A stretch of 64,000 nt of DNA from a virus. Taxonomy: Duplodnaviria > Heunggongvirae > Uroviricota > Caudoviricetes. The stretch covers positions 46,664 to 110,663 of IMG/VR virus record IMGVR_UViG_3300012347_000217. One strand, 5' to 3'. A program made the position numbers and the translations under genes. The notes beneath the pieces were generated by a model. That model was given only the letters and a program-made list of their open reading frames with translations. It was not told the origin of the DNA and searched no databases. Shown here in pieces: positions 1 to 64,000 of this stretch (positions within the stretch are counted from its first letter, which is position 1; the number at the start of each line of letters is the position of its first letter).

Positions 1-48
1 AAATCAATTGATAGAAGCCTTGACGAATTCCGTAAAGATGGACATACC

Positions 49-234
49 TTGGTGAAAGATTGTGGCTACGACGAGTATTACTTCCTTCGGGCAGAATCCC
101 TAGATACTGATGACAATGAATTCGAAGTAACATCAAATTCAACACGTAGTTTGGTATCCTCATTTTCCAAATATACCGGTGGTAAAGTTGGAAGTCGAGT
201 TGTACTGAATAGATTCATCAACCTAATCACATAA
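49..234 (+). CDS. hypothetical small protein (may begin upstream of window)
   Basis: 61-aa ORF in the ORF track, same orientation as the downstream gene array. Confidence 0.35.
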   Translation: MVKDCGYDEYYFLRAESLDTDDNEFEVTSNSTRSLVSSFSKYTGGKVGSRVVLNRFINLIT

Positions 235-239
235 TAACA

Positions 240-635
240 ATGACAACAAAGAAGACTCATTTCAAAGCAAGTTTGGTAAAATACAGACAAGCTAATATGA
301 AAACTCCTGTTTGGTTCTGGATTAACTCATCAACTGGTACTACATTGTCACCACACTTTGAAACACAACCAGAAGCAGAGAAATGGTTTGATGATGTAGT
401 TTCTATACATGCAGAAACATATGACCTTTTGGACAGGGTCATGTATGGTAAGTTTCATTACTTGCGTGGGAAGATAGACATAGGTGATATGTGTTCTTCT
501 ACAAAGGTTAATGATTGTCCTTTTGATATACACTTAGAAGATGACATTCTGGTAACAGAAGTTTTGGCCCCAACTATTGACGATGCACGGAAACGTGTTG
601 AGGAATATTTTGAAATATTGGAGTGGATAGAATGA
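240..635 (+). CDS. hypothetical protein
   Basis: 131-aa ORF, tightly packed with neighbours, no recognisable motif. Confidence 0.55.
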   Translation: MTTKKTHFKASLVKYRQANMKTPVWFWINSSTGTTLSPHFETQPEAEKWFDDVVSIHAETYDLLDRVMYGKFHYLRGKIDIGDMCSSTKVNDCPFDIHLEDDILVTEVLAPTIDDARKRVEEYFEILEWIE

Positions 636-898
636 TTAGAGATAAAACGAAAGAAATGGTAAAAGAGGCGGAAGATATGTTCGCAGCCGAACCAAGTCAT
701 TTCTCAAGGGACTATGCCAAGTATGGTATGCTCCAAATCTTGATTGACAATGTGCTTGAAGATTGTATGAACGCTGTACGTAATACTGACCTCAGGTCTA
801 TTACTGTAACGACATATGACAAAGAGAACTATGATGCTCTACGTAATAAGTTTGTTAATGCAATAAAGGAAAGCCATGGCTATCGCACACGCCAGTAA
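623..898 (+). CDS. hypothetical protein
   Basis: 91-aa ORF overlapping previous stop (translational coupling pattern). Confidence 0.55.
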   Translation: MDRMIRDKTKEMVKEAEDMFAAEPSHFSRDYAKYGMLQILIDNVLEDCMNAVRNTDLRSITVTTYDKENYDALRNKFVNAIKESHGYRTRQ

Positions 899-1193
899 AT
901 TTGCTTCATCATGGAATATAGATGAAGCCGTATATGTGAAAACTAATGATTTCGCAATCGGTGGTAAATTGGTCACCGCAACTTGTAAGCTGAATGGCCT
1001 GATGAGTGAAGATGATTCAGTGGACCGTATCAAGCATACTCTTATGGAACAGCTTATAGAATATGCTATCAAAAACAAACTTGTCGAATTCACAAAAATA
1101 CCAGATGCTTATGATGGTAGTGCAACGTACATTGCACGTTGTTATCTTGCACCAGATGCAATGGTTAAAGTTTTAAGGTTACACTCACGATGA
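876..1193 (+). CDS. hypothetical protein
   Basis: 105-aa ORF, compact early-gene array. Confidence 0.55.
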   Translation: MAIAHASKFASSWNIDEAVYVKTNDFAIGGKLVTATCKLNGLMSEDDSVDRIKHTLMEQLIEYAIKNKLVEFTKIPDAYDGSATYIARCYLAPDAMVKVLRLHSR

Positions 1194-1555
1194 TTGAAAT
1201 TAGTTTTATTATATTAGTATTGATTGCACACTGGATTGGTGACTTCATCTTCCAATCCGATTATCATGCAGTCAACAAGAGCAAGAGCAACCTTGTATTA
1301 TTATCGCATGTGTTAATGTACACAGCCGCAATTTATTGGGTAGGTTTCTTCTTCCTTCCAATTGAATTAGCTTTTGCTTGGGCCGTGGCAAATGCCATCC
1401 TACATTTCATCACAGATTACTTTACGAGTCGGTTAACGACTATATTGTGGACGAAAGGTGACCGTCATAACTTCTTTGTTACGATTGGTGCTGACCAGAC
1501 GATTCACATGATTTCACTGTTCGGTAGTTACGTTTTATTAAAAGGATTAGTATGA
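1190..1555 (+). CDS. hypothetical membrane protein
   Basis: 121-aa ORF with several hydrophobic segments (MIEISFIILVLIAHWIG..., LPIELAFAWAVANAILHFI). Confidence 0.55.
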   Translation: MIEISFIILVLIAHWIGDFIFQSDYHAVNKSKSNLVLLSHVLMYTAAIYWVGFFFLPIELAFAWAVANAILHFITDYFTSRLTTILWTKGDRHNFFVTIGADQTIHMISLFGSYVLLKGLV

Positions 1556-1788
1556 GTACAGAAGAAGACAAAATCAAACGCTCCACTCGCCTACACAAGG
1601 AAGAAGCTGCGATTGCAAAGCAGGTCAAAATTGCCAAAGCACATGGCATGAAGGTCAAAGAACCGCATGTGTTTGTTAAGCACCATGCAGTAGACGAACT
1701 CAATCTACCTAGCAACCCACGCAGGTCTATGAAAGAGAAGACCGTACAAGAGAAACGCTTCGAACAGACGGAAGGCTGGAACGACTAA
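1552..1788 (+). CDS. hypothetical basic protein
   Basis: 78-aa Lys/Arg-rich ORF overlapping neighbours by 4 nt. Confidence 0.5.
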   Translation: MSTEEDKIKRSTRLHKEEAAIAKQVKIAKAHGMKVKEPHVFVKHHAVDELNLPSNPRRSMKEKTVQEKRFEQTEGWND

Positions 1789-2111
1789 TGGGAAATGTAT
1801 CCGATTACTTTGAGAAGAACCGTTACATCGGTAAGTACCAGATGGGTGACCGTGTCATGGGAAAGTATAAGGGTACTCCTTTTGCAGGCACAGTTGGTAA
1901 TGATAGAGTAGTATCCGAATTAATTGGTCCAGAAGTGACAATTCATTTGGATCTACCATTGCCATCTGAGTCTGGATATTGTACAATAATCACTGTGAAA
2001 CCAAAAGACATTAGGCGACTATATGAAATTGAACCTAAGAATTCCAAGTCCGGAACTGATGGAACAGATTTACCCAGAGTTAGTAAAAAAACACGGGGAA
2101 AGTCTACCTGA
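1788..2111 (+). CDS. hypothetical protein
   Basis: 107-aa ORF, start overlaps previous stop. Confidence 0.5.
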   Translation: MGNVSDYFEKNRYIGKYQMGDRVMGKYKGTPFAGTVGNDRVVSELIGPEVTIHLDLPLPSESGYCTIITVKPKDIRRLYEIEPKNSKSGTDGTDLPRVSKKTRGKST

Positions 2112-2164
2112 TCCGGAACATGAACCGATGCAATTTTTGAATGCAGTGAGGATGTACTTATATT

Positions 2165-2734
2165 ATGATTATAACGCTAGATTTCCAGTCGGATGCGATT
2201 CGACTCAAGAATGAGGTAGAAGAAAGAGTCTTTGATAAACTGAAGGAGCTTCCTTACAGTATATCCACTTTCATTATGAATAGATGTATTCTTTCTGGTG
2301 GTTGCTTTGCATCTTTAATGCATGGTGCCACACCGAAAGATTATGACTTCTGGTGTCTTGATGATGCCGACTTACCAGACCTACAGAGGCTGATGGATGT
2401 ATACGATGAGAGGGATTCATCATTAATCACCATCGAGAATCCTGCATACATGGACCAGTTCGTTGACGGTAAGATTGTCACAGCTAATGCCACGACCTTG
2501 AAGAACGGCATCCAGCTTATCAAGCTATCCAACTATGCAACTGCCAAACAATCATTCGACTTTGAGCATTGTAAGGTTTCTTATATTCCCGCAACTACAA
2601 CACTATACATGTCTAAGACGCAGTATAATAGTATTATCAATAAGAAATTAGTTCCAACACGAGAAGTAGATATGACTAAGCCGGACATTACACGGAGAGT
2701 AGCCAAATTCATGGAAAGAGGTTGGACAACATGA
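2165..2734 (+). CDS. hypothetical protein
   Basis: 189-aa ORF, no recognisable motif. Confidence 0.55.
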   Translation: MIITLDFQSDAIRLKNEVEERVFDKLKELPYSISTFIMNRCILSGGCFASLMHGATPKDYDFWCLDDADLPDLQRLMDVYDERDSSLITIENPAYMDQFVDGKIVTANATTLKNGIQLIKLSNYATAKQSFDFEHCKVSYIPATTTLYMSKTQYNSIINKKLVPTREVDMTKPDITRRVAKFMERGWTT

Positions 2735-2913
2735 AGTTCAATTGTAAAAAGAAACCCGACAGACGACCAACATGGCACACATGGTTTGCTTGGCATCCAG
2801 TGCGGATTGCCGACGAGGATTGCCGTTGGTTGGAAAAGGTTGAACGCCGTGGTACCTTCGAGTATGACTCCCAAGGTGGTTACTGGCACTATGAGTATAG
2901 GGCACTGAAATGA
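2722..2913 (+). CDS. hypothetical protein
   Basis: 63-aa ORF overlapping both neighbours, Trp/Arg rich. Confidence 0.4.
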   Translation: MDNMKFNCKKKPDRRPTWHTWFAWHPVRIADEDCRWLEKVERRGTFEYDSQGGYWHYEYRALK

Positions 2914-3356
2914 AAATTATTATTGCTGGTGGTCGTGACTTCAAGGACTGGGATATGTTCCAGGGTTACATGTCTACGCTTCCACCATGGATCTCAATTA
3001 ACGAGGTGGTTTCTGGTGGAGCCACAGGAGCAGATGCCCTAGGAGAAACATGGGCCAAGATGATGAATATTCCATGCAAGGTATTCAATGCCGAATGGGA
3101 ACGCCTAGGTCGTAAAGCTGGTCCTATGCGTAATGTAGAAATGTCCATCTATGGTGACGGACTGATTGCTTTTTGGGATGGTAAGTCTAAAGGTACAGCA
3201 CACATGATTTCGGTTATGGTTGCTGCCGAGAAATGGACTTACGTGGTGAGAACCGACATTCCATGGGATGGTAAATGGACTACTGATAAAGACGGAAAAC
3301 GTCTGGGTCCTTTACTGAATAATGTTGAGGTCTATTATGCAAACAAAGGTACATAA
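2910..3356 (+). CDS. SLOG / DUF2493-family (DprA/LOG-like Rossmann) nucleotide-binding protein
   Basis: MKIIIAGGRDF start followed by GGATGADALGETWA, the signature Gly-rich motif of the SLOG/DUF2493 family; 148 aa. Confidence 0.65.
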   Translation: MKIIIAGGRDFKDWDMFQGYMSTLPPWISINEVVSGGATGADALGETWAKMMNIPCKVFNAEWERLGRKAGPMRNVEMSIYGDGLIAFWDGKSKGTAHMISVMVAAEKWTYVVRTDIPWDGKWTTDKDGKRLGPLLNNVEVYYANKGT

Positions 3357-3357
3357 G

Positions 3358-3861
3358 ATGCCAAATAATGTTACACCATTACAATACAAATGGAAAGATC
3401 CAGACGATAAAGTATATGTCGTTGCTGGTACCAGAGCAGAATTCGATTCCTACAGAATCAAGAAGATGAACGAGGGTTCCAGGTCACAGTACTATTACGT
3501 GGCCACACCAGAAGCTCTCCTCGGTTTAAGCCGTATCAAAGGTGTCTTTGTCGGTTCCTGGAAACAACGAAGTGATATTAATAGGATCCAAGATGCGATC
3601 CACATTATCAAGGAACGGATGAAGTATGATACTCAGGTGTCTACCTCTGCTGGTTTCATGGCCCAAGAGATTGACCAAGAGTTATTGACCACTCTGAAAC
3701 AATCTCCGTCCACAACCATCACCGCTTCTGCTTCAAGTTTCGGTGCAATCACTGGAGCCTCTATCGCCTCAAGTAACTTGACAGAAGCATACATTCGTGA
3801 TATGATGAAGAAATACATTGATGAAGCCCTTGCTAACCCCAAGACCTTAGGAGGAATATGA
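3358..3861 (+). CDS. hypothetical protein (start could be 3322 or 3337)
   Basis: ORF 3322..3861; several in-frame ATGs, I chose MPNNVTPLQ... Confidence 0.5.
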   Translation: MPNNVTPLQYKWKDPDDKVYVVAGTRAEFDSYRIKKMNEGSRSQYYYVATPEALLGLSRIKGVFVGSWKQRSDINRIQDAIHIIKERMKYDTQVSTSAGFMAQEIDQELLTTLKQSPSTTITASASSFGAITGASIASSNLTEAYIRDMMKKYIDEALANPKTLGGI

Positions 3862-4136
3862 AATACGAAGACTTTTTCCATCTACCCCAATCAGAGCGGG
3901 ACAGACTGATGGCTATCCATAGAAAGCAGAACATTATCCGTACAACGTCTGCCCAAATCAAAAAGCAGTACGACGAACTGAATACTCAGTACAGAAAGAA
4001 CCAGGAAGACTGCCTTCACCCTTTCACCAAGAAAGAGCATATCCGTACAGAAGACTATGGATGTGCTCCTGCTTTTTCCACCAATTTTTACTGTGAAGAC
4101 TGCGATAAGCACTGGCGTGAAGAAGGATCAAAATGA
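3858..4136 (+). CDS. hypothetical protein with C-terminal Cys/His cluster
   Basis: 92-aa ORF; CAPAFSTNFYCEDCDKHW suggests a small metal-binding motif. Confidence 0.5.
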   Translation: MKYEDFFHLPQSERDRLMAIHRKQNIIRTTSAQIKKQYDELNTQYRKNQEDCLHPFTKKEHIRTEDYGCAPAFSTNFYCEDCDKHWREEGSK

Positions 4137-4261
4137 CAATTAACCAATTAGCCGAATGGGTATGTTTCTGGGGTATGCTAGTACCATTGGCCATTGCCTG
4201 CTGGGGAGTACTCCTGATTGCCGTCTGCGGTATCGTATCCGACATTAAGAATGGTAGATAA
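4133..4261 (+). CDS. very small hydrophobic protein (42 aa)
   Basis: ATGA overlap with the previous gene; MTINQLAEWVCFWGMLVPLAIACWGVLLIAVCGIV is TM-like; below the ORF-track length cutoff. Confidence 0.3.
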   Translation: MTINQLAEWVCFWGMLVPLAIACWGVLLIAVCGIVSDIKNGR

Positions 4262-4263
4262 TT

Positions 4264-4455
4264 ATGGCCAGAATTAAAGAAGGTTGTGACTGCGGTTGTA
4301 ATGAACCAGTTGCCCGTACCCCAGAGAAGATGTTACGCTTCCTTGCTTACCGTCTAGAAGATGCTGGTGTAGCCGACTGTGTAGCGAAAATCTATGCCCA
4401 TGATATCCGTCTTATCCTCGAAGAACACTATGGAACACCAGAACAAAAGATTTGA
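4264..4455 (+). CDS. hypothetical protein
   Basis: 63-aa ORF. Confidence 0.45.
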   Translation: MARIKEGCDCGCNEPVARTPEKMLRFLAYRLEDAGVADCVAKIYAHDIRLILEEHYGTPEQKI

Positions 4456-4894
4456 TCCATCCCTCCACCAAATCTATGATGACATGGGTAAGAACATCGT
4501 CCTCTCCTACTTCAATGACAAGCTGGGTATCCAAGCCATCGAGAACCCAGACAAGTATGGAGTAGACGTAATCCTTCTCAGAGACAAGAAGTACATCGGT
4601 TTTGCAGAGGTGGAAGTGAGAAACTCCTGGAAGAGCTATGCCTTCCCATACGAAACCTTGAACGTACCGAAGCGGAAACAGAAACTTTTAGATAATCCTC
4701 TCCCCACCTATTTCTTCTCTATCAACGCCCCAGGTACCCGTATGTTCTGTTGCGAAGCAACGGCGGTCCTCCGGGCTGCCCTCCAAGAGAACCCAAATAA
4801 GTACGTTTCCAAAGGAGAATACTTCTATAAGGTTTCCTTAGACCAACTGAAATCTATTGATATACCAGAGAGTATGAGCTGGAGTAAACCATGA
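4430..4894 (+). CDS. hypothetical protein
   Basis: ORF 4394..4894; in-frame ATG at 4430 overlaps the upstream gene end. The segment GVDVILLRDKKYIGFAEVEVRNSWK loosely resembles a restriction-endonuclease-like core. This is not verified. Confidence 0.5.
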   Translation: MEHQNKRFDPSLHQIYDDMGKNIVLSYFNDKLGIQAIENPDKYGVDVILLRDKKYIGFAEVEVRNSWKSYAFPYETLNVPKRKQKLLDNPLPTYFFSINAPGTRMFCCEATAVLRAALQENPNKYVSKGEYFYKVSLDQLKSIDIPESMSWSKP

Positions 4895-5250
4895 GATATA
4901 CTGTGGTACTAGAGAGTTCCGTTACACATCCTATACAGAAGAAAACATTCAAAAATAAGCGGGATGCTGAGTCCTATGCTGAGAGAGTATCTAAACACTG
5001 GAGAGGTACTGTAAAGGTTGAGAGAATTGGAGCTGCACCTCCTGTAGAATCATTACAATACCGTAGAGACCGGTCACTATATGATACACTGTGTAACGGA
5101 GATCCAACCTTTAAGGACCGTATAAGCTTTGAAGACTTCCGTGGAGGTAAGCTGACGGAGAAGAACTTCGTTCCCGAGATGAATTCTGCACCTGGAAAAA
5201 ATTCTGAATCTGAGCTGAGAACCGAAAAGACGAAAAACGTTGGAGAATGA
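4891..5250 (+). CDS. hypothetical protein
   Basis: 119-aa ORF with ATGA overlap with the previous gene. Confidence 0.5.
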   Translation: MRYTVVLESSVTHPIQKKTFKNKRDAESYAERVSKHWRGTVKVERIGAAPPVESLQYRRDRSLYDTLCNGDPTFKDRISFEDFRGGKLTEKNFVPEMNSAPGKNSESELRTEKTKNVGE

Positions 5251-5401
5251 TCCGGAGGTCGGAAAATAAATTAGAGAGAAATCGAGTTTGGGCCTAACAC
5301 AACTTTTGCTCACATTGAATACTTTTTAGCTAAAGTGGCCATACTTTTTAGAAACAAAAGTATTACATTAAGTCTCTCAACTTTTTGAATACTTTTGTTT
5401 C

Positions 5402-5596
5402 TTATTCTATTTCAATTGTATCAATTAAGTTCGCATTTTCATCAACTGAAATATGTACTAATTTTCCCTTGTAATCACAAAGCGCTACATTCTCAGGGCA
5501 AAGTACTTCAAAAGCATTATATTCTGAGTTGTTGCGTAAGAACAACACGATAGCGTCGATGGCTTTTGTACTACTTTCGATGTATGTCGTTGTCAT
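5402..5596 (-). CDS. hypothetical small protein
   Basis: 64-aa ORF on the opposite strand inside an otherwise promoter-rich region. Confidence 0.35.
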   Translation of the reverse strand: MTTTYIESSTKAIDAIVLFLRNNSEYNAFEVLCPENVALCDYKGKLVHISVDENANLIDTIEIE

Positions 5597-5613
5597 TTTG
5601 TACTACTTTCGTG

Positions 5614-5862
5614 TTATACTACTTCAGTGTTAATAAATTCGTTCAATTCTTCTTTTGTATCGAACACTTGAGAAAAAATGAATTCTTCTTGCTCATCATC
5701 ATAAAAACAATAAATTTCGTACATTGTATGCTCTAACTTTTCGAGCGTGATACAATGCACGAAGTGTTCGACATAGTATGCAACTTTAGTATTACTTTCG
5801 TCGTATACGTCGAATTCATTACAATCCGATGATTCGAACGTTTGTTTAGTAGTGTATGACAT
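5614..5862 (-). CDS. hypothetical small acidic protein
   Basis: 82-aa ORF upstream of 5402..5596 on the - strand. Confidence 0.4.
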   Translation of the reverse strand: MSYTTKQTFESSDCNEFDVYDESNTKVAYYVEHFVHCITLEKLEHTMYEIYCFYDDEQEEFIFSQVFDTKEELNEFINTEVV

Positions 5863-5964
5863 TTTGAGCTTCTTTCGTTTGTTGATGTATCAATTATGCA
5901 CTATCGGGCCGAAAAGTCAAGCGATATTTAATAACTTATTTTCCGGTCAAGTATTAAAAAATGC

Positions 5965-5992
5965 TTGCCGAATCCAAAAAATGATGTATAAT
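5965..5992 (+). promoter_or_regulatory. sigma70-like promoter (-35 TTGCCG 5965-5970, 16-nt spacer, -10 TATAAT 5987-5992)
   Basis: read directly; A-rich tract aaaaaatgc upstream of the -35 box. Confidence 0.55.
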
Positions 5993-5999
5993 TGAATCA

Positions 6000-6110
6000 T
6001 TCGAAAGCAAGACTGGGATGCACACGGAGGCTGGGCGTCTCCCCTGGATCAATCCGCCAGCGCAAAACCCATCACGGTTACCCCATTCTATCATACTTGG
6101 CAAGACTCGG
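6000..6110 (+). ncRNA. candidate small RNA unit U1 (paralogue of U2)
   Basis: starts ~8 nt after the -10 of the 5965-5992 promoter; about 110 nt alignable with 6568-6680 (tcgaa.g...gggatg.ac..ggaggctg...ccagcgc...tcac.gt.accc.att.tatcat). Confidence 0.25.
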
Positions 6111-6215
6111 CAAGCGAAAAATAAAAACATATTTTCCGGTCAAGTATTCGATTTTGCTTGCCTTTTGCTCTGGCTTCGAGTACAGTTTGGACAGCTTACA
6201 AAAAGGAGAAAATGT

Positions 6216-6428
6216 ATGGCTACATTGGTCTATTGGATCATGACGCAGGAGGATGATGCCGCCTGTTATAATATCATTGCCAAGACTAAAAAGGACGCAT
6301 TGGATCAGGCTGCCGCCCGTTCCTACTGCACCTGGAGTGAACCGAAAAGAGTACAAAAGTACTACAAGGATGCCTTTGACCTATTCGCCATGGCTACATC
6401 CGAGGATGGAGGTCGGACCGAATATTAG
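6216..6428 (+). CDS. hypothetical small protein (70 aa)
   Basis: strong RBS AAGGAGAA 7 nt upstream of ATG 6216; the longer 6018..6428 ORF in the track is probably an artefactual N-terminal extension. Confidence 0.45.
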   Translation: MATLVYWIMTQEDDAACYNIIAKTKKDALDQAAARSYCTWSEPKRVQKYYKDAFDLFAMATSEDGGRTEY

Positions 6429-6532
6429 AACCAAAGTACTCCAGACCACCTCGGTGGCTCCGGTACGCTCTAGGTGCTAGGAGGCGCCTCGGTGGCTATC
6501 CACGCCTTCCGAAAATACATCAAAATAAATGG

Positions 6533-6560
6533 TTGCCAGTAGTGCCGGATGATGTATAAT
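6533..6560 (+). promoter_or_regulatory. sigma70-like promoter (-35 TTGCCA 6533-6538, 16-nt spacer, -10 TATAAT 6555-6560)
   Basis: read directly. Confidence 0.55.
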
Positions 6561-6567
6561 CCATCCA

Positions 6568-6680
6568 TTGATTCGAAGGACATATCCGGGATGGACGTGG
6601 AGGCTGCCTGACCAGAATTCCCAGCGCCGGCACCCTTCACTGTCACCCTATTATATCATGCCCCGCAACGGCTGGCAACC
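6568..6680 (+). ncRNA. candidate small RNA unit U2 (paralogue of U1)
   Basis: immediately downstream of the 6533-6560 promoter; sequence paralogous to 6000-6110; no ORF. Confidence 0.25.
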
Positions 6681-6913
6681 AGTTTACAAACTATTTTTGG
6701 CTCATTTTTGAATACTTTTGTTTGCAGGATGAACCACTGTATACTACTATGGTTAACCCACTAGGATCGCACGGAGCACTGGTTTCGGCATTAATGAAGG
6801 TCAACACCTTGCCGTGCATCATTGCCTAATCCTGACTGGTTCTGGTTGATCCTAAGCATGGCAAGCATTTTCTATGGTACTGTACCGATTCGGTTGTAAT
6901 ACTTTTGTACCTC

Positions 6914-6942
6914 TTGCCAGATTTTCGTGGTTATGATATAAT
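6914..6942 (+). promoter_or_regulatory. sigma70-like promoter (-35 TTGCCA 6914-6919, 17-nt spacer, -10 TATAAT 6937-6942)
   Basis: read directly; followed by a non-coding stretch up to ~7200. Confidence 0.5.
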
Positions 6943-7334
6943 ATGGAGCCGTGGGAAACCTGGTCTAAGACAAGGATCAAATTGTCACCCAGCGACTGGT
7001 CCAGCGACAATTCTGCAAGGTGCGCTGGAATGACTACTAAATAGCGGCTTCTTTCGGAATATTAATACTTTCCTATTACGGTACTACTATGGTTCTAATC
7101 CCTTCCGTTGGAGTAATACTTCCGTCCGCTCTATATGGAATAACGTGCCTGCGCCCGCACGGATACACCATTGGCTGAAAATTGGCAATTCTTTTCTTAT
7201 ACTCCATCCTTCTGGTCAACTATTAAAAAACTGGTTGCCTTTTCTTTTTTGTTCCGCCACAATTCATCCATCGGTTAAATGATTTTGATTGATTGACGAA
7301 TAACCCAGCGAAAAGGTCAAGAATTAAAAAATGC

Positions 7335-7362
7335 TTGCCAAGCGGTTGATTCTAGTTAATAA
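7335..7362 (+). promoter_or_regulatory. promoter for the 7414 gene (-35 TTGCCA 7335-7340, -10 TAATAA-like); a tandem copy sits at 7235-7262 with the same AATTCATCCATCGG leader
   Basis: aaaaaatgcTTGCCA followed by a conserved leader AATTCATCCATCGGCTAACC; duplicate leader at 7261-7280. Confidence 0.4.
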
Positions 7363-7413
7363 TTCATCCATCGGCTAACCGATACATTTTCAACAACCAA
7401 ACGGAGTATTATC

Positions 7414-7908
7414 ATGGCTAAAATGACAACCAAGACAGTGGAAAAAATGACTTTTAAAACCAAAGTGGAAATGATGGCTTACATCAAGGCATTGACCGCC
7501 GCCCAGCATACGGAAATTGTCGCCGCTTATGATATCGGCGCCGATTCGCCAGAGCACGCTAAAACCTTGGCATCCTATATCATCCAAGGCGTATTCCTGA
7601 AAAAATCAGGTAATGACTTGGTGGAATATGCGTTATCACAGGCAGAGAAAATTGGCAAGACAATGCCAAGTGCCGCCGTAAAAGTTGCCACCGAAAAGGT
7701 TGCCAAAGTCAAAAAAGAGAAGCCAGCCTCCAAGCCCCGTATCAAATATGCCGATTTTGAAATTGTGGAGCGTCCTGACCGTGGCGGCTGGGAAGGCTGG
7801 TATGCTGGCAAAGCCGAAGCCTTCCGCACTACCGTGGCAAAGGTTGACGCCTTTTTCCTGAAAAAGTATAAGGCAACTGGCACAGTCGTCCCAGCCCGTA
7901 CGGCTTAA
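7414..7908 (+). CDS. hypothetical protein
   Basis: 164-aa ORF after a GGAG RBS; Lys/Ala-rich, no recognisable motif. Confidence 0.6.
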   Translation: MAKMTTKTVEKMTFKTKVEMMAYIKALTAAQHTEIVAAYDIGADSPEHAKTLASYIIQGVFLKKSGNDLVEYALSQAEKIGKTMPSAAVKVATEKVAKVKKEKPASKPRIKYADFEIVERPDRGGWEGWYAGKAEAFRTTVAKVDAFFLKKYKATGTVVPARTA

Positions 7909-7979
7909 CAGTTAACCCAGAGGATGGCAACGTCCTCTGGGAATAACCCAGCGGAATGGTATACTATTATTGGTAGTTG

Positions 7980-8007
7980 CCATTCCATTGGAATTATGAT
8001 AACAGGA
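7980..8007 (+). promoter_or_regulatory. TTGCCA-family promoter (weak -10 ATAACA)
   Basis: ggtagTTGCCAttccattggaattatgATAACA upstream of gene 8012. Confidence 0.3.
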
Positions 8008-8011
8008 GAAA

Positions 8012-8203
8012 ATGATGGCAGATAATCTGGTTTTTGTAGTGGTCCGCCGGTCAACCGTACGGGAAGAGGCATGGCAACTGGCTCGCCTTTTCACGAATAT
8101 TGGAGCGGCGGAGGAGTACCAGGAAATGGTTCAACTAGGCGACCAATGGGAGACCACTATCCAAACCCACAATGTGTGGAATGACGGTCTCCTGACTGCC
8201 TAA
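8012..8203 (+). CDS. hypothetical protein
   Basis: 63-aa ORF with RBS AGGAGAAAA. Confidence 0.5.
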   Translation: MMADNLVFVVVRRSTVREEAWQLARLFTNIGAAEEYQEMVQLGDQWETTIQTHNVWNDGLLTA

Positions 8204-8409
8204 GTGGTACGGAGTAACCATGCACCAGAATGATTGGAAGAGTCCTAGGCGAATCGGTCAACGGGTGACTGGTCAACCTATAACCCAAGATTTTGGTGCA
8301 GTTTGGACCATTCTGGTGCATACCAGCATGGCACGGAATGATGGTTTAATTGTGACAATGTGAGAAAATCGGCAGGCAACGGCTTGCCAAAAACCTTGGA
8401 GTATGATAT

Positions 8410-8587
8410 GGGGACAATTTTCAGGACCATCAAAATCACATGGTGGGAAAATGGCACGGTGACTTGGTTAACCGTGCATGGGTTGACCGAAGCCCAAGCA
8501 TGGGACAATGCCCGCCACTTTGGTTGCATCAAGCCATTGTGGTACCAATTCTGGCTTCGCCGCCCACTTATGGAGAAAACCTTATGA
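8410..8587 (+). CDS. hypothetical small protein
   Basis: in-frame ATG with a GGAG RBS inside track ORF 8360..8587. Confidence 0.3.
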
Positions 8588-8832
8588 CACGCCAGAGCAA
8601 CCTAAAATCATTGGCCATTGGTTATTATCGGGAGGACGGCGACTTTGCGGTGCTCTCCACGGTAAACAATAATGACGACCATTTATCCACGGAAGATTAT
8701 ATGGCACTGGTGCAGTATATCACGGACACCCTGTCGGTGTCGTTGGAATGGTCCATAATGGCTGTGGACTTGGACATTGTGCCAGATTATGTGACGACCA
8801 CCCCATCGGTGGTTTATCTCCACAAAATCTAA
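8584..8832 (+). CDS. hypothetical protein
   Basis: in-frame ATG with RBS GGAGAAAA inside track ORF 8440..8832; ATGA overlap with previous. Confidence 0.45.
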   Translation: MTRQSNLKSLAIGYYREDGDFAVLSTVNNNDDHLSTEDYMALVQYITDTLSVSLEWSIMAVDLDIVPDYVTTTPSVVYLHKI

Positions 8833-8852
8833 AAAATATCTTCGGATAATGG

Positions 8853-8880
8853 TTGCCATCGTCCATCGGTGGCATACAAT
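8853..8880 (+). promoter_or_regulatory. TTGCCA-family early promoter (-35 8853-8858, -10 TACAAT 8875-8880) preceded by the conserved tcttcggataatgg element
   Basis: atcttcggataatggTTGCCA-16 nt-TACAAT; the same 20-mer occurs upstream of the 9608 and 11073 promoters. Confidence 0.5.
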
Positions 8881-8914
8881 TTGAACACGTTAAACAAAAC
8901 CAGAAGGTGAAATT

Positions 8915-9118
8915 ATGACACTAGCCGCACGTGGTTATAAAACCAAAAAAGAATTGAAATTGGCAGTTGGTCAGGACCTACGATACACGGAAACGTCCAT
9001 GTTCGGTCCTGAGTACAATCCAAACGGTCGTTTTGCAGTGGTTGGTCCCAGTGCATACGATAGAAAATGGTTCGCCACGGTGACGATGGTGGATGGCAAA
9101 ATCAAGTCGGTATCATAA
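8915..9118 (+). CDS. hypothetical protein
   Basis: 67-aa ORF with RBS AGGTGAAAT. Confidence 0.5.
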   Translation: MTLAARGYKTKKELKLAVGQDLRYTETSMFGPEYNPNGRFAVVGPSAYDRKWFATVTMVDGKIKSVS

Positions 9119-9128
9119 GGGGAATATA

Positions 9129-9632
9129 ATGACAACCGTTTCCAAAATACCACTCGGACGTGTCCGTGCCGATGCAGGCACCTATGCGGATGGTTCTTAC
9201 CTGTACCTGACCAAGCACTCTTGGGACTGTGGATGGTACTGGGGCTTTGGTTACGTGGGTAACCGTGACTGCCATTTCCACTTTGATTCCTTGCTGAATA
9301 TCAAGGACAATAAGGGTGGTATAAAATACACTGCCACGGATTTGTTCTCTGAAACCTACATCACCGACAAGGAATGGTGGATTATCCGTGACTTATTCGT
9401 CCAAGCCTATGCACTTAAAAAGGCGGCAGCGGTGTACCGTCAAGGAGGGCACCAAACCACTGCCAAAGGTGTGACGGATATCATCCAAGACAATGGCTTG
9501 GTGACACGAATCAACGCCGACCTGGAAAAGGTCCTCGATACCGTGTGGAACTATACGGTGGCCGCCGTCACAAAACCACAGACGGCAGAATTATCTTCGG
9601 ATAATGGTTGCCAGTCGCCTGTGGCAGTGTAG
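9129..9632 (+). CDS. hypothetical protein
   Basis: in-frame ATG (MTTVSKIPLG) inside track ORF 9093..9632. Confidence 0.5.
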   Translation: MTTVSKIPLGRVRADAGTYADGSYLYLTKHSWDCGWYWGFGYVGNRDCHFHFDSLLNIKDNKGGIKYTATDLFSETYITDKEWWIIRDLFVQAYALKKAAAVYRQGGHQTTAKGVTDIIQDNGLVTRINADLEKVLDTVWNYTVAAVTKPQTAELSSDNGCQSPVAV

Positions 9633-9635
9633 AAT
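9608..9635 (+). promoter_or_regulatory. TTGCCA-family early promoter (-10 TAGAAT 9630-9635) with upstream tcttcggataatgg element
   Basis: read directly; overlaps the 3' end of the upstream gene; followed by leader tatcacatcaacaac. Confidence 0.5.
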
Positions 9636-9668
9636 TATCACATCAACAACCAACCAAAGGTGCTCAAA

Positions 9669-9950
9669 ATGTCCAAACGGATAACCCTTCGCCAAGTGCC
9701 AGCCAACGTGGCTTCCCTTACGGAATTCGATTGTAATGGTACACTGTACTCCGTGGATGTAGATGGTAAATATATCATTTATTCCTACGGTAAGCATTTC
9801 CCCGTGGCCGTGTGCATCAAGGGACATTGGTACGTTAACCAGGACAAGTTTTCACCAACTACAGGCAGACACCAGCACATGGTGCGGATGGGCTTGATAG
9901 GTGAGAACCAAACAGGCGTGGACACTCTCACAATCAAGGCAATGGTGTAA
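9669..9950 (+). CDS. hypothetical protein
   Basis: ATG 9669 (MSKRITLRQ) inside track ORF 9660..9950. Confidence 0.5.
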   Translation: MSKRITLRQVPANVASLTEFDCNGTLYSVDVDGKYIIYSYGKHFPVAVCIKGHWYVNQDKFSPTTGRHQHMVRMGLIGENQTGVDTLTIKAMV

Positions 9951-9951
9951 T

Positions 9952-10104
9952 ATGCCACCCCTTCGCCTTTACAATGTATACCACGGAGGTGATACCTTCG
10001 TTGGTCAGGTTCTGGCATGGTCCACGGATCATGCAATAGAAAAGCTCCTCGGTGCTGTGCCGGCTGAGGTGTCTATCATGTACGTGGCACGTTCCATCAA
10101 CTGA
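9952..10104 (+). CDS. hypothetical small protein
   Basis: ATG 9952 (MPPLRLYNVYHGGDTF...) overlapping the previous stop. Confidence 0.35.
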   Translation: MPPLRLYNVYHGGDTFVGQVLAWSTDHAIEKLLGAVPAEVSIMYVARSIN

Positions 10105-10120
10105 ACTGGAGAATACCAAA

Positions 10121-10282
10121 ATGCAAGTCGACCGCTATGCCGTGGACGTTTACAATGCCTTAGACCTCGTGGACGACCTAGTCGACCATGGTACTGAATT
10201 AGACCGAGCCATCCAATTGGCTGCGGAACGATTCAAGGTCAAACCACAAGAGGTTGTGGAGGCATATAATGGTACTTATTAA
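10121..10282 (+). CDS. hypothetical small protein
   Basis: ATG after a GGAG RBS (MQVDRYAVDVYNALD...). Confidence 0.45.
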   Translation: MQVDRYAVDVYNALDLVDDLVDHGTELDRAIQLAAERFKVKPQEVVEAYNGTY

Positions 10283-10706
10283 GTCATACCGAATGGACAG
10301 CGTTGGATATTCTGGTGCACCATTTACCATGGATATGCACTTCACGGAAGTCCAAGTGGGTAACCAATGCCACTTCGACCACGAAAAAGGCATTCCTTTG
10401 AATGTAGCCGAAGGCTTGGTTAATGGTTGGAACCGTACAACCAAATTGTATGGTAAACCGACCGTGTATTCTATCATAATGCCGGTGCAGGAAATGCCAG
10501 TGGTTTCACAGTCAGCCTCGACGGTAAATAATGACATTGAGGATGCAACCATGGACGATGCTTTTGATTTTATTAAGAGTGGTCAATGGTCAGTCCACGA
10601 CTTCGAGGAATGGTGCACCATCATCCGTGGTGATGCCCATAAGGAAGGATATAATGATGGTATATCCGAAGCCAAACACATGATTGATTCCTTGTTGGTA
10701 GAATAG
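10269..10706 (+). CDS. hypothetical protein
   Basis: ATG after a GGAGG RBS inside track ORF 10254..10706. Confidence 0.5.
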   Translation: MVLIKSYRMDSVGYSGAPFTMDMHFTEVQVGNQCHFDHEKGIPLNVAEGLVNGWNRTTKLYGKPTVYSIIMPVQEMPVVSQSASTVNNDIEDATMDDAFDFIKSGQWSVHDFEEWCTIIRGDAHKEGYNDGISEAKHMIDSLLVE

Positions 10707-10725
10707 GACAACCGCAAATAGTAGT

Positions 10726-10753
10726 TGCCATTCTAAAAAATCAGTTTAAAATT
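10726..10753 (+). promoter_or_regulatory. TTGCCA-family promoter (-10 TAAAAT) followed by the tatcacatcgacaac leader
   Basis: agtagTTGCCAttctaaaaaatcagttTAAAATtatcacatcgacaac. Confidence 0.45.
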
Positions 10754-10789
10754 ATCACATCGACAACAGCAACCTTGAAAGGATATCCT

Positions 10790-11041
10790 ATGATGACATT
10801 CGACTTTGGTAAGTATTGGACAGGGGAAGCCTCACACAACCGTGAGGCCGTTTACTCTAACATTCCAATGGAACGCTTGGTAGAATTCCGTATGCGTTAC
10901 AAAGGATACAAAGTACGCTACCGTGGCCCACGTGACACCAAACTGGATATTGTAGTGCGCCAGCGTGGTCCTTTGAATCGACAGTCCAATTGCCTCAAGG
11001 CAAATGCGACTAACTTCTCGGTATATACCACTGGACTGTGA
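10790..11041 (+). CDS. hypothetical protein
   Basis: first ATG after RBS AAAGGA; the track start at 10775 is a TTG. Confidence 0.45.
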   Translation: MMTFDFGKYWTGEASHNREAVYSNIPMERLVEFRMRYKGYKVRYRGPRDTKLDIVVRQRGPLNRQSNCLKANATNFSVYTTGL

Positions 11042-11072
11042 TAAAAATGTGGCAACTATTTTCGGATAATGG

Positions 11073-11100
11073 TTGCCACTTCATTTTATCATGGTACAAT
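11073..11100 (+). promoter_or_regulatory. TTGCCA-family early promoter (-10 TACAAT 11095-11100) with upstream ttttcggataatgg element and tatcacatcgacaac leader
   Basis: read directly; the ORF-track start at 11069 (MVATSFYHG) reads through this promoter and is rejected. Confidence 0.5.
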
Positions 11101-11128
11101 TATCACATCGACAACAACAGAGAAACCA

Positions 11129-11773
11129 ATGGTTAAATTATCCAAAACTTCAAAGCTAGACGGTATCCCATCGTGGTCACTGCAAGCCAAGGACGATTGT
11201 CCAGGTGCAGTCAGTGCCAAAGGTGAGTTGGTAGATGCCTGCACCGGCTGCTATGCACGGACTGGCTTCTACGTATTCTCCAAGGCTGTCGCCCTTCGTG
11301 CCCATAATAAGGCAGACTGGCAACGTGACGGCTGGGTGGACGATATGGTTGCAGCCTTGGCAAAAGCCAAATACTTTCGTTGGTTTGATTCTGGCGATAT
11401 GTATGCACTTCCCTTGGCTAAGAAGATTCTAGCCATCATGGAAGCCACACCACATTGCCAGCACTGGTTGCCGACACGCATGGCCAAGTTCCCCAAGTTT
11501 GTGTCGACCATTGCCAAGATGCAGGCGCTACCCAATGTGATGGTTCGGTTCTCGTCCGATTCCATCAGTGGTGAATTTGATAACCGTCACGGTTCGACAA
11601 TCATACCAGACGTTGCCTCGGCACCAACTGGTGTGACGGTGTGCTTGGCATACGAACACGAAGGCAAGTGCAATGGTTGCCGTGCCTGTTGGAACAAAGC
11701 GGTACCCGTTATCGCATACCCAGCACATGGCAAGACAATGAAGAAAATTATCCGTATCAACCAGGAGAAATGA
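11129..11773 (+). CDS. Cys-rich phage protein, possibly DUF5131 (Gp37/Gp68) family
   Basis: CPGAVSAKGELVDACTGCYARTG and RWFDSGDMY recall the GC..CYA and SMSDLF motifs of DUF5131; a C-terminal CNGCRAC cluster is also present; family assignment from memory only. Confidence 0.55.
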   Translation: MVKLSKTSKLDGIPSWSLQAKDDCPGAVSAKGELVDACTGCYARTGFYVFSKAVALRAHNKADWQRDGWVDDMVAALAKAKYFRWFDSGDMYALPLAKKILAIMEATPHCQHWLPTRMAKFPKFVSTIAKMQALPNVMVRFSSDSISGEFDNRHGSTIIPDVASAPTGVTVCLAYEHEGKCNGCRACWNKAVPVIAYPAHGKTMKKIIRINQEK

Positions 11774-11774
11774 A

Positions 11775-11939
11775 ATGAGAATCCCATTCGGTCAGTTAGA
11801 GGTAGGTACCACGTTCTTTGATATCATGGAGAGTGGTGAGTTCTGGAATAAAACAGGCGAGAACACGGCCGAGATTATATCCGGTGATGAAGAAGGCATG
11901 GATACGTTCGATGTAACCGAGGAGGTAGAGGTACTATGA
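11775..11939 (+). CDS. hypothetical small protein (54 aa)
   Basis: short ORF filling the gap; below the ORF-track cutoff. Confidence 0.25.
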   Translation: MRIPFGQLEVGTTFFDIMESGEFWNKTGENTAEIISGDEEGMDTFDVTEEVEVL

Positions 11940-12115
11940 CACCCAAAGAACAGTCGGCCATCCTCAACCGTGTGGATGAATTGTTAGAAATTGTGGACTG
12001 TTTGGTCCAAACCGCAGTGCCTGAGGACTGCTACAATATCCACAATGAGATTGACAACCTCAAGGAATCGGTGTTAGAATTAAATGCACGTATTATCCAT
12101 GGAGAAACAAAATGA
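11936..12115 (+). CDS. hypothetical small protein (59 aa)
   Basis: ATGA overlaps on both sides. Confidence 0.3.
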   Translation: MTPKEQSAILNRVDELLEIVDCLVQTAVPEDCYNIHNEIDNLKESVLELNARIIHGETK

Positions 12116-12339
12116 TTGATAAAATCCAACTCATTCTGGACAACTTGAACCGCACAATCGACAGCAAGCGTAAGCTCCTCGGTATGTTCGGCATAGATCC
12201 TGTGGAGAACGTAGCCGCACAATTCCTAACCATCAATATCGAGGAGTTGGTACGCATACGTGACGACATCCTCCTGTTGGTGGAACCAGCACCAGTACAG
12301 GTGGAGAAGGACCCACGCCAGATGGAGTTGGACGTATGA
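12112..12339 (+). CDS. hypothetical protein
   Basis: 75-aa ORF in track. Confidence 0.45.
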   Translation: MIDKIQLILDNLNRTIDSKRKLLGMFGIDPVENVAAQFLTINIEELVRIRDDILLLVEPAPVQVEKDPRQMELDV

Positions 12340-12509
12340 TTATGTCCGAGGCATTGCGTGTAGTGTCCGCATACGGTGCATGGGTGGATGCAATGTCATT
12401 CATGGAAGCAGTAGAGGCCATGGAGATTGCCTATAACATGGGCACACTAACCGACAGGGAAGCCACAGCTTTTCAAACTGTTTTAGGTGAGTTAGAATCC
12501 GTTGCATAA
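12336..12509 (+). CDS. hypothetical small protein (57 aa)
   Basis: ATGA overlap with previous gene. Confidence 0.3.
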   Translation: MIMSEALRVVSAYGAWVDAMSFMEAVEAMEIAYNMGTLTDREATAFQTVLGELESVA

Positions 12510-12542
12510 TTGTGATATAATTCAATTTTGAAAGAGAACCGA

Positions 12543-13331
12543 ATGACCCGTCTATCCAAGGAAACTATGACCAATCTATATCACCGTGCGGAAGAGTCCC
12601 GCTTCACCATCAACGAACGTTTCGGTTTTGTTACCGATATGGTTAATATGCTAGCCAGTGGCACACAGACCTCCCTCGTGGTATCTGGTCCTGGTGGCCT
12701 CGGTAAGACCTTCACTGTATCGCAGGCACTCAACGAAGCAGGCCTAGAAGATATCTCCATATTCACCGACGAGGAGATGGAGTTCATCGACAAGGAATCC
12801 ACCTATCAGGTTGTCAAAGGTTATTCGACACCCAAAGGTTTGTATCGTACATTGTACCGCAACCGTGATAATGTCCTCGTGTTCGATGATTGTGACTCGG
12901 TTCTCCGTGACCCAGTATCACTCAACCTTCTCAAGGCTGCTCTGGATTCCTATGAGAAACGTATCATTTCATGGCGTGCTGACCTCAAGGATGAAGACCT
13001 GCCGCAGGTGTTCGAGTTCAAAGGTCGGGTTATCTTTATCTCCAACCTACCATCATCGTCACTGGATCAAGCCATCCTCTCACGTTCATTGGCAGTTGAC
13101 TTGTCTATGAGCAAGCCACAGAAGATTGAACGGATGCAATACCTCTTGGATCAGGACGAGTTTATGCCTGAGTTCTCCGATGAACACAAGGCAGATGCAC
13201 TTACACTAATCGACAATGTAAAAGAACACGTTAAGGAACTGTCCTTGCGTACACTGATTCAAGTCACCAAGATCCGTGCCACTGAGCAAGAAAACTGGCA
13301 GGATTTGTCAGAGTATGCTATTTGTGGTTAA
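12543..13331 (+). CDS. P-loop AAA-type ATPase
   Basis: Walker A SGPGGLGKTF; Walker B-like VLVFDDCD; ATG 12543 after RBS AAAGAGAA (track start 12528 is TTG). Confidence 0.65.
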   Translation: MTRLSKETMTNLYHRAEESRFTINERFGFVTDMVNMLASGTQTSLVVSGPGGLGKTFTVSQALNEAGLEDISIFTDEEMEFIDKESTYQVVKGYSTPKGLYRTLYRNRDNVLVFDDCDSVLRDPVSLNLLKAALDSYEKRIISWRADLKDEDLPQVFEFKGRVIFISNLPSSSLDQAILSRSLAVDLSMSKPQKIERMQYLLDQDEFMPEFSDEHKADALTLIDNVKEHVKELSLRTLIQVTKIRATEQENWQDLSEYAICG

Positions 13332-13389
13332 TTTGTAAAAAGTTAAAATTTCATTGTATAATCAATTCAACAAACAACAGGAGTATCCT

Positions 13390-13575
13390 ATGAATTCGGA
13401 CGTAACTTGGTTAGATATGGTTGACCGCTTGGAAACAGGCACTGAGGCATCCAACACAATGGTGTTGGCTGGTTTGTTGGTACGTGCCTCTGGCGGTAAG
13501 GTGCATACTATCCGCACGTATGAAAAAGGTGTGCTGACAGATACCATCAATGTCTCCGACGATGTGATTGGTTGA
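13390..13575 (+). CDS. hypothetical protein
   Basis: ATG 13390 after AGGAG inside track ORF 13354..13575. Confidence 0.4.
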   Translation: MNSDVTWLDMVDRLETGTEASNTMVLAGLLVRASGGKVHTIRTYEKGVLTDTINVSDDVIG

Positions 13576-13578
13576 GTT

Positions 13579-14151
13579 ATGGTGAAGATCCAAACTATCA
13601 AGGTCTCAGGTGATGCAGAAGAACACATCACCGAAATCATGGATATCCTTGGTGCCAAGCGACACGGTAATGGTGTATATGGAACCGTGTATAAGGTAGA
13701 TAATGAGGAAGTAATTAAGGTCTTCTCAGATGACCGTGGTTATTTGCATTATCTAAAAGGCATTGCCAAGCTCGAACAGGATAATTCATTCATGCCACGT
13801 ATCAACTACATTCATAAGATTGTGGATGAACACAAGGACGAATGGTACATGGTGTCCATGGAACGATTGACCGATTATAGTACACTCAGAGGACCAGGAC
13901 GCAAGGACTTCCATGCGTTCCGTGATACTGTGAAGGAATATGTCGGTGATGATTATGATGTGGAATGCCTTGGTCTCTCCGACTTACCACGTGAGTTGCA
14001 AGAGGTGGCATTGCCTGACACTCTGTTAGCCGTCATGGATGTTATCAAAGAAGGTAACTATAAGCATGGCCTTGGCTTTGACCTACATACGGGCAACGTC
14101 ATGGTCCGTGCAGGTGGAGATTTTGTTATCACAGACCCCTTGGTCTATTAA
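13579..14151 (+). CDS. small protein-kinase-like protein (ePK-fold)
   Basis: Gly loop GNGVYGTVYKV with Lys; catalytic-loop-like HGLGFDLHTGNVMV (HxDLxxxN); 190 aa. Confidence 0.55.
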   Translation: MVKIQTIKVSGDAEEHITEIMDILGAKRHGNGVYGTVYKVDNEEVIKVFSDDRGYLHYLKGIAKLEQDNSFMPRINYIHKIVDEHKDEWYMVSMERLTDYSTLRGPGRKDFHAFRDTVKEYVGDDYDVECLGLSDLPRELQEVALPDTLLAVMDVIKEGNYKHGLGFDLHTGNVMVRAGGDFVITDPLVY

Positions 14152-14159
14152 GGAGTTAT

Positions 14160-14426
14160 ATGTCAAAGATGTCCAAACTGAACCTAGAGATTGAATCGTT
14201 GTTTGACGAGGGTTATACCTTCGATGAAGTGGTTAAACAAATCATGGATGACAATGAGGTGGAGTATGATGTTGCCGAAGGTTGGGTAACCGATGTAGAA
14301 GAAGACCGCACCATTCGTGAGGAGGCCAACTATTATGCCGACGAGGATGCCGACGAAAAGGAAACCTTATCGCAAATGGGTATGGATGTGATTGAAGGTG
14401 TGGAATTAGATTTTGATTTTGAATGA
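14160..14426 (+). CDS. highly acidic small protein (candidate DNA mimic)
   Basis: 88 aa, very rich in D/E (..DEDADEKETLSQMGMDVIEGVELDFDFE). Confidence 0.5.
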   Translation: MSKMSKLNLEIESLFDEGYTFDEVVKQIMDDNEVEYDVAEGWVTDVEEDRTIREEANYYADEDADEKETLSQMGMDVIEGVELDFDFE

Positions 14427-14602
14427 GTTGCCTTATGGAAGACAAGCATATACAATTCACACTCGACGGCAAGGACTATGACTTGATCCTGAGGGTAGAT
14501 GATGAAGGTAAGGAATATACCGCCTTTGATATCTTCGACTATACTTCACAAGAGTATGTGGTAACCAAACAAATCAATTAATGTTTTTTAAAGGAGTTTA
14601 TT

Positions 14603-14797
14603 ATGAGTTCAAAAGTTGATGTAGGTTTAACAGGTTCGTTGGCAATAATCGCCGTGTTCATTGCCGGTGTAATTGGCTGGGTTATGAATATTATGACCAT
14701 TGCCGGTAGCGAATTTACACCTATCACAGGCCTTTTGGTATTGCGTGTGGTTGGTATTTTCGTTGCACCACTTGGTGCCGTACTTGGATGGTGCTGA
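14603..14797 (+). CDS. small membrane protein
   Basis: RBS AAAGGAG; two hydrophobic helices. Confidence 0.5.
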   Translation: MSSKVDVGLTGSLAIIAVFIAGVIGWVMNIMTIAGSEFTPITGLLVLRVVGIFVAPLGAVLGWC

Positions 14798-14932
14798 CAC
14801 CTAAACCACCAAGTCCCGGCTTGGTGCAAGACCGCAAGACTGGTGAGTGGTATGATCCACAGGCCAAGTTGGAGCAACTGCTAAAGAGTCCACAATTCAT
14901 TGCTACAATGAAACGAATGAAGGATAAATGAT

Positions 14933-15508
14933 ATGTTTGTATTTGATGTGGAAACACTAGGCAAGGATTCAACTGCGGTTATCCTATCAATGGCGTGCGT
15001 GGCGTTTGACCCAACCAAAAAGCCATCACCTGAACAACTGCGTGAGGATGCCTTCTTTGCAAAGTTTGACGTACAGGACCAGATTCAACGGCTCAAGCGT
15101 ACAACTACTAAGTCAACCATGGAGTGGTGGGCAAAGCAGTGTGATAATGTTAAGTTCAAATCATTTCGACCATCTGTGGAAGATGTTACGTTTGAGGATG
15201 GTTATGAGGCCATGCGTGTATGGGCCGCAGAACGTGAAGTGAATACCAAGGACTATGTGTGGGCACGTGGTAACCTTGACCAATTGGTGCTCGATTCGAT
15301 TGAAGAACGATGTGGTTTGGAACCTATCTTCACATTCAACCGATGGCGTGATGTACGCACGGCTGTGGACTTCATGTATGGTACAACCAATGGATATTGT
15401 GATATAGATTATCCTGGCTTCAATTCAAAGTTGCACATCACCAAGCATAATCCTATTGATGATTGTTTGTTTGATGCAATGATGCTGATGTATGGTAAGC
15501 CAGAATAA
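14933..15508 (+). CDS. dexA: DexA-like 3'-5' exonuclease (DEDD family)
   Basis: MFVFDVETLG...AFDP...STMEWWAKQ parallels T4 DexA MFDFIIDFETMG...AFDP...STIEWW. Confidence 0.8.
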   Translation: MFVFDVETLGKDSTAVILSMACVAFDPTKKPSPEQLREDAFFAKFDVQDQIQRLKRTTTKSTMEWWAKQCDNVKFKSFRPSVEDVTFEDGYEAMRVWAAEREVNTKDYVWARGNLDQLVLDSIEERCGLEPIFTFNRWRDVRTAVDFMYGTTNGYCDIDYPGFNSKLHITKHNPIDDCLFDAMMLMYGKPE

Positions 15509-15512
15509 ATAG

Positions 15513-15540
15513 TTGCCATTCTATTTCGGTATGTTAAACT
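15513..15540 (+). promoter_or_regulatory. TTGCCA-family promoter (weak -10)
   Basis: atagTTGCCAttctatttcggtatgttaaact upstream of 15577. Confidence 0.3.
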
Positions 15541-15576
15541 AGGTTCTTTGATTGAAGAACACTTTGGAGATTAAAC

Positions 15577-15831
15577 ATGGACAGAAAAAAGGCCATAAAG
15601 TATTTGGATATTGCCGTCGAACACACAAGGGCAAAAGACAACGGCACGATTGGCCAAAAAGGTCTCAATATAATCTGTACCGAAAAAGTAATGGAACTAA
15701 TAATTGAAGATGTGGAACGGATATTATTAGAGCAAGCTGAATGGGCCGCAGAACATCCTTTACTTAGTGCAGAAATGAGTGCATTGGATACCCTCAACCA
15801 AATTGTTAACTTTTTCGGAGTTGAAGAATGA
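15577..15831 (+). CDS. hypothetical protein
   Basis: 84-aa ORF with a GGAG RBS. Confidence 0.5.
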   Translation: MDRKKAIKYLDIAVEHTRAKDNGTIGQKGLNIICTEKVMELIIEDVERILLEQAEWAAEHPLLSAEMSALDTLNQIVNFFGVEE

Positions 15832-17132
15832 AGATTATTGAAATCCTGCATGGGATGTCCGCAAACCCATCACGCAACCATAAGCAACAGGTCCTTGAGG
15901 ACAACAAAGGCAACGATGTACTGAAGGAAGTATTCCGTTTGGCATATGATCCGTTCACACAGTTCTATATTCGGAAGATTCCGCAATATACAACCAATTT
16001 GTCCAGTCATGCGGCATCACTGGCTTCTATGTTGCCGGCATTGTCGGATTTATCCAATCGTGTGGTCACAGGCAATGCCGCTATTGATAGGCTCAAAGCT
16101 ATCCTCGAAGCGGTTGATGTTGATGATGCTTGGGTTATTGAACGCATCATTGGTAAAGACCTGCGTGTTGGTTGCACAGGCTCAACGGCTAACAAAGTGT
16201 GGCCAAACCTAGTCATGGAATATCCATGTATGTTGGCGTCTGTATTGGATTTGGGTAACCTCAACAAGATTACCTACCCTGCAATGGCTCAACTGAAAAT
16301 GGATGGTATGCGGTTCAATGCTATTGTCCGTGGTTCTAAGGTAGAGTTCCGTTCACGCAACGGTAAAGAGATTGACCTCAAAGGTAACCTTGAGCAAGAC
16401 TTCATTCAACTAGCCAAAGGTAAAGACCTTGTGTTTGATGGTGAATTGGTTGTAAAAGATAAAGGTAAGATCCTTGACCGACAAACTGGTAATGGCATTC
16501 TGAATAAGGCCGTAAAAGGTACTATCTCTGCGAATGAGGCCGAAATGGTGTGTGCCACTATTTGGGACCTGATTGATTATGCCGACTTCACCAAAGGCAA
16601 ATCAACCGACACATACAATGTCCGATTCAATAAACTCAAAGGCATGGCCATGAAGCCATTACCTAATCGTATTGATTTGGTTGAGTATCAAATGGTTGAA
16701 AATGCGGCCGATGCCTATGCAACCTTCTCATTCTACCATGAGCAAGGCCAAGAAGGTATCATTCTGAAAGACCTTACTGGCATTTGGGAAGACAAACGAG
16801 CAAAGCATCAAATCAAATTCAAAGGTGAATTGGATTGTGACCTCAAGATTGTTGGTGTTGAAGAAGGCACAGGTAAATATAAGGGTAAACTTGGTGCCTT
16901 GCAGTGTGAATCCGAAGATGGTATCATCAAGGTTGATGTTGGCTCAGGTTTCAATGATGTCCAACGGTATAATATTTGGGTTGACCGTAATGTGATGATT
17001 GGTAAAATCGTTGCACTCAAGTACAATGCACGTATCAAGAACCGCCAAGGTGGTGAGTCTCTGTTCTTACCTATCTTCCTTGAGGTGCGTGAAGATAAGA
17101 CAGCTGCGGACACCGAAGATAAAATCAAATAA
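15828..17132 (+). CDS. 30: ATP-dependent DNA ligase (T4 gp30-like)
   Basis: adenylation motif AMAQLKMDGMR (KxDG); TGNAAI, ANKVWP and MLAS segments match T4 DNA ligase; 434 aa. Confidence 0.9.
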   Translation: MKIIEILHGMSANPSRNHKQQVLEDNKGNDVLKEVFRLAYDPFTQFYIRKIPQYTTNLSSHAASLASMLPALSDLSNRVVTGNAAIDRLKAILEAVDVDDAWVIERIIGKDLRVGCTGSTANKVWPNLVMEYPCMLASVLDLGNLNKITYPAMAQLKMDGMRFNAIVRGSKVEFRSRNGKEIDLKGNLEQDFIQLAKGKDLVFDGELVVKDKGKILDRQTGNGILNKAVKGTISANEAEMVCATIWDLIDYADFTKGKSTDTYNVRFNKLKGMAMKPLPNRIDLVEYQMVENAADAYATFSFYHEQGQEGIILKDLTGIWEDKRAKHQIKFKGELDCDLKIVGVEEGTGKYKGKLGALQCESEDGIIKVDVGSGFNDVQRYNIWVDRNVMIGKIVALKYNARIKNRQGGESLFLPIFLEVREDKTAADTEDKIK

Positions 17133-17188
17133 TGCTTGACATTCAATTCTGGTAGAGTACAATTATCACAAGACAATGAAAGGTGATT

Positions 17189-17443
17189 ATGGGCAATATT
17201 AGAGAAATTGATCCACGCAAGGATTTTGATGGCAATGATTTGAAGATTGGTGATATTGTGGCATTCCTTGCACCACGTGACCGCCATCTCCGCAAAGGTG
17301 AGATTATTGATTTCACCAAACAAATGATCCGAATTAAAACTGGTGTAACCAAACATTGGAGAACCGGTGAAGATTATATCCAATCAGAACTACGAGATCC
17401 ACATATTGTGGTAAAATACAAGGTGGAATACAATGCCGATTAA
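17189..17443 (+). CDS. hypothetical protein
   Basis: ATG after RBS AAAGGTG; track start is GTG. Confidence 0.45.
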   Translation: MGNIREIDPRKDFDGNDLKIGDIVAFLAPRDRHLRKGEIIDFTKQMIRIKTGVTKHWRTGEDYIQSELRDPHIVVKYKVEYNAD

Positions 17444-17714
17444 GATTCCACCATTCTTGGAAGAAATGGTTGAGTTGGGTATCCGACCAACCATTGAGAA
17501 ACATCCGGTTTATGGCATCTGCTATAACCTGAACACGATGATGAAAAGCCACATGGTATTGTATGAGCATGATGACCAATGGTTTGTTGAAATGCGATAC
17601 GACGAGGTCTGGTTTGTCTCCAGCATTGAGGACATTGCATACTTTGGACGCCGAGCAATGCACGGCAGGGACTACATGAGTAGTGATTGGATTAACCTTT
17701 TGGAGAAATATTAA
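17433..17714 (+). CDS. hypothetical protein
   Basis: 93-aa ORF overlapping neighbours. Confidence 0.5.
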   Translation: MPIKIPPFLEEMVELGIRPTIEKHPVYGICYNLNTMMKSHMVLYEHDDQWFVEMRYDEVWFVSSIEDIAYFGRRAMHGRDYMSSDWINLLEKY

Positions 17715-18145
17715 TGAAAGCATTTGTTTTGGATTCTAATTCGTGGCATTTCAAATTGGCCAACTACGGTGAAATCCGTATTTGGGATGATGAACCAACC
17801 GATATATGTGAGTACACACGTGCGGTATTTAAAGGTGCAACCACAATCTTGGCGCTCGGCATTTTCTCTGTATTCCTTGCCACATGGGTTGGCGCATCAT
17901 TGTATAATATCATTGAGTTGTTTTTCCTTGGTGGCGAGAAGCTGTATCCATGGACTGCCATCTTCATTGGCCTATTAGGTGCATTGATTGTTGGTGTTAG
18001 TTATGGAGCCTTCAAAGCATGGCGAGAAGAACAACGCATGAATGAACCTGAGACTGAACCAGGTTTTGTGAAGTTGGCATATCAAAAGGTTAAGAATAAA
18101 ACCTGTGCCCGTATTGAGTTCCGACCAAAGGCTGAAGATGAATGA
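17714..18145 (+). CDS. membrane protein
   Basis: two long hydrophobic helices (ILALGIFSVFLATWVGASLYNIIELFFLG; WTAIFIGLLGALIVGVSYGAF). Confidence 0.55.
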   Translation: MKAFVLDSNSWHFKLANYGEIRIWDDEPTDICEYTRAVFKGATTILALGIFSVFLATWVGASLYNIIELFFLGGEKLYPWTAIFIGLLGALIVGVSYGAFKAWREEQRMNEPETEPGFVKLAYQKVKNKTCARIEFRPKAEDE

Positions 18146-18323
18146 TGAACCATCAGTAAAAGAAATGGCAGCATTGTGGAATGTCTGCTACAATTTCATC
18201 AAGGACCAACGCATCAGTTGTGAAGAAACCATTGGTCAATGTGATTGGGTTATTGAGAATGCCTATGACCTCATTGGTGATATCTGTGAGATTGTGGGCT
18301 ATGATGATTCGGAGGATGAATAA
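18138..18323 (+). CDS. hypothetical small acidic protein
   Basis: ATG inside track ORF 18105..18323. Confidence 0.4.
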   Translation: MNDEPSVKEMAALWNVCYNFIKDQRISCEETIGQCDWVIENAYDLIGDICEIVGYDDSEDE

Positions 18324-18679
18324 TGTTTGATACCTATGTCCGTGTCAGGAAGTCTGAGGTCAAAGAGTTGGAGAAACACATTGACGATGCACTAGCAGTA
18401 CTAAAGGAACTACATCACGATGTGGCCAAACTAAAAGCCGAGAAAGAAATTCTTGAGAGGGAGAATACCTTTCTCAAAGGCTTGGTTGATAAGTTGGCAA
18501 CACCAACATTTAATGATATAGCCAAGCAGCCAAGCCCATGGGAGCAACCGTATGGGCCTATTAAGAGTCCTTACTCAATGAACACATCATGCGGAGTATG
18601 TGGCCTCCAAGGTATCAATGGCTATGTCTGTACCCGTATTGATTGTCCAACAGGTGTATCATGCAAAACAAACTCCTAA
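18323..18679 (+). CDS. hypothetical coiled-coil protein with C-terminal Cys cluster
   Basis: 118 aa; KELEKHIDDALAVLKELHHDVAKLKAEKEILERENTFLK then CGVCG...C..C. Confidence 0.5.
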   Translation: MFDTYVRVRKSEVKELEKHIDDALAVLKELHHDVAKLKAEKEILERENTFLKGLVDKLATPTFNDIAKQPSPWEQPYGPIKSPYSMNTSCGVCGLQGINGYVCTRIDCPTGVSCKTNS

Positions 18680-18882
18680 AGTTAGCCTATGATAATGGGC
18701 TATATGCCCAAGGCACACCAGATTCATGGGATGAAGCCGCATTGCTGGCCTATGGTGAAGCAGTGGTTAAGATGTGTGCGGATCATATCCTAACATCATC
18801 TGACCGCTATCGCAAAGAACACTTTGCTAACAAGGTATTGGAGATTATCAATGGCCAAGAAGAAACCCCAACCCAAGTTTAA
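18661..18882 (+). CDS. hypothetical protein
   Basis: ATG 18661 in track ORF. Confidence 0.45.
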   Translation: MQNKLLKLAYDNGLYAQGTPDSWDEAALLAYGEAVVKMCADHILTSSDRYRKEHFANKVLEIINGQEETPTQV

Positions 18883-19084
18883 CTATGCTGTTGGTCAATA
18901 TTGGGAAGGCGAATCTGGTTCTGTAGGTTGCTATGCCTTTGGTTCAGAAGTGCATTACGGAACTACCAAAGAAGCCAATAACTTCCTACAGTATGTCAAA
19001 GACCAAGAGAAGAAGAAACCTGTCAAAGACAGGAGAGACTATCGCATTTTCATGTTAGTGGAAGTTCCACGTTTTTCGGAGTAA
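18851..19084 (+). CDS. hypothetical protein
   Basis: ATG after a GGAG RBS. Confidence 0.45.
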   Translation: MAKKKPQPKFNYAVGQYWEGESGSVGCYAFGSEVHYGTTKEANNFLQYVKDQEKKKPVKDRRDYRIFMLVEVPRFSE

Positions 19085-19087
19085 CCC

Positions 19088-19243
19088 ATGTTTGCAGCCT
19101 TATTTTGTTTGTTGGTTTGTATTTTCAACTTTTATGTGGCCGATTTGGTTTATCGTGAAGGCCACCGCTTCATGGGCATTGTAAATGGTACCTTAGGCAT
19201 CATTAACCTTATGTGTGTTGCTAAGTGGTTGTTTGCACCATGA
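19088..19243 (+). CDS. small membrane protein (51 aa)
   Basis: MFAALFCLLVCIFNFYVADLVY...; below track cutoff. Confidence 0.3.
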   Translation: MFAALFCLLVCIFNFYVADLVYREGHRFMGIVNGTLGIINLMCVAKWLFAP

Positions 19244-19461
19244 AACTCAAGGGACCTATCATTGGCTATGACAAGGATGATATGCCAATCATCCAACCAC
19301 ATGGTTACGTTTACACTAGGGCCTTCATCCTTTGCTCTGTGTGTGAAGTACCAATCTCCTCACATGGAGGTCCAAGGTATGGATCAAGGTGTCCACCATG
19401 TTATCTGAAAACAGGACATACCTACTTAGCCAACGAGAATGAAGGAAGTGATGCCGATTGA
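19240..19461 (+). CDS. small Cys4 zinc-ribbon-like protein
   Basis: CSVCEV...CPPC. Confidence 0.45.
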   Translation: MKLKGPIIGYDKDDMPIIQPHGYVYTRAFILCSVCEVPISSHGGPRYGSRCPPCYLKTGHTYLANENEGSDAD

Positions 19462-19487
19462 TGATGTGTACCGAATTATGGTTAACT

Positions 19488-19515
19488 ATTGCCATTCCAT
19501 TCGGTTCTGTTATAA
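19488..19515 (+). promoter_or_regulatory. TTGCCA-family promoter with extended -10 (TGTTATAAT)
   Basis: ttaactaTTGCCAttccattcggttctgtTATAAT. Confidence 0.5.
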
Positions 19516-19541
19516 TGTGAGCATTGAACAACGGAGTAATA

Positions 19542-20663
19542 ATGAACAAAAACGCAAAGGCATTCCTACAGGCCGCAGTCAATAAGTATGGCTCTGGTTC
19601 TATTATCACACGGGATAATATCCAAGATGTTGTGACTGAAAGTGGTGTACCGTTTCCCTATTGGTTCATCACCAAACCAGAGTATCGTGCAGAACGTGGT
19701 CAATACCGATTGCCTACTATGGACACCAACACCGGTGATTCAACCACTATCGTATTCCCACAAACTCTCCGTCAAAAGCGTCTTGAGGATGATTCTGATA
19801 CGGCTATCCCAGAGAAGTTTGAAGGCTTTGTTCCGTTTGGCTTCTATAAAGACCTGTATAGCATTGTAAACTCCAGCCAATTCTTTCCTGTGTTTATCAC
19901 TGGTCTATCAGGCAACGGCAAAACCCTTATGGTTGAGCAAGTGTGTGCAACCCTCAAGCGTGAATGTATCCGTGTTAATATCTCCATTGAGACTGATGAA
20001 ACCGACCTGATTGGCTCAAACACCTTGGTTGATGGCAACGTTGTTTACCGTGATGGTCCTGTTATGACTGCCATGAAACGTGGTGCCGTGCTATTGATTG
20101 ACGAAGTTGACCGTGGTTCCAACAAGCTGATGTGCCTGCAAGGTATCTTAGAAGGTAAACCATATTACAACAAGAAGTCTGGTGAGTACATTCATCCAAC
20201 CGAAGGCTTCACTGTCATTGCAACTGCCAACACCAAAGGCCGTGGCTCAGAAGAAGGCCGCTATCTCTCACAGATTTTGGATGATGCCTTCTTGGAACGA
20301 TTCGTGTTGACTGTGGAGCAGGAGTATCCTGATACCAAGGTTGAGTTGAAGATTTTGAAACCATTATTGAATGATGACGAGTTTGCGGAGAACCTAGTAA
20401 AATGGGCCGATGTGATTCGCAAAACCTTTGATGAAGGTGGTATTGACGAGATTATCTCCACACGCCGACTGGTTCATATCGCAAAGACCTATTCTGTATT
20501 CAAAGACCGCAAACGTGCCATTGAACTGTGTGTGAACCGATTTGACCAAGAGACCAAGGACTCATTCATTGATTTGTATACTAAGGTTGATGCCAAGGTT
20601 GCAGAAGCACCACCATTACCAGAAGCAACACGGGCACCTGATGATGAAGAAATCCCATTCTAA
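19542..20663 (+). CDS. AAA_5 (CobS/MoxR-like) AAA+ ATPase
   Basis: Walker A GLSGNGKTL; Walker B LLIDEVDR; ATANT sensor-1; arginine-containing C-terminal segment. Resembles the CobS-like ATPases I recall from T4-like cyanophages. Confidence 0.75.
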   Translation: MNKNAKAFLQAAVNKYGSGSIITRDNIQDVVTESGVPFPYWFITKPEYRAERGQYRLPTMDTNTGDSTTIVFPQTLRQKRLEDDSDTAIPEKFEGFVPFGFYKDLYSIVNSSQFFPVFITGLSGNGKTLMVEQVCATLKRECIRVNISIETDETDLIGSNTLVDGNVVYRDGPVMTAMKRGAVLLIDEVDRGSNKLMCLQGILEGKPYYNKKSGEYIHPTEGFTVIATANTKGRGSEEGRYLSQILDDAFLERFVLTVEQEYPDTKVELKILKPLLNDDEFAENLVKWADVIRKTFDEGGIDEIISTRRLVHIAKTYSVFKDRKRAIELCVNRFDQETKDSFIDLYTKVDAKVAEAPPLPEATRAPDDEEIPF

Positions 20664-20672
20664 GGAGAACCT

Positions 20673-20909
20673 ATGACCTCTGTGAGACCAGCACCAAAAT
20701 ATGATGACAATAAAACCTATCCCAAATTCTTGGGCGGCAGGTTGATTGAAGTATCAGGTAAGGTATTGAATTGTAAAGAATTGGGCCAAACAAAGGTTCT
20801 AACCATGGATCAATGGTATTCTTTGCTTGAAAGACTTGAAAGTATGGAAGCCACAATCACCATGATGACCAAGCGTATTCATACACTTGAACAACACACG
20901 TTAGGATAA
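20673..20909 (+). CDS. hypothetical protein
   Basis: 78-aa ORF. Confidence 0.45.
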   Translation: MTSVRPAPKYDDNKTYPKFLGGRLIEVSGKVLNCKELGQTKVLTMDQWYSLLERLESMEATITMMTKRIHTLEQHTLG

Positions 20910-20912
20910 TAT

Positions 20913-21227
20913 ATGCGTCTGAATACAAAGATTAACCGACATGAGCGTGTGGCACAAGTGATGCTATCAGGCAAACCAATCTCACCTGAGCAGTTTGAGG
21001 CCACCTTCAAAGGTACTGACCAAGAAGCCGTACTGTATCGGCTATCCACTAACATCTATAACATCCGCAAGGATGGCGGTATCATCCGTGTGTATAAAGA
21101 TGGCCGCAAGGTGACAGGCTACCAACTGGTTAACACTGATGAATTTGACCAAACGGGTAGATATATGGGCCGCAGGCCAGCGGTTACCGTACCTATTGAA
21201 GTTGAACGGGAATTGGAAATTGTTTGA
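20913..21227 (+). CDS. hypothetical protein
   Basis: 104-aa ORF. Confidence 0.5.
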   Translation: MRLNTKINRHERVAQVMLSGKPISPEQFEATFKGTDQEAVLYRLSTNIYNIRKDGGIIRVYKDGRKVTGYQLVNTDEFDQTGRYMGRRPAVTVPIEVERELEIV

Positions 21228-21251
21228 GCCGAAAATACTTGTAAATAATGT

Positions 21252-21279
21252 TTGCCATTTTATATGGTTAGTGCATAAT
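21252..21279 (+). promoter_or_regulatory. TTGCCA-family promoter (-10 CATAAT)
   Basis: aataatgtTTGCCAttttatatggttagtgCATAAT. Confidence 0.45.
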
Positions 21280-21310
21280 ACAGTCATTGTTTAAAAGAAA
21301 GGTCTCTCAA

Positions 21311-23494
21311 ATGATTTTGACTTCTGCGCCACAAAACGAAGCTGTATTGTCCAACGTTGGTGAAATCGGTGAATTCCGTATTCGCAACTCAGCCAAGGCA
21401 TTCAACATTCTGTCTAGCGGTTTGTATTCTAACAAGATTAAAGCGGTTATCCGTGAGTTGTCTTGCAATGCACTTGATGCACACGTTGCCGCAGGTAAGA
21501 AAGATACCCCGTTCGAGACACACCTGCCTAATGCACTTGAGCCTTGGTTCTCTGTGCGTGACTTTGGCACTGGCTTGAACCATGAGCAAGTCACCTCAAT
21601 CTATACCACATACTTTGAGTCCACTAAAACCAACTCTAACGATTTTGTTGGTGGTCTTGGTCTCGGCTCTAAGTCACCATTCTCCTACACTGACAACTTC
21701 ACTGTTACCGCAATCAAAGACGGTCGCAAAGGTATCTACACCGCATTTATCAATGATGCTGGCGTGCCATCTATTGCACTGATGACCGAAGAACAGTGTG
21801 ATGAAGCCAACGGCGTTGAGGTCAAATTCTCCGTCAATGAGCGTTACGACTTCAACAAGTTCCGTGACGAAGCACGTTATGTGTATGAATACTTTGAGCA
21901 TCATCCAACCATCTTAGGTTACAATGACTATGTTAAGCGTGAGCGTAAGTATGAGACTAAGGATATTATTCCTGGTGTTCACTCTTATGCTGATGGCCAA
22001 TACATGAGTTCATCACGGGCCGTCATGGGTAATATCCCATACCCAATCGAAGTACCTAACGCTGAGTTGGTTCTCGGCAAACAACTGCACTCTCTGCTCC
22101 GCTGTGGCCTCGAAATGCACTTCGACATTGGTGAGTTGGACTTCCAAGCATCACGTGAAGGCCTCTCATACATTGCACCTACAATCGCCGCTATCAAGTC
22201 CAAACTCGAAGCTGTGACTGCGCAACTCGCCGTGCATATTGCAACCGAGGCTGATAAGATTCAATGTGAGTGGGCACGTTCACGTTTCCTGTATTCCAAG
22301 AAGCGTAACCCTCTTTGGTCTTCCGCTGTTGCTAAGTATGCCAAAGATACCAAGTTTAAATTGTTTGAAGAATCAAACTGGTCCTCAAACTATTCTATCA
22401 CCATGTTTGCCAAAGACTTGACTGCCAAGTACAATATCAACATTCGCTCATTCTATTTGCGCAACGGTGGTTCGACCTGTGCAACTAACAAACCATCATA
22501 CAACTATGATGACACTGCTGTGGTTGCTTCTGGCACCCCACGTCCCAAGATTGAAGAATGGAGTTTCTCAGTTCTTGGTAATGTGATGTTCATTCAGAAT
22601 GACACCAAGGTCGGCGCACTCGAACGTGCCAAGCACCACTTCCGTGAAGATGGTGATGGCGGCGAAACCGTGTTTGTGCTTGAAGTGTTTGACAAGACTA
22701 AGCCTGCCAAGTTTACCGAGTTCTACAAGGCTCTGCACAATCCACCAACTGACCAAATCATGCTGGCGTCCTCATTGATTGAGCGTGAGCGTGTTGCCTC
22801 TGGTGTCGGTAAAGCTGTGAACCTGATGAAGCTCTCTGGTAAATCTGTCAACTCTTGGTCATCTGTTAAAACATACACATGGGAAGCCATTGGTGATGTT
22901 GCCAATATGGACAAGACCAAGACTTACTACTACATCCCACTGACTGGCTTCCAGTTGAAGACCACTTATGGTTATGGCGGCAATGGCCAAAACTTGCTCG
23001 ACTATTTGCAACGTACTGGCATCCCTGGTCTCTGTGATATCGAAATGTATGGTGTCCGCAAAGGTGACATGGAAGCCATCCAAGCCATGTCCAACTGGAA
23101 GAATATCGAAGACCACATCCGTGACACACTCTCCAACATTCCACAGAATGTCATTATGGGTATTGTCAAAGCCAAGGTTTGCAATTACAACTACATGAAA
23201 TATACCAAGCGTGTGTATGATGCAATGAATCCAAAGTCACTGCTGAAAATCATGTATGACGAGTTCAAGACAGTCAAAGATATTACAGTTGGTGAGTCCG
23301 CTGTTCGCCACCTCATGGGCTACTATGCAAAAGACTCCAAGTTTGATGTAAATGTCTACATGGACAAATACAATATCGACTGCGTGAATATCACCACACG
23401 ATACCCAATGCTCAGCCTTATCCATGGTTACAGCACCGACTACCTCGAAGTCGCCAACTATGTTAACCTTGTCGAGAAATCACTCGGTAACTAA
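21311..23494 (+). CDS. Hsp90/HtpG-like GHKL ATPase, large (about 728 aa)
   Basis: LYSNKIKAVIRELSCNALDA matches the Hsp90 N-box LYSNKEIFLRELISNASDA; G1 box VRDFGTGL; G2 box VGGLGLGSKSPF (Hsp90 IGQFGVGFYSAF); start taken at 21311 after RBS AAGAAAGG. Confidence 0.75.
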   Translation: MILTSAPQNEAVLSNVGEIGEFRIRNSAKAFNILSSGLYSNKIKAVIRELSCNALDAHVAAGKKDTPFETHLPNALEPWFSVRDFGTGLNHEQVTSIYTTYFESTKTNSNDFVGGLGLGSKSPFSYTDNFTVTAIKDGRKGIYTAFINDAGVPSIALMTEEQCDEANGVEVKFSVNERYDFNKFRDEARYVYEYFEHHPTILGYNDYVKRERKYETKDIIPGVHSYADGQYMSSSRAVMGNIPYPIEVPNAELVLGKQLHSLLRCGLEMHFDIGELDFQASREGLSYIAPTIAAIKSKLEAVTAQLAVHIATEADKIQCEWARSRFLYSKKRNPLWSSAVAKYAKDTKFKLFEESNWSSNYSITMFAKDLTAKYNINIRSFYLRNGGSTCATNKPSYNYDDTAVVASGTPRPKIEEWSFSVLGNVMFIQNDTKVGALERAKHHFREDGDGGETVFVLEVFDKTKPAKFTEFYKALHNPPTDQIMLASSLIERERVASGVGKAVNLMKLSGKSVNSWSSVKTYTWEAIGDVANMDKTKTYYYIPLTGFQLKTTYGYGGNGQNLLDYLQRTGIPGLCDIEMYGVRKGDMEAIQAMSNWKNIEDHIRDTLSNIPQNVIMGIVKAKVCNYNYMKYTKRVYDAMNPKSLLKIMYDEFKTVKDITVGESAVRHLMGYYAKDSKFDVNVYMDKYNIDCVNITTRYPMLSLIHGYSTDYLEVANYVNLVEKSLGN

Positions 23495-23579
23495 TTTCGG
23501 TTTATATCAAATAATGATTGACAACAATTAAAGTTTGATATATACTTATCATTCAACATCCACTCAAAAGGAATTTTAT

Positions 23580-24395
23580 ATGTCGTATCCGTTTCTGATT
23601 CAAGGCAACAACATCACCGTTGTTATTGACAACAAGCCTCACACAATCTCCAAAACTCACATCACCTATGAAAAGGTCAAAGAAGCCATCAAGGCTGGTG
23701 ATTGGGAGACTGTCAAAGATATCATCGAACCTAAGAAGGTCGTTCTCAACTATGGCAAGGGTAATATCTCTATCCAAGGCGAGACTCTGTTCTGGAAAGG
23801 TGAAGAATTCCATAATGCAATTTCAACCCGCATGGTCGAAATGCTCACAGAAGGTTTCTCTATCGAGCCATTGGTTCTGTTCATGGAAAACTTGTTGCAG
23901 AATCCATCACACCGTTCCGTCAACGAGTTGTATGGCTTCTTGGAGAAGAACAACTTGCCTATCACTCCTGATGGTCACTTCTTGGCTTACAAGAAAGTAC
24001 GTGAGAACTACATGGATGTCCACTCTGGCACATTCGACAACTCTGTTGGCAAAATCTGTGAAATGGAACGTTTCAAGGTTGATGATGATGCTAACCGCAC
24101 CTGCTCTGCTGGTCTCCACTTCTGCTCACAGTCTTACCTGAACCACTTTGGTGGCGAACGTGTCGTGATTGTGAAGATTAACCCAGCCGATGTGGTGTCT
24201 ATCCCAACTGACTACGACTTCTCTAAAGGTCGTTGCTCACGCTACGAAGTTGTTGGCGAAGTTGGTGCATCTGCCGAAGACACCTCTGCCGCCTTCACTG
24301 CACCTGTGCAATCAAACGCACAGAACACATTGGGTGGTATTGCTAACGTGGTTGCTTCTACATGGAAGCAAGCATGGCCTAGCCCTAAAGTCTAA
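23580..24395 (+). CDS. hypothetical protein downstream of the Hsp90-like gene
   Basis: 272 aa from ATG 23580 (MSYPFLIQGNN); followed by a strong terminator. Confidence 0.6.
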   Translation: MSYPFLIQGNNITVVIDNKPHTISKTHITYEKVKEAIKAGDWETVKDIIEPKKVVLNYGKGNISIQGETLFWKGEEFHNAISTRMVEMLTEGFSIEPLVLFMENLLQNPSHRSVNELYGFLEKNNLPITPDGHFLAYKKVRENYMDVHSGTFDNSVGKICEMERFKVDDDANRTCSAGLHFCSQSYLNHFGGERVVIVKINPADVVSIPTDYDFSKGRCSRYEVVGEVGASAEDTSAAFTAPVQSNAQNTLGGIANVVASTWKQAWPSPKV

Positions 24396-24418
24396 TTGAT
24401 TTGGTTGTTGATTAGTTT

Positions 24419-24446
24419 GGGGTACCTTCGGGTACCCCCTTTTTTA
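24419..24446 (+). terminator. rho-independent terminator
   Basis: GGGGTACC-TTCG-GGTACCCC followed by TTTTTT. Confidence 0.8.
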
Positions 24447-24456
24447 AGGAAATATC

Positions 24457-24837
24457 ATGGCATTATGGTCTATTAAACCAATGTGGAAGAAGTCCATTAT
24501 TGAACGACAACACTATCACAAGGGTAGCAATACGATTGTTATTGAGACAGGTTGGCGTTGGGGTGAGTTCACTTGTGAGACAGAAGGTGATGAACCACCA
24601 GTTCTGGAAGCAGGCGTTGATTTGTATGACTGTGATTATACAGTTGAAATGGTTGAGACCTCAGATGGTTGCTGGGAAGAGCATGACATGGATGATTGTG
24701 ATGCCGAAACAACCGAATGGTTGGAAGAATTCTTGGAAGAAAATTCATACTATGACCTAGAGGAACATGGATGGGGTCAAGGTGATACCGAAATGATTAT
24801 CGACTGCGATATGCTTATTGAGAAGATGGAGGACTGA
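24457..24837 (+). CDS. highly acidic protein (candidate DNA mimic)
   Basis: 126 aa, dense D/E/C (CWEEHDMDDCDAETTEWLEEFLEENSYYDLEEHGW). Confidence 0.5.
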   Translation: MALWSIKPMWKKSIIERQHYHKGSNTIVIETGWRWGEFTCETEGDEPPVLEAGVDLYDCDYTVEMVETSDGCWEEHDMDDCDAETTEWLEEFLEENSYYDLEEHGWGQGDTEMIIDCDMLIEKMED

Positions 24838-24838
24838 T

Positions 24839-25276
24839 ATGGATTTAGTTTGGCTTGTATACGGTATTTCATTGTTGGGCAGTTTTGGATTGTTTTTCCA
24901 TGTGGCCACTGTTGTTGCTGCTTGCTCAGTCGTGGCATTTCTAATTTACCGTGGTTCTGAGTGCAGTGCTTATCCTTGGGATGATGAACGCCGTGCTAAG
25001 AAGAAGGTTGCTGATGGTATTTGGGCCATGGGTCATGTTAAGACTTTGTTTAAGGTTTTTCTTGTGTGTGTTTTTATTAGCGGAATTTTACCCTCAGAAA
25101 AGACTGCATACGTAATGGTTGGTGCATACGCAACACAGAAGGTTGCCGAATCTGGTGCAGTCCAAGAGACTGGTAGTAAAGTTCTTACTATCATTAATCA
25201 GAAGTTGGACCAGTATGTGCAAGAAGGTGTTGATGCGGCCGAATCTGCAACTGAAACCAAGAAGAAGCGCAAGTGA
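24839..25276 (+). CDS. membrane protein
   Basis: hydrophobic N-terminal half (MDLVWLVYGISLLGSFGLFFHVATVVAACSVVAFLIY). Confidence 0.5.
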   Translation: MDLVWLVYGISLLGSFGLFFHVATVVAACSVVAFLIYRGSECSAYPWDDERRAKKKVADGIWAMGHVKTLFKVFLVCVFISGILPSEKTAYVMVGAYATQKVAESGAVQETGSKVLTIINQKLDQYVQEGVDAAESATETKKKRK

Positions 25277-25277
25277 T

Positions 25278-25571
25278 ATGAAAAAGGAATTGACTTTGAT
25301 TATGTCAGGTGAGGGTGTTGGTAAAAGTATTCTTGCTGGTGCAGAAATCATGGCAGGCGATGGCGGTTACCGAGAATTTCCATTGTCTGAGTTGAGGCCA
25401 TCACCGTATCGTGATATCATTCCAAAATCACAAGATGACTTGGATGTGGAATGGTTTGCAACACGTGGTCATTGGTTGATTCGCAAAGTGCCTAACACCA
25501 AAGACCAATTCTATGTGAAGTGTGGACATCCACCTGCACGTGTGTTACAGATTTATGGGATTACACCATGA
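25278..25571 (+). CDS. hypothetical protein
   Basis: ATG 25278 inside track ORF 25119..25571. Confidence 0.45.
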   Translation: MKKELTLIMSGEGVGKSILAGAEIMAGDGGYREFPLSELRPSPYRDIIPKSQDDLDVEWFATRGHWLIRKVPNTKDQFYVKCGHPPARVLQIYGITP

Positions 25572-25668
25572 CGAATGATCCATTTTTAAACTACATTTGT
25601 GCAATCATTGTTGGTGTGCCTATGTTTTATATGGCATGGTGGTTTATACAACTTACCAAGGATAAAAA

Positions 25669-26076
25669 ATGAAATTGTTATTGATTCGTGGCCTTCCTGG
25701 TTCAGGTAAGTCAACTCTCGCAAAGAACCTGATTGGTTTCTACCAGCACCGTGAGACTGATATGTTTTGGATGCAGGACGGCGAATACAAGTTTGACTAC
25801 AATCGGTTAACCGAAGCACATGAGTGGTGCTTAGAAGAAACACGTAAACTGATGCAAGCAGGTTTCTCTCCTGTTGTGTCCAATACATTCACACTGAAAC
25901 GCAATATGCTGCCATACTTTGAACTTGCACGTGAGTTTGGTATTGTACCTACTGTGATTCATTGTCAGAATGATTTTGGTAATATTCATAATGTTCCGCA
26001 AGATGCACTGGATCGGATGCGGAAACAATTTGAGTATGATATTTCGGATTTGCTTGACGAATACAAAATTGTGTGA
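25669..26076 (+). CDS. P-loop kinase, polynucleotide-kinase-like (kinase domain only)
   Basis: MKLLLIRGLPGSGKSTLAKNL resembles the T4 Pnk N-terminal kinase P-loop; 135 aa, no phosphatase domain. Confidence 0.6.
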   Translation: MKLLLIRGLPGSGKSTLAKNLIGFYQHRETDMFWMQDGEYKFDYNRLTEAHEWCLEETRKLMQAGFSPVVSNTFTLKRNMLPYFELAREFGIVPTVIHCQNDFGNIHNVPQDALDRMRKQFEYDISDLLDEYKIV

Positions 26077-26106
26077 TATAATAATTTTTTAACAGGAGTA
26101 TTTACA

Positions 26107-26301
26107 ATGGCAAAAATGTTGACTAAGTTGGCTAAAGTGTCTGATTCTTTTTCCGTGAACCGTTATGATAATGGTTTCATGTTTGAAGTTTCTGGCCGTG
26201 ATAAAGAGAATGATTGGAAATCAGCCAAGATTCTGTGTAACACCGAAGCCGAGTTGCTTGCAGTGATTCAGGAATACAACAAGATGGAACTTGATAACTG
26301 A
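26107..26301 (+). CDS. hypothetical protein
   Basis: 64-aa ORF; RBS AGGAG; extended -10 TGATATAAT upstream. Confidence 0.5.
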   Translation: MAKMLTKLAKVSDSFSVNRYDNGFMFEVSGRDKENDWKSAKILCNTEAELLAVIQEYNKMELDN

Positions 26302-26513
26302 TGATTGAAATTATTAGGACATACTACGGTACAACACGGCACCACGGTGCAGTATGCAAGGTTCGTATGCAACCTGCGTATCGTTGTACCAAGTGTGGCC
26401 TAATTGGTTATGTGCGTGATGATATGGTTTACCATAATTGTAAGGAGAATACTAATGAAGTACCTGTTGCTAACTTTGACCGCCCTATTGACGGCGTGCG
26501 GCTCGAACCCTAA
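26301..26513 (+). CDS. hypothetical Cys-containing protein
   Basis: 70-aa ORF, ATGA overlap. Confidence 0.4.
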   Translation: MIEIIRTYYGTTRHHGAVCKVRMQPAYRCTKCGLIGYVRDDMVYHNCKENTNEVPVANFDRPIDGVRLEP

Positions 26514-26685
26514 AGTTGCTGGCTTTAAAGAGCCGGAGATGTTGAATCGCCATGAGGTGATTCAATCAAACAAGGAATGTATCAATGCTAAGATGCGTCC
26601 TAATGTTCAATATGTTGGTCAAAAGACCGACTTTGGTACGCTTTCAGTGCCAGTGCTTGTGACCTGTGACCCTTACACTCGCTGA
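26455..26685 (+). CDS. putative lipoprotein
   Basis: MKYLLLTLTALLTACGS lipobox after RBS AAGGAGAA; inside track ORF 26404..26685. Confidence 0.5.
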   Translation: MKYLLLTLTALLTACGSNPKVAGFKEPEMLNRHEVIQSNKECINAKMRPNVQYVGQKTDFGTLSVPVLVTCDPYTR

Positions 26686-26693
26686 GGTGTAAT

Positions 26694-27182
26694 ATGTATT
26701 CTGAAATCTTAACTGCCACTGGTATCACTCAGAGTGGTATGGAAACATTCGTACTTGGTACGATTGCGGTATTGATTCTAGGTTTCATACTTGTCATGTA
26801 TTGGCCTTTCATCATTGCCGGTGCTGCCGCATTATTCTGTGTTGTAGTTCTGGCCAATCACAAGGTGCCTGATGCACCTAAGCCCAAAGCCGTAGAAGTT
26901 TTAGTTCCAGTTGATGAAGCTGTTGCCAAACCTGCTGAACGTGTGATACAATCGGAAGAACCGTTCGATGAATCAAAGGCTTTTCTGCAAGACTGTGTGG
27001 CCTTGACTGACTATACAAAGCAGAAGTGCCAACAAATTTGGGAGAATCGTGAGGAGCCAATGGCATCACAGGATCCAGTTGTGTTCAAGTTGTTGAATGT
27101 TGACAATGCAGAATACAAGAAGCGTCGAGCCGAGGCATTGAAGAAACCTAATGCCGTTGTCTCTCACTACACATTTCACTAG
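26694..27182 (+). CDS. membrane protein
   Basis: N-terminal TM helices then soluble domain. Confidence 0.5.
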   Translation: MYSEILTATGITQSGMETFVLGTIAVLILGFILVMYWPFIIAGAAALFCVVVLANHKVPDAPKPKAVEVLVPVDEAVAKPAERVIQSEEPFDESKAFLQDCVALTDYTKQKCQQIWENREEPMASQDPVVFKLLNVDNAEYKKRRAEALKKPNAVVSHYTFH

Positions 27183-27190
27183 GAGTTTTT

Positions 27191-27469
27191 ATGGTAGCAG
27201 TTGTTAAGTCCGAATGGCATCAAGTTGAGAAGCGATATAGTATTGATATTGACCGTGAATTGTTCGGTCAAATCTATTCTGATATCGAAGACGAGGCCGA
27301 GATTGATTTGATGTTCAATCAGTTTGAGACTGGTGAAATTGATGTGTCTGAGGTTATCGACAAGGCTTATGATGAAGGTGTTGACCTTGATTTTGAGTGG
27401 TTAGATGAAGATGATTGGTGGACTGACCGCAAGGGTGGTTATGAGGTAACCTATGCCATCGAACCATAA
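27191..27469 (+). CDS. highly acidic small protein (candidate DNA mimic)
   Basis: 92 aa, D/E rich (IEDEAEIDLMFNQFETGEIDVSEVIDKAYDEGVDLDFEWLDEDDWW). Confidence 0.5.
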   Translation: MVAVVKSEWHQVEKRYSIDIDRELFGQIYSDIEDEAEIDLMFNQFETGEIDVSEVIDKAYDEGVDLDFEWLDEDDWWTDRKGGYEVTYAIEP

Positions 27470-27512
27470 TACATCTGGTAATGATATACAACAGTTTCTG
27501 AGGAACCTTAAC

Positions 27513-28625
27513 ATGGCCAGACCAAGAGGATTGCGGCGCTCAACGGTATATTCCAACCGGCGACAGCGTGTGATGCAACGACGAACACGACGAGATATTG
27601 AATATGGAGAAGTACCAATGCAAGTGAACCCAAAAGAAGTGTTCTTAGGAGCATCCGATGTTACCGACTTTATGACGGCCAACATTATGACTGAGCGCAA
27701 CCGTCTGATGAAGGAGACATTCAACACATCCTTTGGCATCTATGCCTCCAAGAAGGAATGGTTGGATTATTTCGCCGAGTTGCAACGATTCCGTTGTGTG
27801 CAAATGCGTTCAGAGTCCGGCTATTTCTATGATGACGAGAACCTGTCATACATGAATTACCATATTCATTCTACCCACGTTTCAATCGAAATGACTGGTG
27901 ATGACACATTCATTGCAGAACTCCATGCACAGTTCAAGGAAGACTTTGAGTTTGTGACCAATCAGATTGAGTGGATGTATTCATCTGATGGCCAATCTAT
28001 TGAGATTCCGTTGAAGCGTGACCGTGTGCCTGTTGCAGAAATGTATCCTTGGTTAGATGGTCGTTCACTTGAGTCCTACTATGAGGACTTCATGGCATCA
28101 CCTGCATCCATTCTGCTATTGATTGGCCCACCAGGAACTGGTAAGACCACATTCATCCGTGGTATGCTTCAACACACAGAAACCTCGGCTACTGTATCGT
28201 ATGATGCCGCAGTATTGGAGAAAGACTATGTGTTTGCCTCATTCATTGAAGGTGATAAGTCTCTGTTGATTCTGGAAGATGCTGATATGTTCCTGAAGTC
28301 ACGCAAAGAGGGTAACACCATGATGCACAAGTTCTTGAACGTGGGTGATGGCTTGGTTACTACCAAAGGTAAGAAGCTGGTGTTCTCCACTAACTTACCT
28401 TCTATCAAAGACATTGACCCAGCCTTGGTTCGTCCTGGTCGTTGCTATGATATCGTACACTTCAATGAGTTGACACAAACACAGGCAGAAGCCTTGGCTG
28501 AGAAGACTGGCGCTACACTGAATGGTAAGCGTGACAAGTGGTCTATTGCGGATGTATTCTACAATGAAAACACCAATAGCAAAGAGAAGTTCAAGGCAAC
28601 CGAATCTAAGATGGGATTTATGTAA
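27513..28625 (+). CDS. classic-clade AAA ATPase with ~200-aa N-terminal domain
   Basis: Walker A IGPPGTGKTT; Walker B LLILEDAD; second region of homology ALVRPGRCYD (classic AAA RPGRFD). Confidence 0.7.
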   Translation: MARPRGLRRSTVYSNRRQRVMQRRTRRDIEYGEVPMQVNPKEVFLGASDVTDFMTANIMTERNRLMKETFNTSFGIYASKKEWLDYFAELQRFRCVQMRSESGYFYDDENLSYMNYHIHSTHVSIEMTGDDTFIAELHAQFKEDFEFVTNQIEWMYSSDGQSIEIPLKRDRVPVAEMYPWLDGRSLESYYEDFMASPASILLLIGPPGTGKTTFIRGMLQHTETSATVSYDAAVLEKDYVFASFIEGDKSLLILEDADMFLKSRKEGNTMMHKFLNVGDGLVTTKGKKLVFSTNLPSIKDIDPALVRPGRCYDIVHFNELTQTQAEALAEKTGATLNGKRDKWSIADVFYNENTNSKEKFKATESKMGFM

Positions 28626-28960
28626 TGAGACTAATGCTTGGCCAATCAGGTAAACCGAGTTTGCTTGTTAATGTCGAGCAAGAACATAGTCCTACTCATT
28701 TTGAATTTTGGGTAGTCAACGGTAATTGGAATGGAACATATATTGATGGTTATGTGACAACTCATAACTGCCCAAGTGGTGACTATTCCAGTCTGGATAA
28801 GGTAGAAATACTTTGCGATAATCAGGACAGGTTACGTTCTTCTGATTGGTCTGGTGGTTACCAAGAAGTGTTCAATAACTTCCATGATGAAACGTATGTG
28901 GCACCTAAGCCTAAACCTGTTAAACTGCCGGCTAGCTGGGACGATGATATTCCTTTTTGA
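28625..28960 (+). CDS. hypothetical protein
   Basis: 111-aa ORF, ATGA overlap. Confidence 0.5.
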   Translation: MRLMLGQSGKPSLLVNVEQEHSPTHFEFWVVNGNWNGTYIDGYVTTHNCPSGDYSSLDKVEILCDNQDRLRSSDWSGGYQEVFNNFHDETYVAPKPKPVKLPASWDDDIPF

Positions 28961-28968
28961 GGTAAAGT

Positions 28969-29211
28969 ATGAAGTGTGATAAATGTGGTTATGATTATAG
29001 CAATTCAGGAGATTCTGCACACGTTTGCTTTCCTGTGAATTTGAAAAAGACAATGGTTATTTTCGATAAGCATTATTCGGATGAATCGCTCATTGATTTA
29101 GAAGGCCATATTGCTGATGCACTATCAGATAACATTGCTGGCATCCCAAGGGATGAATATGGTTTCTTAACTGGTACGTTTCGTGTGACCATTAATTGGA
29201 GTGAAGAATGA
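28969..29211 (+). CDS. hypothetical protein
   Basis: 80-aa ORF. Confidence 0.45.
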   Translation: MKCDKCGYDYSNSGDSAHVCFPVNLKKTMVIFDKHYSDESLIDLEGHIADALSDNIAGIPRDEYGFLTGTFRVTINWSEE

Positions 29212-29332
29212 AATTACTATTGATTCAAGGTGACTATGTTGCCGTATATCACGGAAGAAAACAGGTTGCACTCTACAAAGTAGATTGGACAGAAGAAACC
29301 GAACCACTGGAAATGGTCAAGGAGTTGTTAGC

Positions 29333-29563
29333 ATGAAAGAACGTATCTGGGAATTAGCAGTACAGGCCAAAATCCAAATGGTGAGTGAACCTCGATTGCA
29401 GGAGTTTGCTGAGTTGGTAGCACGTGAATGTGCCAACATCTGTGAAGACCTATCATTCACGCCTGAAGGTCCATCACTTGAGGCCAGATACCAACGTGGT
29501 CTATGTGCCGGTGAAATACGAAAACAATTCGGAGTACCGGCAGAATTTAGAAAAAGTACTTGA
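29333..29563 (+). CDS. hypothetical protein
   Basis: ATG 29333 inside track ORF 29285..29563. Confidence 0.45.
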   Translation: MKERIWELAVQAKIQMVSEPRLQEFAELVARECANICEDLSFTPEGPSLEARYQRGLCAGEIRKQFGVPAEFRKST

Positions 29564-29587
29564 CAAATAGAAAGGTTGTTGTATAAT
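29560..29587 (+). promoter_or_regulatory. consensus sigma70 promoter (TTGACA-16 nt-TATAAT) followed by a hairpin
   Basis: acTTGACAaatagaaaggttgttgTATAATatctctattgaacgggagatatt ATG; inverted repeat atatctc/gagatat overlaps the transcript start. Confidence 0.55.
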
Positions 29588-29610
29588 ATCTCTATTGAAC
29601 GGGAGATATT

Positions 29611-29949
29611 ATGGCAATCATTCACACACATTTGAAGAAGCGTAAACCTAAGAAGATGAATGCCCGCCAGCGGGAAATTCAGTCTGACTGGGAAAAGCTG
29701 GTCAAAAAGTATGAGACAAAGCCTGTGAAAAGTAAAGGTGTTGAAGCATGGATTCCACCACGAGCGTTCGTGCGTGAGACTCCCATCATCAAATCACTTG
29801 ACACAGGCTTTGTCGAATGTACCCGTAAAGATACACCCAAATACACAGGCTCTGCCATCAAAGGCATTGGTACAATGCACAAATCAAATGCTGTACCTAT
29901 CTTCACCGATGAACAGGCTATTGAAATTGCCACTATGAGGAGAGGTTGA
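29611..29949 (+). CDS. hypothetical basic protein
   Basis: 112-aa ORF. Confidence 0.5.
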   Translation: MAIIHTHLKKRKPKKMNARQREIQSDWEKLVKKYETKPVKSKGVEAWIPPRAFVRETPIIKSLDTGFVECTRKDTPKYTGSAIKGIGTMHKSNAVPIFTDEQAIEIATMRRG

Positions 29950-30176
29950 TGCACAAGACCGCACAAGAAGCTATTGATGCTTTCACACTGGAACACGGTG
30001 ATGATATCATGGATTTCGATGGTATGAACTGTAACGATTATCTATCCGATGGTCAAGAAGAATGTCTAGGTTGGCAAATTGGTGACCGCCGCTGTGATTG
30101 TGGTAATCGCCGTGTGTCTATTGAAACCTATGGTGATGCCAATACAGGCTTTGTTGCCTTTGCTTGTGCATATTGA
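29946..30176 (+). CDS. hypothetical Cys-rich protein
   Basis: 76-aa ORF, C..C..CDC pattern. Confidence 0.45.
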   Translation: MMHKTAQEAIDAFTLEHGDDIMDFDGMNCNDYLSDGQEECLGWQIGDRRCDCGNRRVSIETYGDANTGFVAFACAY

Positions 30177-30183
30177 GGAGTGG

Positions 30184-30381
30184 ATGATGCAACGCACACC
30201 TGTACCTATTGAATACCTCGAAGAAAAATGTATACAGTGGGATTCTGTATATTACCATCCAGATTTCGATTCGGATAAATTTGCCAAGCTCCTTGCAAAA
30301 GAGATTTTGAATTTGGCTAATCGACATGGCAATATTAAACCACGTGAAGTAATGAAATATTTTGGAGTAGAAAATGCGTAA
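30184..30381 (+). CDS. hypothetical protein
   Basis: ATG 30184 after GGAG. Confidence 0.4.
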   Translation: MMQRTPVPIEYLEEKCIQWDSVYYHPDFDSDKFAKLLAKEILNLANRHGNIKPREVMKYFGVENA

Positions 30382-31420
30382 ACTTGCAACAATCCGTAAA
30401 ATTGATGAACTGAACCCAATCGAAGGCGCCGATGCAATCGAGTGTGCCGTTGTGGGTGGCTGGAAAGTGGTAGCACAAAAAGGTCTGTACCAAGTTGGTG
30501 ACCTTGCTGTTTACTTTGAGATTGATTCATGGATTCCAACTGAGTTGGCTCCATTCCTGTCCAAAGGTAAAGAGCCACGTGAGTTTGAAGGTGTCAAAGG
30601 TGAACGCCTGAAGACTATCAAACTGCGTGGTCAGTTGTCTCAAGGTTTGTTGATTCCTGTCCATAATGATAAGACTGGCACATACCTGATGGTCTATACG
30701 GACGAAACAGGTGAGTATTCTCTGACTGTTGCTGAAGGTGATGATGTTACTGAGGCACTTGGTGTCAAGAAGTGGGAAAAGCCAATCAATGCTCAACTGG
30801 CTGGAGTATGTAAAGGTAATTTCCCTTCACTGATTCCAAAGACTGACCAAGAACGTGTGCAAAACTTGAAGAAAGAAATTGCGGCTGCACGTGAACTGAC
30901 ATTTGAAGTGACCGAGAAGTTAGAAGGTTCTTCTATGACTTGCTACTTGATTGAAGGTGAGTTTGGTGTTTGCTCACGTAACATGGACTTGAAAGAGTCC
31001 GAAGGTAATGCGTTTTGGGCCACTGCACGCCGTGAAGGTGTGGAAGAAAAGATGCGAACCGAGTTTGGCCTTGCAGACTTTGCCGTGCAAGGTGAACTGA
31101 TTGGTCCAGGTATTCAAGGTAACATCTACAAACTATCCGAACCTAGGTTCTATGTGTTTGATATCTATGATATTCGCCGTGGTGTGTATGTTGGTCCACG
31201 AACTCGTCAAGCTATGGTCAATGATATGGGCCTCAGCCATGTACCGACTATCTGGCACCAATGGAAACTTGATGCTGATGTTGACACACTCTTAGCACAA
31301 GCCGAAGGTGCTTCTTGGCTCAACAAAGACCAAGAGCGTGAAGGTATTGTGTTCAAGCAACTTGATGGTGGTATGACCTTCAAGTCTATCTCTAACAAAT
31401 ATCTACTCGGAGAGAAGTGA
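30374..31420 (+). CDS. ATP-dependent RNA ligase-like nucleotidyltransferase (N-terminal OB-like domain plus C-terminal NTase; Rnl5/DraRnl-like architecture)
   Basis: candidate motif I lysine in VTEKLEGSSMTCY at about aa 187, with the catalytic domain in the C-terminal half; 348 aa; assignment by pattern, not search. Confidence 0.55.
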   Translation: MRKLATIRKIDELNPIEGADAIECAVVGGWKVVAQKGLYQVGDLAVYFEIDSWIPTELAPFLSKGKEPREFEGVKGERLKTIKLRGQLSQGLLIPVHNDKTGTYLMVYTDETGEYSLTVAEGDDVTEALGVKKWEKPINAQLAGVCKGNFPSLIPKTDQERVQNLKKEIAAARELTFEVTEKLEGSSMTCYLIEGEFGVCSRNMDLKESEGNAFWATARREGVEEKMRTEFGLADFAVQGELIGPGIQGNIYKLSEPRFYVFDIYDIRRGVYVGPRTRQAMVNDMGLSHVPTIWHQWKLDADVDTLLAQAEGASWLNKDQEREGIVFKQLDGGMTFKSISNKYLLGEK

Positions 31421-31597
31421 TGGCTAAAATTATTCTGGCATTTGCTTCATTTGCCGTGATTATACATTTCGTCATTACTTTGTGGCGTTCACTTAATGGT
31501 CTGGAAAAGTGGACGTTGACAAAGAATGTGGTTTATAGTATAATGATTTCTGCATTGGCAATTCTGCTGATGGTTGGTCTTGTGATTGTTTTTTAAG
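31421..31597 (+). CDS. small membrane protein (58 aa)
   Basis: MAKIILAFASFAVIIHFVITLW...; ATGA overlap with previous gene; below track cutoff. Confidence 0.3.
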
Positions 31598-31606
31598 GAA
31601 CTGAAA

Positions 31607-32419
31607 ATGAAACGTATTTTGAGTATTGGTATTTTGGGTGCCGCAATTTTGATGACAGGTTGTACTCGAATCGAAACCGGTGAGATTGGTCTTCGGATTG
31701 ATATGAGCAAACAGATTAGCAACAACGAACTAGCAGAAGGTTCATGGAATCAAACAATCATTGGTGATGTTCTTACATTCCCAGTGAAAGAAGTTGCAGT
31801 CAAGGTTGATGACTTGAACCCACAGGCCGCAGACAACTCAACAATGAAGGACTTTGACTTGACTGTTATCTATAACATTAACAAGAGTCAAGTTGCCGAA
31901 ATTTACAACAGCAAGAACAAGTCATTCCATGCCAAGCATGACGGCGACACTTACCTGATGTATAACTACATTTATAATGCTACACGAAATGCAGTATACA
32001 AGTCCGCACGAAAGTATGAAGCATTGAATATGGGTGATAACCGTACACCAATGGAAATTGAAATCAAAGAACTTATCACTGGTACACTGGCATCTGAAAA
32101 GTTGGATGGTTCTATCACAATTAGCCAAGTGTTGATTCGCCAAATTATTCCAGCAGATACTGTGGTCGAATCAGCTAACGCATTGGTCCGTGCTAAGAAT
32201 GAAACCAAGCAGAAAGAAGCCGAAGTTCGTACTGCTCAACTTGAAGCACAACGTATTCAAGCACTGGCACAGAACCAAGGCGCTATTGCATACATGGATG
32301 CACAGACACGAATGACCTTAGCCGAAGCTGCCAAGATTCAAGCCCAAGCTATTGCACACTTCAAAGGTGGTACACTGGTTATTGGTGGCCAGCCCCCTGT
32401 GTTGAATGTAGGTAAATAA
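31607..32419 (+). CDS. SPFH/band-7 (prohibitin/HflKC-like) lipoprotein
   Basis: lipobox LMTGCT after signal peptide; IETGEIGLRIDMSKQ start typical of SPFH domains; C-terminal Ala/Gln coiled coil. Confidence 0.6.
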   Translation: MKRILSIGILGAAILMTGCTRIETGEIGLRIDMSKQISNNELAEGSWNQTIIGDVLTFPVKEVAVKVDDLNPQAADNSTMKDFDLTVIYNINKSQVAEIYNSKNKSFHAKHDGDTYLMYNYIYNATRNAVYKSARKYEALNMGDNRTPMEIEIKELITGTLASEKLDGSITISQVLIRQIIPADTVVESANALVRAKNETKQKEAEVRTAQLEAQRIQALAQNQGAIAYMDAQTRMTLAEAAKIQAQAIAHFKGGTLVIGGQPPVLNVGK

Positions 32420-32521
32420 ATGTGGTAAACAGTAGCCAATTACACTATAATCAAGTATAATTGGCTATATACCAATGTGAGAGATAGACTTTCACACGAC
32501 ACTTATTCAAAGGAGTTTTGA

Positions 32522-33541
32522 ATGTCAAAAAAATACGATACCCTTGTCCTTATCGGACGCTTTCAGCCTTTTCACAATGCTCACCTAGAGATTATCAAAC
32601 GTTCCACAGCCTTGTGTGACAAATTGATTATCATTACTGGTTCTGCGGCACAGCCTCGCACCTACAAGAACCCATTTAACTCACACGAACGTGCCACTAT
32701 GATTAAGGCCGCAACTGGTGGCCTTGCAATCAATATCATTATTGAGTCCAATGTGGACACAATCTATAATGACCAAGCATGGGCAGTTCGTGTTCAAGCT
32801 ATCGTCAATCGAAACACCAAGGCTGGTGACAAAGTTGCCGTCATCGGCCACAAGAAAGATGATTCATCATTCTACCTCGATATGTTCCCACAATGGGGCT
32901 ACGAGAATGTGGAAGAAATTGAACCACTCTCTGCGGTTAATATCCGTGACTTGTATTTCAAGCGTGATGTTAATATGAACTTCATTAAGAACGTGGTGCC
33001 ACAAACTACATTCGTTTACTTGGATGCCTTCAAGGATACTCCAGAATACGAACAAATCATCCGTGAGCGTGAGTTCGTTGAGGCGTATAAGAAACAATAC
33101 GCCTCACTTCCTTACCCACCAATCTTCTCTACTGCCGATGCCGTGGTTGTTCAATCTGGACACGTACTTATGATTAAGCGCCGAGCAGAACCAGGTAAAG
33201 GATTGTGGGCACTTCCAGGTGGCTATGTTAATGCTAACACCGACAAGTCTGTGGAAGATGCTGCGATTCGTGAACTGCGAGAAGAAACAAAGATTAAGGT
33301 GCCTGAACCTGTATTGCGTGGCAATATTGTCCGTGCTAAAGTCTTTGATGCAGTTGACCGTTCACCACGTGGCCGTATCATCACTCATGCCTTCTACATT
33401 CAATTACCCGATGGTGAATTACCAAAGGTCAAAGGTGCCGATGATGCCGAAAAGGCACGTTGGGTTCCAATCGCAGAAGTTAAGTCTGAGGAATGTTTTG
33501 AAGACCACTACGAAATTCTGCAACACTTCTTGGGAGCCTAA
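32522..33541 (+). CDS. natV: bifunctional NMN adenylyltransferase / Nudix ADP-ribose pyrophosphatase (NadM-Nudix, NatV-like)
   Basis: GRFQPFHNAH nucleotidyltransferase motif at N-terminus; Nudix box AIRELREETKI in the C-terminal half. Confidence 0.85.
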   Translation: MSKKYDTLVLIGRFQPFHNAHLEIIKRSTALCDKLIIITGSAAQPRTYKNPFNSHERATMIKAATGGLAINIIIESNVDTIYNDQAWAVRVQAIVNRNTKAGDKVAVIGHKKDDSSFYLDMFPQWGYENVEEIEPLSAVNIRDLYFKRDVNMNFIKNVVPQTTFVYLDAFKDTPEYEQIIREREFVEAYKKQYASLPYPPIFSTADAVVVQSGHVLMIKRRAEPGKGLWALPGGYVNANTDKSVEDAAIRELREETKIKVPEPVLRGNIVRAKVFDAVDRSPRGRIITHAFYIQLPDGELPKVKGADDAEKARWVPIAEVKSEECFEDHYEILQHFLGA

Positions 33542-33542
33542 T

Positions 33543-34010
33543 ATGTTAAAACACGCAAAAGGTAATTTACTTGACATGGCCGAGAACGGCGACTTTGATG
33601 TTATCGTCCAAGGTTGTAACTGCTTCAACACGATGGGTGGTGGTATTGCCCGTGAGATTGCAGAACGTTATCCACAGGCTATGTTGGCTGATAGAGAAAC
33701 TGAACGTGCCGATTATAAAAAGCTAGGTAACTGGACTCAATCATGGTCTCACGTGGCAGAGTTTGAAATCATTAACGCCTACACACAATATAGTATGTCT
33801 CGTGGTTTTGATGTGTTTGAGTATGTGGCTTTTGAATTGATCCTACAAAAACTCTTACACTATTATGGTGATAAACGTATCGGTTTACCATATATTGGTA
33901 TGGGTCTGGCTGGAGGTGATGAACAAACTATCCTCAATATGATTGAAGATTGGGCTTATGGTGTTGCATCAAAAGGTGGTACTGTAACATTAGTGGAATT
34001 TGGAGGTTGA
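33543..34010 (+). CDS. macro domain protein (ADP-ribose binding/processing)
   Basis: DFDVIVQGCNCFNTMGGGIAREIAERYP matches the macro-domain core; real start 33543, the track ORF 33219.. is an upstream frame extension. Confidence 0.75.
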   Translation: MLKHAKGNLLDMAENGDFDVIVQGCNCFNTMGGGIAREIAERYPQAMLADRETERADYKKLGNWTQSWSHVAEFEIINAYTQYSMSRGFDVFEYVAFELILQKLLHYYGDKRIGLPYIGMGLAGGDEQTILNMIEDWAYGVASKGGTVTLVEFGG

Positions 34011-34011
34011 T

Positions 34012-34476
34012 ATGAAAGAAATCAAAGCACCAAACTTTTTCCCCGCAATGGGTAAGAATGTGTTCCTTGCAGGCTCTATTGAAATGGGAGTTGCAGAGCA
34101 ATGGCAAGAACGTCTGGCTAAAATGCTAACTGATGTGGATTGCACACTACTGAATCCCCGTCGGGATGATTGGGATACCTCATGGGTACAATCAATCGAC
34201 AATCCACAATTCAAAGAACAAGTTGAATGGGAACTTCGTGGCTTGGATAGTTCTGTTATCGTTGTATTCTATTTTGATCCAAATACAAAGAGCCCGATTA
34301 CACTCATGGAACTAGGTTATGTGGCACATACTTGGTGTGATGTAGTTGTGTGTTGCCCAGAAGGATTTTGGCGTAAAGGTAATGTTGATATTATGTGTGA
34401 ACATACCGGAAAGGATACCGTAAACTCTCTCGAAGAAGTTGCGGAATATGTGAGAAAGAAATTGACACAGAATTGA
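34012..34476 (+). CDS. nucleoside 2-deoxyribosyltransferase-like fold protein
   Basis: KNVFLAGSIE...ERLAKMLTDV...CTLLNPRRD...FYFDPN...TLMELGYVA pattern typical of the NDT/DNPH1 family; 154 aa. Confidence 0.55.
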   Translation: MKEIKAPNFFPAMGKNVFLAGSIEMGVAEQWQERLAKMLTDVDCTLLNPRRDDWDTSWVQSIDNPQFKEQVEWELRGLDSSVIVVFYFDPNTKSPITLMELGYVAHTWCDVVVCCPEGFWRKGNVDIMCEHTGKDTVNSLEEVAEYVRKKLTQN

Positions 34477-34510
34477 AATTGTGTTATAATGTAAGCACTA
34501 GAGATAGACT

Positions 34511-34526
34511 CTGGTATAATTTAAAC
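34511..34526 (+). promoter_or_regulatory. extended -10 promoter (TGGTATAAT) for nadV
   Basis: agactcTGGTATAATtt 17 nt before the RBS AAGGAGA. Confidence 0.4.
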
Positions 34527-34542
34527 TGTTAAGGAGATTAAC

Positions 34543-35940
34543 ATGAAACTGGCAAAAAATATCTTATTGAATACCGACTCGTACAAGGTTAGTATGTGGA
34601 AACAATATCCCGTGGGAACCACTGGAGTTTACTCATACATCGAATCACGTGGCGGTAAGTATGACGAGACACTGATGTTCGGCCTACAAGCCTTCATCAA
34701 GGAGTATTTACTTGAACCAATCACACAAGCCGACATTGACATTGCAGACGAGATTCTCACAGCGCACGGTGAACCCTTCAACCGAGCTGGTTGGGATTAC
34801 ATCCTTAAAAATCACAAAGGATACCTCCCACTCGTTATTCGTGCTGTACCTGAAGGCACTGTGGTCCCTGTCTCGAATGTTCTGGCAACTGTCGAGAACA
34901 CAGACCCAGAATGTTTCTGGCTGACAACTTACCTTGAAACTGCTTTGCTTCGTGCTGTGTGGTATGGTACAACCGTAGCAACACAGTCATATAAAATCAA
35001 GAAGGTTATTCTTGAATACTTGGAGAAAACTGGTGATCCTGCTGGTATTGATTTTAAATTGCATGATTTCGGTGCCCGTGGTGTTTCAAGTATGGAATCT
35101 GCGGGGATTGGTGGCGCAGCGCACTTGGTTAATTTTATGGGTACTGACACTGTTACTGGTCTGCTTTATGCTCGTGAGTACTATAACGCTGGCATTGCAG
35201 GTTTCTCAATTCCAGCCGCAGAACACTCCACAATCACAAGTTGGGGTCGTGAAAACGAAGTAAAAGCCTATGACAACATGCTCAACCAATTTGCTAAACC
35301 TGGTGCTATCCTTGCAGTTGTATCTGATAGCTATGACATTTACAATGCAGCTTCTAAGTTATGGGGTGAAGAACTCCGACAAAAGGTTGTGGATTCTGGC
35401 GCTACTGTCGTCATTCGCCCTGATTCTGGTGACCCTGTAGCCGTCAATAAACAATTGGTTCAAATCTTGGATCAAAAGTTCGGCAGTACAGTAAACTCCA
35501 AAGGTTTCAAAGTTCTTAATAACATTCGACTGATTCAAGGAGATGGTGTAAATGAACTTACTATTCGCTCTATTCTTGGTGCCTTTATGGCTCTTGGGTA
35601 TTCTGCTGATAATATTGCTTTTGGCATGGGTGGAGCGTTGTTGCAAATCGTGGATCGAGACACCCAACGATTCGCAATGAAGTGTTCTTCTATTCAAATC
35701 AATGGTGCATGGCAAGACGTACAGAAAGATCCTGTGACTGACTCTGGTAAGCGTTCTAAAGCAGGACGTGTAACTCTCTGGCAATCAGGCGGTGAACTGT
35801 ACTCTGGTATCAAACCACCAACAGGTTGGACCGACAAAGGTTATGGTGGTTGGGTCGAAGCAATGCAAACCGTGTACCGTGACGGTCAGATTGTCCGTGA
35901 ATACGACTTTGCAGAAGTTCGTGCCAATGCACGTAAGTGA
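34543..35940 (+). CDS. nadV: nicotinamide phosphoribosyltransferase (NadV/NAMPT)
   Basis: N-terminus NILLNTDSYKVSMWKQYP and overall 465 aa match NAMPT. Confidence 0.9.
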   Translation: MKLAKNILLNTDSYKVSMWKQYPVGTTGVYSYIESRGGKYDETLMFGLQAFIKEYLLEPITQADIDIADEILTAHGEPFNRAGWDYILKNHKGYLPLVIRAVPEGTVVPVSNVLATVENTDPECFWLTTYLETALLRAVWYGTTVATQSYKIKKVILEYLEKTGDPAGIDFKLHDFGARGVSSMESAGIGGAAHLVNFMGTDTVTGLLYAREYYNAGIAGFSIPAAEHSTITSWGRENEVKAYDNMLNQFAKPGAILAVVSDSYDIYNAASKLWGEELRQKVVDSGATVVIRPDSGDPVAVNKQLVQILDQKFGSTVNSKGFKVLNNIRLIQGDGVNELTIRSILGAFMALGYSADNIAFGMGGALLQIVDRDTQRFAMKCSSIQINGAWQDVQKDPVTDSGKRSKAGRVTLWQSGGELYSGIKPPTGWTDKGYGGWVEAMQTVYRDGQIVREYDFAEVRANARK

Positions 35941-35960
35941 TTAGAGTTCACACACTACGA

Positions 35961-35988
35961 AAAAGGTGTTGCCAGTGACACCTTTTTC
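35961..35988 (+). terminator. rho-independent terminator after nadV
   Basis: AAGGTGT-tgccagtg-ACACCTT then TTTT; a second hairpin with T-run at 36000-36028. Confidence 0.65.
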
Positions 35989-36052
35989 ATATATAATAAC
36001 TGTGAGTGCCAATCGGGCTCACATTTTTAACCTCGCTTTTTAAGGAGCAACT

Positions 36053-36238
36053 ATGACATTTCTAACTACATTCGTCGAATCGGCCGCAGACATTCAAAAG
36101 AACACACTGAAGGTTTTTGTAACTGACGAACAATTCCGTAAGCCACTCGCATCTATCATTGATGCACAAACTGCCTTGGCAAAAGAGTCAATCAAAACTG
36201 CTCAAGGTCTTGTTGGTAAGTTGAAGCTGGCTAGCTAA
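36053..36238 (+). CDS. hypothetical protein
   Basis: 61-aa ORF with RBS AAGGAG. Confidence 0.45.
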   Translation: MTFLTTFVESAADIQKNTLKVFVTDEQFRKPLASIIDAQTALAKESIKTAQGLVGKLKLAS

Positions 36239-36253
36239 TAGCCACATTTTGTT

Positions 36254-36829
36254 ATGATATCTGTGACCAAAACCAATCTTCGCAGATTGGGAGAATACGC
36301 CAAACATCTGAAAGCAATGCCAACTGAGGACCGTGGTTCTCGGTTCGGTTCAGCCATCTCGGATTATGGCATTGACCAAATTATGCTACAAATGGCATAT
36401 CATCCTGATGACCATCAACTGTGGTTTGCCCACAATAATGGTGAGGAGATTCTTGGTTGGGGTCACATGGCACAGTCAAAGCCTGATGTTTGGGAATTGG
36501 CTGTGTCTGTTGAGAAGGCTCACCAACGCAAAGGTGTAGGTGATAAACTAATCACCGAAATGCTTGAGTGGGCCGCATATCACCGCATTGGTGAAGTCTT
36601 CATGCACTGCATCGAAGAAAATAAGGTTATCCAACACCTTGCAACTAAGCATGATTTGAAAACCGTCGAACGTGGCTATGGTGAACGCACAGCCGCAATC
36701 GAAGTACCTGCACCAACATTCCTAGAAATGAATGAACAGTTTATGAAAGAGCAGATGGAAATTCGCACAGAAATCAGACAGCTATATAAGAGGCTGACTG
36801 ATATGTGGGTTAACCCATCCAAAATTTAA
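36254..36829 (+). CDS. GNAT-family N-acetyltransferase
   Basis: acetyl-CoA motif AHQRKGVGDKLI. Confidence 0.6.
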   Translation: MISVTKTNLRRLGEYAKHLKAMPTEDRGSRFGSAISDYGIDQIMLQMAYHPDDHQLWFAHNNGEEILGWGHMAQSKPDVWELAVSVEKAHQRKGVGDKLITEMLEWAAYHRIGEVFMHCIEENKVIQHLATKHDLKTVERGYGERTAAIEVPAPTFLEMNEQFMKEQMEIRTEIRQLYKRLTDMWVNPSKI

Positions 36830-36831
36830 TT

Positions 36832-36972
36832 ATGAGTGATAACTTTGATTTATTTCTGGAACAAGTTAAGATTTACCAAGAAGTTGAACGCATCCGTGTG
36901 AGGCGTAAGATTATTAAAATCTCGGTGGTCGTTCTGTGTGTTGTCGGTGGTTTGTTTTATTATTTTTATTAA
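36832..36972 (+). CDS. small membrane protein (46 aa)
   Basis: C-terminal TM ISVVVLCVVGGLFYYFY; below track cutoff. Confidence 0.3.
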   Translation: MSDNFDLFLEQVKIYQEVERIRVRRKIIKISVVVLCVVGGLFYYFY

Positions 36973-36981
36973 GGAATTCCT

Positions 36982-37278
36982 ATGAGCATGTTTGTTGAAG
37001 TAAATTCGGTTCAACCGAAACATTGTACCCTAATCATTAATTTGGATTACGTACTCGAAATTGCACCTCTGGTGACAGGTGGCTGTGTTATCACAATGGG
37101 TGCAGCCGAAGCAGGTGCCTCACGTAACCTGACTGTGACTGACGACTACGCAGACTTTAAGCAATTCGTATTGCAGAAGGTATCAGCCGATGATATCAAG
37201 AAACGCTTCCCTAAGGCTAAGGTAGCAGAAGATAACATCAAGCCGCAAGAAGAAGGCAAAGGCGTAGAGTTTAAATAA
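36982..37278 (+). CDS. hypothetical protein
   Basis: 98-aa ORF after RBS AAGGAA. Confidence 0.5.
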   Translation: MSMFVEVNSVQPKHCTLIINLDYVLEIAPLVTGGCVITMGAAEAGASRNLTVTDDYADFKQFVLQKVSADDIKKRFPKAKVAEDNIKPQEEGKGVEFK

Positions 37279-37574
37279 TGAACTTCCGTAAATACTACGG
37301 ACCAACCCTTGACTGGATAGCCCATGACTTTAACTCTCACCGAATTCGCTTTTGTATTGAGTTGCTTGCTTGGGCTATTAGCATTGGATGTTCGATTACT
37401 ATGGCTCTCACAGTCCCCAACCCACCGCTTCTGGCTCTTTATCCTATTTGGATTACTGGTTGTGCCTTGTACGCTTGGTCTGCTTGGACTAGGAAATCTT
37501 TTGGCATGTTGGCTAACTACGTTCTGCTAACCACAATCGACACTATTGGCCTAATTCGGATGTTGACAAACTGA
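37278..37574 (+). CDS. membrane protein
   Basis: 98 aa, three hydrophobic helices. Confidence 0.5.
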   Translation: MNFRKYYGPTLDWIAHDFNSHRIRFCIELLAWAISIGCSITMALTVPNPPLLALYPIWITGCALYAWSAWTRKSFGMLANYVLLTTIDTIGLIRMLTN

Positions 37575-37615
37575 ATGGTTCTGTTATAATAGCATCATTG
37601 TAAAACGGAGTTGCT

Positions 37616-38179
37616 ATGAATATCTTTTATCTTCACCACGATCCTGTTCAATGTGCCGAAATGCACAACGACAAGCATTGTATCAAAATGATTCTCGAAT
37701 ATGCTCAACTACTTTCTACCGCTCATAGGGTGCTTGATGGCGTTCCTACTGTTGATAGGGGAACTGCAACTGGCAGACAACGAACCACGTATATACTCGC
37801 TGATAATCGTGATGCTCTGCTTTATCGGGCTACTCATATCAACCATCCTTCAGCAATCTGGTGTCGCCGTGGCAATGCAGAATATGTATGGTTACATTCA
37901 CTCTTAGATGCTCTATGTAAAGAGTATACGTATCGCTACGGTAAAGTTCATAAGTGTGAACGTGACGGCCTAGTTGAAATGCTGAAACGTACACCTGACA
38001 ATATCAAAATGTCGGATCGTTTCACAGAGCCAACACCGGCTATGCCAGATGAAATCAAAATTGCAGGTAACAGCATTGCCTCGTACCGCAACTACTACAC
38101 AAAAAGTAAAACACATCTTGCATCATGGCAAGGTAAATTCAATTCACGTTCAATCCCGGAGTGGTATAATGTCCAATAA
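37616..38179 (+). CDS. hypothetical protein
   Basis: 187-aa ORF; extended -10 TGTTATAAT at 37584-37592. Confidence 0.55.
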   Translation: MNIFYLHHDPVQCAEMHNDKHCIKMILEYAQLLSTAHRVLDGVPTVDRGTATGRQRTTYILADNRDALLYRATHINHPSAIWCRRGNAEYVWLHSLLDALCKEYTYRYGKVHKCERDGLVEMLKRTPDNIKMSDRFTEPTPAMPDEIKIAGNSIASYRNYYTKSKTHLASWQGKFNSRSIPEWYNVQ

Positions 38180-38618
38180 TTTTTCGGTCGGTGACCGAGT
38201 ACGAGCAACTATGCAAGCTGGCTTCCATAAAGGTGCCGAAGGTGTAATCAACTATATTGAGCCAGCAGGTAAATGTTGGGTTCGCCGTGATGGTGCAAGT
38301 TCTGATATTTGGTATGATGCAGGTGAATTGGAACTATTGAGGCCATTTAAAAGACGCAATCGTGAACGTGTCATGGATGTTCTGCAAGAAGAATGTGCAG
38401 AGGTTATTCAGGCAGTATCGAAGATTCGCCGTTTTGGTTTAGAAGAATCATGGAACTCTACCACCAATAAACAAGCACTCATTACAGAAATTGGTGATGT
38501 TCTTGCCATTGTGGACATTCTTGTCGAGGAAACTGATATAAATATTGATAGACTGCAAATCGAATTGGCTATCAAGGCCAAGAAGAAGAAGCTAGAGATT
38601 TTCTTACCTTACGAATAA
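38170..38618 (+). CDS. MazG-like nucleotide pyrophosphohydrolase with N-terminal KOW/SH3-like segment
   Basis: LQEECAEVIQA ... EIGDVLAIVDIL (EExxE / ExxD pair typical of MazG); start at 38170 (MSNNFSVGD). Confidence 0.55.
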
Positions 38619-38620
38619 TT

Positions 38621-38896
38621 ATGATTTACACATTTATGAACACAACGACCGGAAACATCGAAGAACACACGATGCGACTTTCCGAGTACGATAAATTCAA
38701 AGAAGACAACCCCCACCTAGAACGATATTTCACACCTGAACAATGTCCAGGTCTGGGTGATGGTATGCGCATGGATACTCCCGGTACGGGAAAGTCGGAT
38801 TCTACCTTTGAGAAGTATGTCATCCAACGCATGAAAGATACAATTCCTGGTAATACAATGGGAGGTCATAAGACCAAATTACCAAGAGAATGGTAA
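38621..38896 (+). CDS. hypothetical protein
   Basis: 91-aa ORF. Confidence 0.45.
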   Translation: MIYTFMNTTTGNIEEHTMRLSEYDKFKEDNPHLERYFTPEQCPGLGDGMRMDTPGTGKSDSTFEKYVIQRMKDTIPGNTMGGHKTKLPREW

Positions 38897-38921
38897 GATT
38901 TTTTAAACTACAAAGGGAAAC

Positions 38922-39683
38922 ATGGTTACTAAAAAAACAACAACCAAAACTCGTGAAGAATTTATTGAGAACTCTGAGCAGACAACAAGACACCAACCAG
39001 TTTCAAACAGTCTAAAGATTAAATTAGACCACATGCTGACATTCGAGGCTTTGACTTCTAATCAGCAAAAATTCTTTGATGCGTACCGACAAGGTGATTA
39101 CTTCATCGGTCTATATGGATCTCCAGGTGTAGGTAAGACCTTCTTGGCACTATATCGTGGACTCGAAGAAGTGTTAGACAAAACAAATCCGTTCAAGCAA
39201 CTTGTGGTTGTTCGTTCGGCTGTACAGACTAGAGACCAAGGATATGTTCCTGGTACTTTGGATGAAAAGATGGAGATTTACGAAACTCCATACAAAGAAA
39301 TTTGTGAAACATTATTCAAACGTCCTGATGCTTGGGATAGATTGAAGGAGCAAGGCCATGCTAGATTCATTTCTACTACTGCAATTCGTGGGATTTCTAT
39401 TGATGATGCTATTATTGTGGTTGATGAATCGCAATCTATGACCTTCCATGAGTTGTCGTCCGTTATCTCTCGTGTCGGGCACCGCTCAAAGATTATCTTC
39501 ATTGGTGACCTAAAACAGAATGACTTACTCAAGTCCAAGTATGATGTATCAGGTCTCAAAGAGTTCTTGCAGGTTGCAGAATCTATGAAAGAGTACACAC
39601 AAATCACATTCACACCAGATGATATCGTTCGTTCATCACTGGTGAAGTCTTGGATTGTTGCATGTGATAAGTTGGGCTTCTAA
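38922..39683 (+). CDS. phoH: PhoH-like ATPase
   Basis: Walker A GLYGSPGVGKTFLAL, Walker B IIVVDESQ and IFIGDLKQNDL (PhoH GDxxQxDL motif). Confidence 0.8.
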   Translation: MVTKKTTTKTREEFIENSEQTTRHQPVSNSLKIKLDHMLTFEALTSNQQKFFDAYRQGDYFIGLYGSPGVGKTFLALYRGLEEVLDKTNPFKQLVVVRSAVQTRDQGYVPGTLDEKMEIYETPYKEICETLFKRPDAWDRLKEQGHARFISTTAIRGISIDDAIIVVDESQSMTFHELSSVISRVGHRSKIIFIGDLKQNDLLKSKYDVSGLKEFLQVAESMKEYTQITFTPDDIVRSSLVKSWIVACDKLGF

Positions 39684-40345
39684 TGTTATTCAACCATTGT
39701 CCGCCTATGAAACTCCCCGACCTTGTCTCTGCGACAGGTTCGGATGGTAAAAGGTATTATACAACACCATCAGGTGTGAAACTTCCTTCTGTCACGACTG
39801 TGGTTGGAGCCATGAAAAAGGCTTCTATTATGGAATGGCGGAATGCTGTTGGTCCGGAAGAAGCTAATCGTGTATCACGTGCAGCCTCAGGTCGTGGTAA
39901 CCGTGTACATAATCTAGCCGAGAAGTACCTCAGGAATGAGCCGATTCAATGGCTGAAAGAAATGCCTGACTCTACGGTTATGTTCCGTTCCCTCATTCCA
40001 CACATGGAACGTATCAACAACATCCACTACATCGAACAGGCTCTATGGTCTGAGAATGTCGGTATGGCTGGTCGTGTTGACCTGATTGCGGAATGGGACG
40101 GTGTACTGTCGGTAATTGACTGGAAGACTTCATCCAAGGTCAAAACTCTGGCAGATATTCCAGATTACATGGCACAGTGTGTGGCCTATGCAGCGATGTA
40201 TCAGGAACACGTAGGTGTCTCGATTGACCAAATCGTTATTGTCATGGCGGTGGAGCAGGCACCACCCATTATTTTCATTGAGAAGACTGAGGATCATATA
40301 AATACTCTGGTAGAACATATCAAGTATTATAGGAACCAGCAATGA
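39683..40345 (+). CDS. PD-(D/E)xK (YqaJ/lambda-exonuclease-like) nuclease
   Basis: GRVDLIAEWDGVLSVIDWKTS contains D...E.D and the DWK catalytic triad pattern. Confidence 0.55.
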   Translation: MLFNHCPPMKLPDLVSATGSDGKRYYTTPSGVKLPSVTTVVGAMKKASIMEWRNAVGPEEANRVSRAASGRGNRVHNLAEKYLRNEPIQWLKEMPDSTVMFRSLIPHMERINNIHYIEQALWSENVGMAGRVDLIAEWDGVLSVIDWKTSSKVKTLADIPDYMAQCVAYAAMYQEHVGVSIDQIVIVMAVEQAPPIIFIEKTEDHINTLVEHIKYYRNQQ

Positions 40346-41280
40346 CGACACCAGCAGGACAGATATCATTTAATGATATTAACGTTGAACTTGGAGTTAC
40401 GGGAACAACCACACGCACATTCAATGACACAGTGTTGCGTCAACTTTTTGGCCAGACCACAGGAACTGTAGATATTAATACTGGTCGTGGTAAGAACAAA
40501 AACGTGGTCGCCTCAGGCGGTACTGTAACAACGACCGGTGGATATCGTTACCACACATTCCTATCAACAGGAACGTTAAGTGTTACTGGATTACCGGTAA
40601 CACAGTCTTTTGAAGTGTTGGTTGTAGCTGGCGGTGGCGGCGGCTCAGGTAAACGTGGTTCTGGTGGTGGCGGTGGCGGTGTATCATTAACAACACTGTC
40701 TTCGCTTTCTACAGGTAACCACACAGTTAACGTGGGAGCTGGTGGTAGTGGAACAGGTGACGTATTTTCGAAGGGTGGTACAGGCGGAACATCCTCATTT
40801 GTAAGTCCATCGAGTGTAACTCTAGCCAGTAACGGTGGCGGTGGCGGCGGTGGAGGAAGTTCAGGTTCATCAGGTAGCGGTGCATCACCGAACGGTTCTG
40901 GTGCCGGTGGCCGATGGCTTGAACAAGGTGGTAACTACACCACATCTCCTGGTACAGGTAACGGAACAGGTGGTAATGGTGGTTCATACAGCGGCTTCGG
41001 CGGCGGTGGCGGCGGTGGCTCAGGTAATCACAATGGTGGAACTGGACCTTCTGGTGCAGGCGGTGCAGGTAATAGCACATGGTCAGCTTGGGGAACTACT
41101 ACAGGTACCTCAACGGCACCTGGAGCCGGTGGTGATGGTGGTGCCGCATATGGTGGTTCCGCATCTGTTGCAGGCGGCACGAATACAGGTAATGGTGCTA
41201 CTGGCGCAGGTGATAATCCTGGTTGGACTGGTGCAGCCGGTGGTTCAGGCTTTGTTATCGTTCGTTATCCATACAACTGA
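40342..41280 (+). CDS. glycine-rich protein (paralogue of 41691..42647), possible fibre/structural protein
   Basis: N-terminus ISFNDINVELGVTGTT then long GGGGSG/GGTGG tracts; 312 aa. Confidence 0.55.
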   Translation: MTTPAGQISFNDINVELGVTGTTTRTFNDTVLRQLFGQTTGTVDINTGRGKNKNVVASGGTVTTTGGYRYHTFLSTGTLSVTGLPVTQSFEVLVVAGGGGGSGKRGSGGGGGGVSLTTLSSLSTGNHTVNVGAGGSGTGDVFSKGGTGGTSSFVSPSSVTLASNGGGGGGGGSSGSSGSGASPNGSGAGGRWLEQGGNYTTSPGTGNGTGGNGGSYSGFGGGGGGGSGNHNGGTGPSGAGGAGNSTWSAWGTTTGTSTAPGAGGDGGAAYGGSASVAGGTNTGNGATGAGDNPGWTGAAGGSGFVIVRYPYN

Positions 41281-41291
41281 TAGGGAAAAAC

Positions 41292-41633
41292 ATGGCACAT
41301 TTTGCTAAAATTGAAAATAATATTGTAACTCAAGTTATAGTTGCCGAACAGGACGTTATTGACACCTTTCCAGGAACTTGGGTACAAACATCATATAATA
41401 CACTTTTAGGTGAACACAAATTGGGTGGAACACCATTGCGAAAAAACTATGCTGGTATCGGATACACTTACGATTCGGTGCGTGATGCTTTTATTCCACC
41501 AAAAACATATGATAGTTGGATTTTAGATGAAAGTACTTGTTGGTGGAAAGCACCAATTGCATATCCAACCGATGGTAAAGAGTATATTTGGAATGAAACA
41601 ATCCGAAACTGGGTACCTGTCTCAGATACCTAA
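41292..41633 (+). CDS. hypothetical protein following the first Gly-rich gene
   Basis: ATG 41292 (MAHFAKIENNIV) inside track ORF 41223..41633. Confidence 0.45.
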   Translation: MAHFAKIENNIVTQVIVAEQDVIDTFPGTWVQTSYNTLLGEHKLGGTPLRKNYAGIGYTYDSVRDAFIPPKTYDSWILDESTCWWKAPIAYPTDGKEYIWNETIRNWVPVSDT

Positions 41634-41690
41634 AATTTACAAAAGGTAAGTCATGCACTTAACACAAGAACTGTATAAAGGTCTAGATAA

Positions 41691-42647
41691 ATGGCTTTAG
41701 GCACAACAAATATAAGTTTATCATCAATAAATCGTGAATTTGAACGAACTGGAACACAACAGATAACAATGTCTGATACCAGACTCAAAGCTATGGCCGC
41801 AGCGGGCGCAAGCACCAATATTACATTTTCGGGTATGCAGAATAAAGCAGGAATGTGTAACCTGACAATATCAACGGCACAAAGCGTACAATATAATGTG
41901 GCCGCTCAGGCTGCCTCGGCAGGATACAATAGAACATATCAAAAAATTAACGTTGTAGTTAATTCTGGTATCACTGTTTACGGTGGACAAAATGCAAACT
42001 ATCCAGCAGCAATATTATTCAATGGCTTATGGATGGGTGGTGCAAACAATCAACCATACGGAATACAATTAACTAATAATGGTACTATTGTCGGCCAAGG
42101 CGGCGCAGGCGCACAAGGTGCCTATTCATATTCTATTGCCGGTGGCGGAGATTTTGGTGGACCAGGAGCTTCAGGATCTCCATCAATAAGGGCCGAAGGT
42201 TGTACTGTCACTGTAATTAACAATGGTTCAATGGTTGGTGCTTCCGCAGGTGGAGCAGGTGGCCAAGGTTCTGGTGGATTCTCCAGTGGACCATGGAATA
42301 GTGGCGGCGGTGGTGGTGGCGGAGCACCACACGGTGCAGGTGGAGCAGGTGGCGCCGTACAAGCTGGTGGTGGAACAGGAGCATCAGGCGGAACTGCTAC
42401 ATACTCGAATGGTGGCGCAGGCGGTTCTCCAGCATTGAGTGGTGCCGGCGCAGGTTATGCTGGTGGTAATTTTGGTGCTCTTTCTGGAGGAGGCATTCCA
42501 TTGGCCACATACATAGCAAACCTAAATGCAATGACTAGATGTGATGGATATGCACAAACGCCGGCACCTTGCGTCAGCTCCAATGGAATTAGTCCAGGTG
42601 CAATAGTTTGGCAAGTAACAGGAACAAGAATAGGAGTAATATCATAA
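41691..42647 (+). CDS. glycine-rich protein (paralogue of 40342..41280)
   Basis: N-terminus ISLSSINREFERTGTQQI parallels ISFNDINVELGVTGTTT; GGxGG tracts; 318 aa. Confidence 0.55.
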   Translation: MALGTTNISLSSINREFERTGTQQITMSDTRLKAMAAAGASTNITFSGMQNKAGMCNLTISTAQSVQYNVAAQAASAGYNRTYQKINVVVNSGITVYGGQNANYPAAILFNGLWMGGANNQPYGIQLTNNGTIVGQGGAGAQGAYSYSIAGGGDFGGPGASGSPSIRAEGCTVTVINNGSMVGASAGGAGGQGSGGFSSGPWNSGGGGGGGAPHGAGGAGGAVQAGGGTGASGGTATYSNGGAGGSPALSGAGAGYAGGNFGALSGGGIPLATYIANLNAMTRCDGYAQTPAPCVSSNGISPGAIVWQVTGTRIGVIS

Positions 42648-42889
42648 TGGAAAAACAAGTAACATACGAAGTACTACAAGTAGATGAAGTAAATCATTGC
42701 ATGTTGGTAGAATATAGATCCGAAGGTCGTGAATCTATTCAAGTAAGCATGAGAATTCCACTGCAAGGTGAAAATGCAGAATCAGTTATTGCATCATATT
42801 CTCCATTGGATGTTTGGCTTCTGAGAGAAGCCGCTAAACAGACGATTGAAGTTGGTCGAACAGGTACGTTCGGTGGACCACAAGCATAA
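42648..42889 (+). CDS. hypothetical protein following the second Gly-rich gene
   Basis: ATG 42648 (MEKQVTYEVLQV). Confidence 0.4.
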
Positions 42890-42919
42890 ATACCACAATA
42901 ACAATAATAGAGGCAAGTC

Positions 42920-43609
42920 ATGTACTTAACAGAAGAAGAAATCCAACAAAGACAAGATACATTTTTAGAGTTCATCCAAACTATGGCCGACGAGCTTTAT
43001 GAAGGTTTGGATGAAGAATACGAATTGACTGAAGAAGATGCTTATTTGGCATCTATTATGATGGAACATTTCGTAGATAATTACACCCAATTGACACTTA
43101 AAGAATCTGCAACATTGGCGCTAACTGGCCAAGAAGATCCTAACCAAGAACTGTTTGAAGAATTCATTGAAATGGCTCTCGACGAATCTATTGGTGGTGC
43201 AGTTGCTGGTGTCGTTCACGGTATCAAGAATTTACTATCTCGCCGCAAAGCTAAGAAGGCATCCGCAGGTGCAGCCGGCGCAAAAGCCTCTGCTAATGTA
43301 ATCAAAGCAAAAGCAGCCAAGGCAGACAAAGATGCTAAAGGTTCAAAAGGTTTGGTTGGTGTATTCAAGCAAGCCAAGGCTGCTAAATTAGCAGCACGCC
43401 ATGACAAGTCTATCGACAAATCAGCGGCTGCACAGAACGCAGCACGAGCGGCAAGCAGACAACACCGTTCTTCATTGAAAGCACGTGCTAGCCTAAAGAG
43501 CAAAATCGACACTGGTATCTCTAACGTCAAGAAAAAGGTTGTTGGTGCTGTCAAATCTGGTGCAGAGAAGGTTGCTTCCGCAGCAGGTCGTGTCGCAGGT
43601 TCATTCTAA
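42920..43609 (+). CDS. protein with acidic N-terminal half and Lys/Ala-rich histone-H1-like C-terminal tail
   Basis: 229 aa; C-terminal AKKASAGAAGAKASANVIKAKAAKADKDAKGSKG... Confidence 0.5.
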   Translation: MYLTEEEIQQRQDTFLEFIQTMADELYEGLDEEYELTEEDAYLASIMMEHFVDNYTQLTLKESATLALTGQEDPNQELFEEFIEMALDESIGGAVAGVVHGIKNLLSRRKAKKASAGAAGAKASANVIKAKAAKADKDAKGSKGLVGVFKQAKAAKLAARHDKSIDKSAAAQNAARAASRQHRSSLKARASLKSKIDTGISNVKKKVVGAVKSGAEKVASAAGRVAGSF

Positions 43610-43612
43610 GAC

Positions 43613-43641
43613 TTGACAAAGAATTCGGAGTATGTTATACT
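43613..43641 (+). promoter_or_regulatory. consensus sigma70 promoter (TTGACA 43613-43618, 17-nt spacer, TATACT 43636-43641) driving the tmRNA-like locus
   Basis: read directly. Confidence 0.6.
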
Positions 43642-43647
43642 CCGTTT

Positions 43648-43714
43648 CAATGATAGTAAACTTGGTATAAGAAAAGTATTCTGGACGGGGGTTCGAATCC
43701 CCCCATCTCCACCA
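43648..43714 (+). ncRNA. ssrA: tmRNA acceptor piece (T-arm GGGGG-TTCGAAT-CCCCC, 3' acceptor strand CATCTCC, discriminator A, CCA) of a permuted two-piece tmRNA
   Basis: sequence ...TATTCTGGAC GGGGG TTCGAAT CCCCC CATCTCC A CCA ends at 43714, parallels the E. coli tmRNA 3' end; 5' boundary uncertain. Confidence 0.6.
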
Positions 43715-43799
43715 TAAAGCATATTGAGTGTTCTGCAGGACACGGCATTACCAGTAATGGCGCCACTACACAAGATGTAGGTTCAGTATGTTTTATAAT

Positions 43800-43975
43800 G
43801 GGGATGCACTTGGTTTCGACAGGGTAACAAGTACGATATTCGGCTATCCGTCAGAGTTGACGTAAACACTAAATCAAAATAAATGCAAATGACGAAAGTT
43901 ACGCATTGGCAGCCTAAACGCTGACTAGGGTTTTTGACAGTTTGTCCTCGTAACAGAATCAAACTGTCTTTTCAA
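43800..43975 (+). ncRNA. ssrA: tmRNA coding piece (5' acceptor GGGGATG, CACTTGGTTTCGACAGGG, tag ORF 43885-43917 encoding ANDESYALAA)
   Basis: GGGGATGCACTTGGTTTCGACAGGG vs E. coli GGGGCUGAUUCUGGAUUCGACGGG; GGGGATG pairs 7/7 with CATCTCC of the upstream piece including a G3-U70 wobble; GCAAATGACGAAAGTTACGCATTGGCAGCCTAA translates to ANDESYALAA stop; 3' boundary uncertain. Confidence 0.6.
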
Positions 43976-43987
43976 CAGAGGAGAACT

Positions 43988-44545
43988 ATGCGAAGTAAAC
44001 CAATACTTTTTAGCATCGTGTTCTCGGCACTCATCTTCACAGCCGCAATGGTTAACGTCAACTACCACGACTTACCGTTTAAAACTGGCTACAATTCCCT
44101 CAATGAAGAAACACAACGACAGGTCACCTGTCTAGCCGAGAATATTTACTTTGAAGCGGCGCATGAACCGCTCGAAGGAAAGAAAGCAGTAGCTTTCGTA
44201 ACCATCAACCGTGTGCTAACTGGAAATTATGCACCGACTATCTGTGATGTAGTATATCAAAAGAAGGGAAACGTTTGTCAATTCTCATGGTACTGCGATA
44301 ACAAGTTTACCAGTAGAAGGTTGACAATCAAAGAGACTAACCTGTATAATGAGATTCGTGACTTAGCATTACACGTGGTTCTAAACTACGAAAAGTTGAG
44401 TGACGTAACCTATGGTGCAACATTCTATCATGCCGATTACGTAAAACCTAATTGGAAGAAACTTGATAAAGTTGACCAAATCGGTCGTCATATTTTCTAT
44501 AAATCGAAGATTGACGAAATTGACAAAAATAGGAGTTTTATATGA
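43988..44545 (+). CDS. SleB-like cell wall hydrolase with N-terminal signal/anchor sequence (candidate secreted or SAR endolysin)
   Basis: ATG 43988 after RBS AGGAGAA; MRSKPILFSIVFSALIFTAAMVNV hydrophobic N-terminus; CLAENIYFEAAHEPLEGKKAVAFVTINRV matches the SleB hydrolase family; the track start 43934 is a TTG reading through the RNA element. Confidence 0.75.
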   Translation: MRSKPILFSIVFSALIFTAAMVNVNYHDLPFKTGYNSLNEETQRQVTCLAENIYFEAAHEPLEGKKAVAFVTINRVLTGNYAPTICDVVYQKKGNVCQFSWYCDNKFTSRRLTIKETNLYNEIRDLALHVVLNYEKLSDVTYGATFYHADYVKPNWKKLDKVDQIGRHIFYKSKIDEIDKNRSFI

Positions 44546-44760
44546 GCAAAGACGTAATTACCTTTATGGTTTGTGCAACAATCGTTATGCTGGCACTTAT
44601 TGGTGCTGGAGTAATGATGAACTTGAATGACAAAACCAATATGGCCAAGAACATTGAATCGGCTATCAATAAAGGTATTGATCCATTGTCAGTAAAATGT
44701 GCATATGATAGCAGTTCTACTACGACCTGTATTACCTATGCAGCAACAGCGAAAAAATAA
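44542..44760 (+). CDS. small membrane protein (possible holin/spanin-type lysis partner)
   Basis: 72 aa; TM helix FMVCATIVMLALIGAGVMM; ATGA overlap with the hydrolase gene. Confidence 0.45.
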   Translation: MSKDVITFMVCATIVMLALIGAGVMMNLNDKTNMAKNIESAINKGIDPLSVKCAYDSSSTTTCITYAATAKK

Positions 44761-44981
44761 TGCCTACAAAAGAAGAAATTAAAAATTTCAGTGAAATCAT
44801 TGAAAAACGTGTCCTTGAAACTGACGAGGACTATATGGATGCAGTGATTGCCCATTGTGCAGAAACTGGTTTTGAAATTGAATTGGCTGCCACTTTACTG
44901 GCATCACCAATCAAGGCAAAGATTGGTGAAGAAGCACAGGCAATGAATATGATGAAGAAAGTGAATCGTCTACCACTATGA
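44760..44981 (+). CDS. gp33-like late transcription co-activator (tentative)
   Basis: 73 aa; DYMDAVIAHCAETGFEIELAATLLASPIKAKI resembles the T4 gp33 C-terminal region; lies directly upstream of gene 59 as in T4. Confidence 0.4.
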   Translation: MPTKEEIKNFSEIIEKRVLETDEDYMDAVIAHCAETGFEIELAATLLASPIKAKIGEEAQAMNMMKKVNRLPL

Positions 44982-45583
44982 ACGAAGCCGGCGGATTTGA
45001 AGCCTATGCAATGTATAATGCCCTCAAGCTGCATTTCACAGGCAATTATGATTATGTAAAATACAGCGGAAAAACATCTGTATCCAAAGACCAATTCTTA
45101 TTGCGCAAGGATAAATTTCAATTCTACAAACTAAGTAGAAAATATAAGCGTGAAGAAATGTTTGGATTCTTGGTGGCCAATCTGCTGGAAAAGCCAAAAC
45201 TATGGGCCGGCGACCTCTTATCGGAAGATGCTGACTCCATCTACAAGGTTTGGATGCGAACCCAACAATCACTACACTATATCTTTGAACAGGACCTTAA
45301 CTACCTTTTTGATTTGGTAGATACGCCTGACATGATAATCAAAGTGGTTGACGGTGAGTATCCAATCCTTTATAATGCGTATCTGCAAGGTAAAGTGCAA
45401 CAAGAAACAATCATCATTATGAACGACATTATGGGCTTTATGCCTATGTGGACTAAAAAGATTTCTGATGATATCGTATTCCCTGGTTTCACCAAGCAAT
45501 GTGCAAAATATGCACCATTCATTAATTATGATAAGGCTAAATTTATGGCCACTTTGAGGAACAAATTATGTCAGTTCGCATAG
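44978..45583 (+). CDS. 59: gp59 helicase loader
   Basis: YAMYNALKLHFTGNYDYVKYSG...FQFYKLSRKYKREEMFGFLVANLLEKPKLWAGDL closely parallels T4 gp59 YKLYLMIKQHMNGKYDVIKYNW...YFFQKLSEKYKLKELALIFISNLVANQDAWIGDI. Confidence 0.85.
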   Translation: MNEAGGFEAYAMYNALKLHFTGNYDYVKYSGKTSVSKDQFLLRKDKFQFYKLSRKYKREEMFGFLVANLLEKPKLWAGDLLSEDADSIYKVWMRTQQSLHYIFEQDLNYLFDLVDTPDMIIKVVDGEYPILYNAYLQGKVQQETIIIMNDIMGFMPMWTKKISDDIVFPGFTKQCAKYAPFINYDKAKFMATLRNKLCQFA

Positions 45584-46056
45584 ACAAAATTTATGTAGAT
45601 ATGGATGGTGTTATCGCCGACTTCTACAAACGATACCGTGAAATGTTCAATATTGATCCAGATGATGCTCGTTATAAAGAGCAGTTCTATGGTAACTTCC
45701 CATACTTCATTCAGACAGAACAATTTGCTACACTGGATTTAATGCCAGATGCACGACAACTGATTGACTTCTTAGATATCTTAGCTATTCCCAAACAGAT
45801 TCTATCATCTACTGCTCGACCAGAAAATAATGCCGCTATCTCTATGCAGAAGGCTCGTTGGTTGGCAACACACAACATCGTTTATAGAACGAACTTTGTA
45901 CCTGGAAAACAACACAAGTACAAGTTCGCCACACCAAATTCAATCATCATTGACGATACAAAGTCAGTCATTGACGATTGGACGAAAGCAGGTGGTATCG
46001 GTATTCATCACAAAAATGCCGAAAATACCATCGAAATCTTGAAATCGTATCTCTAA
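45568..46056 (+). CDS. HAD-superfamily 5'(3')-deoxyribonucleotidase (NT5C-like)
   Basis: N-terminal IYVDMDGVIADF (DxDG motif); 162 aa. Confidence 0.75.
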   Translation: MSVRIDKIYVDMDGVIADFYKRYREMFNIDPDDARYKEQFYGNFPYFIQTEQFATLDLMPDARQLIDFLDILAIPKQILSSTARPENNAAISMQKARWLATHNIVYRTNFVPGKQHKYKFATPNSIIIDDTKSVIDDWTKAGGIGIHHKNAENTIEILKSYL

Positions 46057-46136
46057 GATGGATATATACCATACACATTATGATATATTGACATACATCG
46101 AAATACAAACATACAACGTTATACAAGGAAAATACA

Positions 46137-47027
46137 ATGTCTTCATTCGCAAATCTCAAGCGCAACTCCGGCAACCTAGACAAGCTTGCCAAAGCTATCG
46201 AACAACTCAATAGCTCAGACTCCAACTCCAAAGACGACAATTTCTGGAAACCAGAAGTAGACAAAGCCGGTAACGGTTATGCTGTACTGCGTTTCTTGCC
46301 AGCACCTTCAGTAGATGGTGATGACGGTCTCCCATGGGTTAAAGTGTTTGACCACGGCTTCCAAGGTCCTGGTGGTTGGTACATTGAGAACTCGCTGACC
46401 ACACTCGGTCACAAAGATCCAGTTTCAGAATACAACTCACAGTTGTGGAACTCAGGCATCGAAGCAAACAAAGAAATCGCACGTAAACAAAAGCGCCGCC
46501 TTTCTTATATCTGCAACGTGTATGTTGTAGAAGATTCAAAGAACCCACAAAACGAAGGCAAAGTCTTCTTGTACAAGTTCGGTAAGAAAATCTTCGACAA
46601 GATTAACGAAGCAATGAACCCACAGTTCGAAGATGAAAAAGCAGTTAACCCATTTGACCTCTGGTCTGGTGCTAACTTCAAGTTGAAGATTCGTAATGTG
46701 GAAGGCTATCGCAACTATGACAAGTCCGAATTCGCAGCATCTGCTCCTTTGATGGAAGATGATGAAAAGATGGAAGCAGTCTGGAAGAAAGAATACTCTC
46801 TCAAAGAGTTTGTTGCACCAGAAAACTTCAAGTCATATGACGAGTTGAAAGCACGTTTGGATAAAGTGTTGGGTGTTGATGGTTCTGCGCCAGCACCACG
46901 TACAACAGTTGAACAAGCGAAAGCATCTGCTCCACGTAAGCCAGTTCAGGCAGAAGATTCACCTGCTCCAGTAGCAACTGATGACGATGACGATATGGCA
47001 TATTTCAGCAAGCTAGCCGCTGAATAA
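46137..47027 (+). CDS. 32: gp32 single-stranded DNA-binding protein
   Basis: KPEVDKAGNGYAVLRFLP...HGFQGPGGWYIENS...NEGKVFLYKFGKKIFDKI matches T4 gp32 KLKLDNAGNGQAVIRFLP...HGFKKNGKWYIE...NEGKVFKYRFGKKIWDKI; acidic C-terminal tail. Confidence 0.95.
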   Translation: MSSFANLKRNSGNLDKLAKAIEQLNSSDSNSKDDNFWKPEVDKAGNGYAVLRFLPAPSVDGDDGLPWVKVFDHGFQGPGGWYIENSLTTLGHKDPVSEYNSQLWNSGIEANKEIARKQKRRLSYICNVYVVEDSKNPQNEGKVFLYKFGKKIFDKINEAMNPQFEDEKAVNPFDLWSGANFKLKIRNVEGYRNYDKSEFAASAPLMEDDEKMEAVWKKEYSLKEFVAPENFKSYDELKARLDKVLGVDGSAPAPRTTVEQAKASAPRKPVQAEDSPAPVATDDDDDMAYFSKLAAE

Positions 47028-47030
47028 AGG

Positions 47031-47056
47031 AAAGGGACCTTCGGGTCCCTTTTTTA
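47031..47056. terminator. bidirectional rho-independent terminator between convergent genes
   Basis: GGGACC-TTCG-GGTCCC flanked by an A-run upstream and T-run downstream. Confidence 0.8.
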
Positions 47057-48439
47057 ATATCCGTGTACTCTTGATGCCTGCTGTACTCTGTCTAAGATAT
47101 GTGTTGTATCTCTTTGTGTGGCAGAGGATGAAATCTGTTTATCAGGAATAGAGCCAGCAGAACTTGTACCTGATACGATTGGACCTGGAGCAGGCGTGAT
47201 ACCAGCAATAGCAGATGTATTCAAGTCGTTGTTCTCACCAATCAGTCTAGACAGGAACGAAGACTTTGGTGCTTCTGTAACTGGTGTTGCTTCCATCTTC
47301 ATAGGTTGTGGTGCAACAGGTGTCGTAGTAGGAATAGCAGGCTTAGATGCTTCTTCTGCTTGCTTACCAACTTTAGTCTCTTTAGCCTCAGGCATCTTAG
47401 TGTTTGTCAACTCAGCAGCCAACTCAGGATCAACATCCTTTAACTTGTCAGGCACCTTGAATGGTACAGTGTAGTTGGTCAGATTAGCACGGTCTTCCTT
47501 AGATACACCAAGTTTCTCCAAGTACTCGTCAGCATTGACCTGATACACTCTGGTCATAAATGGAGCATCTTTCAACAGAGCCTTTCTTGCTCGTTGTTTC
47601 TTCTGTATTTCTTCTGGTGATACATTTTCCTCTTGCTGCTTCATAATCTCGGTACCCACAGCACCCTCATTACCGGCACCCAGTATACCTTTAGTGGTTT
47701 CTTCGGCATTCTTGTCGAGAGCTAAAAGAGATAGCAAGGTAGCACCAGCCAACAGACCAATACCAATGGGATTCAGAGCAAAAAACCCAACAATATCTTT
47801 CAATTTTGGACCAAGTTTAGTGATCCATTCGAAGGCTTTATATACACCTTCAAGCATAGTACCGAATGAGGCCTTCACACTATCAATTAACTGCTTTACG
47901 AAATCCATGAAACCGCCACCCTCTTTTTTGACAGGTGTTGCAGTCTCAGTGTTTGTATATTTTCTCAGAACCTCGATGAACTCATCATGCTTTCTCTGTG
48001 CTTCATTTTGTCTTTCTTCAGCAAATGATTCTCTCAGCGCACGTGCCTTTACATCTTCCTCACGAGTCTTCTTCATAAACGTAAACATCTGTGATAGTAC
48101 AGATGACATATCTTCGGCTGGTTCACCCTCTTGTTGTGGTGCCATCATAGGTATTTGTGTAACACCTCTTGCCTGCTGTCTCTTATTACCAGCAAAATGT
48201 TCGATGCTATCCTGTTTTCTACCAGTGATTCTACCTAATAGAGCAGGCGCCCAACGACTACCACCAGTGATTACCTTGGCCATATTCATTGGATCGAACT
48301 TCTCTTGAAAACCTGTGGCTTTCGCCTTCATCTTCAAGCTGATGGCTTTACCTGCCGAAGCAAAAGCTCCACCAGGAGCTTGTCGTACTAAATCTGCAAA
48401 AGATGTATCACGGATTTTCTTAGCTACTTTGTATTCCAT
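47054..48439 (-). CDS. large virion-associated protein, paralogue A (tape-measure or hub-associated candidate)
   Basis: 461 aa; N-terminal ~90 aa alignable with the next gene (FADLVRQAPGG..GKAISLKMKAKATGFQEKFDPMNMAK vs LGDLMADKLVSG..GGAISQKFKAKVKGFKEKFDLLNMAK); Pro/Thr-rich C-terminus. Confidence 0.55.
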   Translation of the reverse strand: MEYKVAKKIRDTSFADLVRQAPGGAFASAGKAISLKMKAKATGFQEKFDPMNMAKVITGGSRWAPALLGRITGRKQDSIEHFAGNKRQQARGVTQIPMMAPQQEGEPAEDMSSVLSQMFTFMKKTREEDVKARALRESFAEERQNEAQRKHDEFIEVLRKYTNTETATPVKKEGGGFMDFVKQLIDSVKASFGTMLEGVYKAFEWITKLGPKLKDIVGFFALNPIGIGLLAGATLLSLLALDKNAEETTKGILGAGNEGAVGTEIMKQQEENVSPEEIQKKQRARKALLKDAPFMTRVYQVNADEYLEKLGVSKEDRANLTNYTVPFKVPDKLKDVDPELAAELTNTKMPEAKETKVGKQAEEASKPAIPTTTPVAPQPMKMEATPVTEAPKSSFLSRLIGENNDLNTSAIAGITPAPGPIVSGTSSAGSIPDKQISSSATQRDTTHILDRVQQASRVHGY

Positions 48440-49932
48440 TATCGCACCATTGGGTTAATATCAACCGGTTTAGCCGGAGTCGTAACAGTTTTTTGTTGTA
48501 TTGTTTGGCTATTGTGGTTCATAATGATAACTGGTGCATTAGATTGTTGCACCATATCTTTCTTCGTATCTGCCACTTGTTTGGAATTAGCATCAACCTT
48601 CTCAGACACATTTGTTTGGGATGGAATTTGTGTTGCCTTAGCCTTTGACTGGTTTATTTCACGGTCTTTACGCAAGAACTCTTTAGCCTGTTCGACAGTC
48701 ATCGAGGCTTTGTTACCCGAACCATAATGTGAGGACTTGCCACCAGGAATATCAGGGTCAGCAATAGATGCCCATTCTAGTGATAGCTGTTTAACTGCAT
48801 CATGCAGTAGCTTTGGATCATCCACAGAGCTATTCAGATACTTGACGATAGCTGGTCGTTTCATTGCAATTAGATAATCGGTGAAAATCTTTTCTTGCAG
48901 TTGACCAGTAAACTTTTCTTTAGGACTAATCTTCAGTTTGGTCACAGCATCACGTAGAGTATCAGGAATCACCTGATATTTACCAACAGCAAACAACTTC
49001 TCGTTCTCGTTGGCAGAACCCCACTTGATTGCCTGTCTACGCATAATCTCCTCGATAGTCATTTCTTCGAGGTTCAACTTCTCTTTGACAGCAATGATTT
49101 TGTTTTCACGTGTGCCTTTGTTGGCAGCATTGTAGCTACCTTTGGCAGATTCACCTTTGGCAATCTCACTACCAATGATAGAAACACCAGCAGTGGCAGC
49201 AATCAATGGTGCACCTGCTTTTGCAGCCGTAGCAGTAGACTTTGCAGCAGACTTTGCAATTTCAACAACACGAGTAGCCGCTTCAGTGACAGGTTTCTCT
49301 GGCACAGTGGCCGGCTTTTTGATTTCTAGTTTACCTTCGACAGCCTTCTCACGCTTTTGAAGTTCTTTCTCACGCTTAGCCGCCTGTCGTTTCATTTCTT
49401 TTTCGGCTTTGTTCTTCACTTTGGTGGCTTCTACCAACACATCAATGACCTCTTTGTGTCTGTCATTCTCTATCTCAGCATTAAGCATATCGTAAGTGGA
49501 TTGTTCTTCTTGCTGTTCGAGGTCAATCTCTCTTGACTTCTCCATGAGATTTAAGATATTTTTCAGCAACTTTTTAGATTTGCCAGAATTCTTTGGTGCA
49601 ACTGGTTGTGGTGGCGGTGGTGCTCCCATAATAGAGTCAACACCACGCATGTAACGTCTACGTTCTTTGACACCAGTGAAGTAGCCAATATCTTCTGCAC
49701 TTCTACCGATAGCTTTACCAAACAGAGTCGTAAGTGTTTTATTACCGAAGAACAAAAACTTGGCCATGTTCAATAGGTCAAACTTCTCCTTGAAGCCTTT
49801 GACTTTCGCTTTGAACTTTTGAGAGATTGCTCCACCAATGGATGCGCCGATACCCTGGCCAGAAACCAGTTTATCGGCCATTAGGTCACCTAAGCCGGTT
49901 CTCCTAACTCTGGCAGCATCGTAGTAGTTCAT
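48439..49932 (-). CDS. large virion-associated protein, paralogue B, with Lys/Glu-rich coiled coil
   Basis: 497 aa; shared N-terminal domain with 47054..48439; central KREKELQKREKAVEGK coiled coil. Confidence 0.55.
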   Translation of the reverse strand: MNYYDAARVRRTGLGDLMADKLVSGQGIGASIGGAISQKFKAKVKGFKEKFDLLNMAKFLFFGNKTLTTLFGKAIGRSAEDIGYFTGVKERRRYMRGVDSIMGAPPPPQPVAPKNSGKSKKLLKNILNLMEKSREIDLEQQEEQSTYDMLNAEIENDRHKEVIDVLVEATKVKNKAEKEMKRQAAKREKELQKREKAVEGKLEIKKPATVPEKPVTEAATRVVEIAKSAAKSTATAAKAGAPLIAATAGVSIIGSEIAKGESAKGSYNAANKGTRENKIIAVKEKLNLEEMTIEEIMRRQAIKWGSANENEKLFAVGKYQVIPDTLRDAVTKLKISPKEKFTGQLQEKIFTDYLIAMKRPAIVKYLNSSVDDPKLLHDAVKQLSLEWASIADPDIPGGKSSHYGSGNKASMTVEQAKEFLRKDREINQSKAKATQIPSQTNVSEKVDANSKQVADTKKDMVQQSNAPVIIMNHNSQTIQQKTVTTPAKPVDINPMVR

Positions 49933-50122
49933 CTAATCCTTCTCTCGTTTTGTTTCTGCTTCAACTTCTCATTTTCTTCCTCAAGATATTGTATCAATAA
50001 TGCAACGTAAATATCTCTTTCCCACGGTATCATATTTTCTAGTTCTGTTAAACTGTACTTATGATGTTGCATCATAGAGAAATTAGTTTTATAGTAATTT
50101 CTCAAATTATCATGGCAAAATA

Positions 50123-50848
50123 TTAACCGAAAAAACTTTCCAGTCCTTCAACGTCAAACTTGTGTTCAAAGCCGCAACGTGAACACTTCATTTCAATTTT
50201 CTTTTCTAATGTAGGAAGATTCGTGAAGAAGTCTTCAATCTTTGAAAACTGCTGTTGATTCAAACTTTCAAGAAACTCCATGATTTCTTCACGGCTAGTC
50301 TCTTTCGCATAGTACATCTGTTCACCGTTATAAACATACTCAATCGAATCTGCAATCATGCTGAAAGCAATATCGACCTCATTTGTCATCTTGGAAATTT
50401 GTTTCAGTACAGAAAATTCTGGATACTTCAACTTGATAGAGATTTTCTCAGTAAGTTGAATAACGTCATCACCCTCTTTTAGGCCGGTGATACCGATATC
50501 CAAAATGTTGAGTGATGTTTCCATAATATTGCCACACACCTTCTCATCGACGGTGTTATCACAACGGTATTTGTTTTCGACAACTTCACCTACAGACCTT
50601 GCACGTAACTGCAAGAAGTAATATTCAACGTCCAATACTGGAAGTTTGTCGATATTAATTCCTTCTGTTAGTGTACAGTTGGTAAGTACTTGCTTAATAT
50701 TCTTTTCGATGGATTCTGTTTCACCAGATTCCATTGCCATTAAAAGGTTCTTCTGTTCTTTCACGAGGAAAGGACGGAATTTAATTTGTTTCTTTGAAAG
50801 TGGTAATTCCAATTCATAAATCGGTGTGTCGATTTTTGGTAAAGCCAT
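50123..50848 (-). CDS. structural-module protein with C-terminal zinc ribbon
   Basis: 241 aa; ...CGNIMET...CSRCGFEHKF. Confidence 0.5.
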   Translation of the reverse strand: MALPKIDTPIYELELPLSKKQIKFRPFLVKEQKNLLMAMESGETESIEKNIKQVLTNCTLTEGINIDKLPVLDVEYYFLQLRARSVGEVVENKYRCDNTVDEKVCGNIMETSLNILDIGITGLKEGDDVIQLTEKISIKLKYPEFSVLKQISKMTNEVDIAFSMIADSIEYVYNGEQMYYAKETSREEIMEFLESLNQQQFSKIEDFFTNLPTLEKKIEMKCSRCGFEHKFDVEGLESFFG

Positions 50849-50862
50849 AATTTACTCCATTT

Positions 50863-51531
50863 TTATCTATAATCTATATCAGGGTTAAACGCTCTTTTGG
50901 TTGTTTGCGTATTTTTTTCTGCTTCTGCTGTGATTTCTGGTATGGTTTTGAAACCAGTATTCATACCAGCAGCCAAGGAATTCTCAATCAATTCCATTGT
51001 TAGGTTCTCAAGTGAGTTATTTCTCCAGCTTGTGTATGCAAACACAACTGTAAGTCTGTGGTGCGAATCGGATGACCAATCTAGATTCATAGAATTCATT
51101 GATATCGGATAAGCATCAATCAAATCAACCGAATATGAAACTCTATTCTGTATATCATATTGGTTGATTCTCAAAGTCGAAGCATAGTCGGCTTTGTATT
51201 TTAAGTTGTAGTTGATAGTTGGATTAATCCAGTTCATCCATGCATCAAATAACAGTTTCTCTTTCATATCATCACCAACGATAAACGTGAGTGCGATATC
51301 ACCGAAGGTCGATTGGTATGGAAACTTTTCTTCTACACCATAAATCTTCTGATTCATGGTGGCGATAGTACGACCAGGAAGTTCTGCATTTTCACAACGC
51401 ATAGACATTCTACGTGCTGTTCCACGGTAGGGGATGAGACCGACAGGAATAGGAATATCAACGTCGAATCGACTTGGTCTTGCTATGTCTGTATTGAAAC
51501 TTGCTTTGAAATCTGCGATTGATCCAGCCAT
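50863..51531 (-). CDS. tail-tube-fold protein (gp19/gp54/gp48 family)
   Basis: ARPSRFDVDIPIP and MNLDWSSDSHHRLTVVFAYTSW parallel T4 gp19 ARPNLFQVEI and LQLDWDSNNEIQTFEVTLALDYW. Confidence 0.55.
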   Translation of the reverse strand: MAGSIADFKASFNTDIARPSRFDVDIPIPVGLIPYRGTARRMSMRCENAELPGRTIATMNQKIYGVEEKFPYQSTFGDIALTFIVGDDMKEKLLFDAWMNWINPTINYNLKYKADYASTLRINQYDIQNRVSYSVDLIDAYPISMNSMNLDWSSDSHHRLTVVFAYTSWRNNSLENLTMELIENSLAAGMNTGFKTIPEITAEAEKNTQTTKRAFNPDIDYR

Positions 51532-52151
51532 TATTGGTTACCTGCTATTTGGTTAAGTGAATCTTTGTACACTTTAGTCTTAGTAGCCTTTTGGAAGTTT
51601 GCTGTCGGTAGATACAAAGCAGTTTCCCATTCGGAAGGCTTAATAGTTTTGATTTTTGAACGTATTTGCTTGTTCAAATAGTGTTTGATACAAGGCTTGA
51701 ATTCCTTGTATCGTTCTGTTGCTTTCAAAATATCATAAGTCACAAGTATGCGTCTAGGTTCATCGTTTGAATTTGTGACTGCAAGTTCCATGAGTTTATC
51801 AAGGAATGCAGCACGAACCAAAGGTGGCAAATAGTGTAAGTTGAGGCCCAAGAAACCAGGTTCACCGTTTGCACCAGCTTTTGGGTGCAAAGGAATCACC
51901 AATGGAAACGTATCGTAGTATGGTAGTTTCTCTTTGGTTGCAGGATCATATGCAAACTGATACAGTCCACCCATCTGAAATCTACCGCCACGAGATTCAG
52001 CCAAGATTTCTTGTGCTAATTTCGCAGGTGAAGTTCTAATGTCTCTGACGTTTTCTTGTAGCCAAAGCATGGACTGACGGCCCAAGAACGCCAGTTCTAA
52101 GACAGTCTTCTGTTTTGCTAATGTTGTAAGGGTTGAGGGTTTTGTAGCCAT
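51531..52151 (-). CDS. structural-module protein of unknown function
   Basis: 206 aa; ATGA overlap with the downstream gene. Confidence 0.5.
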   Translation of the reverse strand: MATKPSTLTTLAKQKTVLELAFLGRQSMLWLQENVRDIRTSPAKLAQEILAESRGGRFQMGGLYQFAYDPATKEKLPYYDTFPLVIPLHPKAGANGEPGFLGLNLHYLPPLVRAAFLDKLMELAVTNSNDEPRRILVTYDILKATERYKEFKPCIKHYLNKQIRSKIKTIKPSEWETALYLPTANFQKATKTKVYKDSLNQIAGNQ

Positions 52152-52164
52152 CCAGTATTTATGC

Positions 52165-53304
52165 TCAAGGGTATGACTTAGTTAACCAATCCAGTTCTTG
52201 TCGGTCATCGTTACCAGTATACCAACCATCAGGTTTGCGTAGATTTGCAAGTGATGTGAAGTACTCTTTATACATTTTACCAACTTTGTCGAAGTTGTAG
52301 TTAGACTCTGCCCACTTCCGACAATCTTCAGACTTGATGTTGTGTATATTCTTGGCTGCCCATACGAATTGTTCAAAGGTTCTGCAACGATAACCAGTAA
52401 TGCCGTGCAGTACAGTCTCAGTAAATGCACCATTATCGGTACAAATCACTGGTGTACCAGACAGCATGGCTTCGATGGCAACATAACCAAACGGTTCATT
52501 GTACAGTGTAGGACAGAATAGAGCCTTGGCACCAGCCATCAGCTTCTTGCGTTTCTCAACGTCAGCATAACCAACGAATTCTACGTGTTCTGGCCATTCG
52601 TCCATGTCTAACGCACAATCTCTAGGTCCAAAAGTTGTTCCTGCAAGAATCAGCTTGACGCCGAGCATGGCTGTGGTCTGTACTGCAATGTTGACACCTT
52701 TGGCCCACACGAGTCGTCCCATCATAAAGAAGTAATCGTCTTTCTTCTCACGGTACTCGAACTCGGTTACATCGAGACCAGATGGTATGACAGCATCATA
52801 GAATTTGTAGGAACCAGCACTGATAGCTGATTGTCCTTGGTGTCCGTGCATACAGGCATATGATTCATACACCTTGAATGGTGCAAACTGCGAATCATAA
52901 CCAATAGACGGTTCACAAATCAACAGGTCTGAGTGTGCATCACAGATAGCTTTCTGTGAAATGCCAAAGAAGCAAAGAACGATATCGTTAGGTTGCTTGC
53001 GCTTTCCAATTTCTCTGATGCAGTTTTCGTTGAATGTCTGGTACACAGGACCATCTTGTTCAATTTTCAGACCATATTTCTTCCAGTCGTGGTCACCGTA
53101 CACAGAATCAAACAGTTGTCTGTCTACGACAGTGACATGCTCATCACATTCTACTTGAGAATCTTCATGTCCATAGTGTATGACATGCATTCCTTGTGCT
53201 TTAAACATAGAACAGAAGTTGATAACCTTCTGTGTGAAGGCACACACCGTATATTCTTTCGTTGATATTGTGTGAGGAATAGCCAATACATGTAATCTAA
53301 TCAT
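52165..53304 (-). CDS. GT4-family (group 1) glycosyltransferase
   Basis: C-terminal EPFGYVAIEAMLSGTPVICTDNGAFTE is the GT4 E-x7-E region; 379 aa. Confidence 0.75.
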   Translation of the reverse strand: MIRLHVLAIPHTISTKEYTVCAFTQKVINFCSMFKAQGMHVIHYGHEDSQVECDEHVTVVDRQLFDSVYGDHDWKKYGLKIEQDGPVYQTFNENCIREIGKRKQPNDIVLCFFGISQKAICDAHSDLLICEPSIGYDSQFAPFKVYESYACMHGHQGQSAISAGSYKFYDAVIPSGLDVTEFEYREKKDDYFFMMGRLVWAKGVNIAVQTTAMLGVKLILAGTTFGPRDCALDMDEWPEHVEFVGYADVEKRKKLMAGAKALFCPTLYNEPFGYVAIEAMLSGTPVICTDNGAFTETVLHGITGYRCRTFEQFVWAAKNIHNIKSEDCRKWAESNYNFDKVGKMYKEYFTSLANLRKPDGWYTGNDDRQELDWLTKSYP

Positions 53305-53738
53305 TTAATACCTAAATCATATTCAGTCAATATTTTAAACTCCCACGCTCTGTCTGCACAGAACTCGGCGGCAGCTTTCCACTTCGCTTGGTTGATACCA
53401 TACGTTACAACCTCATTTATATATTGCTTCGTAACCCGAGACTTTTTCTGTGGCTCCAACGTCTGTTTATGTGGTTTGACCTCTAAAACCATGACTTTGA
53501 CAGTATCATCCTTCTGTTTCACCTTCACGTAGAAGTCTGGGTAGTATTTGTGGGCACGACCATCGACAGGTGATATGTAAGATATCGAGAATTCTTCCGA
53601 ACCCCACTCTATAATGTTGTCAGTCGAATCAAGCCACGACATGACCCGACACTCCCAAGTCGAACGATACACGATGTTCGTTGGGTCTCCACGATACTTT
53701 TGTGGGTTTTTCGGTGTGTATTTACCTTTGTAGGCCAT
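53301..53738 (-). CDS. gp4-like head completion protein (tentative)
   Basis: TPKNPQKYRGDPTNIVYRSTWECRVMSWLD...IEWGSEEFSISYISPVDG...YYPDFYVKV resembles my recollection of T4 gene 4 protein; 145 aa. Confidence 0.45.
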   Translation of the reverse strand: MAYKGKYTPKNPQKYRGDPTNIVYRSTWECRVMSWLDSTDNIIEWGSEEFSISYISPVDGRAHKYYPDFYVKVKQKDDTVKVMVLEVKPHKQTLEPQKKSRVTKQYINEVVTYGINQAKWKAAAEFCADRAWEFKILTEYDLGIK

Positions 53739-53747
53739 ATAAATAGT

Positions 53748-53755
53748 CCATTACC
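53748..53755 (+). promoter_or_regulatory. T4-type late promoter TATAAATA
   Basis: exact TATAAATA 17 nt upstream of ATG 53772. Confidence 0.5.
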
Positions 53756-53771
53756 TTCTAAAAATAATAAG

Positions 53772-54866
53772 ATGCCAATATCTATCCCAACATCCATTGC
53801 TGGAATATCCGTTCCTGGTGCAGTAAATGGACCGCTGAACGCACTGTATGGTAACAAGTATTCCTTGGGAACCTATAATTATCCAAGAGACTTGTCTACC
53901 AATCCAACGAGAAAACATGTGATTTTGTTCACAGTTAATCGTGCGGATCCTTCAAAAAACATTGCCGTAACAGATGCTGACCTGAATTCTATCGGCATAG
54001 CCGGCGCATCAGGAGCTGCCGGTGCTAAAAACTCATTCGACCAAGCATTGTCCGGTAATTTTTCTGGAGCATTAAACACAGCAATTGAAACCGGTAAGGA
54101 AGTAGCTGGAGGACTAAAAGATCCAATCAATAAGCTTACTTCTACTGTAAAAAATGGTAAATATACCGCAGCTTCGATTGCATTATATGTTCCCGATAAT
54201 GTGAGTGTTCAGTACGATGTGCAATATCAAAATTCATCAGTCAGTGAGGCTTTAGGTACAGCATACTATTTAGCACAAGGCGCAGCATCATTATACGACA
54301 CCTTCAAAGGTCAAGGTGATACAACTTCCGGTTACATAAACAAAGCTGGCAATAACCCATTTGTTCGAGACCTTATTGGTAAAGGTATTGGTGCGGCAGC
54401 CGGAATAACCGGCGGTAATGCGGCAGCTACACGTGAAATGATTCTGCAAGCTGGCGGTTACGCCTTCAACCCACAGTTGCAAGTGTTGTTCCAAGGTATC
54501 GGTTTCAGAACCTTCCAATTCGATTTCACACTGACACCATACTCACAAGAAGAAGCAAAAGTGATTCAGGATATCATCTATCAATTCAAGTATGCGTCTG
54601 CACCAGAGATTAAGAAGAATGGCTGGTTTGAGCAAGGTATGTACATGAGTATTCCAGACACATTTAATATCAAATTTATGTATGACGGTAAAGAGAACCC
54701 TAGTGTACATAAAGTTGGTGAATGTGTGTTGACAAACATAACAGTGGATTCTTCACCAAATGGTTGGTCAACTTTCAATGATGGTTCTCCAACACAATAC
54801 AAACTAAAGTTGCAGTTCCAAGAAACAATCATTGTGGATAAAACAAGAATCTCGGAAGGTTATTAA
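53772..54866 (+). CDS. baseplate/tail-tube-fold protein (gp48-like candidate)
   Basis: 365 aa from ATG 53772 (MPISIPTSIAG); C-terminal FNIKFMYDGKENPSVHKVGECVLTNITVDSSPNGW resembles tube-family C-termini; T4 gp48 is 364 aa. Confidence 0.5.
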   Translation: MPISIPTSIAGISVPGAVNGPLNALYGNKYSLGTYNYPRDLSTNPTRKHVILFTVNRADPSKNIAVTDADLNSIGIAGASGAAGAKNSFDQALSGNFSGALNTAIETGKEVAGGLKDPINKLTSTVKNGKYTAASIALYVPDNVSVQYDVQYQNSSVSEALGTAYYLAQGAASLYDTFKGQGDTTSGYINKAGNNPFVRDLIGKGIGAAAGITGGNAAATREMILQAGGYAFNPQLQVLFQGIGFRTFQFDFTLTPYSQEEAKVIQDIIYQFKYASAPEIKKNGWFEQGMYMSIPDTFNIKFMYDGKENPSVHKVGECVLTNITVDSSPNGWSTFNDGSPTQYKLKLQFQETIIVDKTRISEGY

Positions 54867-55474
54867 TGTTATACTTTGACACACTACCGAAAGTAATTAC
54901 GCCTGACCAAAATGGTAATTCTATTATGCTTACCAATATCATGGCACGTGCCACACTGTTGCAAGAAATGCAGAACAATCCAATGTTGTTCTACAAATAC
55001 TCTGTGCAAGATGGTGATACACCAGAAATCGTAGCAGAGAAATATTATGGTGACCCATACAAGTATTGGATTGTTCTCTACTCTAATCAGTTGTTGGATC
55101 CAGCATGGGCATGGCCACTAAAGTATGAAGACTTCCGTTCGTTCATCAATTCGAAGTATGGTACAGAAGCTACTGCAAAAACTACCGTATACGCATACGA
55201 AAAGATTGTAACGAGCGTTGACGGTGTTACGGGCAAGAGTACCAAAACCACACAGCCAGTATCATTGACAGCCTATAATGCAATCATTCCAGGTTCAGTG
55301 ACACACACTCTACCTTCTGGTTCGTCATGCACAATCACAACGACCAAGAGAACCGTTGATGCTTACACATACGAAGAAGAATTGAATGAATCTAAGCGTG
55401 ATATAAAATTGATGGATTCCAACTATGTGACACAATTAGAACAGCAATTTGTTGCACTAATGAAAGTTAAATAA
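54866..55474 (+). CDS. gp53-like baseplate wedge protein with LysM-like segment
   Basis: YKYSVQDGDTPEIVAEKYYGDPYKYWIVLYSN is LysM-like; 202 aa (T4 gp53 is 196 aa). Confidence 0.5.
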   Translation: MLYFDTLPKVITPDQNGNSIMLTNIMARATLLQEMQNNPMLFYKYSVQDGDTPEIVAEKYYGDPYKYWIVLYSNQLLDPAWAWPLKYEDFRSFINSKYGTEATAKTTVYAYEKIVTSVDGVTGKSTKTTQPVSLTAYNAIIPGSVTHTLPSGSSCTITTTKRTVDAYTYEEELNESKRDIKLMDSNYVTQLEQQFVALMKVK

Positions 55475-56916
55475 TGGCAGAAGCATTTGATTTAGGAACT
55501 GTTTACGTTTCGGCACAAAAAGAAATCAGAGCAGAATCGTCTAATCCAAATCCAGGTTTGGTGAGTAGTGACGACTTTTATTTGGGTGATGTTATTTTAG
55601 TTACACCATCAATAAACATCTCCATCAAAAACTTGGCAACTGAAATTTCATATTACGAAGATATTATGAATAACACAGTTTCGGGACACATACTGATGAG
55701 TGATTCTATCAGTTTGATTGACCGTCTGAGTTTGTCTGGTGGCGAATTTTTAAAACTGAATTTCAGAAAAACACAAAATTCTACTGCTGAAATTAATAAG
55801 TATTTCCGTGTATATCGTGTTGGTGAGAGAGTACTCACCAATTCAGAAACAGAAAATTATACACTACACTTCTGTTCTGAAGAATTATTCTTGTCGGAAC
55901 AGATAAAAGTATCTAAAGGCTATTCTGGTAAGAAAATCTCCGATATGGTCCAAGATATCTTGGTTGAGAAATTGAAAATTGACAAAAACAGTTGTAACAT
56001 ACAAGAAACTGATGGCCTATATGACTTTGTTATTCCATATAAGAAGCCATATGAAGCCATCAATTGGTTAGCATCGTATGCTAGAGCCAAAAACGGTATT
56101 GGTGCAGATTATCTTTTCTATGAGAATCGTTTGGGTTTTCACTTTGCATCATTGCAGAATTTGTTTCAACAGGAAGCCAAGAAAAGCTACTATTATATTC
56201 CAAGAAACTTGGGCGATAGAAAAGACTTGGGCTCTGAGTTATCGAGAAACATGCTCGGTATCAAGTCCTATACATTCCTAGACACCTTCGATTCTCTATA
56301 TGGTACAACGACAGGTGCGTTTTCTAACAAACTAATTTCGGTAGATCCACTGACAAGAAGTTATAATGTCACCAACTTCGACTATATCAAAGACTACCAC
56401 AACAAAGTTAAAAAACTAAATAATTACCCAGTTATCAATAACTTGAAAAATCGTTTCGGTAAGACACAGAATGAAAACTATGATGCTGTGCAGAAGGTTA
56501 TGGTAACAAATGCAAATCAACAGAAAGCATTGGGTATTCAAGATAAACCTTGGTCGGTAGCCAATGATATCAAAGCCGAGACTTATGTTCCATACAGAAC
56601 AGCACAACTATCACTGGCTCACTACTCAAGAATCAAAGTATCGCTATCTGGTGACCCATATCTGACAGTGGGTAAGACAGTCAATCTTACATTACCATCT
56701 AGCAGAAGTATGTCAGATGGTAGCGGTTTAAATCAAGGCCAAAAAGACTTGTACAACTCAGGCAAGTATTTAATTACTGCTGTGCGTCACATTATCAATT
56801 TGAACCAGAAATATGAAACAGTAATTGAAGTTGCAAAAGATAGTTATGGTGACCAGTTAACGAGTTACAATATGTCTGGTGATATCAACAAAGCAATCAA
56901 TGGTGGTAATACATGA
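55474..56916 (+). CDS. baseplate hub candidate (gp27-like position)
   Basis: 480-aa ORF directly upstream of the gp5-like gene; ATGG overlap. Confidence 0.45.
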   Translation: MAEAFDLGTVYVSAQKEIRAESSNPNPGLVSSDDFYLGDVILVTPSINISIKNLATEISYYEDIMNNTVSGHILMSDSISLIDRLSLSGGEFLKLNFRKTQNSTAEINKYFRVYRVGERVLTNSETENYTLHFCSEELFLSEQIKVSKGYSGKKISDMVQDILVEKLKIDKNSCNIQETDGLYDFVIPYKKPYEAINWLASYARAKNGIGADYLFYENRLGFHFASLQNLFQQEAKKSYYYIPRNLGDRKDLGSELSRNMLGIKSYTFLDTFDSLYGTTTGAFSNKLISVDPLTRSYNVTNFDYIKDYHNKVKKLNNYPVINNLKNRFGKTQNENYDAVQKVMVTNANQQKALGIQDKPWSVANDIKAETYVPYRTAQLSLAHYSRIKVSLSGDPYLTVGKTVNLTLPSSRSMSDGSGLNQGQKDLYNSGKYLITAVRHIINLNQKYETVIEVAKDSYGDQLTSYNMSGDINKAINGGNT

Positions 56917-57938
56917 GCGATTTTAAAAATAGATTAGGTGAAGATAACTTCGTCTGGTGGATTGGTGTAGTTGAAGACCGTGTAGATGACCTCAACTTAG
57001 GTCGTTGTCGTGTACGTATCTTCGGTGCTCACACTGACAACCTGGATGAACTGCCAACTAAGTCTCTACCTTGGGCAACACCCTTATATCCAGTCAACAG
57101 CTCAAATTCTTTCGGTACTCCGATGGAAGGCGATTACGTTTTCGGCTTCTTCATGGATGGCATGGCTAAACAAGTGCCAGCTATGCTCGGTGTATTTCCT
57201 GGTATTCCACAAGAAGAACCTAGAGATGCTATTGGCTTCTCACCAAAAGCAAAGTATCACATTCAGCCATCGACGACAACCGGTCAGGTTGTGACACCAG
57301 CAAATGATGTTAAGCCTGCCGTAGATAGTACTACACCAGGAATGAAGTTAGTACAACCAGGTAAACCAACAACACCTGCATTATCATACACATTGGCTGG
57401 TACAAGTGTACAGAAATCAAACAACAATAGGGCTCACGTTTGTGATATTCCTAATGTTATTAGATTTGAAACTGCTGTTGAGAAATTCAAAAAGTTTTTG
57501 GATTATATGGGAATACGAGCTGCAATCGAAGCATTGTCGGATGGTGCATCATCTAGTCCACTCACAACACAAGTAACAAACGCTATTAAAGTCATTCGTG
57601 GTTATGTTCAAATGATTAATAAGGGTTTAAAATTTGTCAATGAAACCATACTTGAGATTGCTCGTTATCTTGCATACGTTCGTGCTATGATTACATGGAT
57701 CTTGAGCTTGCCTGCACAACTTCTAAATATGTTGAAAAAGTGTCTTGCTGAATTGCAAGCAGCATTAGCAGGTGCTTTGAGTTTTTCAGGTTCATCTGGA
57801 ATCGTATCCGAATTGAATGGTTTGCTCGGTGATGTTATGAAAACAGCATCTGCGGCAAACCAAGTAGCAGTTAATGCACAATCAACAGTTGCAACAGCAG
57901 AAGCACTGACAAACCCTAAATCATATGGTAAGGCTTAA
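56913..57938 (+). CDS. 5: baseplate central spike protein, gp5 N-terminal OB-fold domain (no lysozyme domain evident)
   Basis: NFVWWIGVVEDRVDDLNLGRCRVRIFGAH matches T4 gp5 NLNWFVGVVEDVMDPLKLGRVRVRVVGLH. Confidence 0.75.
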   Translation: MSDFKNRLGEDNFVWWIGVVEDRVDDLNLGRCRVRIFGAHTDNLDELPTKSLPWATPLYPVNSSNSFGTPMEGDYVFGFFMDGMAKQVPAMLGVFPGIPQEEPRDAIGFSPKAKYHIQPSTTTGQVVTPANDVKPAVDSTTPGMKLVQPGKPTTPALSYTLAGTSVQKSNNNRAHVCDIPNVIRFETAVEKFKKFLDYMGIRAAIEALSDGASSSPLTTQVTNAIKVIRGYVQMINKGLKFVNETILEIARYLAYVRAMITWILSLPAQLLNMLKKCLAELQAALAGALSFSGSSGIVSELNGLLGDVMKTASAANQVAVNAQSTVATAEALTNPKSYGKA

Positions 57939-57940
57939 TT

Positions 57941-58666
57941 ATGGCAACTAAACCGTTAGACTATTCATGGACAGAACCAGAATCCGATTGGAATTCTAAG
58001 CCTCCACTGAATAAGGTTACACAGACAGAATCAGGACATTCATTCGAAATGGATGACACTCCCGGATATGAACGCATCCGCCTACAACACCGCAAAGGCA
58101 CTTTCACTGAGATTCAGGCGAACGGACAACAGATTGTCAAAATTCTTGGTGATAAGTATGAAATCATTGCGGCAAATAATAACGTATTAATTTCTGGAGT
58201 ATGTAATATCACTGTCGAAGGTGATTCTGTGTTTCACGTGAGAGGTGATTCATATAGCCAGATTGATGGTAAGTCTTACCAAAGAGTCAAAGGTGATTCT
58301 AACATACAGGCAACAGGCAACATTGAATTGTTCTCGTCCGGTGATGTGGACATTTCAGCACTCGGTAGTACAGGTGCTATCACACTCAAAGCCTCAAGCG
58401 CAGTCAATATACAGTCTGACCTGAACGTGTCAGGTACAATTAATTCAAAACAATCCATTTCTGCTGTACAGAACGTAACAGCAGGAATGAAACTCGGATC
58501 GGTTCTAGGTGTCGATACAACAGGACCAATCAAATCGGCAGTATCAGTATTTGCACCTATGGTCTCTGACGTAGCTGGTTCAATGATGGGTATGCGCCTT
58601 GTCTATGACTTCCACACACATCCAGCACCATTAGGTGTTACTGGTATACCACTTAAATTGATGTAA
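57941..58666 (+). CDS. beta-helix-like repeat protein, candidate spike tip (gp5 C-terminal-like, separate ORF)
   Basis: repeats ...VEGDSVFHVRGDSYSQIDGKSYQRVKGDSNIQATGNIELFSSGDVDI...; follows the OB-domain gene with a 2-nt gap. Confidence 0.5.
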   Translation: MATKPLDYSWTEPESDWNSKPPLNKVTQTESGHSFEMDDTPGYERIRLQHRKGTFTEIQANGQQIVKILGDKYEIIAANNNVLISGVCNITVEGDSVFHVRGDSYSQIDGKSYQRVKGDSNIQATGNIELFSSGDVDISALGSTGAITLKASSAVNIQSDLNVSGTINSKQSISAVQNVTAGMKLGSVLGVDTTGPIKSAVSVFAPMVSDVAGSMMGMRLVYDFHTHPAPLGVTGIPLKLM

Positions 58667-58670
58667 TATT

Positions 58671-59492
58671 ATGAGCGTATATTCTACTTTAAACTTTGAC
58701 TTCGACACTACTAAATTTGGTAGTGCATTATACTTGAGTCCACAGGCCGAGGCATTTCTTAATGCTGCACCTCTAGAAATTAGCACATGGCAAAAGGATG
58801 ATTTGGCCAATGGTAATGTCCAGATGACAAATTACTATAAGAATCCAGCGGCAAATGTCTGTGCAGATTTGACCTCAAATACAAATATTGTTCTTGCTTG
58901 GTCACCTTTCACAGATACACCAAACACATTCCCATTTGCAGCAGCGGGTGCCGACAGATTGATAGCCAATTTAAATAGCCTATTAGTTGCAATACCACCA
59001 TTCAAATCACACACAGATAACATTTCTGGTGTAGTGTCAGTTAATGCTCACACGGATGTTGTACCGACATTAAACATGGTGATGAGTATCGGTAACCAGT
59101 TATTACGTATCGTCAATGCCACGGATGGTGTGACAAATACTACACCAATGTTGGGTAGCATGACAAGTCTCTATATCGTGGATGACTTGGTGGCCAACAA
59201 TACGACTTTGCAAAACGATTTCGTTAAATTGAACAGCTTTTACAATATTGTCGATGCAAACTGTACCATTTCCGCAACAGAAATGGATACAATCGTATCA
59301 CATGTGGAGTCCACCAAAAATTATATCAATACAAGGCGTGCGGCAGATTGGGCATTCTATGCTCAGTCGGTCACTATTATGAATGATTATCAGAAGTTGA
59401 GTGAGTTTGATAATATGGGTAATACTCACACAACTCTCGTTAATACTTTGATAGGTACAGACAGATTAAAGAACAATTTAGCTAATTCCTAA
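58671..59492 (+). CDS. baseplate-module protein of unknown function
   Basis: 273-aa ORF. Confidence 0.5.
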   Translation: MSVYSTLNFDFDTTKFGSALYLSPQAEAFLNAAPLEISTWQKDDLANGNVQMTNYYKNPAANVCADLTSNTNIVLAWSPFTDTPNTFPFAAAGADRLIANLNSLLVAIPPFKSHTDNISGVVSVNAHTDVVPTLNMVMSIGNQLLRIVNATDGVTNTTPMLGSMTSLYIVDDLVANNTTLQNDFVKLNSFYNIVDANCTISATEMDTIVSHVESTKNYINTRRAADWAFYAQSVTIMNDYQKLSEFDNMGNTHTTLVNTLIGTDRLKNNLANS

Positions 59493-59583
59493 AATTTCGA
59501 TTTTTTTCGATTCCGGCCTAGAATTTTCTCCAACGACTCTCTGGTTTTGAAAAAGTCGTTTTACTCCTATCATAAATACTAAA

Positions 59584-59979
59584 ATGGCACAAACACTCGA
59601 CAAGTTATATTCAGACATTGATTTCACCTTCACCAGAACTCCTGGAAGAAATGATATCGCACTCAGCTATGATGACATGGCTGTGATTAGGGCTATCCGT
59701 TATCTTCTATTGACCAAGAATTTCGAAAGACCTTTTCAATCGAATCTCGGTTCTAGGATAACACACCTACTTTTCGAGCCAGTCTCTAGTATTACAGCAG
59801 AAATTTTAAAGACAGAGATTGAAAACGTCATTAACAATTTTGAACCTAGGGTCAAACTGACCCAAGTAACAATTTACGAACAGCCAGACAATAATGCTTA
59901 TAGTGTGACACTTGAATTTTTTATTGGAAACAACGTTCAACCAACAGCAATCAATTTAATCCTTGAGAGGACACGATAA
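59584..59979 (+). CDS. 25: gp25-like baseplate wedge protein (GPW/gp25 family)
   Basis: LDKLYSDIDFTFTRTPG...PFQSNLGSRITHLLFEP...EPRVKLTQVTI matches T4 gp25 INKLYSDIDPEMKMDW...PFDPEFGCDLSDQLFEN...EPRIDKLAVNV. Confidence 0.85.
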   Translation: MAQTLDKLYSDIDFTFTRTPGRNDIALSYDDMAVIRAIRYLLLTKNFERPFQSNLGSRITHLLFEPVSSITAEILKTEIENVINNFEPRVKLTQVTIYEQPDNNAYSVTLEFFIGNNVQPTAINLILERTR

Positions 59980-62051
59980 TGGCATCAGCCAACTCCGGTC
60001 TACAAATCACAAACCTAGATTTTGGTTCAATCAAATCTAGTCTGAAAACCTTCCTGCAACAACAAGATACTCTCAAAGATTACAACTTTGAAGGCTCAGG
60101 TCTGTCCGTATTGGTTGATTTACTTGCATACAACACACAATATAACGCATACTATCTAAACATGGTTGCGAATGAGATGTTCTTGGATTCGTCCGTGCAA
60201 CGTGGCTCAGTCGTATCACATGCCAAGATGTTGAACTACACTCCACGTTCAGCAGTAGCACCAAAAGCTACTGTTAAACTGGCGGTGAATCAAGTCGTTG
60301 ATAGTTCTCTGACACTACCAAAGTTCACAACGTTTATCTCAGAAGCCATCGACGGTACAAACTACTATTTCGTGACAACTGATGCAGCAACAGTTAACGT
60401 GACAGCAAACACAGCACTGTTCAACAACTTACAATTGGCACAAGGTGTACCAACATCATTTTCGTATACTGTCAACACATCGACCAACCCAAAGTTAATA
60501 TTTGAGTTACCTGATAGCAACATCGACACAGCAACAATCACAGTAACCGTACAAGAATCATCTACGAATACTGTAATAGAAACATACACATTGGCAAGTG
60601 ATTACCTCACTATCACGCCATCAAGTGCAGTATATTTCTTACAAGAAGCCACGAATGGTAGATACCAATTGTATTTCGGTGACGGAATCTTGGGTAAGGC
60701 ACCAATCAATAACAACGTGGTGAATGTATCATACATCACGACAAGTGGTTTGGCATCTGCTGGTGCAAACTCTTTCACACTCAGTGCCGCTATCGGTGCA
60801 TATTCAAACACAGTAGTTACTTCAATTTCTGCCGCTTCTAATGGTGCAGACAAGGAATCTATTGACTCTATTAAGTACTCTGCACCTAAGGCATACGCTG
60901 CCCAAGGCCGTGCAGTTACCAAAGAAGACTACATCTATCTGATTCAGAACAACTCGAAGAATATTCCTATTGAGTCTGTATCGGTGTGGGGTGGTGAAGA
61001 AAACGTACCACCAGTATATGGTAAGTTGTTCTGTGCTATCAAGCCATCAGGTGGTTATACACTATCACCAACACAAAAGCAACGTCTAATTTCGGACGTT
61101 ATCAAACCTATTTCTGTTGTGACTGTTACACCTGAGATTGTGGACCCAGACTACAACTACATCCGTGTGCAGACAAACGTATTGTACGATGCAAAGAAAA
61201 CCACAAATAGCTCGACACAAATTCGCCAGTTGGTGAATGATTATGTTCGTTCATTCGGTACAAGAACTCTTAACACGTTCAACTCCATCTTGAAGATGCC
61301 TGACCTGATTGCTACAATTCAGACGGCAGACCCTTCAATCTTGACAAACGACACAACTATCCGTGTACAGAAGAAGTTCTATCCTAGTCTGACAACGACT
61401 ACGACATATGAATTGGACTACGGTTTCCAAATCAAGAGAAACTTCTACAACGCTGGTATCTCAAGTTATCCTGGTATTTCTGTACGTGATACATCGGCAC
61501 TAGGTGCAATTCGTTCTGGTGTTTTCTTCGAAGAAGTTCCAACTACTGTCGGTGGTGTACAGACAATCAACATCAACAACCAAGGTTTCAACTACTCTAA
61601 AGTTCCAACTGTCACTATCACAGGTGATGGAACTGGTGCGCAAGCATATGCTGTATTGGCCGCAACACGTATCATAAATATTGTTGTCACAAATCCTGGT
61701 ATCAACTACACACAAGCTATCGTAACAATCACACCAGATCCAACAGACAAGACAGGTGGTCTAGCGACTGCCACTGCTGTACTAGAGGGTTCTGTCGGTG
61801 TATTGAGAACATATTACTATGTGAATAATACCAAGACAATTCTTAATGCCAATGCTGGTACTGTTGATTATTACACAGGTAAAATCACACTCACCAACTT
61901 TAGTCCAATTGCTATTGACAATGATTTGGGACAATTTATTATCTCTGCTGTTCCCGAATCAACAATCTTAGAATCTACATTCAATAAGCTAATTACAATC
62001 GACGATTTTGATCCAGACTCTGTTGTAGTAACTGTCAATGCATCACAATAA
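59979..62051 (+). CDS. 6: gp6-like baseplate wedge protein (baseplate_J family candidate)
   Basis: 690 aa immediately after gp25 with ATGG overlap; T4 gp6 is 660 aa; internal repeats ..GxGY..P.VTITG.. Confidence 0.6.
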   Translation: MASANSGLQITNLDFGSIKSSLKTFLQQQDTLKDYNFEGSGLSVLVDLLAYNTQYNAYYLNMVANEMFLDSSVQRGSVVSHAKMLNYTPRSAVAPKATVKLAVNQVVDSSLTLPKFTTFISEAIDGTNYYFVTTDAATVNVTANTALFNNLQLAQGVPTSFSYTVNTSTNPKLIFELPDSNIDTATITVTVQESSTNTVIETYTLASDYLTITPSSAVYFLQEATNGRYQLYFGDGILGKAPINNNVVNVSYITTSGLASAGANSFTLSAAIGAYSNTVVTSISAASNGADKESIDSIKYSAPKAYAAQGRAVTKEDYIYLIQNNSKNIPIESVSVWGGEENVPPVYGKLFCAIKPSGGYTLSPTQKQRLISDVIKPISVVTVTPEIVDPDYNYIRVQTNVLYDAKKTTNSSTQIRQLVNDYVRSFGTRTLNTFNSILKMPDLIATIQTADPSILTNDTTIRVQKKFYPSLTTTTTYELDYGFQIKRNFYNAGISSYPGISVRDTSALGAIRSGVFFEEVPTTVGGVQTININNQGFNYSKVPTVTITGDGTGAQAYAVLAATRIINIVVTNPGINYTQAIVTITPDPTDKTGGLATATAVLEGSVGVLRTYYYVNNTKTILNANAGTVDYYTGKITLTNFSPIAIDNDLGQFIISAVPESTILESTFNKLITIDDFDPDSVVVTVNASQ

Positions 62052-64000
62052 TGAATACATTAGAAAACAAATTATCAGCAAAGGTAGCCTCACAGCTACC
62101 CGAGTTTATTCGGAACGACACCAGTTATGAAACGTTTGTAGCATTTATACAGGCGTATTATGAGTGGCTCGAAGAAGTAAACACATCTAATACGCAAATC
62201 GCAACTGCGACTACGAATCAAGGTGTGACTTTCGCCACACAGAATATGTTGAACTACAATGATGTAGATACAACAATTGATACATTTGTGGACTACTATG
62301 TTAATGAATTTCTTCCTAACTTTCCAAAGGAAGCATTAACAGATAAGACAAAACTAATTAAGATTGCCAAGCAGTTGTATGCCTCAAAAGGTACACCTGC
62401 ATCATACCAATTCCTGTTCCGTGCATTGTATAACTCTGATGCAGAGTTGTTTATGACACGTGATGTGGTGCTACGTGCATCAGACGGTAAGTGGTATGTT
62501 TCTAAGTCTCTGAAACTTGCAACAAATGATTCTGCATTTTTGTCGCTAGAAAGTCTGAGACTTTTTGGTGAAACATCAAAGTCTATTGCTACTATCGAAC
62601 GTTCTATTCGTTCAGGTAATAAAATTGAAGTATACATTTCAAACATCGAACGTCTATTCCTATCAGGTGAATTCGTTCGTGTCGTAGACAACAATAACCA
62701 GACACTATACTTCTTGAATGGTGAAGTTGTTCCAGAAGGAACTCCAGGTTCTGTATCACTCTCTGCTAAGATTGTGGGTTCTATTTCATCCTTACAGATT
62801 AATGGAACCAAACGTGGTCAGTTGTACAGTGGAAGAACCGATACTTACTCAGGTGACCCAGTAGTATTCTATGGTGGTCTGAATGATGCCGATGCAACTC
62901 CAGCCAAGGCTTATGTACTAGAAACAACAACAGGTTCTCTGCGTGACGTTCAGATTGAAAACGGTTCTTATGGTTACAGACAAGATCCAAACACATTCAT
63001 TTCTATCGTCGGTGGCGGTGGCTCAGGTGCTATTGCGAACGTTGCCACAATTAATCCGGCAGGACAAATCAACGTTGCATTTATTCCGAGAGACTACATC
63101 AGCCTCGCACAGAATACCAAGATTGGTAACAACAGATTCTCTTTCTTCTCAGCCAACACAGCAGCCAATGCTAACTGTTCTTTGGCAAATGCGTTCTCAT
63201 TCACAGCTTTCTCGACATTCCCAATCGGTTCTGTCACACTGAATAATGGTGGCGGCGGTTACAGAACATTACCCACAATTTCTGCCAAGAGTTTGTATGA
63301 CACCACAGATCCACAACCAACAGAAAGCTTAAAAGTTAAGGCTGACCTTGGAGCCTTGGGTATCTTGGGACCAATTGTTATCAACAGTGGTGGTACAGGT
63401 TATGCAAACGGTGATATCATCCGTTTCACTGGTGGTTCCGGAACAGGTGCCTTTGCTAACGTGACTGTTAATGCGACAGGTACAATCATCTCTGCGTCTT
63501 ACATATATTCCAATACGACAAACGGCATCTCGACATATCCATTAGGTGGTCTAGGTCACACCAATGCTCGTCTACCAGAACTAAGAATCACAACTTCAGG
63601 TGGTGCCAATGCCAACCTAGCCGTGTATACAGTTCTAGGTCAAGGTGCTACATTCACATCTGTCGCTGACGAACGTGGTATCGGTGCGATTACATCTTTC
63701 ATCGTGGAAGATTTCGGTGAAGATTACATTGCTGCACCATCAGTATCATTGAAGGTACGTGATTTGGTTGTGTCCAATGTGAACCTGAATAACATCATTA
63801 AAACAGGTGAAATCGTTTATCAAGGTGCATCGGCAAATGCTCCAGTGTTCCGTGCATATGTAGACTCTATTCAGCTATTGCAAACTGGTGATGTTCAGGC
63901 TAACTCCAAGTATGTTCTCAGAACTTATAACTACACATCGAATACCAAGACTAACTTGCAATTGGTGGTAACAGACCGTGAAGATGCTGCTAACATCTAC
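62051..64000 (+). CDS. large baseplate/fibre structural protein, 5' partial (gp7-like position)
   Basis: ATG 62051 overlapping the gp6-like stop; open to window end (about 650 codons); repeated GGxGY..P..I domains. Confidence 0.5.
   Translation, partial: MNTLENKLSAKVASQLPEFIRNDTSYETFVAFIQAYYEWLEEVNTSNTQIATATTNQGVTFATQNMLNYNDVDTTIDTFVDYYVNEFLPNFPKEALTDKTKLIKIAKQLYASKGTPASYQFLFRALYNSDAELFMTRDVVLRASDGKWYVSKSLKLATNDSAFLSLESLRLFGETSKSIATIERSIRSGNKIEVYISNIERLFLSGEFVRVVDNNNQTLYFLNGEVVPEGTPGSVSLSAKIVGSISSLQINGTKRGQLYSGRTDTYSGDPVVFYGGLNDADATPAKAYVLETTTGSLRDVQIENGSYGYRQDPNTFISIVGGGGSGAIANVATINPAGQINVAFIPRDYISLAQNTKIGNNRFSFFSANTAANANCSLANAFSFTAFSTFPIGSVTLNNGGGGYRTLPTISAKSLYDTTDPQPTESLKVKADLGALGILGPIVINSGGTGYANGDIIRFTGGSGTGAFANVTVNATGTIISASYIYSNTTNGISTYPLGGLGHTNARLPELRITTSGGANANLAVYTVLGQGATFTSVADERGIGAITSFIVEDFGEDYIAAPSVSLKVRDLVVSNVNLNNIIKTGEIVYQGASANAPVFRAYVDSIQLLQTGDVQANSKYVLRTYNYTSNTKTNLQLVVTDREDAANIY

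What the first reader, a model, noticed from the sequence alone, without database searches (positions are those of the whole stretch)
43613..43990. Promoter-driven, circularly permuted (two-piece) tmRNA-like gene encoding tag ANDESYALAA, immediately upstream of a lysin gene
Order is inverted relative to a one-piece tmRNA, matching the two-piece architecture known from alpha-proteobacteria and cyanobacteria.
- 43687-43714 carries a tmRNA 3' end: T-arm GGGGG-TTCGAAT-CCCCC, 3' acceptor strand CATCTCC, discriminator A, CCA.
- 85 nt downstream, 43800-43824 carries a tmRNA 5' end (GGGGATGCACTTGGTTTCGACAGGG, compare E. coli GGGGCUGAUUCUGGAUUCGACGGG).
- GGGGATG pairs with CATCTCC at all 7 positions including a G3-U70 wobble, which is the alanine identity element.
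- An in-frame tag ORF at 43885-43917 (GCA AAT GAC GAA AGT TAC GCA TTG GCA GCC TAA) encodes ANDESYALAA, close to E. coli ANDENYALAA.
- A textbook promoter (TTGACA-17 nt-TATACT) sits just upstream.
- The downstream SleB-like gene starts at 43988 with its own RBS, so there is no room for a conventional one-piece arrangement.

I cannot confirm from memory whether a phage-borne permuted tmRNA with this architecture has been described.
Basis: partly seen in the sequence, partly recalled or inferred. Interest (0 to 1): 0.9.

Follow-up and report, generated by a model that had tools for sequence, protein, structure and literature searches.

The report
Phage-borne two-piece tmRNA gene
This is a real, intact, circularly permuted (two-piece) tmRNA gene carried by an uncultivated T4-like aquatic phage, but phage two-piece tmRNAs at this same genome position are already published (OM43 phage Melnitz), so it is a new member of a known kind.

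Summary
ARAGORN calls a permuted tmRNA with tag ANDESYALAA. Rfam gives beta_tmRNA 132.7 bits (cut-off 84) and tmRNA_permuted 132.2 bits (cut-off 47).

Among 53 distinct homologues from viral contigs:
- the T-arm, acceptor stem positions 4-6, helix P2 and the PK1 hairpin show compensatory changes;
- G3:U70 never varies;
- the tag codons change synonymously while the peptide is kept;
- a TTGACA-17-TATAAT promoter sits at a fixed distance in 31 of 53.

The window is a T4-like myovirus of the Kyanoviridae type. The gene lies in the order PhoH, PD-(D/E)XK exonuclease, tmRNA, (lysin), gp33, gp59, gp32. The published ssrA of OM43 phage Melnitz lies in the same place. Buchholz et al. 2022 also list permuted tmRNAs in pelagiphages, cyanophages and phiCbK-like phages, so the kind is known.

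What is new is modest:
- this copy is beta-type, whereas Melnitz's is alpha-type with a glutamine riboswitch;
- it marks a large uncultivated clade in which 37 of 43 informative loci carry the gene;
- its 85-nt intervening segment is an exchangeable structured cassette, also found in a phage tRNA array.

Processing, charging with alanine and use of host SmpB are inferred, not shown.

The parts
43613..43641 (+). Sigma-70-type promoter: -35 TTGACA (43613-43618), 17-nt spacer ending in TGT (an extended -10 TG), -10 TATACT (43636-43641). The transcription start is inferred near 43648.
   Evidence: 11 of 12 matches, TG present. In 31 of 53 distinct homologues an 11-12 of 12 match lies at the same distance from the T-arm. 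The first positions of the Rfam beta_tmRNA model also align here.
43626..43644 (.). Palindrome CGGAGTAT-GTT-ATACTCCG overlapping the -10 hexamer, just after the stop codon of the upstream ORF (42920-43609). It may be a terminator hairpin for the upstream gene or an operator; its role is not resolved.
   Evidence: flags it as terminator-like on the minus strand. Palindromes of different sequence lie at the same place in L047, L051, L075 and L080.
43648..43714 (+). Acceptor piece, about 67 nt (5' end inferred). It holds the 5' strands of P2 (43652-43683), the T-arm (43687-43703), the acceptor 3' strand CATCTCC (43704-43710), discriminator A (43711) and an encoded CCA (43712-43714).
   Evidence: Four of five T-arm pairs show changes on both sides among homologues.
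43715..43799 (+). Intervening segment, 85 nt, predicted to be cut out of the precursor. Its two ends pair (AAAGCAUAUUGAG with UUCAGUAUGUUUU), which extends the acceptor stem, and a three-hairpin junction sits on top. U43799 is the -1 base before the predicted RNase P site.
   Evidence: Fold energy -29.7 kcal/mol, z = -4.15. The same arrangement appears in the fold of the whole precursor. The ends pair in 52 of 53 homologues and the -1 base is U in 52 of 53, although the interiors are unrelated.
43800..43972 (+). Coding piece, about 173 nt (3' end inferred). It holds the acceptor 5' strand GGGGATG (43800-43806), the D-loop analogue CACTTGGTTTCGA (43807-43819), the 3' strands of P2 (43820-43848), the PK1 hairpin (43849-43862), the tag ORF and the 3' hairpin.
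   Evidence: Proximal P2 is 7 bp with 4 covarying pairs, and distal P2 is 5 bp with 3 covarying pairs. The PK1 hairpin occurs as CGTC/GACG, TATC/GATA, CGAC/GTCG, CACC/GGTG, CGGT/ACCG and CATC/GATG.
43885..43917 (+). Tag reading frame GCA AAT GAC GAA AGT TAC GCA TTG GCA GCC TAA, encoding ANDESYALAA plus stop. The resume codon is GCA at 43885.
   Evidence: Codon use among 25 distinct 10-codon tags: Asn by AAC/AAT, Asp by GAT/GAC, Leu by TTG/TTA/CTG/CTA, Ala by GCA/GCT/GCC/GCG, and Ser by both the AGY and TCN families.
43936..43972 (+). 3' hairpin: a 9-bp stem (43936-43944 with 43960-43968) and a conserved loop TCCTCGTAACAGAAT, followed by TTTT (43969-43972). It is the likely 3' end of the coding piece and at most a weak terminator. 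A short pseudoknot, GGG 43928-43930 with CCT 43946-43948, is possible.
   Evidence: All 6 modelled stem pairs show changes on both sides. The 3-bp pseudoknot candidate covaries. The GC-rich terminator hairpin of the bacterial beta model is absent here (alignment).
43988..44545 (+). Neighbouring gene, not part of the RNA: a SleB/Hydrolase_2 cell-wall hydrolase (endolysin) with a hydrophobic N-terminus. Its ribosome-binding site GGAG lies 7 nt upstream of the ATG.
   Evidence: Pfam PF07486, 77.5 bits. PHROG endolysin. It follows the tmRNA in most related viral contigs.

Best explanation
The locus is a functional ssrA gene of the circularly permuted kind, carried by a lytic T4-like (Kyanoviridae-type) aquatic myovirus.

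Proposed mechanism, with the basis of each step:
- Host RNA polymerase with sigma-70 starts at the early-type promoter (43613-43641) and makes a precursor of about 325 nt. This is inferred from the conserved promoter.
- In the precursor the acceptor stem is extended by pairing between the two ends of the 85-nt intervening segment. This is predicted and conserved.
- RNase P cuts 5' of G43800, after U-1. 3' trimming stops at the encoded CCA 43714, releasing the intervening segment. This is inferred by analogy with Caulobacter two-piece tmRNA and is not shown here.
- The acceptor piece (about 67 nt) and the coding piece (about 173 nt) stay together through the 7-bp acceptor stem and helix P2.
- G3:U70 and discriminator A make the molecule a substrate for host alanyl-tRNA synthetase.
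- With SmpB, which is not found in this window and is presumably supplied by the host, the charged RNA enters ribosomes stalled on broken mRNA. Translation resumes at GCA 43885 and adds ANDESYALAA, a degradation tag of the ClpXP type.

The likely benefit to the phage is to keep ribosomes free, and to recycle truncated proteins, while host mRNA is being destroyed early in infection. That benefit is inference.
For: - Detectors: ARAGORN calls a permuted tmRNA. Rfam gives beta_tmRNA 132.7 bits against a cut-off of 84, and tmRNA_permuted 132.2 bits against 47.
- Structure counts on 21 distinct relatives: 79% of cells are paired, against 42-52% when partners are slid. 23 pairs have changes on both sides, and 0 of 500 shuffles reach the observed covariation score.
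- Acceptor stem: in homologues found through the lysin gene, and so not selected on acceptor sequence, the stem occurs as GGGGATG, GGGCCTG, GGGCCAG, GGGGGTG, GGGGCTG or GGGGGAG. G3:U70 is present in all 53. Full complementarity and discriminator A were search criteria in that extraction, so they are not independent evidence.
- Tag: synonymous codon turnover, including serine from both codon families, with the peptide kept.
- Promoter conserved in position.
- Intervening segment: ends pair in 52 of 53 and U-1 is present in 52 of 53.
- Genomic place: the gene is flanked by phage genes in the order PhoH, exonuclease, tmRNA, lysin, gp33, gp59, gp32 in dozens of independent contigs. The same place holds the annotated ssrA in phage Melnitz.
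- Prevalence: 37 of 43 related loci with enough upstream sequence carry the gene.
Against: - There are no expression, processing or charging data.
- A minimum-energy co-fold of the two pieces does not recover P2.
- The second stem of PK1 could not be resolved.
- No SmpB was found in the 64-kb window.
- There is no canonical terminator after the RNA, so the 3' end is uncertain and read-through into the lysin gene is possible.
- The host is unknown, so the phage tag and tmRNA type could not be compared with the host's.
Confidence: 0.9

Rival explanations
1. The RNA is a decoy that binds host SmpB or alanyl-tRNA synthetase and so blocks host trans-translation. This is what has been proposed for the tRNA-like-domain-only molecule of mycobacteriophage DS6A.
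For: Hudson et al. 2014 note that the DS6A sequence is little more than the tRNA-like domain, and that a similar molecule strongly inhibits tmRNA. No phage SmpB is seen in the window, so the phage RNA must compete for the host protein.
Against: The whole mRNA-like part is present. The tag peptide is conserved through synonymous changes in 25 distinct tags. The resume-codon context, the PK1 hairpin and the 3' hairpin are kept through compensatory changes. A decoy would not need any of these.
Confidence: 0.04
2. It is a passenger: a piece of host ssrA picked up by a temperate ancestor through imprecise excision, or bacterial DNA wrongly binned as viral, with no role in the phage.
For: tmRNA genes are common integration sites for prophages and genomic islands, and fragments of ssrA occur in prophages (Buchholz discussion).
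Against: - The gene is complete, has its own conserved promoter and lies between T4-type replication and transcription genes in dozens of independent viral contigs.
- It is kept in 37 of 43 informative related loci that are only 61-81% identical in the neighbouring lysin.
- Its helices evolve by compensatory change.
- The 25-nt pattern covering its acceptor 5' strand and D-loop region (GGGGATG-N4-TGGTTTCGACAGGG) was found in no proteobacterial genome among 185,579 species representatives.
Confidence: 0.02
3. The main role is in cis. The structured RNA would act as a processed 5' leader or stabiliser for the lysin-gp33 transcript that follows, with trans-translation secondary.
For: There is no strong terminator between the RNA and the lysin gene. 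In Melnitz the ssrA is described as lying in one operon with gp33, with a riboswitch at its 3' end. The 3' hairpin motif is duplicated around inserted genes in L052 and L075.
Against: The distance to the lysin and the genes in between vary (in many relatives the tmRNA lies 0.6-2 kb upstream), while the RNA itself stays intact. Alanine identity and the tag peptide are conserved, which a leader would not require.
Confidence: 0.04

Closest known systems
ssrA of Methylophilales (OM43) phage Melnitz EXVC044M, MZ577097 45984-46436 (Buchholz et al. 2022, PMC9004378)
   Same: A two-piece, permuted tmRNA in a T4-like Kyanoviridae phage. It lies just after an early-type promoter, in the same gene order: PhoH, PD-(D/E)XK nuclease, ssrA, gp33, gp59, gp32.
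   Different: - Melnitz scores as alpha_tmRNA (106.7 bits), with T-loop GGCAGUA, acceptor GGGGGCG, a 14-residue tag ANDNYVPVDYALAA and a glutamine riboswitch at the 3' end.
- The window scores as beta_tmRNA, with T-loop UUCGAAU, tag ANDESYALAA and no riboswitch.
- Here a lysin gene and a small ORF lie between the RNA and gp33.
- The proteins are only 33-57% identical, and the RNA shows no nucleotide match in GenBank phages.
Betaproteobacterial two-piece tmRNA, Rfam RF01850 (Sharkady and Williams 2004, cited in PMC9004378 and PMC11915505)
   Same: It is the best-scoring model over its full length, 1-331, including the promoter region, P2, the PK1 hairpin, the tag context and the hairpin loop CCUYGUAAC. 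The tag belongs to the ANDExFALAA family.
   Different: - The host here is a phage genome.
- The final GC-rich terminator hairpin of the model is missing.
- The intervening segment is about 85 nt with a branched fold.
- The pattern GGGGATG-N4-TGGTTTCGACAGGG was found in no proteobacterial species representative.
Caulobacter crescentus two-piece tmRNA (Keiler, Shapiro and Williams 2000; cited in PMC9004378). From my own knowledge, this is the case in which processing into two RNAs was shown experimentally.
   Same: The permuted gene order, a single precursor, excision of an intervening segment, and two pieces held together by the acceptor stem and P2.
   Different: It is alpha-type and chromosomal. 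Nothing has been shown experimentally for the phage gene.
Other phage tmRNAs: one-piece in mycobacteriophages of the Bxz1 type and in Bacillus phage G, and tRNA-like domain only in DS6A (PMC4131195). Permuted calls are listed for HTVC008M, Mosig, S-CAM1, S-CAM3, S-CRM01, S-SSM7 and phiCbK-like phages (Table S1 of PMC9004378).
   Same: Phage-borne ssrA, mostly in large lytic phages. The permuted forms are concentrated in aquatic phages.
   Different: Different hosts, different subtypes and, where known, different loci. None is similar enough to match the window by blastn.

Membership tests
Two-piece (circularly permuted) tmRNA, Rfam RF04321 / RF01850 | Score at or above the curated cut-off of the covariance models | tested here: met
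   beta_tmRNA 132.7 bits against 84; tmRNA_permuted 132.2 bits against 47, full model length. ARAGORN calls it permuted.
Two-piece (circularly permuted) tmRNA, Rfam RF04321 / RF01850 | Permuted gene order: T-arm, acceptor 3' strand and CCA lie upstream of the acceptor 5' strand and the tag ORF, on one strand and behind one promoter | tested here: met
   43687-43714 precedes 43800-43917. There is a single promoter at 43613-43641.
Two-piece (circularly permuted) tmRNA, Rfam RF04321 / RF01850 | Seven-bp acceptor stem with G3:U70, discriminator A and CCA (alanine identity) | tested here: met
   7 of 7 pairs with G43802:T43708. G3:U70 is present in all 53 distinct homologues while positions 4-6 covary.
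Two-piece (circularly permuted) tmRNA, Rfam RF04321 / RF01850 | Inter-piece helix P2 supported by covariation | tested here: met
   Proximal P2 has 7 bp, 99% paired, with changes on both sides. Distal P2 is GATAG/CTATC in the window, GGTAG/CTACC in L119 and GGTTGT/ACAACT in most others. A plain minimum-energy co-fold does not predict it.
Two-piece (circularly permuted) tmRNA, Rfam RF04321 / RF01850 | Pseudoknot PK1 upstream of the resume codon | tested here: inconclusive
   The hairpin 43849-43862 covaries strongly, with six stem variants. For a second stem there is only a correlated change, AGAG...ACT against ACAG...AGT.
Two-piece (circularly permuted) tmRNA, Rfam RF04321 / RF01850 | Tag reading frame starting at an alanine resume codon and ending in a hydrophobic ...LAA-type C-terminus plus stop, under selection at the peptide level | tested here: met
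   ANDESYALAA plus stop. Synonymous turnover with the residues kept in 25 distinct tags.
Two-piece (circularly permuted) tmRNA, Rfam RF04321 / RF01850 | Processing of the precursor into two stable RNAs, charging with alanine, and SmpB-dependent trans-translation | not testable with these tools
   The only indirect signs are paired ends of the intervening segment and U at -1 in 52 of 53. No SmpB was found in the window (a weak test).
Betaproteobacterial lineage of two-piece tmRNA (descent from a betaproteobacterial host gene) | Closer to betaproteobacterial ssrA genes than to alpha or cyanobacterial ones, with an identifiable bacterial donor | tested here: inconclusive
   The beta model is the best clan hit, and it is also the best in 16 of 20 relatives. 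No proteobacterial genome holds the acceptor and D-loop pattern. Some close relatives carry an alpha-like T-loop and D-region on the same backbone. No tree against bacterial sequences could be built.
ssrA locus of Melnitz-like / Kyanoviridae myophages (PMC9004378) | Position between the PhoH/PD-(D/E)XK nuclease genes and the gp33-gp59-gp32 genes, behind an early-type promoter | tested here: met
   Window gene order. Melnitz annotation. Promoter.
ssrA locus of Melnitz-like / Kyanoviridae myophages (PMC9004378) | Glutamine riboswitch at the 3' end of ssrA (the authors call it common but not defining) | tested here: not met
   No riboswitch hit in the window, either at the gathering score or at E <= 1 around the locus. 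The Melnitz copy gives 52.8 bits.

The most novel reading that the evidence does not exclude
The ssrA locus between the exonuclease and gp33 genes may be one old, vertically inherited feature of Kyanoviridae-type myophages that evolves on its own track. Two things would then follow.

- Its tRNA-like domain switches between beta-like (UUCGA T-loop), intermediate (UGCRAAU) and alpha-like (GGCAGUG) T-loop and D-loop modules on a common backbone.
- Its intervening segment acts as a swap-in cassette. In this window that cassette is a structured 77-nt element shared with a phage tRNA/GOLLD array. In other phages it carries small ORFs.

If so, the tmRNA type of a phage would not be a reliable record of past hosts, contrary to the host-transition argument made for Melnitz. 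The excised segment could also be a third functional product of the gene.
Probability: 0.25. Interest if true: 0.5.

Novelty: new member of a known kind. Interest (0 to 1): 0.3.

Why it matters
It adds a well-supported, beta-type example to the small set of phage two-piece tmRNAs. It also shows that the gene is close to universal in a large uncultivated clade of T4-like aquatic phages: 418 viral-contig stretches encode relatives of the neighbouring lysin, and among the 79 best-matching of them 37 of the 43 loci with enough upstream sequence carry the gene.

This argues that ribosome rescue is a selected phage function rather than an accident of gene capture. The clade's 53 distinct sequences are a compact comparative set for tmRNA structure, because they carry many compensatory changes.

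The same locus holds an alpha-type gene in Melnitz and beta-type or mosaic genes here. That bears on the use of phage tmRNA type as a marker of host history. None of this changes what is known about how tmRNA works.

Tried and rejected
- **Nucleotide search of GenBank phages.** blastn of the 401-nt locus found nothing, and megablast of 12 kb matched only the ssb gene at about 73%. There is no cultured close relative. The lysin is at most 43% identical to any GenBank phage protein.
- **Genome scan for the bacterial donor.** The pattern GGGGATGNNNNTGGTTTCGACAGGG returned only nine Firmicutes contigs.
- **ARAGORN alone as a census.** It missed 8 of 14 tmRNAs that Rfam then found. My first estimate, about two thirds of loci, was too low and was corrected to 37 of 43.
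- **MAFFT alignment of 23 sequences.** It misaligned the window's distal P2 strand, so the counts for helices 1-2 understate the pairing. I used the Rfam alignment and a separate covariation scan instead.
- **Minimum-energy co-fold of the two pieces.** It did not give P2.
- **Source of the window.** The lysin protein is not on record in the contig index.
- **Spread of the intervening-segment element.** A 24-mer found nothing in metagenome contigs, and a 21-mer found only the same three viral contigs.
- **Supplements of the tmRNA database paper.** They hold no breakdown for phages.
- **SmpB.** tblastn with an E. coli sequence written from memory gave only chance-level hits.
- **Rejected readings.** I considered and rejected an attP or host-fragment origin and a decoy role; see the rival explanations.
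Full report
**1.

- T-arm GGGGG-TTCGAAT-CCCCC at 43687-43703.
- Acceptor 3' strand CATCTCC at 43704-43710, discriminator A, CCA ending at 43714.
- An 85-nt gap, 43715-43799.
- GGGGATG at 43800-43806, followed by CACTTGGTTTCGACAGGG.
- The frame GCA AAT GAC GAA AGT TAC GCA TTG GCA GCC TAA at 43885-43917.

ARAGORN reports exactly one RNA gene in the 64-kb window: a permuted tmRNA with tag ANDESYALAA. Rfam reports beta_tmRNA at 132.7 bits (cut-off 84, E = 2.9e-40, model 1-331) and the general tmRNA_permuted model at 132.2 bits (cut-off 47). Parsing the Rfam alignment gives the pairs in window coordinates:
- the 7-bp acceptor stem, including G43802:T43708 (G3:U70);
- the 5-bp T-arm;
- about 20 pairs of P2 between 43652-43683 and 43820-43848;
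- a 4-bp hairpin at 43849-43862;
- a 3' hairpin.

The promoter is TTGACA, 17 nt with TG, then TATACT, at 43613-43641. Taken alone it is not statistically remarkable, since the region holds 2 promoter-like sites against 3.0 +/- 2.0 in shuffles.

**2. Context**

The window is a T4-like myovirus.
- PHROGs and Pfam identify PhoH (38922-39683), a PD-(D/E)XK exonuclease (39683-40345), a Hydrolase_2/SleB-type lysin (43988-44545), the late-transcription coactivator gp33 (44760-44981, PF16805), the helicase loader gp59, a deoxyribonucleotidase and gp32.
- gp32 is about 60% identical to those of cyanophages P-SSM2 and P-SSM5, and 58% identical to that of Pelagibacter phage HTVC008M, which is classified in Kyanoviridae.
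- There is no close relative among GenBank phages. The tmRNA locus finds nothing by blastn, 12 kb around it matches only ssb at 73%, and the lysin is at most 43% identical to any GenBank phage protein.
- Window G+C is 42.6%.

**3. Relatives**

Exact-pattern scans of IMG/VR with the acceptor and T-arm sequences gave 36 loci, most with permuted tmRNAs. A search with the lysin protein gave 418 related stretches, of which the 80 best were fetched. In these contigs the order PhoH, exonuclease, (variable genes), tmRNA, lysin, small ORF, gp33, gp59, gp32 recurs.

ARAGORN found a permuted tmRNA upstream of the lysin, on the same strand, in 29 of the 43 loci that hold at least 3.3 kb of upstream sequence. 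Rfam then found it in 8 of the 14 apparent negatives, so the figure is 37 of 43. The conserved loop of the tmRNA 3' hairpin is also present in many loci that are cut off too early to show the whole gene.

**4. Evidence that the RNA is functional**

- *Helices.* On 21 distinct sequences the Rfam structure is 79% paired, against 42-52% when the partners are slid by 1-3 columns. It has 23 pairs with changes on both sides, and 0 of 500 shuffles reach the observed covariation score. The 10 closest sequences give the same picture.
- *T-arm.* It changes on both sides at 4 of 5 pairs.
- *Acceptor stem.* It is invariant in the pattern-selected set, which is an ascertainment effect. In the lysin-selected set it occurs as GGGGATG/CATCTCC, GGGCCTG/CAGGTCC, GGGCCAG/CTGGTCC, GGGGGTG/CACCTCC, GGGGCTG/CAGCTCC and GGGGGAG/CTCCTCC. 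The third pair is G:U in all 53 distinct sequences. Full complementarity and discriminator A were criteria of that extraction.
- *Closest relative.* L047 has a lysin 81% identical, the same tag and the same promoter, yet differs from the window at acceptor pairs 4 and 5 and at T-arm pair 2, each on both sides.
- *P2.* An independent covariation scan recovers proximal P2 (7 bp, 4 covarying pairs), distal P2 (5 bp, 3 covarying pairs) and the T-arm.
- *PK1 hairpin.* It occurs with six different complementary stems. A second PK1 stem is suggested only by a correlated change (loop AGAG with downstream ACT, against ACAG with AGT), and I leave it open.
- *Tag.* Among 25 distinct 10-codon tags, Asn, Asp, Phe/Tyr, Leu and the three alanines are kept through synonymous changes, and serine at position 4 uses both the AGY and TCN codon families. 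This shows that the tag is read as protein.
- *Promoter.* 31 of 53 homologues match the consensus at 11 or 12 of 12 positions, with the -10 hexamer ending 42-47 nt before the T-arm.
- *A negative result.* A plain minimum-energy co-fold of the two pieces finds the acceptor stem and T-arm but not P2.

**5. The intervening segment**

In the window it folds into a long stem formed by its two ends, topped by a three-hairpin junction (-29.7 kcal/mol, z = -4.15). In the fold of the full precursor this stem continues the acceptor stem.

Across the 53 homologues the segment is 24-196 nt long with unrelated interiors. Even so, its ends pair in 52 of 53, and the base before G1 is U in 52 of 53. That is the shape expected of a tRNA-like precursor cut by RNase P and trimmed back to CCA. 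The processing itself is inferred by analogy with Caulobacter two-piece tmRNA.

**6. Comparison with what is known**

- Buchholz et al. [quoted passage not shown]
- They counted 53 ARAGORN-permuted tmRNAs among 18,146 phage genomes, 50 of them aquatic. They also found them in 17 of 47 Melnitz-like contigs.
- Their Table S1 lists HTVC008M, Mosig, several cyanophages and phiCbK-like phages.
- The Melnitz record shows PhoH, PD-(D/E)XK nuclease, two small ORFs, ssrA, gp33, gp59 and, further on, gp32. That is the same place as in the window.
- The Melnitz RNA differs in type. It scores as alpha_tmRNA at 106.7 bits, has tag ANDNYVPVDYALAA and carries a glutamine riboswitch at 52.8 bits. The window has no riboswitch.
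- Earlier surveys knew only one-piece phage tmRNAs. The 2025 tmRNA database holds 79 phage sequences.

The kind of object, and even its locus, are therefore published. This copy is a new, beta-type member from an uncultivated clade.

**7. Origin and host**

This remains unresolved.
- The pattern GGGGATG-N4-TGGTTTCGACAGGG occurs in no proteobacterial genome among 185,579 species representatives, only in nine Firmicutes.
- Sixteen of 20 relatives score best as beta-type, three (all with long intervening segments) score marginally as alpha, and one reaches the cut-off only for the general permuted model.
- Five further relatives, and L075, carry an alpha-like T-loop (GGCAGTG) and D-region (CAGGATCGATTGGG) on a backbone that is otherwise like the beta-type copies.
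- This leaves room for in-place remodelling or recombination of the tRNA-like domain. I could not build a tree against bacterial sequences.

**8. Mechanism and verdict**

The best explanation (confidence 0.9) is a working ssrA. It is transcribed early from a sigma-70-type promoter and cut into an acceptor piece of about 67 nt and a coding piece of about 173 nt. It is then charged with alanine and used, with host SmpB, to free stalled ribosomes and tag the truncated products with ANDESYALAA.

- Shown here: the anatomy, the conservation, the compensatory changes, the selection on the tag, and the shared gene order.
- Inferred: the processing sites, the charging, the dependence on SmpB, and the benefit to the phage.
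- Rivals: a decoy role, a passenger fragment and a cis-acting leader are each disfavoured by the conserved tag peptide and by the retention of the whole RNA.

Interest is low to moderate (0.3). The side observations (the cassette-like intervening segment, the mosaic T-loop and D-region, and the near-universal presence of the gene in a large clade) are the parts worth following up.

Noticed in passing
window 43717-43793; L126 7068-7346; L127 3786-4075; L125 1087-1163: The 77-nt core of the intervening segment is 100% identical in L126 and differs by one base in L127, although the mature tmRNA parts of those two contigs are only about 84% identical to the window. It is also 97% identical to a spacer that directly follows tRNA-Lys(ttt) in a tRNA array of another viral contig, IMGVR_UViG_3300017978_000250. 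It looks like an exchangeable structured cassette. Only these three viral contigs hold it, and metagenome contigs holds none.
   Followed up: partly
L125 70-535 (minus strand): A GOLLD RNA (RF02032, 208 bits) with an embedded tRNA-Lys lies about 0.6 kb from the copy of the intervening-segment element, in the same tRNA array.
   Followed up: no
L085, L118, L023/L025-L027, L083 (intervening segments of 115-196 nt): Long intervening segments carry ATG-started ORFs that begin 11-14 nt into the segment. L085 has 60 aa ending at the segment's end, and L118 has 43 aa. L023 and L025-L027 have 66-81 aa running into the coding piece, and L083 has 72 aa; the L023 and L083 ORFs run in frame into the tag. 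These may be small genes nested inside a permuted tmRNA gene, or chance ORFs in AT-rich sequence.
   Followed up: partly
L052/L053/L055 3362-3679; L057; L058; L075 3469-3939: These relatives have an alpha-like T-loop (GGCAGTG) and D-region (CAGGATCGATTGGG) on a P2, PK1 and tag backbone that matches the beta-type copies. Their best clan hit is alpha_tmRNA at only 53-68 bits. More generally, the T-loop and D-region change together: TTCGA goes with GGTTTCGAC, and TGCRAAT goes with TAG(T/A)TTCGAC.
   Followed up: partly
L052 3640-3680 and 3945-3985; also L053, L055, L063, L075: The tmRNA 3' hairpin with loop CCTCGTAACAGAAT is duplicated on either side of an ORF inserted between the tmRNA and the lysin gene. 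It may act as a recombination or terminator module. The window has a single copy.
   Followed up: partly
window 44321-44350: A perfect sigma-70 consensus (TTGACA, 18 nt, TATAAT; 12 of 12) lies inside the lysin ORF, upstream of the small ORF at 44542 and of gp33.
   Followed up: no
window 43626-43644: The palindrome CGGAGTAT-GTT-ATACTCCG overlaps the -10 hexamer of the tmRNA promoter, right after the upstream gene's stop codon. Palindromes of different sequence lie at the same place in L047, L051, L075 and L080.
   Followed up: partly
loci L052, L053, L055, L057, L058, L060, L061, L078: ARAGORN failed to call permuted tmRNAs that Rfam detects at 101-126 bits. Censuses of phage two-piece tmRNAs that rely on ARAGORN alone are likely to undercount.
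   Followed up: yes
L022, L030, L036 (ACTG after the acceptor strand); L019-L021, L034 (ACCT): Some phage copies do not encode the full CCA end, so they would need the host CCA-adding enzyme. The window encodes CCA.
   Followed up: no
window 40342-43609: Three ORFs lie between the exonuclease gene and the tmRNA: one with a Gly_rich_2 domain (40342-41280), and two with no Pfam family (41691-42647 has only a weak PHROG hit of unknown function; 42920-43609 has no hit at all). Of the three, 41691-42647 has a partial counterpart (134 aa) only in L003 and the other two have none in any relative compared. This is a variable insertion spot.
   Followed up: no
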